Source of the DNA: a virus | IMG/VR virus record: IMGVR_UViG_3300045988_072765 | DNA length: 34,791 bases | Strand: one strand, 5' to 3' | Shown: piece after piece, positions 1 through 34,791 of the stretch | How positions within the stretch are numbered: the stretch's first letter is position 1 | How the letters are laid out: every line of letters begins with the position of its first letter | The notes under the pieces: generated by a model | The model's input: the letters and a program-made list of their open reading frames with translations, nothing else | Database searches by the model: none | Told to the model about the DNA's origin: nothing | Program-made: the position numbers and the translations under genes

Positions 1-119
1 AGCCTCCCCAGACGGGGAGGCAAAGGCTTACAGCGCGGTGATCTGCTGATCTTCGATGCGGCACAGCTCTTTGAGTTTGGCCGCCACTTTGGGGCCGTGG
101 TAATAGCGGGTATCCTTAA
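1..119. repeat. Terminal overlap, copy 1 (identical to 34673..34791)
   Basis: Direct base-by-base comparison of the window ends (agcctccccagacggggagg...gtatccttaa). Confidence 0.95.
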
Positions 120-501
120 AGCACAGGAGACCATCCGAGCCATCGGAGGAGGTATAGCTGATGATGAGATACATGTCCCGCTCTTTGACCTCTTTGGTCC
201 CAGCGCCACTCACCGCGCCGACCATAGCACCGACCTCTCCAAACAGCAGGCCGCCAGCCACGGCGCGGCCAATGACCGACTTGTTTTTCTCCACAATCTT
301 TTCCTTTAGACCGTAAAACACGTCGGTGACCTGGCTGTATTGCAGGGTGACAGGTGTTTTGACCACGAGATTAGAGAGTTCCAGGTGGTCATCGTACAGA
401 GCCAGCTCTGTCATATCCCCCTTGCGGATAGGCCCGATATCGGCCTGCGGGCAAAAATAGTCGCTGGCCAAACTGCCCTTTTTCTTAAACAAAAACCCCA
501 T
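28..501 (-). CDS. Moron: 157-aa protein of unknown function with a central glycine-zipper hydrophobic segment (GRAVAGGLLFGEVGAMVGAVSGAG)
   Basis: Clean ORF with AGGAGG RBS (rc of 509-514) 7 nt before the ATG. It has its own promoter and terminator. It is the only reverse-strand gene inside the structural operon. Confidence 0.85.
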   Translation of the reverse strand: MGFLFKKKGSLASDYFCPQADIGPIRKGDMTELALYDDHLELSNLVVKTPVTLQYSQVTDVFYGLKEKIVEKNKSVIGRAVAGGLLFGEVGAMVGAVSGAGTKEVKERDMYLIISYTSSDGSDGLLCFKDTRYYHGPKVAAKLKELCRIEDQQITAL

Positions 502-524
502 TGTAATCCCTCCTTGTTGAGAAC

Positions 525-553
525 ATTTTAACTTCCTTGCCTTGCACTGTCAA
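525..553 (-). promoter_or_regulatory. Sigma70-type promoter of the moron
   Basis: On the minus strand: TTGACA (rc of 548-553), 17-nt spacer, TAAAAT (rc of 525-530), then AGGAGG and ATG. Confidence 0.7.
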
Positions 554-560
554 GGCAAGG
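535..560. promoter_or_regulatory. Perfect 10-bp inverted repeat (CCTTGCCTTG-cactgt-CAAGGCAAGG) overlapping the -35 and spacer of the moron promoter
   Basis: Read directly from the sequence. Position suggests an operator, or an RNA hairpin in the plus-strand late transcript upstream of the major tail gene. Confidence 0.6.
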
Positions 561-583
561 CTGAAACGAAAGGAGCCTGAGCT

Positions 584-1186
584 ATGGCTGTTATTGGTTT
601 GAGCAAACCCTATTACGGCATTTACAGAGCGACCGGCAACGCGGTGAGCTACGAAAACGGCGCTGTGATGGGCAAGGCCACAGAGGCCAACATTGAGATC
701 AACACCACAGAGGACAACAACCTGTACGCGGACAACGCCATCGCAGAGACCGACCGCAGCTTTGCGGGCGGCACCCTGGCGCTGAGCACCGACGACCTGA
801 GCCAGGAGGTGACCAAGGTCATCCTGGGTCTGACGGAGAACACCATCACCGGCATTGAGGGTGTGACGGACACCTCCGTCAAGGAACTGGTGTACGATGA
901 CACCCAGACCACTCCCTATCTGGGCGTGGGCTTTATCATCAAGAAAAAGGTGGGCGGCGCGTACAAGTGGCGGGCCGTGGTGCTGTGTAAGGTCATGTTT
1001 TCCGTGCCTGCGGACGCCGCCACCACCCAGGGCGAGAGCATTGAGTGGCAGGTGCCCGATCTGAGCGCCACCATCATGCGGGACGACAGCGCCACCCGCA
1101 TGTGGAAACGTGAGGCCACCTTTACCACCGAGGCCCAGGCCGAGGCCTACATCAAGGCGCGGCTTAACATCACGGTGGCAGCATGA
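584..1186 (+). CDS. Major tail protein (phi13/TP901-1-like family)
   Basis: 200 aa. N-terminal pattern (...YGIY...G..VSYENGAVMGKATEANIE...LYADNAIAE) is typical of Firmicutes siphovirus major tail proteins. Lies immediately upstream of the G/GT chaperone and tape measure. Confidence 0.85.
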   Translation: MAVIGLSKPYYGIYRATGNAVSYENGAVMGKATEANIEINTTEDNNLYADNAIAETDRSFAGGTLALSTDDLSQEVTKVILGLTENTITGIEGVTDTSVKELVYDDTQTTPYLGVGFIIKKKVGGAYKWRAVVLCKVMFSVPADAATTQGESIEWQVPDLSATIMRDDSATRMWKREATFTTEAQAEAYIKARLNITVAA

Positions 1187-1560
1187 GGACGGCGCGGATC
1201 AACATCGACGGGGCGGAGCACCTGCTGTGTTTCTCCGCCCGCGTCGTCCGCGCCTGCACGGAGCGGTATGGAGACGTTGTCAACATCGACGAGGCGCTGA
1301 CAGGCGGATCGGCTGTACAGGCCATGGACGAAGCGGTGTGGATGATCGCGGCCATGATGGACGCGGGCGCCCGATACGCCAAACTCAACGGCCTGGACAA
1401 TCCGCCCCCGCTGACGGAGGAGGAGCTGCTGGACGTGTGCGACCTGGGGGATTTTACCCAGCTGACCAGCAAGATCACGGAGACGATCACCAACGGCAAA
1501 ACCCCCACGGTGGAGGCTGAGCCCGCAAAAAATGCAAAGGCCACTCCGGCGGGCGCGTAA
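1183..1560 (+). CDS. Tail assembly chaperone, short (G-like) form
   Basis: 125-aa ORF between the major tail protein and tape measure. ATGA start/stop overlap with the upstream gene. Slippery site near its 3' end. Confidence 0.85.
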   Translation: MRTARINIDGAEHLLCFSARVVRACTERYGDVVNIDEALTGGSAVQAMDEAVWMIAAMMDAGARYAKLNGLDNPPPLTEEELLDVCDLGDFTQLTSKITETITNGKTPTVEAEPAKNAKATPAGA

Positions 1561-1736
1561 GCGAGCCGGAGTGGCTTTTGTGGTATGGGCTGCGGGTTGG
1601 CCTGACCTATGAGCAGGCCCTGGACATCCCATATGGGGAGCTGCTGGACTTTATGGCCATCGAGCGGATCAAGACAGAGGGCTTTGTCCGGCGGCGGACG
1701 TTGACGGACGAGGACATTATCCCAGATGTGAGGTGA
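1183..1736 (+). CDS. Tail assembly chaperone, long (GT-like) form, made by a programmed -1 frameshift at A_AAA_AAT (1527-1533)
   Basis: The -1 frame has a stop at 1518-1520, opens at 1521, and runs to TGA at 1734-1736. It encodes ...EWLLWYGLRVGLTYEQALDIPYGELLDFMAIERIKTEGFV..., with no start codon of its own. Confidence 0.75.
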
Positions 1737-1740
1737 GACT

Positions 1741-3765
1741 ATGGCAACAGATATCGGCCCTAAAATCGGCCTTGACGGAGAAAAAGAGTTTCGGGCGGCC
1801 CTCCAGTCCATGGGGCAGCAGCTGAAAACCCTGGACACGGAGATGCGGGCGGTGACGTCCGCATTTTCCGCCAATGACCGGAGCCAGGCGGCGCTGTCGG
1901 CCCAGTCGGATGTGCTGACCAAAAAGCTGAGCACCCAAGAGGCGCGGCTGGCGGAGATTCAGAAGGCCCTGGACTACGCCCGGGCCAACTACGCGGAAAA
2001 CAGCAACGAGGTGCAGCGGTGGCAGCAGGCGCTGAACAACGCCACGGCGGACGTAAACAAGACCAAGGCGCAGTTGACCCAGCTGGACAAGGGGCTGGGA
2101 GACACCGAGGACGCCCTGAACGACGCGGGGAAGCAGGCCGCCTCCTTTGGGGATGTGCTCAAGGCAAACCTGCTGAGCAATATCATTATCGACGGCGTCA
2201 AGCAGCTGGCCAGCGCCGTGAAAAGCATGGCCGGGGAATTTATTTCCTCCGCCGCCGAGGTCAAGGCGGAAACCTCCGCATTTGACCAGACGTTTGGCAA
2301 CCTGGGAGACACTGCTTCGGCGGCCATCGGCCGGGTAGCCGCAGAGTCCGGAATCTTGCAGACACGGCTGAACACCCTTGGAAGTAAGATTTACGCTTTT
2401 GCCCGGTCCTCCGGCGGCGACACAGAGCAGAGCATGGCCCTGATGGAGCGCGCCCTGCGGGCAGCCGCGGACTCCGCCGCCTATTACGACACCAGTGTGG
2501 AGCAGGCCACGGAGACCTTGCAGAGCTTTTTAAAGGGCAACTTTGCCAATGACGCCGCCCTGGGCCTGTCCGCCACGGAAACGACCCGCAACGCGGCGGC
2601 TATGGAGCTATTTGGCGACAAGTACGCCAACCTGACGGAGATCCAAAAGCAGGAGACGCTGCTGAAGATGGTGGAGGACTCCCAGCGGCTATCCGGCGCT
2701 ATGGGCCAGGCGGCCCGGGAAGCCGACGGCTGGGAGAACGTGACAGGCAACCTGGAAGAGACGTGGAGCCAGTTCCAGGCCCGGGCGGGCACTCCATTCC
2801 TGGAGAATCTGATCCCCTTGATCCAGAAGGTCACAGCAGAGAGCCAGGCGTGGATCGACGGTGTGGACTGGGACGGATTCGCGGCTACGGTGACAGACTT
2901 TGTTTCTTTGATCCTTGACAACGGAGACACCATTATCGCCCTGATCTCCGGCATCGGAGCCGGGTTTGTGGCATGGAACGTGGTATCCATGGTAATGGGC
3001 CTTGTTAATGCCATACAGGCGGCCCAGAAGGCCACCGAGGGCATGACGGCGGCCCAGGCAGCGCTACACGTGGTAATGAACGCTAACCCCGTCGGGGCGG
3101 TCATCACTGTGGTGGCGGCGCTGACAGCGACGCTCATCACCCTGTGGCACACAAACGAGGACTTCCGCAACGCCGTTATTGCCATCTGGGATAAGATCAA
3201 GGCGGTTTTTGTCGGCGTGGGCGGAGCGGTAAAGGAGCTGTTTACCCAGACCATCCCAAATGCGGTGCGCACGGCGGTGGACACGTTGGCAAGCCTGCCG
3301 GGCAAGGCGCTGCAATGGGGCAAGGACCTGATCGACAACTTTATCAGCGGGATCAAGTCCAAGTTGTCCGCCCTGGCCGACTCCGTCAAGAGCGTGGCCC
3401 AGACGGTGCGGGACTTTATCGGCTTTTCCGAGCCGAAAAAGGGGCCACTGTCTAATTTCCATACGTATGCGCCGGATATGATGTCCCTGTTTGCCGGAGG
3501 CATCCAGGACAACCTGTGGAGGGTGCAGGACCAGCTTAACAGCATGGGCGGCAACATCCAGGACGCCATCCCCACGCCGGCGGTGGATGCGGTGTATAAC
3601 GCGGCGGCGGGAATGGTCAACGGGCTGGCGGCGGCCAACGCCGGGAACGGCGGGGGCAGCTACACCATCAACCTGCTGCTGCAAAACGGCCAGCAGATCG
3701 CAAGCTGGCTGCTGCCCGACCTGAGAGACGCGGCGAGAAATAACCCGGAGGTGGCGAGGGCATGA
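1741..3765 (+). CDS. Tape measure protein
   Basis: 674 aa. Coiled-coil N-terminus, central hydrophobic and glycine-rich helices, canonical position after the chaperones. Confidence 0.9.
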   Translation: MATDIGPKIGLDGEKEFRAALQSMGQQLKTLDTEMRAVTSAFSANDRSQAALSAQSDVLTKKLSTQEARLAEIQKALDYARANYAENSNEVQRWQQALNNATADVNKTKAQLTQLDKGLGDTEDALNDAGKQAASFGDVLKANLLSNIIIDGVKQLASAVKSMAGEFISSAAEVKAETSAFDQTFGNLGDTASAAIGRVAAESGILQTRLNTLGSKIYAFARSSGGDTEQSMALMERALRAAADSAAYYDTSVEQATETLQSFLKGNFANDAALGLSATETTRNAAAMELFGDKYANLTEIQKQETLLKMVEDSQRLSGAMGQAAREADGWENVTGNLEETWSQFQARAGTPFLENLIPLIQKVTAESQAWIDGVDWDGFAATVTDFVSLILDNGDTIIALISGIGAGFVAWNVVSMVMGLVNAIQAAQKATEGMTAAQAALHVVMNANPVGAVITVVAALTATLITLWHTNEDFRNAVIAIWDKIKAVFVGVGGAVKELFTQTIPNAVRTAVDTLASLPGKALQWGKDLIDNFISGIKSKLSALADSVKSVAQTVRDFIGFSEPKKGPLSNFHTYAPDMMSLFAGGIQDNLWRVQDQLNSMGGNIQDAIPTPAVDAVYNAAAGMVNGLAAANAGNGGGSYTINLLLQNGQQIASWLLPDLRDAARNNPEVARA

Positions 3766-4136
3766 CACAACTGATCGTAAACGGCATCTACCTGCCGGAG
3801 ACGTCTAAGGACAAATACCAGTGCTACCCCGGGGAGCTGTCCGTCAATGTGGAAATGATCTCCGGGCGGACGGTGCGTGAGGTACGGGGCCATGTGCAAA
3901 TGATCACATGGAGCTATGACTACATGGGAAACACCCTGTGGCGACAGCTGGCGGCAGTGCTGCGGGGAAACACCTCTTTCCCGGTGGTCTATCTGCCGGA
4001 CGACAGCGACACGATGGTGTCGGGCACGTTTCTGGTGGACAGCATCACCCAGCCCACCTTTGCCTTTTCCAAGGGCGGGGTGGGCCTGTGGCACAACGTG
4101 GGCTTTACCCTGCGGGAGGTGAAACCCCATGATTAA
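3762..4136 (+). CDS. Small distal-tail or baseplate protein (Dit position)
   Basis: 124-aa ORF with overlapping start and stop codons on both sides, directly after the tape measure. Function inferred from position only. Confidence 0.55.
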   Translation: MTQLIVNGIYLPETSKDKYQCYPGELSVNVEMISGRTVREVRGHVQMITWSYDYMGNTLWRQLAAVLRGNTSFPVVYLPDDSDTMVSGTFLVDSITQPTFAFSKGGVGLWHNVGFTLREVKPHD

Positions 4137-6243
4137 GTCCTCCGCCGCCTATAAGGCGGCCATTACCGGCGACGCCCGGCGCATCCTGCTGCGGGCCATT
4201 ATCGACCTGATCTCCCCGGACATCGTATACGGCGCCGGGGAGACCAGCGGACAAATCCCATGGAGCCAGCTGCCCCAGATCCACGACAAGGTTTTTGACA
4301 CCCCCGCCAAATACGCTACGCTGGAGCACAACCGGTGGACGCTGGACGGGACGTTCGGGATCTTCCCGGACCAGGCGGCGGACGTGACGGGCCAGGTGGC
4401 CTACATCGGGGACGTGCTGTCCGGCGCGGACGGAAGCTTTGCGGCGGCGCCATGGGTGGAGCTGCAATTTTCCGGGGTGTCGGTGCTTCAGTCGTGCAGC
4501 ATCTACTTTCCCGGCGACGAGTACGACGGCCTGCCGCTGGATTTTACGGTGGAGGTCAAGCAGGGCGGCACGGCCTACTACACCAAGAGCTTTACGGGCA
4601 ACCAGGCGGCCAGCGTGGCAATGTCCGGCTTTACCGTAAACAACCCGGACGCCATCCGGGTGACGGTGAGCAAGTGGTCTCTCCCCTACCGCCGGATGCG
4701 GCTGGTGGAAATCGTCCCCGGGATCTATGAGCAGTGGGACAACAACATCATTGCAGAGTTTTCCGTTAAACAGCAGGGCAACGTGGCCTGCACGGCCCTG
4801 CCATACGGCACCTGCACGCTCAAGATGGACAACCTGTCCCGGCGGTTTGAGCCGCGGGCCAAGGACGGACTTTTCCAGAGCATCGAGGAGCGGCAGGGCA
4901 TTGACATTGCCATCGGGGTACGGCTGGCGGACGGGACAGACGATTACAAGCGGGTAGGCATCTACTACCAGTATTCCAGGGGCTGGCGGACCGGGGACAA
5001 CGGCCTGACCATGCAGTGGGATCTGGTAGACATCATCGGGCTGCTGGCCAGCCGGGAGTTTCTGCCGCCCAGCACGCTGCCCACCACGCTGGAGGGCTGG
5101 ATCGCCGCGCTGGTGGGACAGCTTGGGGTCAACTTTGCCAACCGGTACACGGTGGACCCCAATTACATCGGGGCGGCGGTGACGGCATCCTCCGTGGCCG
5201 ACGTGACGGGCAAGAGCTGCGGGGACATCCTGCGGTGGGTCTGCATGGCCGCCGGAGTGTGGCCAAGGGCGGACGCGGAGACCGGCTATCTGGCGGCGGA
5301 GCCGCTGTGGAGCGAGGGCAACAAGCTGACGCTGGACAACCTGACGGCCTATCCCATTCTGCGGGCCAACAGCGACGTGGCGGCCATTATCTTTACGCTG
5401 CACGACGGTAGCGGCACCCAGTACATCGTATCCGGCAACTCCACCGCCTCCAGCGAGACTGTGAGCATTGACAATCCGTTTATCCACACCCAGGCCCAGG
5501 CGCTGACGGCGGCGCGGATGATCCTGTCCACCTACGGAGGCAACCAGCTGGAGACCACGGGCCGGGGCGACCCCACCCGGGAGATCGGGGACGTGGAGAC
5601 GGTGTGGCTCAACGAGAGCAGCGCCACCACGGCGCGGCTAATCATGCAGACAATGCAGTTTTCCGGGGGCGTGCTCCAGGGCTGCCAGAGCCAGCTGCTC
5701 CAGGCGGACGGGTCGTTCCAGTTCCAGGGGCGCGACCAGATCACGGAGAGCGGGACATGGACGGCCCCGGCGGGCAAGACTCAGCTGCGGGTGATTTTGG
5801 TGGGACACGGCGGCAACGGCACGGCGGGCACGGACGGCAGCTGGGACGAGGCCGGAGCGCCGGGAGAGCCGGGGCTGGGCGGGCTTGTATGGGCCGGGAC
5901 CATCAATATCAACGACGGGCAGAGCTTTGCGGTGACCATCGGAGAGAATACCACTTTTGGGGCGTACAGCAGCGCCAACGGCAAGCGATACGCCAACGGC
6001 TACACGGACGTGGCCAGCGGGGACAGCTTCGCCCGGACGGGGGTGCCCTCTCCCCTGCCGGGCTCCGGCGACGGCGGAGCCGCAGGCAAGGCGGGAGCAC
6101 AGGGGCGGCGCCGACTGGAGACCAAGGTAAACGAGGACGGCTCCACCACCACCCGGTGGAGGGTATCGGCCTACCCCGGCAAGGGCACCCAGGGCAAGCA
6201 GGGCGCTCCCGGCTGCGTGGTGGTGTATTGGGACAAGGAGTGA
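4129..6243 (+). CDS. Tail-associated or baseplate hub protein (Tal position) with a glycine-rich C-terminal module
   Basis: 704 aa at the position after Dit. C-terminus reads WTAPAGKTQLRVILVGHGGNGTAGTDG...GAPGEPGLGG...GDGGAAGKAG. Confidence 0.7.
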   Translation: MIKSSAAYKAAITGDARRILLRAIIDLISPDIVYGAGETSGQIPWSQLPQIHDKVFDTPAKYATLEHNRWTLDGTFGIFPDQAADVTGQVAYIGDVLSGADGSFAAAPWVELQFSGVSVLQSCSIYFPGDEYDGLPLDFTVEVKQGGTAYYTKSFTGNQAASVAMSGFTVNNPDAIRVTVSKWSLPYRRMRLVEIVPGIYEQWDNNIIAEFSVKQQGNVACTALPYGTCTLKMDNLSRRFEPRAKDGLFQSIEERQGIDIAIGVRLADGTDDYKRVGIYYQYSRGWRTGDNGLTMQWDLVDIIGLLASREFLPPSTLPTTLEGWIAALVGQLGVNFANRYTVDPNYIGAAVTASSVADVTGKSCGDILRWVCMAAGVWPRADAETGYLAAEPLWSEGNKLTLDNLTAYPILRANSDVAAIIFTLHDGSGTQYIVSGNSTASSETVSIDNPFIHTQAQALTAARMILSTYGGNQLETTGRGDPTREIGDVETVWLNESSATTARLIMQTMQFSGGVLQGCQSQLLQADGSFQFQGRDQITESGTWTAPAGKTQLRVILVGHGGNGTAGTDGSWDEAGAPGEPGLGGLVWAGTININDGQSFAVTIGENTTFGAYSSANGKRYANGYTDVASGDSFARTGVPSPLPGSGDGGAAGKAGAQGRRRLETKVNEDGSTTTRWRVSAYPGKGTQGKQGAPGCVVVYWDKE

Positions 6244-6247
6244 GGAT

Positions 6248-6715
6248 ATGCAGCTCATTACTGACAGAGTACAGGCCGACGTGGACCGGGTGGCCCAGCT
6301 GACCGGACGGGTGAGCGCCGGGACGGCGACGGCAGCAGAGCTTGCCGAGTGGCAGAGCGACCTGAAGGGGGCCTACAACGCAAGCGACCTGAACCGGGTG
6401 GGGGCCGCCGTGGCCTATGTGGCAGGTCGGCTGAACGGCTACGGATACGCCGTGACGGTAAACCCCAAGCAGGACTGGACGGGCAGCGACATCCCCACAG
6501 CGGGGCAGATGGCTGCGTATCTGCAAGACGTGGCCGCCCTGCGGGGGGCCATAGCCGTGATGGTTAGCACGCCGCCCACGCCGGACAGCGCCAGCGGGCT
6601 GACCTGGCAGGAGGCCAACGACATCGAGCAAATCCTTTTGGATGTGGACGAGCTGCTGACCCGCATGGCGGCGGCGTGGTTTTATTCCGGCGAGCTCTAC
6701 GCCGGGGAAGTGTAA
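6248..6715 (+). CDS. Conserved tail-fibre-associated protein
   Basis: 155 aa. The motif LKGAYNASDLNRVGAAVAYV...DIPT..QM..YL..V..LR...LTWQEANDIEQIL recurs downstream of Tal genes in Firmicutes prophages (recalled from memory, not verified). Confidence 0.6.
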   Translation: MQLITDRVQADVDRVAQLTGRVSAGTATAAELAEWQSDLKGAYNASDLNRVGAAVAYVAGRLNGYGYAVTVNPKQDWTGSDIPTAGQMAAYLQDVAALRGAIAVMVSTPPTPDSASGLTWQEANDIEQILLDVDELLTRMAAAWFYSGELYAGEV

Positions 6716-6727
6716 AGGAGTGAGATC

Positions 6728-7816
6728 ATGCAGAACAGAGAGCCTACTTACCCAGGGCGGGTAACACTGACACCCGTATTCGGGCTGGCAAACACTTATG
6801 ACATGGATCGAGCCGACCAGCCCTTGCAGCCGGGAACGCCGCTGAACAAAGCGACGCTGCTGAAGGACGCCACTGCCGCACTGTATGGCCTGGGGACGGG
6901 GGCGGTGCCGGATGATGTGTTTGCGGAGCTGGGGAAGTATAAGCAGTATTGGTGGAGGAGAAGAACGCCATCTTACGTTCAATATATCGAGCAAAGATCT
7001 GATATTCAAAGTACTTATGACATCATAAGAAGAAGTATCCCACTGACGTATTCAAAGGACATTCACATAACCCCTGAAACTGGTGAAATTTCTTTAGTGT
7101 CTCCTACTAAGCTTGAACTCGGCAACGGGGAACGAGAAGACGCGGAGAGAGTTGGCAGCACGCTGGCCGCTGAAGCTCCGTGTTATATTCAAACAACAGT
7201 TGAAAATGGCGCAGGGATATACTACCTTCCACTAGGGACCACCTACAGCGCATTTGACTCCACAACACTAAGGAGAAGTTATGGAAGCTATTACTACGTG
7301 ATATTGAATTATCCTGCGTCTCCGCAAGGGCAAGTAGTCACATCTGTTCCAAGCAATGTACCCGTAGGCGAATGGGAATATCTCCAGTCCTCCACTCGCT
7401 CCGCCTACCCCGACAGCGGGACGCAGGACGGCTACGAATATGAGTATCTGGGCGTGCCCTTTGACAATGCGGTGACAGCGCCGAAGATCGAGACGGGGAG
7501 CTATATAGGCACGGGGACGTATGGGCAGGCAAATCCAAATACGCTGACGTTTGGGTTTGTCCCGAAGTTCGTATGGATTTATGAATGGTTACGGTCTGAT
7601 GGTTGGTTTGATGCTGGAGGTGCGGCGAAGATCCCATTTGAAATTATACCTGAAGGGGAATTTGGAAGAAAGTATCCCCCGTCTACCGAGCCTACACCCT
7701 CCACAAATACATACTCAAAGAGGGTTGGGTCCACTTTGTATTGGTATAACACTGGTTCAGCTGGCAACCAATTGAATTATTCAGATTCGACGTATTACTA
7801 CATCGCCATCGGCTAA
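6728..7816 (+). CDS. Tail fibre or receptor-binding protein (conserved N-terminus, AT-rich variable remainder)
   Basis: 362 aa. N-terminus PGRVTLTPV...GTPLNKATLLKD is typical of prophage fibre proteins. It is the last large structural ORF before XkdX and the lysis genes. Composition shifts inside the gene. Confidence 0.7.
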   Translation: MQNREPTYPGRVTLTPVFGLANTYDMDRADQPLQPGTPLNKATLLKDATAALYGLGTGAVPDDVFAELGKYKQYWWRRRTPSYVQYIEQRSDIQSTYDIIRRSIPLTYSKDIHITPETGEISLVSPTKLELGNGEREDAERVGSTLAAEAPCYIQTTVENGAGIYYLPLGTTYSAFDSTTLRRSYGSYYYVILNYPASPQGQVVTSVPSNVPVGEWEYLQSSTRSAYPDSGTQDGYEYEYLGVPFDNAVTAPKIETGSYIGTGTYGQANPNTLTFGFVPKFVWIYEWLRSDGWFDAGGAAKIPFEIIPEGEFGRKYPPSTEPTPSTNTYSKRVGSTLYWYNTGSAGNQLNYSDSTYYYIAIG

Positions 7817-7831
7817 GAAAGGAGGAATCCT

Positions 7832-8116
7832 ATGAGAATCGTAGAAATTCAGGCGCTGGACAACGGCGCCCACCGCAACCAGACCGTCAGCGGGGCGGTC
7901 GCTGTCCCCGATGGCTGGGCGGAGATCCCCGCCGACGTGGCCATCCCGGAAACGTTCCCCTTTGTGGACATCCAGGTGGAGGGGAACAAAGTGGTAAGCA
8001 TGACGGCTGGGGTGGTGCCCGAGCCAGAGCCCCAGCCCGAGCCGGAGCCCACGGAGACGGAGCAGCTTCGGGCGGACGTGGACTTTCTGGCGGCTATGGC
8101 GGGGGTGACGTTATGA
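7832..8116 (+). CDS. Small tail-fibre-region protein with a PEPEPQPEPEP linker (XkdW-like position)
   Basis: 94-aa ORF with GGAGG RBS. ATGA-type overlap with the XkdX-like gene. Confidence 0.6.
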   Translation: MRIVEIQALDNGAHRNQTVSGAVAVPDGWAEIPADVAIPETFPFVDIQVEGNKVVSMTAGVVPEPEPQPEPEPTETEQLRADVDFLAAMAGVTL

Positions 8117-8241
8117 GCGTGTATGAGCTGGCCCGGAAATACTACCCCCGCCTTTGGGACCGGGAGCGGCTGGAGGCCCTGCTGGCGGCGGGGCGGCTGA
8201 GCCAGGAGGAGTTTGACCGGCTGGTGGGCGCCGAAAAATAA
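8113..8241 (+). CDS. xkdX: XkdX-family small protein
   Basis: 42 aa, MSVYELARKYYPRLWDRERLEALLAAGRLSQEEFDRLVGAEK. This fits the XkdX pattern (Y...LW....v...v..G.it.eEf..l). Too short for the ORF track; found by reading the sequence. Confidence 0.7.
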   Translation: MSVYELARKYYPRLWDRERLEALLAAGRLSQEEFDRLVGAEK

Positions 8242-8274
8242 AGACCGCCCGGGTGGTGGGAGAGGAGAGAAAGA

Positions 8275-8529
8275 ATGACGGAGGCAATTATCTGCGCCAT
8301 TGTCACCGGCGGATTAAGCCTGCTGGGCATCATCTATGCGTCCAACAAGTCCGCCAGCAAGGTGGACGAAAAATTGAACACCCAGCAGGCAGTCATCGAG
8401 ACAAAAATCGAGGAGCTGACCCGGGAAGTCCGGGAACACAACAACTTCGCCCGGCGGATGCCGGTTATGGAGGAGCAGATTAAAGTCATCAACCACAGGC
8501 TCCAGGACCTGGAGCAAGGAAAGGAGTAA
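8275..8529 (+). CDS. Membrane-anchored coiled-coil protein of the lysis cassette
   Basis: 84 aa. N-terminal TM (IICAIVTGGLSLLGIIYA) followed by a coiled coil. Lies upstream of the holin. Confidence 0.6.
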   Translation: MTEAIICAIVTGGLSLLGIIYASNKSASKVDEKLNTQQAVIETKIEELTREVREHNNFARRMPVMEEQIKVINHRLQDLEQGKE

Positions 8530-8534
8530 AAATT

Positions 8535-8792
8535 ATGAACGCTGAGTACATCTACAACATTTTTGAGGTCACGGAGCGCAACCACGACCACGACCTGCTG
8601 ATCGGCATGGCCAAGCTGAAGGCGGCCAAGCCCCTGCCCGAGGGAATGGACGAGCGGACCCTGGGCAAGTTTTTGGGCAAGCACTACCACGAGCTGGTAG
8701 AGGCCTACGCCGCCCGGGATCTGGCGGTGATGGAGGAGGTCGTACTGGCCTGCGAGGCGCAGGACGCCGAGGACGCAAAGGAGGCGGAGTAA
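8535..8792 (+). CDS. Hypothetical protein (lysis region)
   Basis: 85-aa ORF tightly packed between neighbours. No recognisable motif. Confidence 0.55.
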   Translation: MNAEYIYNIFEVTERNHDHDLLIGMAKLKAAKPLPEGMDERTLGKFLGKHYHELVEAYAARDLAVMEEVVLACEAQDAEDAKEAE

Positions 8793-8793
8793 T

Positions 8794-9060
8794 ATGGATT
8801 TCGGAATTGTTTCTGTGGCGGCTATCACCGTCATCTGCTATCTGGTGGGCATGGTAGTCAAGGCCATCCCCCACATGGAGGACAAGTACATCCCCATCGC
8901 CTGCGGCCTGTGCGGGGCGGTGCTGGGCCCTGTGGGCCTGTATCTGGGACTGGACGGTTTCCCGGCCACGGACTACATGACCGCCGTGGCGGTAGGTATT
9001 GTCAGCGGTCTGGCGGCCACGGGCATCAACCAGGTGGGCAAGCAGCTGAGCAAGGAGTGA
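8794..9060 (+). CDS. Holin (Hol44-like)
   Basis: 88 aa with several hydrophobic segments and a charged C-terminus (GINQVGKQLSKE). Lies immediately upstream of the endolysin. Confidence 0.8.
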   Translation: MDFGIVSVAAITVICYLVGMVVKAIPHMEDKYIPIACGLCGAVLGPVGLYLGLDGFPATDYMTAVAVGIVSGLAATGINQVGKQLSKE

Positions 9061-9064
9061 TTGT

Positions 9065-10567
9065 ATGCTCAAAATCGCCATTGATGCGGGGCACTACAAG
9101 GGGACGCCGGGGCGGCGGTGTTTAGCCGCCCTGGATCCCAGCGAGACCCGGGAGTGGGAGCTTAACCGCCGGGTGGCAGACAAGCTGGAGGCGCTGCTGG
9201 CGGGGTACGACTGCCAGGTCCTCCGGGTAGACGACAGGACCGGGGACAAGCTGATCGACCTGGGGGACCGGGTGGCGGCGGCCAACGGCTGGCCCGCCGA
9301 CGTATATCTTAGCATCCACCACAACGCAGGTATCAAGGGCGGCAGCGGGGGCGGCTGCGTGGTATACACGGCCCCCGGCTGCCAGGTCAAAAGTAAGGCC
9401 CTCCAGCGGGCCGTTTACGGGGCCGTGGTGAGCCGGACGGGGCTGGTGGGCAACCGGGCCACCCCCATGGCGGAAAGCGGCCTGTACGTGCTCCGGCGGA
9501 CGAAAATGCCCGCTATTCTCATTGAGTGCGGGTTTATGGACAGCTCCACAGACGTGCCGGTGATCCTGGGGCCGTACTTCGCGGGGCAGGTGGCGGACGG
9601 GCTGCTGGCGGCTCTGGTGGAGGTGTTTAATTTGAGCGAGCGCAAGGAGGTGCGGGAGCGGATGAGCTATACCAAGAGGGGCGGGGCCCACATTGTGGAG
9701 GTGCCGGTCAGGGACTTCGCCGTCCGGCTGGTGGACAAGTCCAAAAAGACGGCGTACAGCGGCAACTACTGCAACGCCGGATTTTTTGGCAACTACAACG
9801 AAGGAAAAGACAAGTTTACCCTCCCCGTGGGCCACACGGTGGCCACCATGGCGACGGACAACAAGTGGGTCAACCACTACTGCGCCCAGCGGGGCAAGGT
9901 GTCCGGCGGCAAGCTGGTCTACGCGGAGCCGGGGCGGACGGAGACCACCCTGTTTGTCCGGGGCGGCAAGGCGGACATGGGGGAGCTGAGCGCACCCCCG
10001 GAGGGCTGCGCCTATGCCATTGCGGGCGTGCCCGTACTTCGTCAGGGCAAGGCGGTGAGCTGGGCCACGGCAAAGGCTCAGGGCTGGGAGGCGTCCTCTC
10101 TCTATGCTACATGGCACATCTTTGCCGGGTACGGCCAGGACCGGAGCAAGATCACGGTGGTGGCGCTCAGGACCACGACCGGCAACCTGATCTCCAGCGG
10201 CGAGGGGGCCAAAAAGCTGGCGGCCCTGGGGCTGCGGGAGGCCATCAAGCTGGACGGGGGCGGCAGCACCATCCTGCGGGTGAGTGGAAAGACCCCCGTA
10301 TGCACGGCGGGCAACCGGCGGATCTGCACGGTGCTGACTTTCGGGGGCAACCCCTACGCCGCCCCTACCAAGACACTGGCCAAGGGCAACCGTGGCGAGG
10401 GCGTGCGGTGGCTCCAGTGGGAACTCAATGACCGGGGCTTTGCCTGCGCCGTGGACGGCAGCTTTGGCCCTGGGACCAAGGAGGCCCTGATGGCCTATCA
10501 AGTGAGCGCGGGGCTGGTGCCGGACGGCAGCTGCGGGCCGGCGACCAGAAAGGCGCTGATGGGGTAA
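9065..10567 (+). CDS. Endolysin: N-acetylmuramoyl-L-alanine amidase (Amidase_3), phosphodiester-glycosidase-like (NAGPA/DUF2233-like) domain and PG_binding_1
   Basis: Three motif sets: N-terminal KIAIDAGH...LSIHHNAG; middle NAGFFGN...KLDGGGST; C-terminal GVRWLQWELN..G....DGSFGPGT..AL..YQ...GL..DG..GP.T..AL. Confidence 0.85.
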   Translation: MLKIAIDAGHYKGTPGRRCLAALDPSETREWELNRRVADKLEALLAGYDCQVLRVDDRTGDKLIDLGDRVAAANGWPADVYLSIHHNAGIKGGSGGGCVVYTAPGCQVKSKALQRAVYGAVVSRTGLVGNRATPMAESGLYVLRRTKMPAILIECGFMDSSTDVPVILGPYFAGQVADGLLAALVEVFNLSERKEVRERMSYTKRGGAHIVEVPVRDFAVRLVDKSKKTAYSGNYCNAGFFGNYNEGKDKFTLPVGHTVATMATDNKWVNHYCAQRGKVSGGKLVYAEPGRTETTLFVRGGKADMGELSAPPEGCAYAIAGVPVLRQGKAVSWATAKAQGWEASSLYATWHIFAGYGQDRSKITVVALRTTTGNLISSGEGAKKLAALGLREAIKLDGGGSTILRVSGKTPVCTAGNRRICTVLTFGGNPYAAPTKTLAKGNRGEGVRWLQWELNDRGFACAVDGSFGPGTKEALMAYQVSAGLVPDGSCGPATRKALMG

Positions 10568-10570
10568 AAA

Positions 10571-10605
10571 GAGAAGGCACACCGCTATGGTGTGTCCTCT
10601 TTTTT
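10571..10605. terminator. Bidirectional intrinsic terminator shared by the endolysin (+) and the convergent 169-aa gene (-)
   Basis: Imperfect hairpin GAGAAGGCACACC-gcta-TGGTGTGTCCTCT followed by TTTTTT on plus and by TCTCTTTTT on minus. The minus-gene stop codon lies in the loop. Confidence 0.65.
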
Positions 10606-11094
10606 GTTCTCCCAAGCCAACAGGCCCCACCCCTTATATGTGGATACAGGGGACGGCTTGCCATTGGCGCGGATCCGCTTGCCCTCGATCGACCGCTTGA
10701 TCTGGCGGAATCCGGAGGCTATCCGGTTCGCGTTTTCGTCCGTGGGCTCCATGCCAAAGTAGTCCTTTGCGTGCTGTCTGGCCCAGTCCAGCAGATTGAC
10801 CACGGTCATAATATTGCCATCTGGATCCACCAAATGCCATACCTTGGCCTCGCGGTTCTGAGGGCCGCGCTGACCCGCCGGGAGTTTCAGCGCCGCCGTT
10901 GTCCCGTTTTGGAGATTGCCGGTCTGCTCCGCTGCTTTGCGGGCGGACGCTTTGGCGGCCTGCGACCATTGGTTGTGCTTGCCCTGGTGGCTCTGAGATC
11001 TGCGCACATCGGAGCAGGCCTTGGAGCAGGTGATTTTGTCGTTGCTGGGGGCCGTGTTAAACTCTGCCCCACATACCACACAGCGCCGGATCAT
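10585..11094 (-). CDS. Zinc-ribbon protein (CVVCG...CSKAC) with an uncharacterised C-terminal domain; third gene of the accessory operon
   Basis: Start moved to the internal ATG (MIRRCVVCG...), which overlaps the upstream stop as ATGA at 11091-11094. The longer track ORF would overlap the HTH gene. Confidence 0.7.
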   Translation of the reverse strand: MIRRCVVCGAEFNTAPSNDKITCSKACSDVRRSQSHQGKHNQWSQAAKASARKAAEQTGNLQNGTTAALKLPAGQRGPQNREAKVWHLVDPDGNIMTVVNLLDWARQHAKDYFGMEPTDENANRIASGFRQIKRSIEGKRIRANGKPSPVSTYKGWGLLAWENKKEDTP

Positions 11095-11372
11095 ATCAGG
11101 TCCCGCGCATCCACGCCCAGGGCGTCGGCGATGGACAGGAGGTTTTTGGCCGTCAGGTTTCCGGCCTCTGCCTCGCCCAGCTCTACACGCTGGATCTGCC
11201 GGATATAGACGCCGGACTTTTCGGCGAGCTGAGCCTGGGTCATGCCCGCCATGCGGCGGGACCACTCCAGTTTTGTGATCGGACGGTTACGGCAGTCTCT
11301 GCCGTAGTTGACCAGCGAGCATAGGGTGCAGTCTCCGTCCTCCCGCTGACAATCTGCGTATTTCTTGCGCAT
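11091..11372 (-). CDS. XRE-family HTH regulator with an N-terminal 4-Cys cluster (Aca-like position)
   Basis: 93 aa. MTQAQLAEKSGVYIRQIQRVELGE is a classic XRE helix-turn-helix. GGGAGG RBS 6 nt before the ATG. Confidence 0.85.
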   Translation of the reverse strand: MRKKYADCQREDGDCTLCSLVNYGRDCRNRPITKLEWSRRMAGMTQAQLAEKSGVYIRQIQRVELGEAEAGNLTAKNLLSIADALGVDARDLI

Positions 11373-11384
11373 TGTGGGCCTCCC

Positions 11385-11711
11385 TTAGCAGATAATCTTG
11401 ACGACTTCGGCATCCCGGATGATGATCTCGCCGTCGTCCTCTCCATACTCCACATCATTGCCGCAGATGATAGCGACGTGATCGCCAAAGTAATTGTTGA
11501 CACCAAGACGGTCCAGCGTGCAAGCGCAGATCCCATCAAGTTCTACGCCGGTATCATCGCCGTCGTCCCAAACGTGGGAGTTGTGATCGATAGAGCCAAG
11601 CTCAAAGGGGACTTCCTGCACCCGGACGCCAATATAGTCATAATCATATCTCAGATCCATATCTTCTGCGGTCTGCTTAATGTTCTTAATCATTTCGGCG
11701 TTCATCAACAT
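11385..11711 (-). CDS. Small, strongly acidic protein (108 aa; 25 D/E against 7 K/R by my count); first gene of the accessory operon
   Basis: Start set at ATG 11711 (MLMNAEM...), preceded by AAGGAGG with an 8-nt spacer. Consensus promoter lies upstream. Confidence 0.75.
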   Translation of the reverse strand: MLMNAEMIKNIKQTAEDMDLRYDYDYIGVRVQEVPFELGSIDHNSHVWDDGDDTGVELDGICACTLDRLGVNNYFGDHVAIICGNDVEYGEDDGEIIIRDAEVVKIIC

Positions 11712-11756
11712 TTTCGTGTCCTCCTTGGGTCGTGCCCCTCTCTTGTTTACATGCCT

Positions 11757-11785
11757 ATTATACGCTAATAATAGCGTAAAGTCAA
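11757..11785 (-). promoter_or_regulatory. Near-consensus sigma70 promoter of the accessory operon, with an inverted repeat in the spacer
   Basis: On the minus strand: TTGACT (rc of 11780-11785), 17-nt spacer, TATAAT (rc of 11757-11762). The spacer contains ACGCTA-n4-TAGCGT. Confidence 0.75.
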
Positions 11786-11852
11786 GATGAAATTGCAAAA
11801 TAAATGAATAGTTTTGTGGGGCGGGAGTATCGGCATGAATTGTCCTTGATTT

Positions 11853-11888
11853 ATCCGCAATTTCATCCGTAATTTCATCCGTAATTTC
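11853..11888. repeat. Three tandem 12-bp units (ATCCGCAATTTC, ATCCGTAATTTC x2); candidate integrase arm-type sites (P' arm)
   Basis: Read directly. The same unit occurs twice at 12086-12109 on the other side of the tRNA-like core. Confidence 0.6.
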
Positions 11889-11970
11889 TGCGCAAAATTC
11901 GCAAAAGCTGGGCAAGAAAAGAGAAGAAGAAACAGGATAAGCGAACGACCGAAAGCCTTGGGAGAGTAAG

Positions 11971-12005
11971 AAAAACCCAGCAGTTATTGAAACTGCTGGG
12001 TTTTA
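11971..12005. terminator. Intrinsic terminator hairpin directly downstream (minus strand) of the tRNA 3'-end mimic
   Basis: ACCCAGCAG-ttattgaaa-CTGCTGGGT, flanked by A5 on one side and T4 on the other. On the minus strand it is followed by TTTTT. Confidence 0.8.
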
Positions 12006-12010
12006 CATTT

Positions 12011-12039
12011 TGGCGCAGAAGGAGGGATTCGAACCCTCC
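12011..12039 (-). other. attP core candidate: 3' portion of a tRNA gene (T-arm, acceptor 3' strand and CCA), not a complete tRNA
   Basis: The minus strand reads GGAGGGTTCGAATCCCTCCTTCTGCGCCA: T-stem GAGGG/CCCTC, T-loop TTCGAAT, acceptor CTTCTGC, discriminator G, CCA. The matching 5' acceptor GCAGAAG is absent upstream. Confidence 0.75.
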
Positions 12040-12076
12040 AAAAAAGTCTCTAAACCCCTTGTGGGAGTAGGGGCAT

Positions 12077-13120
12077 TTATTTTTTATCCGTAATTTCATC
12101 CGTAATTTTTCCCGCAAAAAAACTATTGATGGCGGTATCTGCTGCGGACTTTTGACTCTCAAACACATAGGAGTAAGTCTGGCGGTAGGTGGACTCGCAG
12201 GCCCAGCCGCCGCGCTCCATGGCGTGCCGGTCATCCACGCCCAGGGTTTTCATCACGGCGGCGTTTGTGTGACGCAGTCCGTGGACTGTGGTATCGGTTA
12301 TCCCGGCCCGCTGACAGGCCCGGTGGACGTGCTTGCGGACGGTCTCCGGATTGACGCCAAAAAGCCGCCCGTCTTTCCGGCGGGGCAGGGCCCGGATCTT
12401 GTCCATGATATAGTCGGGACAATCCACTGTGCGCTGACTGTATGTATTTTTTGCCACCTCTTTGAGTACCCAGTGGTTATCCTCGTCCGGGACCACGGTG
12501 CGGCGGACATGGATCAAGCTGCGGTCCAGGTCCACGCAGTCCCAGCAAAGGCCCAGGATCTCCGAGCGGCGCATCCCCAGCCAGACGGCCAGGAGAATTG
12601 GCACCTCGCAGCTGTCCCCCTCTATGGCCTGGATCAGCTTGCCGATGTCCTCCGGCTGGAGGTACTGCTTGACCGGCTTGACCACCTGGGGCAATCGGAC
12701 GCCAAAAACATCGATTCCGCACTCCTTGAGCACGGGGCGGATCAGGCCGTAGGCATTGGCCACGGTCTTGGCAGAGACCAGCTGGGCCTCCTGATTGACG
12801 GCCCGCTGAACGTGGGCTTTGGTGATCTGGTGGACGTCGCACTGCATAAGCTGGGCAAAGCGGTGCTTTTGGGTGGTGCGGTAGCCCCGTATAGTGGCGG
12901 GAGACAGGACAGCGGCCTTGCTGGTGATATACTCCTTGATGGCCTGGTTTAGCGTCATGCGCTCCGGCGCGTGCTCTATCTTGGCCCCGGCCTTGACGGC
13001 TGCGGCCTGCTGCTCCGCTTCTTTTTTGGTGGGGGCGGTGATGGAGATCCTCTCCCCTGCCACCATCATGTATATGTTCCAGCTCCCGGAGGGGAGCTTT
13101 TTTGCCTTGGGTATTTTCAT
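12077..13120 (-). CDS. int: Tyrosine recombinase / phage integrase
   Basis: 347 aa with the catalytic signature LGMRRSE ... HGLRHT ... GGW ... YSY. AGGAGGA RBS. Adjacent to the tRNA-like attP. Confidence 0.93.
   Translation of the reverse strand: MKIPKAKKLPSGSWNIYMMVAGERISITAPTKKEAEQQAAAVKAGAKIEHAPERMTLNQAIKEYITSKAAVLSPATIRGYRTTQKHRFAQLMQCDVHQITKAHVQRAVNQEAQLVSAKTVANAYGLIRPVLKECGIDVFGVRLPQVVKPVKQYLQPEDIGKLIQAIEGDSCEVPILLAVWLGMRRSEILGLCWDCVDLDRSLIHVRRTVVPDEDNHWVLKEVAKNTYSQRTVDCPDYIMDKIRALPRRKDGRLFGVNPETVRKHVHRACQRAGITDTTVHGLRHTNAAVMKTLGVDDRHAMERGGWACESTYRQTYSYVFESQKSAADTAINSFFAGKITDEITDKK
12086..12109. repeat. Two tandem 12-bp units (ATCCGTAATTTC, ATCCGTAATTTT) inside the integrase 3' end; candidate arm-type sites (P arm)
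   Basis: Same unit as 11853-11888. Here it encodes the integrase C-terminus ...KITDEITDKK. Confidence 0.6.
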
Positions 13121-13151
13121 GGGGTCCTCCTGCTCCGCAAACTGGCGGAGC

Positions 13152-13589
13152 TTAGCCGATACACTTAGAGCAAGGGGTCAGGCCCATGCCGATGGCAGTA
13201 TCCAGAGGGACGGGCCAATAAGTGCCGCCGTTACAATGGGGGTCATTGTGATATTTGGAGCCGGTACGGGTGATATAGGTCTGCTTTGCGGCGGCGGGGG
13301 CCTCCGGAGCCGTCAGGCTGACAGTCTGGGTGGCGCCGTCCCACTGGACCGTATAGCCCACAAGTTTGGCCACATTGGCCACGGGCAAATAAGTGGTGCC
13401 GTTGATAATAAAAGGCTCTGTGGGCGCTCCGGTGGAGTCGGTGATCTGGACAAGCTCCCCGTCTACCTTGAGCGAGATCCCATTAAAATACAAGGTCTCT
13501 GTGCGGGCGGATCCGGTGGCCAGAGCCGCGCCGGTGAGGGACGCGGCGAGGGCACATCCGGCAAAAATCGCTTTCCAATTCTTTTTCAT
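13152..13589 (-). CDS. Secreted protein or lipoprotein: copper-amine-oxidase-N-like stalk domain plus a C-terminal YH/Cys motif domain
   Basis: Start set at MKKNWKAIFAGCALAA (signal peptide with a possible lipobox FAGC) with GGAGAG RBS. INGTTYLPVANVAKLVGYTVQWDGATQTVSL is typical of the Cu_amine_oxidN1-type domain. The C-terminus reads GSKYHNDPHC...PCSKC. Confidence 0.75.
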   Translation of the reverse strand: MKKNWKAIFAGCALAASLTGAALATGSARTETLYFNGISLKVDGELVQITDSTGAPTEPFIINGTTYLPVANVAKLVGYTVQWDGATQTVSLTAPEAPAAAKQTYITRTGSKYHNDPHCNGGTYWPVPLDTAIGMGLTPCSKCIG

Positions 13590-13634
13590 AACGCTATCTC
13601 TCCATTCTGTCTCAAAAATTGACACTATCTGTAC

Positions 13635-13663
13635 TTGACAAACTGAAACAAGTGTTCTATTAT
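13635..13663 (+). promoter_or_regulatory. Sigma70-type promoter firing antisense into the repressor gene
   Basis: TTGACA (13635-13640), exactly 17 nt, TATTAT (13658-13663). The palindrome GTTCTATTATAGAAC (13654-13668) overlaps the -10. Confidence 0.65.
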
Positions 13664-13693
13664 AGAACGTACCACGACAAAGGAGGCTGTGGC

Positions 13694-13819
13694 ATGGACA
13701 CAGAGACAGAGTTGATCCTTATTCTTTCCCGCCTGACCCCAGCCCAGCTTGACCTTTTTCGATCTGCCGCGCGACAGATAGCAAAGCAGATGCAAGGGCA
13801 GGGTTCTGACGACAAATAG
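13694..13819 (+). CDS. Possible 41-aa ORF (MDTETELILILSRLTPAQLDLFRSAARQIAKQMQGQGSDDK) antisense to the repressor 3' end
   Basis: AAAGGAGG RBS 8 nt upstream of the ATG. Has its own promoter and terminator. It overlaps 101 nt of the repressor ORF, so it may instead be a noncoding antisense RNA. Confidence 0.35.
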   Translation: MDTETELILILSRLTPAQLDLFRSAARQIAKQMQGQGSDDK

Positions 13820-14096
13820 ACAACAGCTGTTGGATGTCCTCCGGTAAATCATTTTCGAGCGCTTCGCCGTTTTCGGCGGGGCGCTCTTTTTTTATGTCTC
13901 CCGGTCCGGCCCCAGTCAAAAGATATTCGACAGAGACAGCGAAATGATCTGCAATCTTTTGCAACGTTTTAGGCCGTGGTGTCCCGCCCTGCCGCCATTG
14001 GGTGACAGACGAGGACGGCAGCCCCAACTCTTTTGCAACGCCATTGGGCGTTTTCCCCACTGCCTTGCAGAGGCCCGAGTATTGGTCAAAAAACAT
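13719..14096 (-). CDS. cI-like repressor (XRE-family HTH)
   Basis: 125 aa with an N-terminal HTH (GKTPNGVAKELGLPSSSVTQWRQGG). Divergent from the Cro-like gene. Same strand as the lipoprotein and integrase genes. Confidence 0.8.
   Translation of the reverse strand: MFFDQYSGLCKAVGKTPNGVAKELGLPSSSVTQWRQGGTPRPKTLQKIADHFAVSVEYLLTGAGPGDIKKERPAENGEALENDLPEDIQQLLSICRQNPALASALLSVARQIEKGQAGLGSGGKE
13857..13893 (+). terminator. Strong plus-strand intrinsic terminator embedded in the repressor coding sequence
   Basis: GAGCGC-TT-CGCCG-TTTT-CGGCG-GG-GCGCTC followed by TTTTTTT. In the minus orientation no U-run follows. Confidence 0.75.
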
Positions 14097-14310
14097 AAAA
14101 GCAACCTCATTTTTTTAGCTAAAACGAAAAACCTAAGAATTATGAGATAAACACATTGACAACCTCGTGATTATGAAGTATTATTATCTCGTAAACCTGA
14201 GATATGCTTAGCATATTACGGGCGCAAAATAACACAATCTCATAATACAAGCGCCCCTGTGGTTTGTCAATAATAAAAACTCATACCTATGAGGAAAAGG
14301 AGGCTGAAAT
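14097..14310. promoter_or_regulatory. Lysis-lysogeny switch region with divergent promoters and repeated operator half-sites
   Basis: Plus-strand promoter TTGACA (14156-14161), 17 nt, TATTAT (14179-14184). Half-site TATGAG/CTCATA occurs at 14141, 14239, 14280 and 14288, with TATGAA at 14172. Palindromes are CTCATA-cc-TATGAG (14280-14293), TATCTC-n8-GAGATA (14185-14204) and ATATGCT-t-AGCATAT (14202-14216). Confidence 0.75.
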
Positions 14311-14514
14311 ATGAGTTTTTCTGTCGCCCGGGAAAAGGCCGGGCTGAGCCAGACTGAGGTAGCCAAGGCGCTGGGGGTCAATCAGGCCTCCGTGTCCTAC
14401 TGGGAGAGCGGCAAGACCCAGCCCCGCAGCGCACAGCTGCCGAAAATCGCCAAGCTCTACGGCGTGACCGTGGACGAGCTGCTGAGGGAGGACGAGCAAA
14501 ATGCCGAAAGTTAA
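14311..14514 (+). CDS. Cro-like XRE HTH regulator
   Basis: 67 aa. LSQTEVAKALGVNQASVSYWESGK. AAGGAGG RBS. Divergent from the repressor. Confidence 0.88.
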   Translation: MSFSVAREKAGLSQTEVAKALGVNQASVSYWESGKTQPRSAQLPKIAKLYGVTVDELLREDEQNAES

Positions 14515-14749
14515 ACTGGTTCGGGATGCGCAGGCGGAGCGCTGCAAGACGATCCGCACGATCATCAAGGCCAAGCAGGCCCAGCGGGACATCAAGACCC
14601 AGTCGGATCTGGCCGTGGCCTGCGGGATCTACCCCACGACGTTTTCTTACAAACTCCGCAACGGGGCGTGGACCTGCGACGACATCCGGGCGCTGGACAA
14701 GGTGCTGCGGTTTTCAGGGGACGAGATCGTCCAGATCGTGAGGTGCTGA
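14501..14749 (+). CDS. DUF739-like small HTH protein
   Basis: 82 aa. KTQSDLAVACGIYPTTFSYKLRNGAWTCDDIRAL fits the DUF739 phage HTH pattern (recalled from memory). Confidence 0.6.
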   Translation: MPKVKLVRDAQAERCKTIRTIIKAKQAQRDIKTQSDLAVACGIYPTTFSYKLRNGAWTCDDIRALDKVLRFSGDEIVQIVRC

Positions 14750-14751
14750 CC

Positions 14752-14928
14752 ATGCGGGATCTATGTATCGCGGGCGCTGCCGTGTTCAGCGCGGCGGGCA
14801 TCACCTTTGGGGTGCTGAGCATCCTGGCCGACCGGGGCGACAGCTGGCGGCACGGATTTTTGACCGGGTGTCTGGCTATGTCGCTGACGGCTCTGCTGGG
14901 GGCCGTGGCGGCCAGCTGGGCAATGTGA
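14752..14928 (+). CDS. Small two-TM membrane protein
   Basis: 58 aa from the ATG just after the upstream stop. Two hydrophobic helices. The longer track ORF (14668) overlaps the upstream gene. Confidence 0.5.
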   Translation: MRDLCIAGAAVFSAAGITFGVLSILADRGDSWRHGFLTGCLAMSLTALLGAVAASWAM

Positions 14929-14940
14929 GGAGGCGGACTT

Positions 14941-15084
14941 ATGGACAGACGAGAGAGGACACGGCAGCAGATGCGGAGAGAGCGCCAGGTGGGGCTGGCC
15001 TATCTTGCGGCCATGATCGGGCTGGTGATTTTGGGCAAATGCTTCTGGGAGGCTCTGCTGGCGGCGCTGGAGGCGGCGGCATAG
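14941..15084 (+). CDS. Small basic-N-terminus single-TM protein, paralog A (47 aa)
   Basis: MDRRERTRQQMRRERQVGLAYLAAMIGLVILGKCFWEALLAALEAAA. Below the ORF-track size cutoff. A near-identical paralog lies at 15757-15906. Confidence 0.55.
   Translation: MDRRERTRQQMRRERQVGLAYLAAMIGLVILGKCFWEALLAALEAAA
14961..15068 (+). repeat. 108-bp direct repeat, copy A (105/108 identical to 15780-15887)
   Basis: Aligned by eye. The three mismatches are A/G, T/G and G/T. Confidence 0.9.
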
Positions 15085-15109
15085 TGAGAGACATTGTGAG
15101 GGCAAAACC

Positions 15110-15760
15110 ATGACAGTATTTGACTTTGTTGAGCGTTTTATTCTTTTCGTTATTCCAGGTTTCATTGCGTATAGTATGTTTTGCTATTTAACTGGCAAGA
15201 AGCCACTTTCAGATTTGATTAGTGCATTTTATGTATTTATTGCATCAATATTTTCCTTTATAGTTGGAAATTTTTTACTTCAACTCGTTAATTTCTTTCC
15301 ATACATTGAGTTTCAACTGGTTGAAGTAACTCAAATCTTATCATGGAATAACGGAAGCCTTTCTGTTGCAGGAATCATATCGGCCTCAATTGCTGCAATA
15401 ATTCTTACATTTATCGCGGTATTTGTCTGGGATCAGAACCTACTATTCCGATTTGCTAATTTTTTTAATCTGTCACACAGAGCTGACAATAGCCCGGTGT
15501 GGGACTATATGTTTGACCGTCAGCCGTGGATTGTTGTTCGTGACTATGTGACCGGCAATACATACTATGGAAAAGTTATAAAATATTCTGACGGTACCGA
15601 AACAAGAGAACTTCTATTAGAAGAAGTAAGCGTTTGGAGCAAAGCGGACGGTGAATATAAAATGGAAGAAGTATACCTTTCTCGTTTACCGTCTGAGTTT
15701 TCGATAGAAATAGATAATTATATCAAAGGAGATAACGGAAAGTTGGTGGAGGAAAAATGA
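15110..15760 (+). CDS. AT-rich inserted gene: 216-aa protein with about 3 N-terminal TM helices and a soluble C-terminal domain, function unknown
   Basis: Clean ORF. About 30% GC (18/60 in the line starting 15181) against about 55% (33/60 at 15001) in flanking DNA. TM segments include FILFVIPGFIAYSMFCYL, LISAFYVFIASIFSFIVGNFLLQLV and VAGIISASIAAIILTFIAVFVW. Confidence 0.8.
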   Translation: MTVFDFVERFILFVIPGFIAYSMFCYLTGKKPLSDLISAFYVFIASIFSFIVGNFLLQLVNFFPYIEFQLVEVTQILSWNNGSLSVAGIISASIAAIILTFIAVFVWDQNLLFRFANFFNLSHRADNSPVWDYMFDRQPWIVVRDYVTGNTYYGKVIKYSDGTETRELLLEEVSVWSKADGEYKMEEVYLSRLPSEFSIEIDNYIKGDNGKLVEEK

Positions 15761-15906
15761 CAGACAGACGGACGAGGATACGGCAGCAGATGCGGAGAGA
15801 GCGCCGGGTGGGGCTGGCCTATCTGGCGGCCATGATCGGGCTGGTGATTTTGGGCAAATGCTTCTGGGATGCTCTGCTGGCGGCGCTTGCCATGGCGGCA
15901 ATCTAA
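15757..15906 (+). CDS. Small basic-N-terminus single-TM protein, paralog B (49 aa)
   Basis: MTDRRTRIRQQMRRERRVGLAYLAAMIGLVILGKCFWDALLAALAMAAI. ATGA overlap with the stop of the AT-rich gene. Confidence 0.55.
   Translation: MTDRRTRIRQQMRRERRVGLAYLAAMIGLVILGKCFWDALLAALAMAAI
15780..15887 (+). repeat. 108-bp direct repeat, copy B
   Basis: 105/108 identical to 14961-15068. Confidence 0.9.
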
Positions 15907-15930
15907 ACGACTTTACAGCTGCCGGGGCAG

Positions 15931-16167
15931 ATGGATCCGGCGGCGTGGGAGGGATCTATTTTGTGCAAGACTAAGACAATGACGCTGCCCACTGCGGAGA
16001 GCGTCACGGGCGACATTCTGGACCGGTTTGGCCCGGGAAAAGTGTGGCAGGTGGAGCGGATGAGCGACCGCATTTTCCGGGTCTGGCTGACCTGCGGGGC
16101 GGTGGCGCTGGCCACGGTCGGGCAGGACGGTGGACTGACCATCCAGGTCATGGAGGGCTGGGTATGA
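15931..16167 (+). CDS. Hypothetical small protein (start uncertain)
   Basis: 78-aa ORF. Its stop overlaps the next start as ATGA. Alternative starts at TTG 15961 or ATG 15979. Confidence 0.45.
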   Translation: MDPAAWEGSILCKTKTMTLPTAESVTGDILDRFGPGKVWQVERMSDRIFRVWLTCGAVALATVGQDGGLTIQVMEGWV

Positions 16168-16979
16168 CCAAGAGTGAGATCGTGGCCAGCGACAAGACCG
16201 GAGGCGGAATGTTTGTTGTGATCCCCTCCGTGGTCATGCGGGACCCGGAGTTGTCCCTGTCGGCTAAGATGCTGTACGGCGTGATTACGTGGAAATGCAA
16301 CGAGAGCGCCTGCTGCTGGGCGACAAACCGGACGCTGGGCGATGAGCTGGGGCTGTCCCCCAAGCGGATCTCCGCCCTTTTGTCTGCGCTGGAGGCGCAG
16401 GGGCACATTGAGATGGAGATCATCCGGGACCCGGAGAGCAACCAGATCACCAGGCGGAACATCTACCCCATGGTAAAATCCGCAAGACTTACACCCAAGA
16501 ATGAGGATACCCCTATCCCCGAAAATGAGGATACCTCCCCCCATTTACAAGGTGAGCCTATCCCCGAAAAAGCGGAGGAGAAATATAAAGAAGAAATAAA
16601 AAAAGAAATAAATACCCCCCTTACCCCCCATAGGGGGGCACGGACGGAGCGCAAGAGCAAGTACGATCTTGCGGAGGACGCCAAGCCCATCCTCCGGTCC
16701 TACGTCAAGGACGACGCAGAGCTTGCCCGGCTCCTGGGGGATTTTATCGACACCCGGAAAAAGCTGCGGGCCATCAACTCCAAACGGGCGCTGGCCATCC
16801 AGCTGGAGACGCTGGACAAGCTGAGCGGGGGCGACCGGGGCCAGAAGCTGGAGCTGCTGAAGCAGTCCATCGGCAACAGCTGGAAAGGCATTTTCCCGCT
16901 GAAGGCTGGCGGACGGCCCGCCCCGGCGGAGCCGGAACGGCTGGAGCTGGTGCAGGGGCCGGGGGTGTATGACCTATGA
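16164..16979 (+). CDS. Replication initiator / replisome organiser (N-terminal winged-helix, DnaD-like C-terminus)
   Basis: Start set at MTKSEIV (GGAGGG RBS). MLYGVITWKCNE...TNRTLGDELGLSPKRISALLSALEAQGHIE is a wHTH. Lies directly upstream of the DnaB-like helicase. An iteron-like cluster sits inside the gene. Confidence 0.75.
   Translation: MTKSEIVASDKTGGGMFVVIPSVVMRDPELSLSAKMLYGVITWKCNESACCWATNRTLGDELGLSPKRISALLSALEAQGHIEMEIIRDPESNQITRRNIYPMVKSARLTPKNEDTPIPENEDTSPHLQGEPIPEKAEEKYKEEIKKEINTPLTPHRGARTERKSKYDLAEDAKPILRSYVKDDAELARLLGDFIDTRKKLRAINSKRALAIQLETLDKLSGGDRGQKLELLKQSIGNSWKGIFPLKAGGRPAPAEPERLELVQGPGVYDL
16500..16638. promoter_or_regulatory. Candidate origin of replication inside the initiator gene (iterons, AT-rich tract and G/C hairpin)
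   Basis: AATGAGGATACC at 16500-16511 and 16524-16535. CCTATCCCCGAAAA at 16512-16525 and 16557-16570. AT-rich tract at 16581-16614. CCCCCC-ata-GGGGGG at 16624-16638. Confidence 0.5.
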
Positions 16980-18319
16980 GCCAGACACCGAGCCGTTACT
17001 ACGAGGCCCAGATCGGCGTGCTGGGCTCCATGCTCATCGACGGGGCGCACACGGCGGGCCTGGTGATGCAAGGGGTGCAGGCGGAGGATTTTACCGGCCC
17101 AAACCGGGCGGTATTTGACGCCTGCCGCAAGCTGTTCCAGGCGGGAAAGCCCATTGACGCTGTGACCGTCGGCCACCTGCTGGGACCGGAGTATCAAAAG
17201 TTGCTGCTTGACCTGATGGATCTGACGCCCACGGCGGCCAATGTGCGGGAGTATATCACCCTGACGGTGGAGCAGTCAAAGCTTGCCAAGCTCAAGGACC
17301 TTGGGGCATCCCTGGTGGGATGCGTGGACGCGGCGGAGGCCCAGAGCCTGCTGGCTCAGGCCAACCGGATCGCCGTCGGGCGGCCCAGCGTGCGGGTTGT
17401 GTCCATGGAGCAGGGGCTGCTGGACTTTTACGAGCGGCAGCGGACAGAGGCGGTACATATCACTTGGGGCCTGCCCAAGGTGGACGGGGCCATGATGTCG
17501 GAGTTTGGGGATTTTATCATCCTGGGCGGCGAGCCGTCCACGGGCAAAACGGCCCTGTCCCTGCAAATGGCATGGACACAGGCGCAAAAGCACCGAGTGG
17601 GGTACTTTAGCCTGGAGACCAAGCCGGAAAAGATCGTGGACCGTGCGGTGTCCGCAGTTACTGGGGTGGACTTTGGCAAGATCAAGCGCCACAAGATGGA
17701 TCCGGAGGATTGGGAGGCCTGCGAGGCCAGATCCTCCGGCATGGTGGGGCGCAAGCTGGAAATCATCCAGGCGGGCGGCCTGTCGGTGCTGGACATCCAG
17801 GCCATGACGGCGGCGGGCCGGTACGAGATCATCTACATCGACTACATCCAGCTGGTGGCGCCGGAGGACCGGCGGCGGTCGGACTTTGAGCAGGTGACGC
17901 AGATATCCAAGGACCTGCACACTCTGGCCCAGACCACAGGGGTGACGGTGATTGCCCTGTCCCAGCTGGCGCGGCCCCAGACCGGACAAGGCAAGGTCAA
18001 GTCCCCGGGGATGCACTCTCTGCGGCAGTCGGGACAGCTGGAGCAGGACGCCGACGGGATCCTGCTGCTGTATCTGGAGGAGCCTGGAAACACGAGGGCG
18101 CGGCGGTGCCTGCAAATCGCCAAGAACAAAGAGGGCGAGGCCGGAGGCGTGGATTATCTGGCCTTTGACGGAGCCCACCAGAGGTTCCGGGAGTCTTTGG
18201 CTCAGGTGGCCAAGCCTATCCAGGACAAGCCGGTGCAGACGGCATTTTACGACATTCCGGGCAGCGTCCCGCTGCCCTTTGACGGCACTGATGAGGGCAA
18301 GGACGGGATGCCATTTTGA
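16976..18319 (+). CDS. Replicative DNA helicase (DnaB-like)
   Basis: 447 aa. N-terminus AQIGVLGSMLID. Walker A GGEPSTGKTALSLQMA. IDYIQL and SQL..R motifs. Confidence 0.92.
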   Translation: MSQTPSRYYEAQIGVLGSMLIDGAHTAGLVMQGVQAEDFTGPNRAVFDACRKLFQAGKPIDAVTVGHLLGPEYQKLLLDLMDLTPTAANVREYITLTVEQSKLAKLKDLGASLVGCVDAAEAQSLLAQANRIAVGRPSVRVVSMEQGLLDFYERQRTEAVHITWGLPKVDGAMMSEFGDFIILGGEPSTGKTALSLQMAWTQAQKHRVGYFSLETKPEKIVDRAVSAVTGVDFGKIKRHKMDPEDWEACEARSSGMVGRKLEIIQAGGLSVLDIQAMTAAGRYEIIYIDYIQLVAPEDRRRSDFEQVTQISKDLHTLAQTTGVTVIALSQLARPQTGQGKVKSPGMHSLRQSGQLEQDADGILLLYLEEPGNTRARRCLQIAKNKEGEAGGVDYLAFDGAHQRFRESLAQVAKPIQDKPVQTAFYDIPGSVPLPFDGTDEGKDGMPF

Positions 18320-18335
18320 GGAGGACGAGCTAAAG

Positions 18336-18863
18336 ATGATGTCAAATAATTTGTATTTGTGCGACCCCGTGAAGAATAGGTTTTGCCCAAAGACACACTG
18401 CCACAACCCGTGCTATCACACGCACGACCCTGAGTGTGCCTGGGAGCCCACACTCAGGGTCCGTCTGGACGAGGGGGCCTATCTGCCCCAGCGGGCCCAC
18501 GGCACCGACGGGGGGTTGGATATTCGCACGCCGGTGGACGCCTACGTCCGGGCCGGGGGCAGTACGGTGATCGACACCGGGGTGCATATCCAGCTGCCGC
18601 CCTGTACGGTGTGTATGATCAAAAGCAAAAGCGGCCTCAACATCAAGGACGGGATCGTGTCCGAGGGCGTCATTGATGAGGGCTACACCGGGAGCATTAC
18701 AGTCAAGCTGTACAACCACGGCACCGAGGCCAAGCAGTTTAGCAGGGGCGACAAGATCACTCAGCTGGTTGTGCTGCCGGTGCTGTATGTCAAAGTGGAG
18801 CAGGTGGAGGAGATCCAGGGCGGGCCCAGAGGAGATAATGGGTATGGGAGTACGGGACGATGA
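18336..18863 (+). CDS. dut: dUTP diphosphatase (trimeric dUTPase) with an N-terminal Cys/His-rich extension of about 38 aa
   Basis: Start set at ATGATG after GAGGAGG. Motifs GGLDIR, GVIDEGYTGSI, GDKITQLV and RGDNGYGSTG. Confidence 0.9.
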   Translation: MMSNNLYLCDPVKNRFCPKTHCHNPCYHTHDPECAWEPTLRVRLDEGAYLPQRAHGTDGGLDIRTPVDAYVRAGGSTVIDTGVHIQLPPCTVCMIKSKSGLNIKDGIVSEGVIDEGYTGSITVKLYNHGTEAKQFSRGDKITQLVVLPVLYVKVEQVEEIQGGPRGDNGYGSTGR

Positions 18864-19517
18864 AGGTTCTTGAACTTTTTGCAGGGACACGCTCTATTGG
18901 TAAAGCGTTCGCGGCTCGGGGACACCAGGTGTACTCCGTGGAGTGGGACAAGCGATTTGACCACATCGACCTATACGCCGATATCCTTAAGTTGACTGCG
19001 CAAGACGTCCTGCGAGAGTTTGGGCGGCCTGATGTGATCTGGGCAAGCCCGGACTGTGCAACTTTTAGCATTGCAGCCATCAGCCACCACCGACGGAAAA
19101 ACCCAGAAACCGGAAACTTGGACCCAGTAAGCGAGTACGCCAAATTCTGCGATGCGGTGGACCAGCACGTTTTGCGGTTGATTCTGGCTTTGTCCCCGAC
19201 CTACTGGTTCATCGAGAACCCGCAGCAGGATGCGCAAAATGACGTGGATGGAGGGACTGCCCCGGTACACCGTCACATACTGTCAGTACGGGGACACCCG
19301 AATGAAGCCCACGGACATTTGGACAAATCATCCGCTGCCCAGATTTAAACCGCCTTGTCATAACGGCGACCCGTGCCATATCTCTGCCCCGCGCGGGGCC
19401 AAAACGGGGACGCAAGGGCTGGCTGGCAGTATGGAGAGGTCAATTATCCCTGCTGCGCTGTGTGACCATATCGTAGATATTTGTGAGGAGACGGAGTGGA
19501 ATGTCACAGTCTGTTAA
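18860..19517 (+). pseudogene. Short phage-type DNA (cytosine-5) methyltransferase interrupted by a +1 frame change just after the ENP motif (about 19223-19230)
   Basis: The first frame gives LELFAGTRS (motif I), SPDCATFS (PC motif) and WFIENP. The protein-like sequence then continues in the next frame as MRKMTWMEGLPRYTVTYCQYGDTRMKPTDIW..., while the first frame runs on as QQDAQNDVDGGTAPVHRH... Confidence 0.7.
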
Positions 19518-19896
19518 ATTGCCATTTAAGTTTTCGTATACGCAGCCGTCATTAGATTGGTTTGAGACTATCAACGTAGAGATCAAGCCAGACGACTACT
19601 ATTATTTTAAACTCCAGCTGAGATATAGCCCTGACTGGTGGCTTATGGGACAAAATCCACCCCCAGAAAATTCCACGCGCTACGAATGGTCGGAGACAGA
19701 TATTGGGAGAATTTCGCCGCATGATATTGCGAGGTTTATCGAGTGGGCGAAATACGATTCGGGCGGAAGCAAAATTGTGGAGATTTCGGAGATAAGCGGC
19801 TCTTTTGATATTCTCCGCGAAATTAAAAAGCTTTTACTTGATCCCGGCATCGCCCAGGCCATGGCGGATTTTGGAGTACGGGGAGGCAAAATGTGA
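19501..19896 (+). CDS. Hypothetical protein (AT-richer gene between the methyltransferase and the PAPS-reductase-like gene)
   Basis: 131 aa from ATG 19501. No recognisable motifs. Confidence 0.6.
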   Translation: MSQSVKLPFKFSYTQPSLDWFETINVEIKPDDYYYFKLQLRYSPDWWLMGQNPPPENSTRYEWSETDIGRISPHDIARFIEWAKYDSGGSKIVEISEISGSFDILREIKKLLLDPGIAQAMADFGVRGGKM

Positions 19897-20717
19897 ACAT
19901 CGTATCTTTCGGCGGCGGCACCAACAGCACCGCAATGATCATCGGAATGTATCTGCACAAGATCCCCATTGACCTGATCCTGTTTGCGGACACCGGGGGC
20001 GAGCAGCCGCACACCTATGCGTTTATTGAGATATTTAATAACTGGCTTGTGGAGCATGGACTGCCGAAGATCATCTCCGTGGAGTACCACGACAAGGAAG
20101 GGAATCGGCTGACGCTGGAACAGGAGTGCCTAAACAGCGGAACACTTCCATCCATCGCCTATGGGTTTAAGCGATGCTCGTTAAAACACAAGATCGGAAC
20201 GCAGGAAAAATTCTGCAACAACTACCAGCCATGCAAGGACGTGTGGGCCAGCGGACAGAGAGTCCACAAGTTTATTGGATACGATGCCGGTGAGACCCGG
20301 CGCATCCAGCACGCAGCCCTGGCGGACGAGGCAAACAAAAAATACGAGAACCACTACCCCCTCTATGAGTGGGGCTGGACCCGGGATGAGTGCGTGCGCG
20401 TGATCGAGCGGGCCGGACTGCCCAGGCCCGGGAAAAGCTCCTGTTTCTTCTGTCCCTCCATGAAAAAGAAGGAAATACAGGCCCTGTGGGAGAATTATCC
20501 GGATCTGTTCCGCCGGGCGGTGGAGATCGAGCACGGGGCGGCGGCAACCAATGTGACCGTAAAAGGGCTTGGGAGGAACTGGTCCTGGGAGAGCTACTAC
20601 AACGAGTTTATGATGAATAAGGAGCTTGAGGACGCACAGATCACCTTTGACGAGTTATTCCCAGACAGCCCTGGCGGCTGCCTTTGCGGCGCTCCGTGCG
20701 GGTGCTATGACGGTTAA
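19893..20717 (+). CDS. PAPS-reductase-like / PP-loop ATP-pyrophosphatase family protein
   Basis: 274 aa with a GTG start after GGGAGG. N-terminal PP-loop-like SFGGGTNSTAM, then DLILFADTGGE. C-terminal Cys cluster CFFCP...GGCLCGAPCGCYDG. Confidence 0.75.
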   Translation: MNIVSFGGGTNSTAMIIGMYLHKIPIDLILFADTGGEQPHTYAFIEIFNNWLVEHGLPKIISVEYHDKEGNRLTLEQECLNSGTLPSIAYGFKRCSLKHKIGTQEKFCNNYQPCKDVWASGQRVHKFIGYDAGETRRIQHAALADEANKKYENHYPLYEWGWTRDECVRVIERAGLPRPGKSSCFFCPSMKKKEIQALWENYPDLFRRAVEIEHGAAATNVTVKGLGRNWSWESYYNEFMMNKELEDAQITFDELFPDSPGGCLCGAPCGCYDG

Positions 20718-20731
20718 GGAGGTGGCTTGGA

Positions 20732-21643
20732 ATGGATTGTAACGTACTGCAAGGCGACGCGCTGGAGCTGCTGCGGACGCTGCCGCCAGAAAGCGTACAT
20801 ACCTGCGTGACCTCCCCGCCCTACTATAATTTGCGGGATTACGGAGTGGAGGGGCAGATCGGGAACGAGGCCAGCGTGGAAGAATATCTGCAGAAGCTGG
20901 TCACAGTTTTTCGTGAGGTTAGACGGGTACTGCGGCCAGATGGAACTCTGTGGGTAAACGTGGGCGATAGTTATGCTGCCAATTCGGGGAACCAGCCGCC
21001 GACGAACACCCGAAATTCCTGCGGACACACCGCAAAGCGCGTACCGTATGGGTACAAGAAAAAAGACATGATCGGCATACCTTGGCAGTTGGCCTTTGCC
21101 CTCCGCGCAGATGGTTGGTATTTGCGGCAAGACATCATTTGGCAGAAACCGAACTGTATGCCGGAGAGCGTAAATGACCGATGCACGAAGTCACATGAGT
21201 ACATCTTCCTGCTGTCAAAGTCAGAGCGCTATTATTTCGACGCGGCGGCGATCAGCGAGCCGGTCACATCGGCTAAAGGAAACGCAAGGACGTTTCGCGG
21301 CGGCGGAGCCTATACCGGCGGTCGATCTCACGACAACAGCGCACAGGTGGAGCGCGAGAGCCACGGTAATAGCGAGAACAAGACGGGGCGCAGGAACAAG
21401 CGGAGCGTCTGGAGCGTAAGCACAAACGGATTTCGCGGCGCACACTTCGCCGTGTTCCCGGAAAAGCTGATCGAGCCATGTATTTTAGCAGGCTGCCCAG
21501 AGGGCGGTGTTGTACTTGACCCATTTGCGGGCAGCGGCACAACAGGCGTGGTGTCCAAACGCATGGGGCGCGGTTTTGTGGGATGTGAAATCAATCCCTC
21601 GTATGTAGAAATGGCCGCCGGAAGAATAGGAGAGGTTGAATGA
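20732..21643 (+). CDS. DNA N4/N6 methyltransferase (N6_N4_Mtase family, beta class)
   Basis: TSPPYYN catalytic motif near the N-terminus. VLDPFAGSGTTGVV SAM-binding motif near the C-terminus. Confidence 0.9.
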   Translation: MDCNVLQGDALELLRTLPPESVHTCVTSPPYYNLRDYGVEGQIGNEASVEEYLQKLVTVFREVRRVLRPDGTLWVNVGDSYAANSGNQPPTNTRNSCGHTAKRVPYGYKKKDMIGIPWQLAFALRADGWYLRQDIIWQKPNCMPESVNDRCTKSHEYIFLLSKSERYYFDAAAISEPVTSAKGNARTFRGGGAYTGGRSHDNSAQVERESHGNSENKTGRRNKRSVWSVSTNGFRGAHFAVFPEKLIEPCILAGCPEGGVVLDPFAGSGTTGVVSKRMGRGFVGCEINPSYVEMAAGRIGEVE

Positions 21644-22122
21644 TGGAACGACTGACCTTTGAGGGGAATTTTTGCGACATCGCACAGTGCCAGGAGCTGC
21701 CGTGCCCCTACAACGGCAACTGCGCCCAGCGGGAAGTGTGGGAGCGGCTTGAGGACACGGAGCTTACGCCGGAAGAAGTTTTGCAGAAAAAAATGGCGGA
21801 CGAGATTGCGATGAAACTTTTACGCCTTGCGGATTTGGAAAGTTTTTCCCCATATGCGCAGCTACGAAAATTGGCCGAAGCCGACAAGGACGGGCGGATT
21901 GTGGTGCTGCCGTGCAAGGTGGGGGACACGTTATTCAGAGTGTTCGCCGGAGAAATCTTAGAGCACAAAGTCAGAAACATGAGATACCTTGCAATACAGG
22001 AACGGTGGGACATTGATACGACCCCGTTCTGCTCATACGTGGAAAGTTCCATAGGAAAAACGATTTTCTTAACCCGCGAGGAAGCCAAAGCGGCATTGGA
22101 GGCGATGAAGGATGGCAATTAG
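21640..22122 (+). CDS. Hypothetical phage protein
   Basis: 160-aa ORF with overlapping starts and stops. C-terminus LTREEAKAALEAMK is common in phage early proteins (recalled from memory). Confidence 0.6.
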   Translation: MMERLTFEGNFCDIAQCQELPCPYNGNCAQREVWERLEDTELTPEEVLQKKMADEIAMKLLRLADLESFSPYAQLRKLAEADKDGRIVVLPCKVGDTLFRVFAGEILEHKVRNMRYLAIQERWDIDTTPFCSYVESSIGKTIFLTREEAKAALEAMKDGN

Positions 22123-22462
22123 CAAATCAAGGCGCGAAGCTGTTTATCAAAAATATAATGGGCATTGTGCGTACTGCGGGCGAAAAATTGCCTACAAAGA
22201 TATGCAGGTAGATCATTTTCAACCGCTGAGGGCGTGGGGCATTGAGGACGCTGGGACAGATGACCTTGAAAATCTCATGCCATCCTGCCGGATGTGCAAC
22301 CATTACAAGCGGGCGAACTCGCTTGAAACCTTTAGACGATATATCGAAGAAATCCCTCGCAAACTGCGCGAGAACTATATCTACAAGGTCGGTGTCGCAT
22401 ACGGCGAAGTTACAGAACGAGCTCATCCAGTTAGGTTTTATTTTGAGGAACAGGAGGGCTGA
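22112..22462 (+). CDS. HNH endonuclease
   Basis: CAYCGRKI...VDHFQP...NLMPSCRMCNHYK. Confidence 0.88.
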   Translation: MAISKSRREAVYQKYNGHCAYCGRKIAYKDMQVDHFQPLRAWGIEDAGTDDLENLMPSCRMCNHYKRANSLETFRRYIEEIPRKLRENYIYKVGVAYGEVTERAHPVRFYFEEQEG

Positions 22463-22464
22463 CA

Positions 22465-22725
22465 ATGGCGAAATACTTTGAGCGTGAAGCACTGATAGGC
22501 GACTTGACCGCTGCTATGGATCATCGCGGTATGGGACAGGTTATTGGACAAACCCTCATTAGGTATGTAAAACGGCAACCCGCCGCCGACGTAGCCCCGG
22601 TGGTGCGCTGCAAGGACTGCACGCACCTGTATGGGACGTTATGCACAGTCTGCGGCTTGCTGCCTCGCAAGCCCGACGATTTTTGTAGCTACGGCGAGAG
22701 AAAGGACGGTGCTGACAATGGATGA
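22465..22725 (+). CDS. Small Cys-rich protein, paralog 1 (DVAPVVRCKDC...CTVCG...FCSYGERK)
   Basis: 86 aa. Its C-terminal half is repeated at both DNA and protein level in 23076-23333. Confidence 0.65.
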   Translation: MAKYFEREALIGDLTAAMDHRGMGQVIGQTLIRYVKRQPAADVAPVVRCKDCTHLYGTLCTVCGLLPRKPDDFCSYGERKDGADNG

Positions 22726-23092
22726 ATACGCAAGCTTGCGCAAAATTGAGTTTGAACTGTGTGGAGGGAATCTCCCTGAGAAATACAAGAAATTTATCCA
22801 GCGAGTGCTCAATGACAGGAATCTTATCCCCGCCGCTGACGTGGCCCCGGTGGTGCGCTGGGTTCTTACTGATGAAAAATTGCCACCGGAGGGGCAGGAT
22901 GTACTTTGCTGGTACGAGTATTTCCGCTTCGGAGAGTATAACCGAATGTATCAAACCTTCGGAATCGGATACCAGTTCAACGGCAATTGGGGCGGAGAGG
23001 TAGCGCAAGGACAGAAAGCGAAGGTTTTGGCTTGGATACCTTTACCGAAACCGCCGAAAATGGAAGGGGGCGAGAGTGGTGAGACTGATTGA
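22718..23092 (+). CDS. Small protein sharing the DVAPVVRW motif with its neighbours
   Basis: Start set at ATG 22718 (MDEYASL...), 124 aa. Contains AADVAPVVRWV. Confidence 0.6.
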   Translation: MDEYASLRKIEFELCGGNLPEKYKKFIQRVLNDRNLIPAADVAPVVRWVLTDEKLPPEGQDVLCWYEYFRFGEYNRMYQTFGIGYQFNGNWGGEVAQGQKAKVLAWIPLPKPPKMEGGESGETD

Positions 23093-23333
23093 TGCTGATG
23101 AATTGGGCGTGGGCCGATGCAGCATGGATGTATTGCCAGCGGACTACTGCGCCGGGTGGAATGGGCTGATAGGGTTGTTAGAAAAAGCACCCACAGTGGA
23201 TGCCGTGCCGGTGGTGCGGTGCAGAGACTGTGCACACCTGTATGGGTCAATATGTGCGGCCTGCGGTTTGTTGCCCCGCAAACCTGACGAATTTTGCAGC
23301 AGAGGGGAGCGAAAGGAGGCTGACAGTGACTGA
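23076..23333 (+). CDS. Small Cys-rich protein, paralog 2 (DAVPVVRCRDC...CAACG...FCSRGERK)
   Basis: 85 aa. Paralog of 22465-22725. Confidence 0.65.
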   Translation: MVRLIDADELGVGRCSMDVLPADYCAGWNGLIGLLEKAPTVDAVPVVRCRDCAHLYGSICAACGLLPRKPDEFCSRGERKEADSD

Positions 23334-23457
23334 AAAATATTTAGGCCTGATCGGCCCGGAGGACAGCGTGTATCTGCGGCTGATCCAGAGGGAGGCGGAG
23401 AAGACCGGACTGCCAGTACTGCAAGTGAGCCAGCGGGACGAGCGCAGGATGCGCTGA
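23326..23457 (+). CDS. Possible 43-aa ORF (GTG start)
   Basis: AAGGAGG (23313-23319) lies 6 nt before the GTG. Same frame as the track ORF 23200-23457, whose upstream part overlaps the previous gene. Confidence 0.4.
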   Translation: MTEKYLGLIGPEDSVYLRLIQREAEKTGLPVLQVSQRDERRMR

Positions 23458-23478
23458 ATGAAACGAAGGAGGTCAACA

Positions 23479-23868
23479 ATGAAACGCGTTAAGTTTTGGA
23501 AAATTCTTCTGGTGATGGCATCGGTGCTTATCATCTTGGTCGGCTGCAGCGAAGCGGACAAAGTCAACACGAACATAAGCAAGCAGGCCGATTATTTTGA
23601 GTGCGAGCGCAAGATCACGGTGTACAACGCCCGCACAGATCTGGTAATTCTGGAGTGCGAAGGGTACCTCGCTTTGAGTAACAACAGCAACAATGAATTG
23701 GTGGTAACAGTCAAGACAGGGCCTGCGACTTACAAGAAAAATTACATCTATCTCAACGATTACACCATGTATGTGGTGGAGGATATTACGGGTACCCACA
23801 CGGATCCATATCACTACAAGCTATATTTCCACACGCAGCTTCAGCCGCACGTTGAGATCAAACCGTGA
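23479..23868 (+). CDS. Lipoprotein of unknown function (AT-richer gene in the early region)
   Basis: Start set at MKRVKFWKILLVMASVLIILVGC (signal peptide plus lipobox LVGC). AGGAGG RBS 6 nt upstream. Confidence 0.75.
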   Translation: MKRVKFWKILLVMASVLIILVGCSEADKVNTNISKQADYFECERKITVYNARTDLVILECEGYLALSNNSNNELVVTVKTGPATYKKNYIYLNDYTMYVVEDITGTHTDPYHYKLYFHTQLQPHVEIKP

Positions 23869-24122
23869 CCGCGGGGGCGCTGATCAGCGAGAGCGACTGG
23901 CTCCGGCTGCGGGCGGCTTTGCGGCACATGGACGAGATAAGTCTGGAGCGGTCGCTGGGCGCGGTCCTGGTGCAGGCCAGCACCGCACGGGTTAAAAAAG
24001 CATGGCCGGTGGCCATGGTGGTGGGTCTGGCGGTGGAGTATCCAGGCGGGAGCCAGCGCCAGTATTTTCAGACGATCAAGGCCGCCCGGGAGGCGGCAGA
24101 AGAATGGAGGATCTATGGCTGA
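23865..24122 (+). CDS. Hypothetical protein
   Basis: 85-aa ORF with a GTG start overlapping the upstream stop. Confidence 0.5.
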   Translation: MTAGALISESDWLRLRAALRHMDEISLERSLGAVLVQASTARVKKAWPVAMVVGLAVEYPGGSQRQYFQTIKAAREAAEEWRIYG

Positions 24123-24417
24123 GTATAGCGATGAGTTTGACCGGCTGCGGAAAAACAGGGTGGCCGTGTCCTATCACAAGTACGGACCAGCCCGGAATAA
24201 TTTTGGCGAGGGCCGTGTGGATGCACTGGCGACGGCCCAGCTGTGTCTGGACGCCTTCCGGCGGGACCACAACACGGAGCACCTGGTAGACGCCGCCAAT
24301 TATCTGATGTTCCGTTACATGTTCCCATTGCCCGGAGAATTTTTTAAAACCACGGACGACTCCGGCAGCGTGGGAACGGTTGGCACGCCGCTGAATATGG
24401 AGGGAGGACGATTATGA
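24115..24417 (+). CDS. Hypothetical protein
   Basis: 100-aa ORF, tightly coupled to its neighbours. Confidence 0.55.
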   Translation: MAEYSDEFDRLRKNRVAVSYHKYGPARNNFGEGRVDALATAQLCLDAFRRDHNTEHLVDAANYLMFRYMFPLPGEFFKTTDDSGSVGTVGTPLNMEGGRL

Positions 24418-24719
24418 GCGGGATGCTGGACAGGCTCCGCGCCCGCCACGAGACGGAGTTGAGAGTGACCCGGCAGGTGGTGCGGCAAGAGATGGCGGAC
24501 ATGGCCGTGCTGGCCCTCCATCGGGCCTTTGGGTTTGGCCCGGACCGGTGCAAGCGATTTATGACTGAGCTCAACCAGGTGGCGCAGGAGGTAGGCGAGC
24601 TGGTTGACGGCGATACCAAGGACGGTATGTTTGCCATCGCCCGATTTGAGGCCTGCTTGCAGGAGGCCGAGGGGCCATACTACGCCAGCAGGTCCGAGCG
24701 GTACGGATGGGAGGACTGA
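24414..24719 (+). CDS. Hypothetical protein
   Basis: 101-aa ORF with ATGA overlap. Confidence 0.55.
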   Translation: MSGMLDRLRARHETELRVTRQVVRQEMADMAVLALHRAFGFGPDRCKRFMTELNQVAQEVGELVDGDTKDGMFAIARFEACLQEAEGPYYASRSERYGWED

Positions 24720-24721
24720 GG

Positions 24722-24997
24722 ATGACGAGTCAACCATGTTGGACCTGCCAAAAGTATTACGGAGGATGCAGCTGGACGGCCCGGGACCCGGCGACGGGAC
24801 AGCTGCAATTTAAGCCAGTGGAGGGCTGGGAGGCTGTCCATCGGGTCTATGGTGAGTATCAGCGATACGGGATAAAGGCTGTTGAGAGCTATGAGATCAT
24901 CTCGTGCCCTGAGTACGTCTCTGACGGCTCAGACAGCAGGCGGAGCCGGTTTCACCGGGGCTGGGAAAAAGAGTTAGACGACGAGAGGAGCATCTAA
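24722..24997 (+). CDS. Small Cys-rich (zinc-ribbon-like) phage protein
   Basis: Start set at MTSQPCWTCQKYYGGCSW after GGGAGGA. Contains CxxC...C...CP. Confidence 0.55.
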   Translation: MTSQPCWTCQKYYGGCSWTARDPATGQLQFKPVEGWEAVHRVYGEYQRYGIKAVESYEIISCPEYVSDGSDSRRSRFHRGWEKELDDERSI

Positions 24998-25438
24998 GTG
25001 CTGAATCATATTGTTATCATGGGCCGTCTGGCCTGGGACCCTGAGCTGGGGCGCACACAGACGGGGACGCCGGTGGCGTCCTTCCGTCTGGCAGTAGAGC
25101 GAGACTTCAAGGACAAGGCCAGCGGGGAGCGCATCACCGACTGGATCGACGTGACGGCCTGGAGCTATACGGCGGAGTTTGTCTCCCGATATTTCACCAA
25201 GGGCCGTATGGCTGTGGTGTCGGGGCGTCTGCAAACTCAGGAGTGGACTGACCGGGACGGCAACAAGCGCCGCTTTGTCGGCGTAGTTGCTGACAGCGTT
25301 TATTGGGGAGACTCCCGGCGTGAGGGCGACGGCCAGAGCACAGCAGCTCCGGCTCCCGCCTATCAGACTCCGGTCTATCAGCCCCAGCAAGATTTTATTG
25401 AGCTGCCGGACGACGGCTCCGGGAATCTGCCGTTTTAA
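24998..25438 (+). CDS. ssb: Single-stranded DNA-binding protein
   Basis: OB-fold N-terminus (IVIMGRLAWDPELGRTQTGTPVASFRLAV...W..V..W), a Pro/Gln-rich linker and an acidic tip DDGSGNLPF. Confidence 0.92.
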   Translation: MLNHIVIMGRLAWDPELGRTQTGTPVASFRLAVERDFKDKASGERITDWIDVTAWSYTAEFVSRYFTKGRMAVVSGRLQTQEWTDRDGNKRRFVGVVADSVYWGDSRREGDGQSTAAPAPAYQTPVYQPQQDFIELPDDGSGNLPF

Positions 25439-25450
25439 GGGGGAGGTCGT

Positions 25451-25645
25451 ATGAAATTGGGAGATAAGGTGGTACGGATGCCGGTTACCATCGAGCATCC
25501 GGTCATTACAGATCGGGGCGCTATCAGGAGCGAGCGGAGGCCCATGAGCGGGCGAGTGGTTTACATCCACCCGCTGGGGCGTTTTTATCTGGTCGAGTTT
25601 GACACGCCGGGCGGCCCGGTCCGGGAAGCATTCTGGGGGGTGTAA
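25451..25645 (+). CDS. Hypothetical protein
   Basis: 64-aa ORF. Confidence 0.5.
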   Translation: MKLGDKVVRMPVTIEHPVITDRGAIRSERRPMSGRVVYIHPLGRFYLVEFDTPGGPVREAFWGV

Positions 25646-25648
25646 CGG

Positions 25649-26101
25649 ATGGACGTGCTGGTGATCAAGTGCGGCAAGCAGACCATGGAGGAGTTGAGGG
25701 AGCTGCGGGATTTTGCCGTGGAGTCTTTGGCGCGGGGCGTGCTGGTGCTGGGCCTGGGATGCAGCTGGTCGGTGGAGGATCTGCCCGAGCGGGTGCAGGT
25801 TGACGCCCCGCGACTGACGGGCAAAGCGGAGACCGAGCTGCTGCGGGAGAAAAACATTGAGTTTAGGGTCGGCCCGCAGATCATCACAGGTGCCGGGGCC
25901 AAGCAGAAACGGGAGATTTTGGACCGGCTGACCAAGTATCGCAAGACCCATGGGCAAGGCTGCTTTGCGTCGCTGGAGGGCGCCCAGGGTGTAAACGCCA
26001 CCCTGATGCGTGGACTGCTGACGGGGCTGACCACGGCGGACATGCAGACCTGGGAGGCCGTGGACAAGGCCCTGGACAAACTGGAGGGCGGCCATGGGTG
26101 A
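25649..26101 (+). CDS. Hypothetical protein
   Basis: 150-aa ORF. Confidence 0.55.
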   Translation: MDVLVIKCGKQTMEELRELRDFAVESLARGVLVLGLGCSWSVEDLPERVQVDAPRLTGKAETELLREKNIEFRVGPQIITGAGAKQKREILDRLTKYRKTHGQGCFASLEGAQGVNATLMRGLLTGLTTADMQTWEAVDKALDKLEGGHG

Positions 26102-26831
26102 GCGCCTGTGGTACTGCACCAGACAGCGGGCCGGGCCTCTGGTCAAGGAGTGCAGAGCACTGAGGCCCAGGCTGTCCGCTGATGATACGCCGTGGGAGCG
26201 CCGGGAGAAAAACAAGATCCTGGTTCCGCCAAGGGACAGCGCGGTCTGTCACAGCACAGTGGACCGGCTGGAGCTGCGGCTTGCGCTGTTTGGCTTTGAG
26301 GGCTGCTGTTACACACTGACCTTTGACGAGGATCACCTGCCGCTCAAGTTCAGGGACGCACGGGCGGCGGCCCGGAACTTTTGGGTCAAGCTCCAGCGCT
26401 GGAACGGAGGGCAGGCGTTTGACCGGGTGTCGCTGATCGAGGGCAAGCACGGCGACCGGCGGTATCACCTCCACGCGGTGCTCCGGTACGGGCAGTTTCC
26501 GCCCGCAGTGATCCAGCACCTATGGACGGCGGGGTTTGTGGATGACGAGCCTTTGCTGCGGGGACCCGCGGACAGTTACCGCCGCATGGCCAGGTACTAC
26601 ACTAAGGAGTCCACGGACGGGATCATTATCCCGACGGGATCGCGCCCGTGGACCTCCAGCAGGACGCTGACCCGGCAACTGCCGCCGCCCAAAAAATGGA
26701 TGTCCACCAGCGGAAACATCCGGATCCCAAAGGACGCTTATGCTTGCGGGCGGAACCAGGTGCAGAACGAATTCGGGGTCTACAACTATGCGTGGTACAT
26801 CGACAAAGTGCCTGAGAATTCTTTATTTTAA
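26094..26831 (+). CDS. HUH-type rolling-circle Rep-like protein
   Basis: The three Rep motifs appear in order: CYTLTFD (motif 1), RRYHLHAVL (HUH) and ARYYTKES (catalytic Tyr, YxxK). Confidence 0.6.
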   Translation: MGERLWYCTRQRAGPLVKECRALRPRLSADDTPWERREKNKILVPPRDSAVCHSTVDRLELRLALFGFEGCCYTLTFDEDHLPLKFRDARAAARNFWVKLQRWNGGQAFDRVSLIEGKHGDRRYHLHAVLRYGQFPPAVIQHLWTAGFVDDEPLLRGPADSYRRMARYYTKESTDGIIIPTGSRPWTSSRTLTRQLPPPKKWMSTSGNIRIPKDAYACGRNQVQNEFGVYNYAWYIDKVPENSLF

Positions 26832-26885
26832 AGGAACTTGAAATATAGTCGGATAATACGCACATTTTTAAAAAGGCGGTGATAA

Positions 26886-27068
26886 GTGTTGAAAAACCCA
26901 AACGAACATGGTAAACTAAGCATAAAGGACGGATGGGTTATGTGCCCTTCCTGCCGAGCGATGAAACTACTCCGACTCCCTCCAGACGGCAAAGTCAAAG
27001 CTTTTGTCTTTTGCCGACACTGCAAGCGGGAGCAATATCTGGATATCGATTTGAGCCTGAGCCAATGA
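26886..27068 (+). CDS. Cysteine-rich KTR-like zinc-ribbon protein (start uncertain)
   Basis: WVMCPSCRAMKLLRLPPDGKVKAFVFCRHCKREQYLDI fits the W..CP.C..K...(n)..FC..CKRE pattern. Lies in an AT-rich islet with its own terminator. Confidence 0.55.
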   Translation: MLKNPNEHGKLSIKDGWVMCPSCRAMKLLRLPPDGKVKAFVFCRHCKREQYLDIDLSLSQ

Positions 27069-27123
27069 GCCTGAGCCGTATGTAACGCGAGAGCGTTCAT
27101 GTCGGCTTGGGCTCTTTTGTTTT
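27067..27123 (+). terminator. Compound hairpin plus T-run after the KTR-like gene
   Basis: GAGCCTGAGCCG pairs with CGGCTTGGGCTC in 10 of 12 positions. An inner hairpin AACGC-gaga-GCGTT lies between them. Followed by TTTTGTTTT. Confidence 0.55.
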
Positions 27124-27177
27124 GCCCGGAGGTGATAGCCCGGTGCCAAAAGGCTGAGCCGACACAAGGAGGGCACT

Positions 27178-27486
27178 ATGTGGGACGGGTACAGGACTCA
27201 GCGCTGGAAACGACTTCGGGCGGCGGCCCTGCGGCGGGACGGATATCGATGCCGTGAAAACTTGCGGTACGGCCGAAAGGTCGATGCCTGCTATGTGCAT
27301 CACGTCTGGCCTGCTGAGGACTATCCGGAGTATGCCTGGTGCCTGTGGAATCTGGTCTCGTTGAGCAAGCAGAGCCATGAGGCCATGCACGACCGGGTGA
27401 CTCACAAGCTGACGCCGCTGGGTGAGTCCTGGCGGCGCAGGGTATCCCCCCCGGTATCTCCTCCCGATTCCGCGCCGTTTGCGTAA
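27178..27486 (+). CDS. HNH endonuclease (terminase-associated, HK97 gp74-like role)
   Basis: C..C-less HNH core YVHHVWP...WNLVSLS...HEAMH. AAGGAGGG RBS. Lies immediately upstream of the terminase. Confidence 0.85.
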   Translation: MWDGYRTQRWKRLRAAALRRDGYRCRENLRYGRKVDACYVHHVWPAEDYPEYAWCLWNLVSLSKQSHEAMHDRVTHKLTPLGESWRRRVSPPVSPPDSAPFA

Positions 27487-27648
27487 TGGTGAGGGAAGGT
27501 TTTCCGACGGAGGGAGGAAAAACCGGGGAGGGGTAAACGAGATCGCAGAGACCCACGCGGGCGCGGATGAGCGCGACGCGGGCGCGAACGACGCGGGCGG
27601 GCGCAAGGTCCACTCCCCTGCCCCGCTGATCTGACCGGAGGTGAGCCG

Positions 27649-29775
27649 ATGGGCCGGGAGGCCATGATCCGCGCCGACATGGAGGCCGTCGGCACCTACA
27701 ACCCGATTTTTGACAAGACCATCAAAGCCCTGGCCCGGACGGAGCGCGAGCTTTCCCGGGCGGAAAAGACCTGGCGGGAGAACGGGGCCCAGCTGGTGGC
27801 CAAGCAGGTGAACAAGGCCGGGGCCGAGTATCTGGCCCGAGACCCGTACTGGGCGGCGGTGGACAAGCTGCGGGCTGACGTGCAGTCTCTGCGCACTCAG
27901 CTGGGGCTGACGCCAAAGGCGCTGAAGGCCGTACAGACCAAGCTGGCAGAGACGGCCAGCGGCCGGCGCAGCCGTCTGGCCGAGCTGATGGACGCGGCCC
28001 ACGAGCACGCCATGACTCATGCCGGGGACTACCAAGCGGAGGTGGACGGCTACGTCAACGGGGTGCTGTCCGGGGAGACGGTGGCCTGCGAGGAGATCGT
28101 GCTGGCCTGCAAGCGCTATGTGCGGGACCTGGAAAACCCCAAGTGGGATTTTCGGTTTGAGCCGGCCTGCGAGATCATCGCCATCATCGAGACCATGATG
28201 TGCCACCAGCAGGGGGAATTTATGGACGGCACGCCTTTGCGGGGCACGCCCTTCCTGCTACTCCCCTACCACAAGTTCATCGTGGCGAACATCATGGGCT
28301 TTTACCAGCGGGGCACACAGCTGCGGCGGTTTACCGAGGCCCAGGACTTTATCCCCAGGAAAAATATCAAGACCACCTTTGCCGCTGCCCTGGCCTGGGC
28401 GCTGGCCCTGTACTACGCGCCATCCGGCTCAAAGGTGTACGAGGTGGGCGGCGCCCTGAAGCAGGCCCTGGAGGGCTTTGACTTCATCAAGTACAACATC
28501 AAGCGCCTGCACCTGACGGTGGAGGACGACCAGGAGAACGGCCTGCGGGTCATCAACAACAACATGGAGCGGTCCATCACCGGAGACCTGGGGGACGCCG
28601 GTTTTATCAGCATCAACGCCCTGGCCGCCAGTGTGGACAAGCAGGACAGCTTTAACTGCAACATCGTGATCGCCGACGAGGAGCACACCTACAAAAGCCC
28701 CCAGCAGTATCAGGTCCTGAAGGACGCAACCAAGGCATACTCCAACAAATTGGTGATCGGGATCTCCTCCGGCGGCAAACTGGCCCATGGATTTTTAGCC
28801 CGGCGCGTGGACTACTGCCGCAAGGTGCTGAACGGCACCATTACCGGAGACGCTGCGGACAGTCTGTTTATTTTTCTGGCCTGCGCCCCACGGATGGACA
28901 ACGGGGACGTGGACTACACCAACGAGCAGGTATTGGCCGGGTGCAATCCAGGCTGGGGCCAGTCCATCCGGCCCCAGGACATGCTGAACGACGCCGCCCA
29001 AGCCAAGGACGACCCACAGCTGCGGCCCGAGTTTTTGCAGAAGTCGTTAAACGTATTCACGGCGGAGCTAAAGGCATGGTTTGACGTGGAGGAATTCCGG
29101 GCCAGCGACCGGCAATATAACTGGACGCTGGACGAGCTGCGGCGGCTGCCCATCCGGTGGTACGGCGGAAGCGACCTGTCTAAGCTACACGACCTGACGG
29201 CGGCCTGTCTGTTTGGCCACTACAAGGGCGTGGACATCATCATCCCCCACTGCTGGTTCCCGGTGACGGCGGCCATGGTCAAAGCCAATGAGGACCAGAT
29301 CCCCCTGTTTGGCTGGAAGGACGACGGCTGGCTGGACATGTGCAACGACAAGGTGCTCAACTACTCTGACGTGGTCAAGTGGTACATGGCCCGGCGGGCG
29401 GAGGGATTTAAGATCCGCCGGATCGGACACGACCGGAGATTTTGCCGGGAGTACTACGTGGAGATGAAAAAGCAGCACTTCCCCATCAAGGACCAGCCCC
29501 AGCTGTTCACCCGGAAAAGCGAGGGCTTCCGGTATCTGGAAGCCAGCACCAAACGGGGCACCCTGTATTACTGCCACGCGGAGCCCTTTGAGTACTGCGT
29601 GCAGAACGTCCGGGGCATCGAAAAGAGCGACGACATGGTGATGTATGAGAAGCTGGAGCCGCACCTGCGCATTGACGTGTTTGACTGCGCTGTGTTTGCG
29701 GCCTGTACCTATCTGGAGGATCTGGAGGCGGGCGGCAAGTCCGCCGCCTGGTTTGGAGGTGACGAGAAAGCGTGA
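27649..29775 (+). CDS. terL: Terminase: P27-like small-subunit segment fused in frame to the large subunit
   Basis: 708 aa. Residues about 1-105 (YNPIFDKTIKALA...SLRTQLGLTPKALKA) resemble P27-family TerS. The rest is a Terminase_1-type TerL with ATPase and nuclease regions, followed by the portal gene. Confidence 0.85.
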   Translation: MGREAMIRADMEAVGTYNPIFDKTIKALARTERELSRAEKTWRENGAQLVAKQVNKAGAEYLARDPYWAAVDKLRADVQSLRTQLGLTPKALKAVQTKLAETASGRRSRLAELMDAAHEHAMTHAGDYQAEVDGYVNGVLSGETVACEEIVLACKRYVRDLENPKWDFRFEPACEIIAIIETMMCHQQGEFMDGTPLRGTPFLLLPYHKFIVANIMGFYQRGTQLRRFTEAQDFIPRKNIKTTFAAALAWALALYYAPSGSKVYEVGGALKQALEGFDFIKYNIKRLHLTVEDDQENGLRVINNNMERSITGDLGDAGFISINALAASVDKQDSFNCNIVIADEEHTYKSPQQYQVLKDATKAYSNKLVIGISSGGKLAHGFLARRVDYCRKVLNGTITGDAADSLFIFLACAPRMDNGDVDYTNEQVLAGCNPGWGQSIRPQDMLNDAAQAKDDPQLRPEFLQKSLNVFTAELKAWFDVEEFRASDRQYNWTLDELRRLPIRWYGGSDLSKLHDLTAACLFGHYKGVDIIIPHCWFPVTAAMVKANEDQIPLFGWKDDGWLDMCNDKVLNYSDVVKWYMARRAEGFKIRRIGHDRRFCREYYVEMKKQHFPIKDQPQLFTRKSEGFRYLEASTKRGTLYYCHAEPFEYCVQNVRGIEKSDDMVMYEKLEPHLRIDVFDCAVFAACTYLEDLEAGGKSAAWFGGDEKA

Positions 29776-30965
29776 GTAAGAGACAGCGAAAAACTCCACC
29801 CAAGGCGAGGGACAAGCCCACAAGTTCCTGCATGGCCTGGCTGTGCGGAGCGGACGCCTTTGACACCCTTACCTGTCAGGGCTACACCAGTTTGGCCCAA
29901 AACCCGGAGATCATCGCCGGGGTGGACGCCATCGCCCGGGCCATCGGCTCCATGAGCATCCACCTGCTGCGCAACAGCACGGACGGGGACCTGCGGGTGT
30001 TTGATGGGCTGGCCCGGAAGCTGGACATTGACCCCAATGCCAACATGACCCGGTCGGCCTTTATGTCTTGGATCGTGCGGACCATGTATCTGGAGGGCAA
30101 CGGCAACGCGGTGGTTTGGCCCCAGACGGAAAACGGACGGCTGGGGGACCTGATCCCCATTCCTCCGGCCTACGCGTCCTTTGTGCCGGACGGCTGGGGC
30201 TACCGGGTGTACATCAACGGGCAGGCCCACCGACCGGACGAGGTGCTCCACTTTACCATCGGGTCCGACACCCTCTATCCCTGGCTGGGCACCGGCTACC
30301 GGGTATCCCTGGGCGAGGTGGCCAACAACCTGAAGCAGGCGTCCAAGACGGAAAAGGGCTTTATGGAGAGCAAGTGGAAGCCCTCTTTAATCGTCAAGGT
30401 GGACGCACTGACGGAGGAGTTTGCCAGCCCCGCCGGGCGGCAGAAACTGCTGGAGTCCTACGCCATGAGCGGACAGGCCGGGGAGCCGTGGATGATCCCG
30501 GCGGAGCAGTTCAGCGTGGAGCAGGTAAAACCGCTGACTTTGTCAGACCTGGCCCTGGACGCCATGGTCACCCTGGACAAGCGGACGGTGGCCTCCGTGC
30601 TGGGGATCCCGCCCTTTGTGCTGGGGGTGGGCGAGTTCAGCCGGGACGCCTGGAACAACTTTGTGAACAGCACGCTGATGCCCCTGGCCAAGGCCATGGA
30701 GCAGGAGTTTTCCCGCAAGCTGCTAGGATCGCCGGAGCTGTTTTACCGGTTTAATTCCCGCAGCCTTTACAGCTACTCCATCACCGAGCTGGTGTCGGCG
30801 GGGGCCGAGATGGTGGACCGCATGGCCCTGCGGAGGAACGAGTGGCGCAGCTGGCTGAACCTTTCCCCGGACGAGGACATGCAGACCCTGCTGGCGCTGG
30901 AAAACTACCTGCCGGAGGACCGGCTGGGCGACCAGAAAAAATTAAACCCAAAGGAGGGGGAATAG
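29772..30965 (+). CDS. Portal protein (HK97 family)
   Basis: 397 aa between the terminase and the prohead protease. Start overlaps the terminase stop. Confidence 0.88.
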   Translation: MSKRQRKTPPKARDKPTSSCMAWLCGADAFDTLTCQGYTSLAQNPEIIAGVDAIARAIGSMSIHLLRNSTDGDLRVFDGLARKLDIDPNANMTRSAFMSWIVRTMYLEGNGNAVVWPQTENGRLGDLIPIPPAYASFVPDGWGYRVYINGQAHRPDEVLHFTIGSDTLYPWLGTGYRVSLGEVANNLKQASKTEKGFMESKWKPSLIVKVDALTEEFASPAGRQKLLESYAMSGQAGEPWMIPAEQFSVEQVKPLTLSDLALDAMVTLDKRTVASVLGIPPFVLGVGEFSRDAWNNFVNSTLMPLAKAMEQEFSRKLLGSPELFYRFNSRSLYSYSITELVSAGAEMVDRMALRRNEWRSWLNLSPDEDMQTLLALENYLPEDRLGDQKKLNPKEGE

Positions 30966-30966
30966 C

Positions 30967-31533
30967 GTGGAACACAGATTCATCCCCATGGACAAGATGG
31001 AGACCCGGGAGGAAAACGGAGACCTGTACCTGGAGGGCTACTTTTCCGTATTCAATGCCGTTTATGAGCTGTGGCCTGGTGCCACAGAGAGCATCGCCCC
31101 CGGAGCCTTTGACGAGAGCGTGACCGACGATGTCCGCTGTCTGTACAACCACAACAGCGACCTGGTGCTGGGACGGACCACCGCCCGGACGCTGGAGCTG
31201 CGGCAGGACAGCAAGGGCCTTTGGGGCCGGGTGCAGATCAACCGGGAGGACACGGAGGCGATGAACGCCTACGCCCGGATCAACCGGGGGGACATTACCG
31301 GGTGCTCCTTTGGCTTTGACATCGCGGCCCAGGAGACGGAGTACCGGGAGGACGGGACCGTCCATTGGACGATCACTAAGGTCAAGCCCCTGTATGAGGT
31401 CTCCCCCTGTACCTTCCCCGCCTACGAGGACACCTCCGTGTCTGCCCGGAAGCGGGATCTGGACGAGCTGCGGCGCAAGCGCAGCGAGGTATGGAAAGCC
31501 CAGGCGCTGGAGCGCCTGCACAATAAACCCTGA
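30967..31533 (+). CDS. Prohead serine protease (HK97 / S78 family)
   Basis: 188 aa. YLEGYFSVFN...ESIAPGAF...LYNHNSDLVLGRT...CSFGF. Confidence 0.88.
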   Translation: MEHRFIPMDKMETREENGDLYLEGYFSVFNAVYELWPGATESIAPGAFDESVTDDVRCLYNHNSDLVLGRTTARTLELRQDSKGLWGRVQINREDTEAMNAYARINRGDITGCSFGFDIAAQETEYREDGTVHWTITKVKPLYEVSPCTFPAYEDTSVSARKRDLDELRRKRSEVWKAQALERLHNKP

Positions 31534-31553
31534 CAAAAGAAAGGAGAGCAACC

Positions 31554-33227
31554 ATGCTGAAAGCACTGATGCTCCGGCGCTCCATTGACGCCAAGAAGGC
31601 GGAGCTGGCCGCGCTGGAGGAAAAGGACGCCGAGTTTGTCACCCGGGAGGCGGAACTGGAGACCGCCATCAACGAGGTGGAGCCCGGCAACCAGGAGCAG
31701 GAGGCGGCCGTGACCGCCGAGATCGAGAAGTTTGAGAACGAGCGGACCGCCCACAAGGACCAGAAGCAGACCCTGACCGAGGAGGTCCAGCGCATGGAGG
31801 ACGAGCTGGAGGAGCTGGAGCGCCGCGCCCCCAAGCCCCAGAAGAACGACCCCGAGCACGGGGAGAAAGCGAGAGGTGAACTGCATATGGAGAACATCAA
31901 CATCCGGGCCCTGCCCCGCAACCAGCGGGTCTTTGACGCCCTGAGCGGCGAGCGCCGCGCCGCCATTCTGGCCCAGGAGGACACCAAGACTTTCCTGACC
32001 CAGCTGCGCAGCATGAAGGGTCAGAGCCGGGCCGTGACCGGCGGCGAGCTGACCATCCCCGTGGTATTCCTGGACCTGATCGCCCAGAACATGTACCGGT
32101 ACAGCAAGCTGCTGAACCGCGTGCGGATCCGCAACGTGAGCGGCGAGGCCAGACAGACCATCGCGGGCACTGTGCCCGAGGCCGTGTGGACCGAGATGTG
32201 CGCGGCCATCAATGAGCTGACCTTTGCCTTTAATCAGATCACTCTGGACGGCTACAAGGTGGCCGGTTTTGTCCCCGTGTGCAACTCCCTGCTGGAGGAC
32301 AACGACGTCAACCTGGCCAGCTGGATCGTGGAGATGCTGAGCGAGTCCATCGGCCTGGCCATGGACAAGGCCATCCTGTACGGCAAGGGCACCGGGATGC
32401 CTCTGGGCATCGTGACCCGTCTGGCCCAGCAGAGCGCCCCCGCCAACTACCCCGCCAACGCCCCCGCCTGGGAGGACCTGCACTCCAGCAATATCAAGCA
32501 GATCGGCGGCGACAGCGTGACCGGCGCGGCCTTCTGGGCCGCCCTGGTGGAGGCCACCGGCAACACCTTCACCCGCTACTCCCGGGGCGAGCAGTTCTGG
32601 GCCATGAACTCTAAGACTTACGCAAAACTCAAGAGCAAGCTGATCACCTTTACTGCCACCGGCGACATTGTGGCCAACATCTTCGGGGTGTTGCCCATCG
32701 TCAACGGCGATGTGGACATCCTGGAATTTATGCCCGACGGCGACATCGTGGGCGGCTACGGCGACCTGTACCTGCTGGCCATGCGCAGCGGCATGACCAT
32801 TGAGTCCAGCCGCGAGGTGCAGTTTATCCAGGACAACACGGTGTACAAGGCCAAGCAGCGGGCCGACGGTCAGCCCATTATCCCCGGCGCGTTTGTGGCT
32901 ATCAACATCAACAACGTGGCCGTGACCACGGTGATGGACTTTGCCGCCGACACCGCCAACGACGCCGACCTGGACGGCATTACCGGCCTGACCCTGACCC
33001 CCAACTTTGACGCCGACGTGACCGCCTACACCGCCACCATGAGCGCTGCCGGTGCTGTGACCGCCACTCCCGCCCAGGCGGGCGCAGACGTGGCCCTGGC
33101 TTACAACGGAAAAAACGTGGTCAACGGCGACACTGTGACCCCCGTGACCGGCACCAAGGATCTGGTGATCACCGTCAAGCGCGGTAACGCCACCAAGGTG
33201 TATACCGTGGCTGTGACCAAGTCCTGA
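31554..33227 (+). CDS. Major capsid protein (HK97 fold) with an N-terminal coiled-coil delta domain and a C-terminal Ig/cadherin-like extension
   Basis: 557 aa directly after the protease. Delta-domain coiled coil spans aa 1-100. The C-terminal 86 aa read LDGITGLTLTPNFDADVTAYTATM...VYTVAVTKS. Confidence 0.9.
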   Translation: MLKALMLRRSIDAKKAELAALEEKDAEFVTREAELETAINEVEPGNQEQEAAVTAEIEKFENERTAHKDQKQTLTEEVQRMEDELEELERRAPKPQKNDPEHGEKARGELHMENINIRALPRNQRVFDALSGERRAAILAQEDTKTFLTQLRSMKGQSRAVTGGELTIPVVFLDLIAQNMYRYSKLLNRVRIRNVSGEARQTIAGTVPEAVWTEMCAAINELTFAFNQITLDGYKVAGFVPVCNSLLEDNDVNLASWIVEMLSESIGLAMDKAILYGKGTGMPLGIVTRLAQQSAPANYPANAPAWEDLHSSNIKQIGGDSVTGAAFWAALVEATGNTFTRYSRGEQFWAMNSKTYAKLKSKLITFTATGDIVANIFGVLPIVNGDVDILEFMPDGDIVGGYGDLYLLAMRSGMTIESSREVQFIQDNTVYKAKQRADGQPIIPGAFVAININNVAVTTVMDFAADTANDADLDGITGLTLTPNFDADVTAYTATMSAAGAVTATPAQAGADVALAYNGKNVVNGDTVTPVTGTKDLVITVKRGNATKVYTVAVTKS

Positions 33228-33231
33228 GCCC

Positions 33232-33537
33232 ATGACGGACGCGGACATTTTGACCGTGCTGCGGTCCGACCTGGGGGAGCTTTACCCCAGTGAGCAACGG
33301 CTGGCGTACCTGACCCAGGCCGTCAACGCGGCCAAGGAGTTTATTACCCGGGAGGGTATAGCTCTGACGGACAGCGTGGAGGACGGGCAGCTGGTGGAGA
33401 TGTACGCGGCCTATCTGGTGCGCAAGCGGGCATCCAGCGGGGGCGACTCCGTGGCCGGGGCCATGCCCCAGATGCTCCGCTGGGCGCTGAACAACCGGCT
33501 GTTTGCCCAAAAGGCAGGTGGCGCGGATGGTACTTGA
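33232..33537 (+). CDS. Head-tail connector (gp6-like)
   Basis: 101 aa directly after the capsid gene. Typical pattern ...DADIL...L...A..FI....G... Confidence 0.75.
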   Translation: MTDADILTVLRSDLGELYPSEQRLAYLTQAVNAAKEFITREGIALTDSVEDGQLVEMYAAYLVRKRASSGGDSVAGAMPQMLRWALNNRLFAQKAGGADGT

Positions 33538-33901
33538 TTCCGGTGAACTGACCGTCTGGCGGGGAGCCAACGTCTCCCCGCCCGGCGGTATGCCGGTGCA
33601 GACCTACACCCAGGTATGGGCCGGGTGCTACGGACTGCGGACGGTGGGGATCAACCGCTGGTACGCCGGACAGCAGCACGGGGACCGCTCCGACCTGCTG
33701 GTACGGATCCAGCGGACCTACACCATCAACCCGGCGGAGGACCGAGTGATCCTCTCCCCCTATGACCATGAGGACAAGGGCGTGTACCGGATCACCCAAA
33801 AACAGGACGTACTGGACGAGGACAACCTGCCCGCCACGGACTTGACCTTAGAGAGGAGCGCTGGGATCGATGCTGGACAGATTACGGGACGCACTGGCTG
33901 A
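33527..33901 (+). CDS. Head closure / head-tail adaptor protein
   Basis: Start set at ATG 33527 (MVLDSGELTVWRG...). Position and pattern (...QVWAGCYGLRTVG...RIQRTYTI...YRI) fit the call. Confidence 0.7.
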   Translation: MVLDSGELTVWRGANVSPPGGMPVQTYTQVWAGCYGLRTVGINRWYAGQQHGDRSDLLVRIQRTYTINPAEDRVILSPYDHEDKGVYRITQKQDVLDEDNLPATDLTLERSAGIDAGQITGRTG

Positions 33902-34181
33902 GCTGGGGGCGGCCTATCACTACTTTGCCCAGCCCAACGCCGTGCCGCCCTACATCGTATGGGCGGAGGACGGCAGCGAGGACCTGGAGGGAGACAACGT
34001 ACACACGGAGGCCGGATACTCCGGCACCATCGACCTGTACACCAAGACGGAGGACGACCCGCTGACGGCGGCCATCCGTGGAGTACTGGACGGGCTGGAG
34101 TGCGCCTGGTATCTCAACTCCGTGCAGTATGAGGCGGAGACCGTCCTGCTGCACTACGAGTGGGTGTGGGGGCTGGTGTGA
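33870..34181 (+). CDS. Neck / tail-completion protein
   Basis: 103-aa ORF in the neck gene block. Function inferred from position only. Confidence 0.55.
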   Translation: MLDRLRDALAELGAAYHYFAQPNAVPPYIVWAEDGSEDLEGDNVHTEAGYSGTIDLYTKTEDDPLTAAIRGVLDGLECAWYLNSVQYEAETVLLHYEWVWGLV

Positions 34182-34669
34182 TGGCACAGATCAAGTTTCC
34201 GGGGCTGGCGGAGTATGAGCGCAAGTTGTCAAGGCTGAGCCGGGCCGTCAAGGACGAGATCGCGGCCAAGGCCATCTATGCCGGAGCGGACATTGTGGCC
34301 GACGAGGTGCGCAGCGCCATCGAGGGGCTTCCCATCGTGACGGGCTACGGCACAGCGGAGCACCCGCTGCCAGGGGGCGTAACGGTAACCCAACGGCAGG
34401 GGCTGCTGGACGGATTTGGCATCGCCCCGCTGCGGGACGACCGGGGATTTCTTAACGTCAAAATAGGATTTGACGGGTACAACCGGACCAAGACCAAGCA
34501 GTTTCCCGGCGGCCAGCCTAACCAGCTGGTGGCCCGGGGCGTGGAAAGCGGCACCAGCTGGAAGCTAAAGCACCCCTTTATCCGGCCCGCCGTGACCCGG
34601 AGCCGGAAGAAGGCTGAGGCCAAGATGGCCGAGGTGCTGGCGCAGGAAATCGGGAAAATCATGGAATAA
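34181..34669 (+). CDS. HK97 gp10-family tail component
   Basis: Start at ATG 34181 (TGATG overlap). Hallmark VESGTSWKLKHPFIRPA near the C-terminus. Confidence 0.85.
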   Translation: MAQIKFPGLAEYERKLSRLSRAVKDEIAAKAIYAGADIVADEVRSAIEGLPIVTGYGTAEHPLPGGVTVTQRQGLLDGFGIAPLRDDRGFLNVKIGFDGYNRTKTKQFPGGQPNQLVARGVESGTSWKLKHPFIRPAVTRSRKKAEAKMAEVLAQEIGKIME

Positions 34670-34693
34670 AAAAGCCTCCCCAGACGGGGAGGC
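34668..34693 (-). terminator. Intrinsic terminator for the reverse-strand moron, placed convergently against the gp10-like gene (second copy at 2..21)
   Basis: Stem GCCTCCCC, loop AGAC, stem GGGGAGGC. On the minus strand the hairpin is followed by a run of 6 T (A-run 34668-34673 on plus). On the plus strand there is no U-run after it. Confidence 0.8.
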
Positions 34694-34791
34694 AAAGGCT
34701 TACAGCGCGGTGATCTGCTGATCTTCGATGCGGCACAGCTCTTTGAGTTTGGCCGCCACTTTGGGGCCGTGGTAATAGCGGGTATCCTTAA
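34673..34791. repeat. Terminal overlap, copy 2 (identical to 1..119)
   Basis: Same 119 nt as the window start. Confidence 0.95.

What the first reader, a model, noticed from the sequence alone, without database searches (positions are those of the whole stretch)
10585..11790. Three-gene reverse-strand operon beside attP with anti-defence (acr-aca-like) architecture: consensus promoter with an operator, a small very acidic protein, a Cys4-XRE HTH and a zinc-ribbon protein
Seen in the sequence:
- A near-perfect promoter (TTGACT-17-TATAAT) whose spacer holds the inverted repeat ACGCTA-n4-TAGCGT.
- It drives a tightly coupled operon. The first stop is followed immediately by the next RBS, and the second and third genes overlap as ATGA.
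- Gene 1 is 108 aa with 25 D/E against 7 K/R by my count, and I recognise no motif in it.
- Gene 2 is an XRE HTH preceded by a 4-Cys cluster.
- Gene 3 has an N-terminal CxxC...CxxxC ribbon plus an unrecognised 110-aa domain.

Established knowledge: anti-CRISPR and other anti-defence loci typically consist of a strong promoter with inverted repeats, one or more small acidic or DNA-mimic proteins, and a downstream HTH (Aca) autorepressor. The region between the lysis genes and attP is a classic accessory slot.

Inference: this may be an undescribed anti-defence or lysogenic-conversion module. A toxin-antitoxin-like or regulatory role for genes 2 and 3 cannot be excluded.
Basis: partly seen in the sequence, partly recalled or inferred. 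Interest (0 to 1): 0.72.

Follow-up and report, generated by a model that had tools for sequence, protein, structure and literature searches.

The report
Self-repressed phage accessory operon, swappable cargo
A gut-Clostridia temperate phage carries, between its lysis genes and attP, a strongly promoted, probably self-repressed three-gene operon built like an anti-CRISPR (acr-aca) locus, and its regulator marks a slot where related phages swap about sixteen unrelated small proteins, so it is a good handle for finding anti-defence genes, though none has been tested.

Summary

Comparison with about 180 related loci supports the acr-aca-like reading.
- Gene 2, a Cys4 + Cro/C1-type HTH, is a constant anchor. 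It travels with the same -35/palindrome/-10 promoter and a roughly 45-nt leader.
- Only 27 of 79 close gene-2 loci have gene 1 upstream. The other 52 lack gene 1; those with a detectable operator carry unrelated small cargo, about sixteen families in all, many with pI near 4.1.
- Gene 1 has no Pfam, NCBIfam, PADLOC or PDB match. Its roughly 100-aa acidic beta-rich domain has 937 representative relatives and conserved R-S-W-D-T-Y-D-E positions. It is also embedded in giant polyvalent proteins (next to PBECR nucleases, ADP-ribosyltransferases, InPase) and fused to a portal protein. Those contexts point to a host-directed effector.
- Gene 3 is optional: it is absent from a 96%-identical phage. 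Its slot is otherwise filled by multi-zinc-ribbon or AP2 proteins homologous to the aca-like marker of Clostridioides difficile acr loci.

Verdict: a new candidate Aca-like regulator with candidate anti-defence cargo. The architecture is well supported. The function is inferred and untested.

The parts
11757..11785 (-). Sigma-70-type promoter TTGACT-17-TATAAT (-35 at 11785-11780, -10 at 11762-11757)
   Evidence: It matches 11 of 12 consensus positions. It is conserved in front of different cargo genes in related loci.
11761..11778 (.). Predicted operator: 18-bp palindrome TACGCTA-n4-TAGCGTA, occupying the spacer and overlapping the -10
   Evidence: It is unique in the window (0.02 expected). 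The ACGC-N8-GCGT dyad is conserved in 115 of 159 related loci, with symmetric variants. It changes when the HTH family changes (L001) and is absent where there is no HTH gene (L034-L065).
11712..11756 (-). Conserved 5' leader of about 45 nt, with SD AGGAGG at 11725-11720
   Evidence: The leader stays constant before unrelated cargo ORFs. Its small GGGG-loop-CCCC hairpin is not thermodynamically significant (z=-0.44).
11385..11711 (-). Gene 1: 108-aa very acidic protein (pI 4.05) that occupies the variable cargo slot. It belongs to an uncharacterised domain family also found in polyvalent proteins.
   Evidence: The AF2 model has pLDDT 89.7. Foldseek found no PDB match.
11091..11372 (-). Gene 2: 93-aa Cys4 module plus Cro/C1-type HTH. 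Predicted autorepressor (Aca-like anchor).
   Evidence: HTH_3 E=1.1e-8. Best PDB profile hit is 434 Cro. 223 viral contigs encode relatives. The upstream cargo varies.
10585..11094 (-). Gene 3: 169-aa basic protein (pI 9.8) with an N-terminal zinc ribbon and a conserved C-terminal domain. Optional downstream gene, probably nucleic-acid binding.
   Evidence: It is absent from a 95.8%-identical phage. In related loci the slot holds zinc-ribbon or AP2 proteins instead.
10576..10596 (.). Bidirectional intrinsic terminator between gene 3 and the convergent endolysin gene
11850..12117 (.). attP region (context). Arm-type 12-nt repeats lie at 11850-11896 and 12083-12117, a terminator hairpin at 11972-12004, and a tRNA/tmRNA 3'-end-like core at 12011-12040.
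12077..13120 (-). Tyrosine integrase (context)
   Evidence: Phage_integrase E=4.4e-15; phrog_1 E=3.6e-50.
8794..10567 (+). Lysis cassette (context): holin 8794-9060 and Amidase_3 endolysin 9065-10567, convergent with the operon

Best explanation
This is an autoregulated accessory operon of acr-aca type in a temperate phage of gut Clostridia. The steps below are marked as shown or inferred.

1. A near-consensus sigma-70 promoter fires as soon as the DNA enters a cell, and probably also from the prophage end (inferred).
2. Gene 2 is a dimeric Cro/C1-type HTH with an N-terminal Cys4, probably metal-binding, module. It binds the 16-18-bp dyad in the promoter spacer and -10 region. This throttles its own operon after an initial burst (inferred from sequence and comparison; binding not shown).
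3. Promoter, operator, leader and gene 2 form a constant expression cassette. The ORFs between leader and gene 2 are exchangeable cargo (shown by comparison of loci).
4. Gene 1 is the commonest cargo. It is a roughly 100-aa acidic beta-rich domain, also built into injected polyvalent proteins and a portal fusion (shown).
5. Gene 1 therefore most likely acts on a host target early in infection, as an anti-defence or host-takeover effector. It would work through a conserved polar pocket (R30, S45, W48, D50, T54, Y74, D92, E95) (inferred).
6. Gene 3 is an optional zinc-ribbon protein that probably binds nucleic acid. It is interchangeable with AP2 or multi-zinc-ribbon proteins. It may be a second regulator or a further effector (inferred).
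For: Anchor behaviour of gene 2:
- 223 viral contigs encode gene 2 relatives, against 82 for gene 1.
- Among the 79 closest gene-2 loci, only 27 have gene 1 upstream.
- The same operator, ACGCTAATATTAGCGT or ACGCCAATATTGGCGT, lies 270-860 nt upstream of gene 2. The interval holds unrelated small ORFs.
- There are 82 non-redundant operon variants and about 16 upstream cargo families. Six of them have pI 4.1-4.2.
- Nucleotide homology to the window is confined to the promoter-leader segment and to gene 2(+3), with the cargo replaced.

Link between operator and regulator:
- 115 of 159 loci keep the -35/dyad/-10 arrangement, with symmetric double changes.
- A locus with a different HTH family has a different dyad (L001, ATACCAAATATGGTAT).
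- Gene 1 loci with no HTH gene lack a conserved dyad.
- The dyad is unique in the window. A separate CI-like repressor sits at 13719-14096.

Gene 1 as a conflict-type domain:
- 937 representative relatives were found.
- The domain is embedded in proteins of 888-3923 aa alongside PBECR2/3/5, ART-PolyVal, ADPrib_exo_Tox, InPase and an Eco57I methylase domain. It is also fused C-terminally to a portal protein.
- Such proteins are argued to be packaged and injected (PMC5512222).
- The whole family is acidic, with median net charge -14 to -17.

Locus type:
- Consensus promoters with an inverted repeat inside the core promoter define acr-aca operons (PMC9410906).
- AP2-domain proteins mark acr loci next to the lysis module in clostridial phages (PMC10732046).
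- The AP2 protein in the third slot of related loci is homologous to that marker, phiCDHM13 gp27 (E=9e-11).
- It also shares its N-terminal zinc-knuckle module with gene-3-type proteins (E=9e-10).
- The post-lysis position recurs in other phages and prophages.
Against: - No experiment bears on this locus, and the case rests on association.
- None of the three proteins, nor any sister cargo tested, resembles a known Acr or anti-defence protein by sequence or fold. The gene 3 match to AcrVA3 is weak (E=0.057, TM 0.24 on the query).
- Gene 2 is not detectably a member of a solved Aca family.
- Hotspots at prophage ends also carry defence and lysogenic-conversion genes.
- HTH autoregulators with core-promoter dyads also control R-M systems, TA systems and other morons.
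- The frequent gene 2 plus zinc-ribbon pairing could mean that this pair, rather than the cargo, is the functional core.
Confidence: 0.6

Rival explanations
1. The operon is a prophage-expressed defence, superinfection-exclusion or lysogenic-conversion cassette. It is transcribed constitutively from the prophage end, and its cargo protects or modifies the lysogen rather than helping the phage to infect.
For: - It sits at the prophage end next to attP, after the lysis genes, behind a strong housekeeping-type promoter.
- Rapid cargo turnover is also typical of defence hotspots.
- PADLOC matches gene 2 to HTH components of defence systems (RmrA, CapH, controller proteins), though only through the generic HTH.
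Against: - The cargo proteins are 64-240 aa with no enzymatic or defence-family domain.
- The gene 1 domain occurs in injected polyvalent proteins and a portal fusion, which is an offensive context.
- The promoter and operator logic matches burst-then-repress acr operons.
Confidence: 0.15
2. The operon is a toxin-antitoxin or abortive-infection module. Gene 2 is an HTH antitoxin and autorepressor, MqsA- or HigA-like with a zinc module. It neutralises gene 1 or gene 3 as the toxin.
For: - There is an XRE-type HTH with a palindromic operator, tight translational coupling and an ATGA overlap of genes 2 and 3.
- There are weak profile similarities to HipB, HigA and Y4mF antitoxins.
- Gene 2 is usually followed by a basic zinc-ribbon protein.
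Against: - The pairing is not obligate. Gene 1 occurs without any HTH partner (L034-L065, Blautia phage Montmirail, polyvalent proteins), and 52 of 79 gene-2 loci lack gene 1.
- Gene 3 is cleanly absent from a 95.8%-identical phage and is replaced by AP2 or other proteins elsewhere.
- No toxin fold or family was detected.
- Gene 1 is very acidic, which is atypical for RelE/ParE-like toxins.
Confidence: 0.08
3. The operon is a phage developmental regulatory module. Genes 2 and 3 are transcription factors for phage or host genes, and gene 1 modulates them as an anti-repressor or co-factor, without any defence target.
For: - Two of the three proteins look like DNA binders. Gene 2 has an HTH, and gene 3 has a zinc ribbon plus a C-terminal domain with a weak fold match to the I-HmuI homing endonuclease structure (E=0.096).
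- Some gene 3 homologues are fused to an HTH (P0189, P0204).
Against: - The operator occurs only once in the genome, so gene 2 appears to control only its own operon.
- The phage has a separate CI-like repressor and early region.
- A core regulator would not be swapped for 16 unrelated proteins, nor deleted between near-identical phages.
Confidence: 0.1

Closest known systems
acr-aca operons (anti-CRISPR genes with an Aca HTH autorepressor; Aca1-Aca13, AcrIIA1)
   Same: - Small gene(s) lie upstream of a small HTH gene in one operon.
- The promoter has near-consensus -35 and -10 elements with a dyad inside the core promoter.
- The HTH gene is conserved while the upstream genes vary, and many of the cargo proteins are small and acidic.
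- The locus is carried by a temperate phage next to the lysis module, as in Listeria and C. difficile phages.
   Different: - No cargo is a known Acr, and no inhibition has been shown.
- Gene 2 carries an extra N-terminal Cys4 module and did not retrieve solved Aca proteins.
- A zinc-ribbon or AP2 gene usually follows the regulator.
AP2-domain 'aca-like' marker proteins of clostridial acr loci (phiCDHM13 gp27; AcrIB2 study, PMC10732046)
   Same: - They occupy the same genomic slot, adjacent to the lysis genes.
- The AP2 proteins that replace gene 3 in related loci are homologous to gp27 (E=9e-11).
- They share an N-terminal zinc-knuckle repeat with gene-3-type proteins.
   Different: Gene 3 itself has no AP2 domain. 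Its C-terminal domain is unassigned, with only weak fold matches to I-HmuI and AcrVA3. No homologue of AcrIB2 was looked for or seen here.
Domains of polyvalent proteins of phages and conjugative elements (Iyer, Burroughs, Anand, de Souza, Aravind 2017; PMC5512222)
   Same: The gene 1 domain is found inside such proteins, next to PBECR nucleases, ART-PolyVal, an ADP-ribosyl exotoxin domain, InPase and a methylase domain. It is also fused to a portal protein. It exists as solo genes in phages too, as that paper describes for other domains of the repertoire.
   Different: No Pfam model, including the LPD, PBECR and ART-PolyVal models, matches it. It appears to be an undescribed member of the repertoire. 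Here it is a free-standing, transcriptionally regulated gene rather than a packaged domain.
DNA-mimic anti-restriction proteins (Ocr, ArdA) and acidic Acrs
   Same: Small size and strong negative charge (pI 4.05, net charge about -18).
   Different: There is no sequence or fold similarity. Conservation is concentrated in a set of polar and aromatic residues, rather than in a surface charge pattern.
Controller (C) proteins of R-M systems and HTH antitoxins (C.AhdI, HigA, HipB, MqsA)
   Same: These are Cro/C1-type HTH autoregulators that bind a dyad in their own promoter. Weak profile matches were found. MqsA also combines a zinc module with an HTH.
   Different: There are no R-M or toxin partners. 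The neighbouring genes are variable and dispensable.

Membership tests
acr-aca operon | Small HTH protein encoded in the same operon, downstream of the candidate effector gene(s) | tested here: met
   Gene 2 matches HTH_3 (E=1.1e-8). Its RBS abuts the gene 1 stop codon, and no terminator was found in the scanned region until after gene 3.
acr-aca operon | Near-consensus promoter with an inverted repeat inside the core promoter (PMC9410906) | tested here: met
   The promoter matches 11 of 12 positions. The 18-bp dyad lies in the spacer and -10, and is unique in the window. It is conserved in 115 of 159 related loci.
acr-aca operon | Regulator conserved while upstream genes vary (guilt-by-association pattern) | tested here: met
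   27 of 79 close gene-2 loci have gene 1 upstream. About 16 unrelated cargo families sit behind the same promoter, operator and leader.
acr-aca operon | The HTH protein binds the repeat and represses the promoter | not testable with these tools
   This needs EMSA or reporter assays. Indirect support: the dyad changes with the HTH family and is absent where no HTH gene is present.
acr-aca operon | Upstream gene product inhibits CRISPR-Cas or another defence system | not testable with these tools
   There is no homology to known Acr or anti-defence proteins. A function assay is required.
Known Aca families (Aca1-13, AcrIIA1 HTH) | Sequence homology to a described Aca family | tested here: inconclusive
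   A profile search of the PDB gives 434 Cro (1.3e-3), HipB, HigA, C.AhdI and the AcrIIA15 HTH (0.11). No Aca1 or Aca2 was retrieved. No Aca HMM library was available.
Polyvalent-protein domain repertoire | Domain recurs inside multi-domain proteins of phages or conjugative elements alongside effector domains, and as solo genes | tested here: met
   P0233 (3923 aa: PBECR5, ART-PolyVal), P0322 (PBECR3, PBECR2), P0349 (InPase, Eco57I), P0240 (ADPrib_exo_Tox), P0241 and the portal fusion P0277.
DNA-mimic anti-restriction (Ocr/ArdA) | Homology or fold similarity to Ocr or ArdA | tested here: not met
   No Pfam hit, no PDB sequence hit, and the best Foldseek PDB match has E=1. Only the net charge agrees.
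Type II toxin-antitoxin (HigBA/MqsRA-like) | Obligate toxin-antitoxin gene pair with a recognisable toxin fold | tested here: not met
   Gene 1 and gene 2 each occur without the other. Gene 3 is dispensable. No toxin family or fold was detected.
AP2-domain aca-like proteins of clostridial acr loci | AP2 DNA-binding domain | tested here: not met
   Gene 3 has no AP2 match. Proteins that occupy its slot in related loci do: AP2 E=6.4e-4, and phiCDHM13 gp27 E=9e-11. They share an N-terminal zinc-knuckle module with gene-3-type proteins.
Anti-phage defence systems (PADLOC) | Match of a component to a defence-system model other than a generic HTH | tested here: not met
   Genes 1 and 3 have no PADLOC match. 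Gene 2 matches only through its HTH.

The most novel reading that the evidence does not exclude
The gene 1 domain is a new, widespread effector fold. It would bind or modify a specific host molecule through its conserved R-S-W-D-T-Y-D-E pocket, for example an immune signalling nucleotide or a defence enzyme. Phages would deploy it in two ways: injected as part of polyvalent or portal-fused proteins, and as an early, self-limited solo gene. The Cys4 module on the regulator would be a metal or redox sensor that tunes cargo expression to the state of the anaerobic host. That module is also found, 72% identical over 25 residues, in a Methanosarcina virus protein. The regulator would then mark a cassette-exchange system holding a dozen or more undescribed anti-defence families in gut Clostridia phages.
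Probability: 0.2. Interest if true: 0.8.

Novelty: new member of a known kind. Interest (0 to 1): 0.6.

Why it matters
Anti-defence genes of phages that infect gut Clostridia (Lachnospiraceae, Oscillospiraceae) are almost unexplored, and these hosts are hard to screen.

This regulator, with its invariant promoter-operator-leader cassette, is a specific and searchable anchor. At least 223 viral contigs carry it. It already points to about 16 unannotated small-protein families, each a directly testable candidate.

Gene 1 also defines a domain that Pfam does not cover. It has 937 representative relatives and links solo phage genes to injected polyvalent proteins. Working out its target would explain a recurrent module of phage-host conflict.

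If the operon proves not to be anti-defence, it is still a clear example of modular cargo exchange at a phage moron locus.

Tried and rejected
Searches that found nothing useful:
- Gene 1 had no hit in Pfam, NCBIfam or PADLOC, one chance-level PDB sequence match (E=0.12), and only PHROG 18666 of unknown function.
- Foldseek of the confident gene 1 model against the PDB gave nothing below E=1. The hits were scattered small beta-barrel proteins with TM about 0.2.
- Foldseek against BFVD gave one uncharacterised phage protein (1e-6) and weak DUF7666, RIIB and ankyrin hits. I do not interpret these.
- Gene 1 has no match in plasmids.
- PDB, Pfam and PHROG searches of sister cargo found no known anti-defence protein. 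Only one ParB-N-like cargo was recognisable.

Ideas considered and dropped:
- Gene 1 as a minimal R-S-E ADP-ribosyltransferase, because R30, S45 and E91-x3-E95 are conserved and ART domains are frequent neighbours. I rejected this: Foldseek gave no ART match (PDB best E=1), and 108 aa is too small for that fold.
- Gene 1 as a 2H phosphoesterase, from HxS/HxA motifs. I rejected this: His43 and His78 are not conserved across the superfamily.
- The conserved leader hairpin as a riboregulator. It is not supported (z=-0.44).

Matches too weak to use:
- The gene 3 fold matches to AcrVA3 (E=0.057), I-HmuI (0.096) and YacG.

Checks that came back negative:
- ARAGORN finds no complete tRNA. The window therefore holds attP, not an integrated junction.
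- A look-up of the exact gene 1 protein returned only phage-sized contigs with no host flanks. The host could not be identified directly.
Full report
**1. What is there**

The window is a temperate siphophage-like genome.
- A holin (8794-9060) and an Amidase_3 endolysin (9065-10567) end the late region on the + strand.
- Three genes lie convergent with them on the - strand.
- Beyond those genes comes a non-coding stretch, and then a tyrosine integrase (12077-13120, -).

The non-coding stretch has the features of attP.
- It holds five 12-nt direct repeats, three at 11850-11896 and two at 12083-12117.
- These flank a core that looks like a tRNA or tmRNA 3' end (GGTTCGAATCC...GCGCCA, 12011-12040). 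Rfam gives a tmRNA 3'-end match at E=0.0096.
- No complete tRNA is present.

The phage's own CI-like repressor is elsewhere, at 13719-14096. It is followed by replication genes and DNA methylases.

**2. The observation checks out**

- The promoter TTGACT-17-TATAAT (11785..11757, -) scores 11 of 12.
- The repeat extends to TACGCTA-n4-TAGCGTA (11761-11778). It fills the spacer and overlaps the -10. It occurs once in 34.8 kb, against 0.02 expected.
- Gene 1 (11711..11385) encodes 108 aa with 25 D/E and 7 K/R, pI 4.05.
- Its stop codon is followed at once by GGGAGG and then by gene 2 (11372..11091). Gene 2 is 93 aa with four Cys at positions 8, 15, 18 and 27, followed by HTH_3 (E=1.1e-8).
- Gene 2 overlaps gene 3 (11094..10585, 169 aa, CxxC...CxxxC) as ATGA.
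- A bidirectional terminator follows.
- Gene callers on five independent public contigs report the same three genes.

**3. Gene 2 is a conserved anchor with exchangeable upstream cargo**

Counts of loci:
- A scan of IMG/VR with a gene 1 alignment found 82 loci. A scan with a gene 2 alignment found 223.
- Gene 1 is followed directly by a gene 2 homologue in 51 of 83 gene-1 loci.
- Of the 79 best gene-2 loci (67-100% identity), only 27 have gene 1 upstream.

What fills the gap in the other loci:
- The same dyad, ACGCTAATATTAGCGT or its symmetric variant ACGCCAATATTGGCGT, sits inside a TTGAC...TATAAT promoter 270-860 nt upstream of gene 2.
- The interval holds unrelated small ORFs.
- After de-replication there are 82 operon variants:

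| Architecture | Variants |
|---|---|
| gene1-G2-gene3 | 19 |
| gene1-G2-F3 (196 aa, four zinc ribbons) | 19 |
| F5-F6-G2-gene3 | 7 |
| F10-F11-G2-F12 | 6 |
| F5-F6-G2-F3 | 4 |
| Others with F8, F9, F16, F18, F20, F29, F30, F34, F36, F37 | remainder |

- That makes about 16 upstream families. Six of them have pI 4.1-4.2.
- None matches Pfam. One is ParB-N-like by PHROGs. None matches a PDB sequence meaningfully.

Mosaic structure:
- The promoter, operator and a roughly 45-nt leader are nearly invariant in front of the different first genes.
- blastn of the window against these loci aligns only the promoter-leader (11800-11709) and gene 2(+3) (11393-10598). The cargo is replaced.

Link between operator and regulator:
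- 115 of 159 loci keep the -35/dyad/-10 arrangement. Some contigs were fetched twice, so this count is not fully non-redundant.
- Where the HTH belongs to another family (L001-L003), the dyad is different (ATACCAAATATGGTAT).
- Where gene 1 homologues have no HTH gene downstream (L034-L065), the promoter has no conserved dyad.

This matches the published definition of acr-aca operons. Those have consensus-like promoters with an inverted repeat inside the core promoter, bound by a downstream HTH autorepressor, and variable upstream genes (PMC9410906). Binding itself is inferred, not shown.

**4. Gene 1**

Close relatives:
- About 158 close homologues exist, all unannotated.
- There is no match in Pfam, NCBIfam or PADLOC and no meaningful PDB sequence match (one hit at E=0.12). 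The only hit is a PHROG of unknown function.
- The AlphaFold model from 37 sequences is confident (pLDDT 89.7). It has one N-terminal helix and eight strands.
- Foldseek finds nothing in the PDB (best E=1). In BFVD it finds one uncharacterised phage protein at 1e-6.

Wider family:
- A profile search of 1.84 billion representatives finds 937 relatives (272 at E<=1e-10).
- Most are solo proteins of 100-130 aa.
- The domain is also embedded in giant proteins:

| Protein | Length | Other domains found |
|---|---|---|
| P0233 | 3923 aa | PBECR5, ART-PolyVal |
| P0322 | 1966 aa | PBECR3, PBECR2 |
| P0349 | 1244 aa | InPase, Eco57I methylase |
| P0240 | 888 aa | ADP-ribosyl exotoxin domain |
| P0241 | 1410 aa | none found |
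| P0277 | 618 aa | phage portal domain, with the gene 1 domain C-terminal to it |

- These are the polyvalent proteins of Iyer et al. 2017. That paper argues they are packaged and injected to act on the host, with solo versions of the same domains in phages (PMC5512222).

Conserved features:
- Across 150 representatives the conserved positions are R30, G39, S45, W48, D50, G51, T54, G60, Y74, G76, G90, D92 and E95, each conserved in 81-99% of representatives.
- That pattern suggests a binding or catalytic pocket rather than a generic charge mimic.
- The family is nevertheless uniformly acidic.

Distribution:
- Hosts of the relatives are gut Clostridia: Lachnospiraceae, Oscillibacter, Enterocloster and Blautia.
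- In C. asparagiforme prophages and in Blautia phage Montmirail the gene again lies after the lysin.

**5. Gene 3**

- 96 homologues were found, none named.
- The protein is basic (pI 9.8). It has an N-terminal zinc ribbon, a poorly modelled helical linker and a confident C-terminal domain (GQRGPQNR...W.L.DP.G...NLLDWAR...YKGW).
- Fold matches are weak: AcrVA3 at E=0.057, I-HmuI at 0.096, and YacG for the ribbon.
- Some homologues are fused to an HTH or to an N-terminal zinc-knuckle repeat.
- The gene is optional. A phage 95.8% identical across the region lacks exactly this gene.
- In other loci the slot after gene 2 holds multi-zinc-ribbon proteins or zinc-knuckle + AP2 proteins.
- One such AP2 protein is homologous to phiCDHM13 gp27 (E=9e-11) and to Listeria phage A006 gp22. 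gp27 is the AP2 protein used as an aca-like marker to find AcrIB2 in C. difficile phages. There the acr locus also adjoins the lysis module (PMC10732046).
- The zinc-knuckle module is shared between AP2-type and gene-3-type proteins (E=9e-10).

**6. Mechanism proposed**

Shown by sequence and comparison:
- There is a constant promoter/operator/leader + HTH cassette with exchangeable cargo.
- Gene 1 belongs to a conflict-associated domain family.
- Gene 3 is dispensable and interchangeable.

Inferred:
- Gene 2 dimers bind the dyad and shut the promoter down after an initial burst.
- Gene 1 acts on a host target, most likely a defence component.
- The Cys4 module binds a metal and serves dimerisation or sensing.
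- Gene 3 binds nucleic acid as a co-regulator or second effector.

**7. Rivals**

- A defence or lysogenic-conversion cassette remains possible, because prophage-end hotspots carry both kinds of cargo. The small domain-less cargo and the polyvalent and portal contexts argue for an offensive role.
- A TA module is unlikely, because no gene pair is obligate.
- A core developmental regulator is unlikely, given the cargo turnover and the single operator in the genome.

**8. Novelty and verdict**

- The kind of system, an autoregulated acr-aca-like accessory operon, is known.
- The regulator family (Cys4-HTH), the gene 1 domain and most of the cargo are undescribed in the libraries available here.
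- I file it as a new member of a known kind.
- Confidence is high for the architecture (about 0.85) and moderate for an anti-defence function (about 0.5-0.6).

Noticed in passing
window 11289-11351 (Cys4 module of gene 2); L179 1471-1692 (Methanosarcina virus MetMV, MK170447 5557-5778); L093 1751-1948; L180 2692-3186: The Cys4 motif (DGDCxxCSLVNYGRDCHN) is a portable module. It is 72% identical over 25 aa in a 73-aa archaeal-virus protein that has no HTH. A degenerate Cys-rich N-terminus in L093 (it lacks the CxxC pair) is fused to an RHH-like tail. Flavonifractor phage Cormatin has the same HTH (79% identical) behind a different 110-aa N-terminal domain.
   Followed up: partly
window 11850-11896 and 12083-12117; core 12011-12040: Five copies of a 12-nt repeat (TTCATCCGTAAT) flank a tRNA/tmRNA 3'-end-like attP core. 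Two copies lie inside the 3' end of the integrase ORF, where they encode ...ITDEITDKK. They are probably arm-type integrase sites.
   Followed up: partly
window 10626-11084 versus L100 3289: Gene 3 is a clean presence/absence polymorphism between phages that are 90-96% identical on both sides. It behaves as a small mobile cassette.
   Followed up: partly
L135 2262-2344 and 4260-4340: One related phage carries two copies of the promoter/operator/leader cassette about 2 kb apart. This suggests tandem cargo operons under the same regulator.
   Followed up: no
L103, L107, L117, L120, L135, L162 (first cargo ORF after the leader): Several cargo ORFs from at least three unrelated families (F5, F18, F30) begin with MKY directly after the invariant leader. 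The recombination junction may lie at or just inside the start codon.
   Followed up: no
P0277 (618 aa): portal domain 65-420, gene 1 domain 501-610: The gene 1 domain is fused to the C-terminus of a phage portal protein. This implies packaging into the capsid in that lineage.
   Followed up: partly
L034-L065 (e.g. L036 4992-5333): A clade of gene 1 homologues (about 45% identity) in roughly 50-kb phage contigs stands alone behind a TTGAC-17-GATACAAT promoter. It has no HTH gene and no conserved dyad, and the downstream genes are on the opposite strand.
   Followed up: partly
window 11712-11756: The conserved leader contains a GGGG-loop-CCCC hairpin immediately 5' of the SD, with apparent compensatory variants (GAGG/CCTC) in other loci. 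Its folding energy is not better than that of shuffled sequence (z=-0.44).
   Followed up: partly
window 13152-13625 (-): A 157-aa protein with a hydrophobic N-terminal stretch (possibly a signal peptide; not tested) and a Cu_amine_oxidN1 domain (E=7e-18) sits between the CI-like repressor and the integrase. It is a possible lysogenic-conversion gene.
   Followed up: no
window 18860-19348 and 20732-21643 (+): The early region encodes a C5-cytosine methylase-like fragment and an N6/N4 DNA methylase. These are a second, conventional route of restriction evasion in the same phage.
   Followed up: no
L001 6360-6575; L102 2792-2989: A 65-71-aa protein is the sole cargo upstream of gene 2 in some loci. 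In others it is a second cargo between gene 1 and a different HTH. Cargo modules shuffle between regulator families.
   Followed up: partly

Follow-up and report, generated by a model that had tools for sequence, protein, structure and literature searches.

A membrane protein gene probably captured from a type I restriction-modification operon in the mosaic early operon of a gut phage

The window, by which we mean the whole stretch of 34,791 nt that was analysed, is a complete temperate phage of ~35 kb from gut metagenomes. Its genes include those for an integrase, a cI/Cro switch, a terminase, a capsid protein and a lysin. An Oscillospiraceae bacterium is the probable host, an assignment that is loose because a DnaB scan recovered only distant Oscillospiraceae prophages, all of them without the slot described here. 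In the case of cultured phages, megablast with window positions 13600-18400 returned no match. The Cro-side operon of this phage group carries a conserved gene for a membrane protein of 47-49 aa, flanked on either side by variable slots. In the window this small transmembrane (TM) gene is present twice, and the two copies bracket an AT-rich ORF of 216 aa. The genes and features of the region are the following:

14156-14184, plus strand: promoter-like site TTGACA-17-TATTAT, 5' of the Cro-like gene (consensus match)
14311-14928, plus strand: early genes of the left arm (Pfam and PHROGs matches)
14311-14514, plus strand: Cro-like HTH protein, left arm
14501-14749, plus strand: 82-aa HTH-like protein, left arm
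14752-14928, plus strand: 58-aa two-helix membrane protein, left arm
14929-15081, strand not applicable: left copy of the direct repeat (partner 15748-15900; core 14961-15068 matching 15780-15887)
14941-15084, plus strand: small TM gene, copy 1 (47 aa)
15082-15730, plus strand: captured AT-rich segment, 649 bp, GC 0.36 (DNA homology to restriction-modification operon loci)
15110-15760, plus strand: 216-aa ORF (AlphaFold2, Foldseek, alignments)
15116-15433, plus strand: three predicted TM helices, residues 3-108 (AlphaFold2 model)
15491-15709, plus strand: predicted Sm/LSm-like barrel, residues 128-200 (AlphaFold2 model, Foldseek)
15731-15756, plus strand: remnant of the 3' end of a DUF7666/collagen-like repeat gene, ...NGKWVE..* (alignment with L015, L018 and L019 versus the restriction-modification loci)
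15757-15906, plus strand: small TM gene, copy 2 (49 aa), the start overlapping the stop of the 216-aa ORF (ATGA)
15931-18319, plus strand: early genes of the right arm, conserved 3' of the small TM gene in all sister phages
15931-16167, plus strand: 78-aa ORF, right arm
16164-16979, plus strand: replication initiator with HTH_36, right arm
16976-18319, plus strand: DnaB-type helicase, right arm

The left-arm genes are found in identical order in the sister phages L017, L041, L044 and L061, and the early operon also encodes two DNA methyltransferases and a PAPS-reductase-like gene. The TTGACA-17-TATTAT site is presumably the early rightward promoter and would drive the whole operon, including the AT-rich gene; we found no plus-strand promoter-like site inside or just upstream of the insert and no convincing terminator flanking the gene. 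Terminator-like matches inside both copies of the small TM gene and a minus-strand promoter-like match inside the AT-rich gene had a weak consensus and were treated as chance.

The sequence-only reading of this DNA had described direct repeats identical at 105 of 108 positions, each forming the core of a small TM ORF, and our recount gave exactly this figure, with mismatches at 14987, 15006 and 15051. In register the repeat reaches 153 nt at 88% identity, and both encoded proteins have an Arg-rich N-terminus and one hydrophobic helix, in line with the basic N-terminus and TM helix that had been claimed. The small ORF is not a product of chance, since it is conserved in this phage group as 46 protein clusters; a scan of genome contigs with the 49-aa protein gave no match, and the metagenome scan gave at least two loci. 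Copy 1 is complete but for one codon: where the L041 allele ends in a sense codon for Ile (...LEAAAI), the window has a stop at the left joint. The ortholog of copy 2 is a single-copy gene with matching downstream context in L015, L017, L019 and L041, and the two repeat copies end in different allele tails (LEAAA versus LAMAAI). As regards a possible gene conversion between the two copies, those within one phage share 105 of 108 positions in the window and 99 of 108 in L016, and the single-copy alleles of other phages are equally close (104-106).

The 216-aa ORF has a GC content of 0.358 and a GC3 of 0.313, whereas every neighbouring gene lies at 0.59-0.67 and 0.76-0.86, respectively (36% versus flanks of about 62-64%); the line counts on which the compositional difference had been noticed earlier, 18/60 at 15181 and 33/60 at 15001, were also exact. 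Homology of the segment DNA to non-phage relatives is confined to about 15093-15732, starting at 15093/15094 and ending at 15728-15736 in full-length loci (69-79% identity) and at 15675 in L056 (90.7% identity), and homology to the sister phages on the left side stops at 15081. In L056 and other restriction-modification (R-M) loci, hsdS ends in ...LLLTGIVRVKT* directly 5' of the homologous gene. The 5' part of the segment (about 15085-15109) holds the last few hsdS codons and a GAGGG ribosome-binding site, and the remainder is a DUF6338-type gene minus its last few codons, so that the insert ends inside hsdS on one side and inside the captured ORF on the other. The left joint lies on the last codon of copy 1, and the right joint within a common GGAGA at about 15726-15732. 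The 26 nt that follow belong to the phage repeat-protein gene; they provide the last 9 codons of the 216-aa ORF as an in-frame fusion, its stop codon and, for copy 2, a GGAGG ribosome-binding site. Ribosome-binding sites in the locus are intact, and the ATGA overlap couples stop and start.

These alignments indicate that no target-site duplication took place here: the locus is a three-way mosaic, put together at two illegitimate joints. As the 26 nt before copy 2 come from another phage gene which is missing from empty sites, the two arms derive from differently organised phage lineages, and the small TM gene is present twice because such arms were joined. The earlier proposal that recombination duplicated a target gene does not agree with these 26 nt. 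By this comparison, a 649-bp AT-rich fragment of a type I R-M operon entered this lineage through illegitimate recombination; the left joint formed at the final codon of the small TM gene and the right joint at a GGAGA microhomology, which fused the captured ORF to the last 9 codons of the repeat-protein gene. The same note had called the event a recent horizontal insertion: the foreign origin is upheld by the limits of the homology, but not the recency, since identical joints occur in three lineages with a synonymous divergence of 0.03-0.06. We also rejected low GC as a dating argument because the gene is equally AT-rich within GC-rich R-M operons; it is a family trait in every context and therefore not a clock.

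Comparison of sister phages revealed several states of the slot. L017 and L041 have one small TM gene and no insert, which are the empty sites that the sequence-only reading had suggested looking for, and other phages carry different cargo beside it; the site is polymorphic. L015, L018, L019, L044 and L045 are in the repeat-gene state. In L015, L018 and L019 the DUF7666/collagen-like gene precedes the small TM gene, and it is absent from the empty-site phages; L061-L065 carry at that point another cargo, of 68 aa. The joints of the window recur in L016/L040 and in L057. The cassette is present on backbones with differing flanks and has therefore been spread or retained through recombination, and fragments 100% identical to the window over an overlap containing or abutting the gene were found in at least 12 separate metagenome samples. 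L001, which appeared to offer a different left context, was discarded as a chimeric low-coverage contig, in which a shared 22-mer marks the junction with EpmA/PoxA-like enterobacterial sequence. The gene capture can be traced from sequence through both joints, the source context, the empty sites, the alternative cargos and later decay, and it illustrates how short conserved genes anchor recombination next to the variable slots of a mosaic phage operon.

The source of the captured gene is, judging from its homologs, a bacterial type I R-M operon. All eight non-phage relatives that were checked (46-90% identity: P0002, 90%; P0003, 79%; P0004, 72%; P0005, 72% in two contexts; P0007, 59%; P0015, 55%; P0044, 46%) lie immediately downstream of hsdS, and hsdR follows the gene in every relative whose contig reaches far enough. 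These R-M operons belong to one lineage (HsdM 78-91% and HsdR 70-85% identical), some have Mob_Pre, RepA_N and TnpV genes as neighbours, and known or candidate defence genes (RhuM, TIR, DUF4145 and Trypsin_2) occur elsewhere in them. A gene lodged in a type I R-M operon is often a defence gene (PMC11411939; bioRxiv 10.1101/2024.01.29.577857), and the bacterial relatives, which lie between hsdS and hsdR, resemble in this embedding PrrC, TgvAB, RloC-type genes and the Payne et al. 2024 candidates; DUF6338 is not named in the text or supplements of Payne et al. However, unlike such variable cargo, the captured gene's family co-diverges with HsdM, HsdR and a YgjP-like protein at 58-72% identity, as a fixed member of the operon, and the argument of guilt by embedding is therefore weakened. 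The bacterial homologs are inside a defence operon whereas the phage copy itself is outside any.

A small proline-rich ORF lies 3' of the gene in all seven R-M loci with a readable 3' side, and it was not captured by the phage. In the R-M loci its product is small and basic with the motif NPNPNY(K/R)PP; it had no match in Pfam or NCBIfam, and a word-based homolog search returned only itself. Among plasmids, tblastn of the 216-aa protein gave one weak match, in B. cereus pAH187_45, where a proline-rich ORF also follows this distant homolog, and in P. stutzeri a DUF6338 gene adjoins small proline-rich proteins (PMC10433244). As the phage has no partner ORF, the captured protein may be inactive or act differently. 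In gut Firmicutes the Sm-like membrane protein and the small proline-rich protein thus make up an uncharacterised pair within type I R-M operons, and its absence from the defence catalogues searched makes it a concrete candidate for functional testing.

The AlphaFold2 model of the 216-aa protein (mean pLDDT 81.6) agrees with the layout first proposed for it, three N-terminal TM helices and a soluble C-terminal domain. Long helices are predicted at residues 3-28, 36-60 and 86-108, and the soluble part (128-200) would be made of one helix (128-137) and five strands (140-145, 151-159, 166-177, 181-192 and 197-200), with block-mean pLDDT of 75-93 over residues 131-200. Every one of the best 50 Foldseek matches in the PDB was an Sm/LSm protein, with E about 3e-4, a probability of 1.00 and TM-scores by target of 0.54-0.68, and the model has the helix and strongly bent five-stranded antiparallel sheet that define this fold. 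In an HMM alignment to SmD3, which was not significant (E=0.18), the family-invariant G154 and D161 together with R192 fall on Sm1 and Sm2 positions, so that the Sm1 Gly/Asp and Sm2 Arg positions appear to be kept. The predicted topology is N-out/C-in, with a cytoplasmic Sm/LSm-like (SH3-like) barrel. This resembles the RNA-binding ring formers of the Sm/LSm/Hfq type in its helix followed by a five-stranded bent sheet and differs from them in being tethered to three TM helices; ring formation and binding of nucleic acid or peptide by the domain could be expected from the model. The SH3-like fold class of Sm/LSm/Hfq barrels also includes the WYL domain. The mechanosensitive channel MscS likewise has three TM helices and an Sm-like beta domain, but the likeness is one of layout only: hhalign of the family alignment against E. 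coli MscS gave a probability of only 0.13, and a channel of this type was rejected.

The likeness to DUF6338 suggested earlier held in its direction, PF19865 matching at E=9.6e-5 over nearly the full length (residues 9-179 to model positions 10-174 of 205), but not as formal membership (22.5 bits against a gathering threshold of 26.5). The match reached E<=1e-3 in 20 of 38 close homologs, and most of the clade stays below the threshold at 17-26 bits. A profile of the close homologs retrieved 1086 cluster representatives, and seven of ten distant matches sampled had PF19865 at E<=0.01, one of them above the cut-off with 30.1 bits. Length (about 170-220 aa in the Pfam family) and N-terminal TM helices are common to both, and the protein is by these scores a fringe relative or sister clade of DUF6338 rather than a formal member. 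PF19865 has no assigned function, so membership would say little on mechanism. The 216-aa protein had no match in NCBIfam and no homolog in cultured phages by tblastn, and neither it nor either small TM protein matched any PADLOC-DB v2 HMM at E<=1.

The overall reading that we consider probable is that of an R-M-derived capture in a three-way mosaic, bringing to the phage a TM and Sm-like protein; that this protein has an exclusion or abortive-type function is less likely than not. As regards mechanism, we propose only tentatively that the gene would be transcribed from the early promoter, that the protein would assemble as a membrane-anchored ring, and that this ring may counter competing phages or incoming DNA at the membrane, much as a superinfection-exclusion protein or an abortive effector does; the gene would be dispensable for the phage and its constraint relaxed. 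The one argument for such a role is the position of the homologs inside restriction operons, which may suggest it. T4 Imm and Sp, P22 SieA and lactococcal Sie2009 are superinfection-exclusion membrane proteins. The captured protein is like phage morons and exclusion proteins in being a small membrane protein of foreign composition, placed at a mosaic boundary and dispensable (as the empty sites indicate), and differs from these four in having no homology to them. The foreign composition also fits a moron, but the promoter and terminator of its own that a moron would have were not found. Against an effector stand its place in a lytic early operon and not in a lysogeny-expressed region, and the mode of evolution of the phage copies: their dN/dS is 0.5-0.8, versus about 0.10-0.15 otherwise, in R-M contexts, which points to relaxed constraint; L016 has W131L at a family-invariant position; and L057 has lost TM2-TM3 through a 78-residue internal deletion and has a truncated copy 2.

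These same observations, the missing partner gene and the illegitimate nature of both joints agree with an explanation that we regard as unlikely but that limits the weight of the finding, namely that the phage copy is a decaying passenger: filler trapped in the joining of two phage genomes that were broken or misaligned, without benefit, hitch-hiking with the early operon and slowly degrading. However, in the window and in L016/L040 the ORF has kept its integrity, reading frame and translational coupling after a dS of about 0.06, and both the recurrence of the cassette on backbones with differing flanks and its identical fragments in many samples speak against simple filler. The L057 deletion is in frame; TM1 is kept, and the Sm-like domain stays intact and on the same membrane side, with 4 non-synonymous changes from the window in 127 shared codons; this loss would fit decay as well as a new role.

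Sparing of TM1 and the Sm-like domain in L057 would also suit an anti-restriction decoy, which we consider quite improbable. The protein would be an accessory subunit of the R-M system whose Sm-like domain binds the partner or the restriction complex, and an early partner-less copy would titrate the host partner or mislocalise the complex, blunting that system. The fixed place of the gene in the R-M operon is in line with this, as are the partner ORF left behind at capture and an early operon shared with two methyltransferases and a PAPS-reductase-like gene, typical counter-restriction functions. Proline-rich peptides are common ligands of SH3-like barrels, which also fits. On the other side, relaxed constraint and W131L are not expected of a decoy under selection, and incoming DNA can be restricted before the early genes are expressed. 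A more specific version, and one still more doubtful, is that the TM and Sm-like receptor with its proline-rich ligand could be an unrecognised two-component accessory module of one type I R-M lineage, also present on the Bacillus plasmid and in Pseudomonas, from which the phage would have stolen the receptor alone as an early decoy that sequesters the host partner peptide or restriction complex and disarms the host system.

Insertion by a transposon, homing element or site-specific recombination, with the small TM gene as a long target-site duplication, might have been suspected from direct repeats that bracket one foreign gene and from the existence of an empty site, but it is extremely improbable and already contradicted by the joint sequences, as neither a transposase or recombinase nor a terminal inverted repeat is present in the 649-bp insert, which ends inside two genes, the repeat is about 150 bp long with copies of different allele tails, and the 26 nt 5' of copy 2 come from another phage gene. 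The mosaic that we favour instead leaves two copies of the small TM gene in direct orientation, and precise loss of the insert through these repeats is plausible.

The captured gene lies between two copies of a small gene encoding a transmembrane (TM) protein:

14941-15084, + strand: small TM copy 1, 47 aa
15110-15760, + strand: 216-aa ORF, GC 0.358, GC3 0.313
15757-15906, + strand: small TM copy 2, 49 aa

Both copies have an Arg-rich N-terminus and a single hydrophobic helix, and the repeat constitutes the body of each ORF. A recount of the direct repeats (14961-15068 and 15780-15887) gave the 105 identical positions out of 108 reported in the sequence-only reading, and the two small basic ORFs and the AT-rich gene described there were also recovered; similarity in register extends over 14929-15081 and 15748-15900 (153 nt, 88%). 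All the genes adjoining the 216-aa ORF have a GC of 0.59-0.67 and a GC3 of 0.76-0.86, and the start of copy 2 overlaps its stop codon (ATGA).

The database search revealed 45 homologs of the 216-aa protein at E<=1e-3. All the non-phage relatives that could be placed (P0002, 90% identity; P0003, 79%; P0004, 72%; P0005, 72%, in two contexts; P0007, 59%; P0015, 55%; P0044, 46%) are located directly 3' of hsdS in a type I restriction-modification (R-M) operon, and they precede hsdR wherever the contig reaches far enough. At the nucleotide level the window is homologous to these loci only over 15093-15732 (69-79% in full-length loci), and the closest one, L056, is 90.7% identical over 15093-15675. 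These alignments show that the middle gene is foreign and comes from an R-M operon. The source operons share HsdM (78-91% identical), HsdR (70-85%) and a trailing YgjP-like gene (49-71%), and the DUF6338-type gene co-diverges with them (58-72%, with the same rank order); judging from these proteins, the operons carrying the gene are a single lineage. The cargo of the hsdM-hsdS interval varies (RhuM, a TIR protein, DUF4145, a metallo-beta-lactamase-fold protein, Trypsin_2 or DUF6414), and some of the operons adjoin Mob_Pre, RepA_N and TnpV genes, indicating that these are carried on mobile elements. The gene keeps a GC3 of ~0.2-0.32 even in operons in which hsdM and hsdR have 0.73-0.75, so that AT-richness is a family trait and gives no date for the transfer. 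Such a low-GC3 gene is found at L028 8001-8633, with equivalents in L020, L034, L036 and L046; its low GC3 persists despite saturation at synonymous sites and co-divergence of the protein with the operon, and the adjacent hsdS is likewise AT-richer.

The comparison of sister phages shows that the site is polymorphic, with four states. The empty site with one small TM gene that had been looked for in relatives was found in L017 and L041 (58-aa gene, single small TM gene, 78-aa gene). In a second group (L015/L043/L045, L019/L042, L044 and L018) the 58-aa gene is separated from the single small TM gene by a DUF7666 repeat-protein gene, and L018 carries also a further, distinct downstream module. 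In L061-L065 a 68-aa gene follows directly 3' of the single small TM gene, where the window has the joint of the AT-rich gene, and L016/L040 and L057 are filled as in the window. The cargo genes are:

L015 1-285; L018 1-270; L019 1-548; L044 8769-9170; L045 1-640 (- strand): DUF7666 repeat gene
L061 4114-4320 (also in L062-L065): 68-aa gene, starting MMSHLECMEQ..., 51% GC, unrelated to the AT-rich gene

In the DUF7666 protein the N-terminal domain precedes a series of many tandem repeats (unit 27 nt, 9 aa, GAASATGxx) that match the Pfam collagen model. These repeats break assemblies, and in IMGVR_UViG_3300045988_039643 they are present at both contig ends, suggesting a circular genome. A different left context in L001 (1-612) was rejected. 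In this ENA contig, which is short and has low coverage, the window sequence from 15055 on is fused at a common CTGCTGGCGGCGCTGGAGGCGG stretch to an EpmA/PoxA-like coding sequence of enterobacterial type, and the contig is almost certainly an assembly chimera.

Both joints could be placed by alignment. On the left, phage homology stops at 15081, where copy 1 is complete but for the final Ile codon of the ...LEAAAI allele, and is followed by the hsdS tail (IVRAKP-stop in the window, IVRVKT-stop in the R-M loci) with its GAGGG ribosome-binding site. On the right, source homology stops at 15728-15732 and phage homology restarts at 15731-15734, inside a common GGAGA. The 26 nt that follow are the 3' end (...NGKWVE.. 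and stop) of the DUF7666 repeat-protein gene, and thus the captured ORF ends with nine borrowed codons. Copy 2 therefore brings the upstream context of the DUF7666 genomes and copy 1 stands in that of the empty or 68-aa-gene genomes, showing that the two copies are alleles of differently organised genomes and not, as the sequence-only reading had proposed, a target gene duplicated by the insertion. The two genome types were joined via the foreign DNA, either in two illegitimate recombination events or in a single repair with template switching; the insert contains neither a mobility gene nor terminal inverted repeats. The repeats could provide a route to precise loss. The single gene of L017 combines a copy 1 N-terminus with a copy 2 C-terminus, but the divergence of its flanks (84% downstream) is too great for L017 to have arisen recently by deletion from the window phage.

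As L016/L040 and L057 have both joints of the window, a single capture followed by spread onto backbones with differing flanks is indicated. At the right joint L057 additionally has 9 nt duplicated (YIKYIK). Short contigs from 12 or more separate metagenome samples contain fragments that include or abut the gene and match the window at 100% over the overlap. Synonymous divergence between phage copies is 0.03-0.06, and dN/dS is 0.51-0.77 among them. Paired with L056 the phage copies give 0.10-0.15, and the closer R-M copies compared with one another give 0.09-0.14. The window allele retains all invariant residues; L016 has W131L at a residue invariant among 38 homologs, and L057 (217-706) has an in-frame deletion of residues 34-111 that removes TM2 and TM3, leaving TM1 and the C-terminal domain on the same membrane side, and a copy 2 that has only 26 aa left and lacks the hydrophobic core. 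These data show clearly that constraint on the phage copies is relaxed, which would reflect either decay or an altered role.

The AlphaFold2 model of the 216-aa protein (38 homologs; mean pLDDT 81.6, pTM 0.61) has helices at 3-28, 36-60 and 86-108, followed by short amphipathic helices, a helix at 128-137 and five strands up to residue 200. The first loop is Lys-rich, the second acidic and a basic stretch follows TM3, suggesting by the positive-inside rule an N-out, C-in topology. In Foldseek against the PDB all the top 50 matches were Sm/LSm proteins (E ~3e-4, TM-score by target 0.54-0.68), and SmD3 was the sole match of a PDB-sequence profile search (E=0.18), in an alignment that places the invariant G154/D161 and R192 at Sm1 and Sm2 motif positions, respectively. 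A TM-plus-Sm-like architecture is predicted. Among viral structures the best match, over the full length, is to an uncharacterised protein of a gut siphovirus (E=9e-6). MscS is similar in layout; no profile similarity to it was found in the family. The DUF6338 resemblance proposed in the sequence-only reading found support in a PF19865 match of 22.5 bits, although this is below the 26.5-bit cut-off. Phrog_4525 matched with E=0.005, and the clade profile retrieves 1086 cluster representatives, most of those sampled matching PF19865 below threshold and one above it. Based on these profile matches, we class the protein as a relative at the fringe of DUF6338. Neither PADLOC nor NCBIfam gave a match.

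A basic, proline-rich ORF of 51-73 aa lies 3' of the gene in all seven R-M contexts with a readable 3' side (L056 was left out because its sequence diverges before the gene end), with the common motif NPNP(N/D)Y(K/R/V)PP:

L020 6110-6268; L034 6002-6181; L036 8126-8296; L032 2153-2320; L046 7632-7787; L049 3355-3576: partner ORFs in R-M contexts
L066 5266-5388: partner-like ORF in Bacillus cereus plasmid pAH187_45

This plasmid encodes a distant homolog with TM helices and the same C-terminal domain, followed by the 40-aa ORF reading ...KPLTPRPPAPPAQPPKQNKNN, and caspase-like peptidase and nuclease genes adjoin the pair. The proline-rich partner had no match in Pfam or NCBIfam. In Pseudomonas stutzeri, proline-rich small proteins detected by proteomics are reported to adjoin a DUF6338 gene (PMC10433244). 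Since R-M loci, pAH187_45 and P. stutzeri all show it, the pairing looks general, and the two genes look like an unrecognised two-gene module. Comparison of the loci shows that the phage took up the membrane gene alone and that the partner was lost.

The window is an entire temperate phage genome (34.8 kb), which also encodes a replication initiator, DnaB helicase, recombination directionality factor, terminase and capsid protein:

9065-10567: amidase lysin
12077-13120, - strand: tyrosine integrase
13719-14096, - strand: cI-like repressor
14156-14184, + strand: promoter-like site
14270-14242, - strand: promoter-like site
14311-14514, divergent from the repressor gene: Cro-like gene

The early rightward operon runs Cro, 82-aa HTH, 58-aa membrane protein, copy 1, 216-aa gene, copy 2, 78-aa gene, initiator and DnaB. 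Because no + strand promoter-like site was found inside or just upstream of the insert, the 216-aa gene is probably transcribed from the early promoter. The closest genome relatives of DnaB are Lawsonibacter, Oscillibacter and Oscillospiraceae MAG prophages (40-63% identity), which allows only a loose host assignment.

Once expressed from the early operon, the protein would assemble as a ring whose barrel would bind a proline-rich peptide or nucleic acid. Tentatively, it could be a membrane-level exclusion or defence effector against competing phages; the gene is moron-like and derives from a defence-linked source. It is somewhat less probable that the gene is decaying passenger DNA, and an anti-restriction decoy built from a stolen R-M accessory is improbable; other roles take the remaining share. 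Temperate phages are known to acquire genes of hosts or mobile elements at mosaic boundaries, and the protein family is already catalogued, though uncharacterised. What is new is the documented origin from within a type I R-M operon, the conserved proline-rich partner and the predicted Sm-like fold. The membrane gene and its proline-rich partner are a worthwhile candidate pair for defence-system testing, but the phage copy may be decaying.

Several other features of this genome were observed. Three 20-nt iteron-like direct repeats (CCTATCCCCGAAAATGAGGA-like; 16488-16576, spacing 24 and 45 nt) lie within the initiator ORF (16164-16979) and may mark the replication origin, as in lambda O. A possible TerS-TerL fusion is the single 708-aa ORF at 27649-29775, in which a small-terminase domain (Terminase_4, residues 9-98) is joined to the ATPase and nuclease domains of TerL. 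Between integrase and repressor, a classic place for accessory genes expressed in lysogeny, 13152-13625 (- strand) encodes a 157-aa protein that contains a Cu_amine_oxidN1 domain and starts with a signal/lipoprotein-like segment; L061-L064 have this gene too. Finally, the early operon contains DNA methyltransferases at 18860-19348 and 20732-21643 and a PAPS-reductase-like gene at 19893-20717, which suggests an investment of the phage in counter-restriction.
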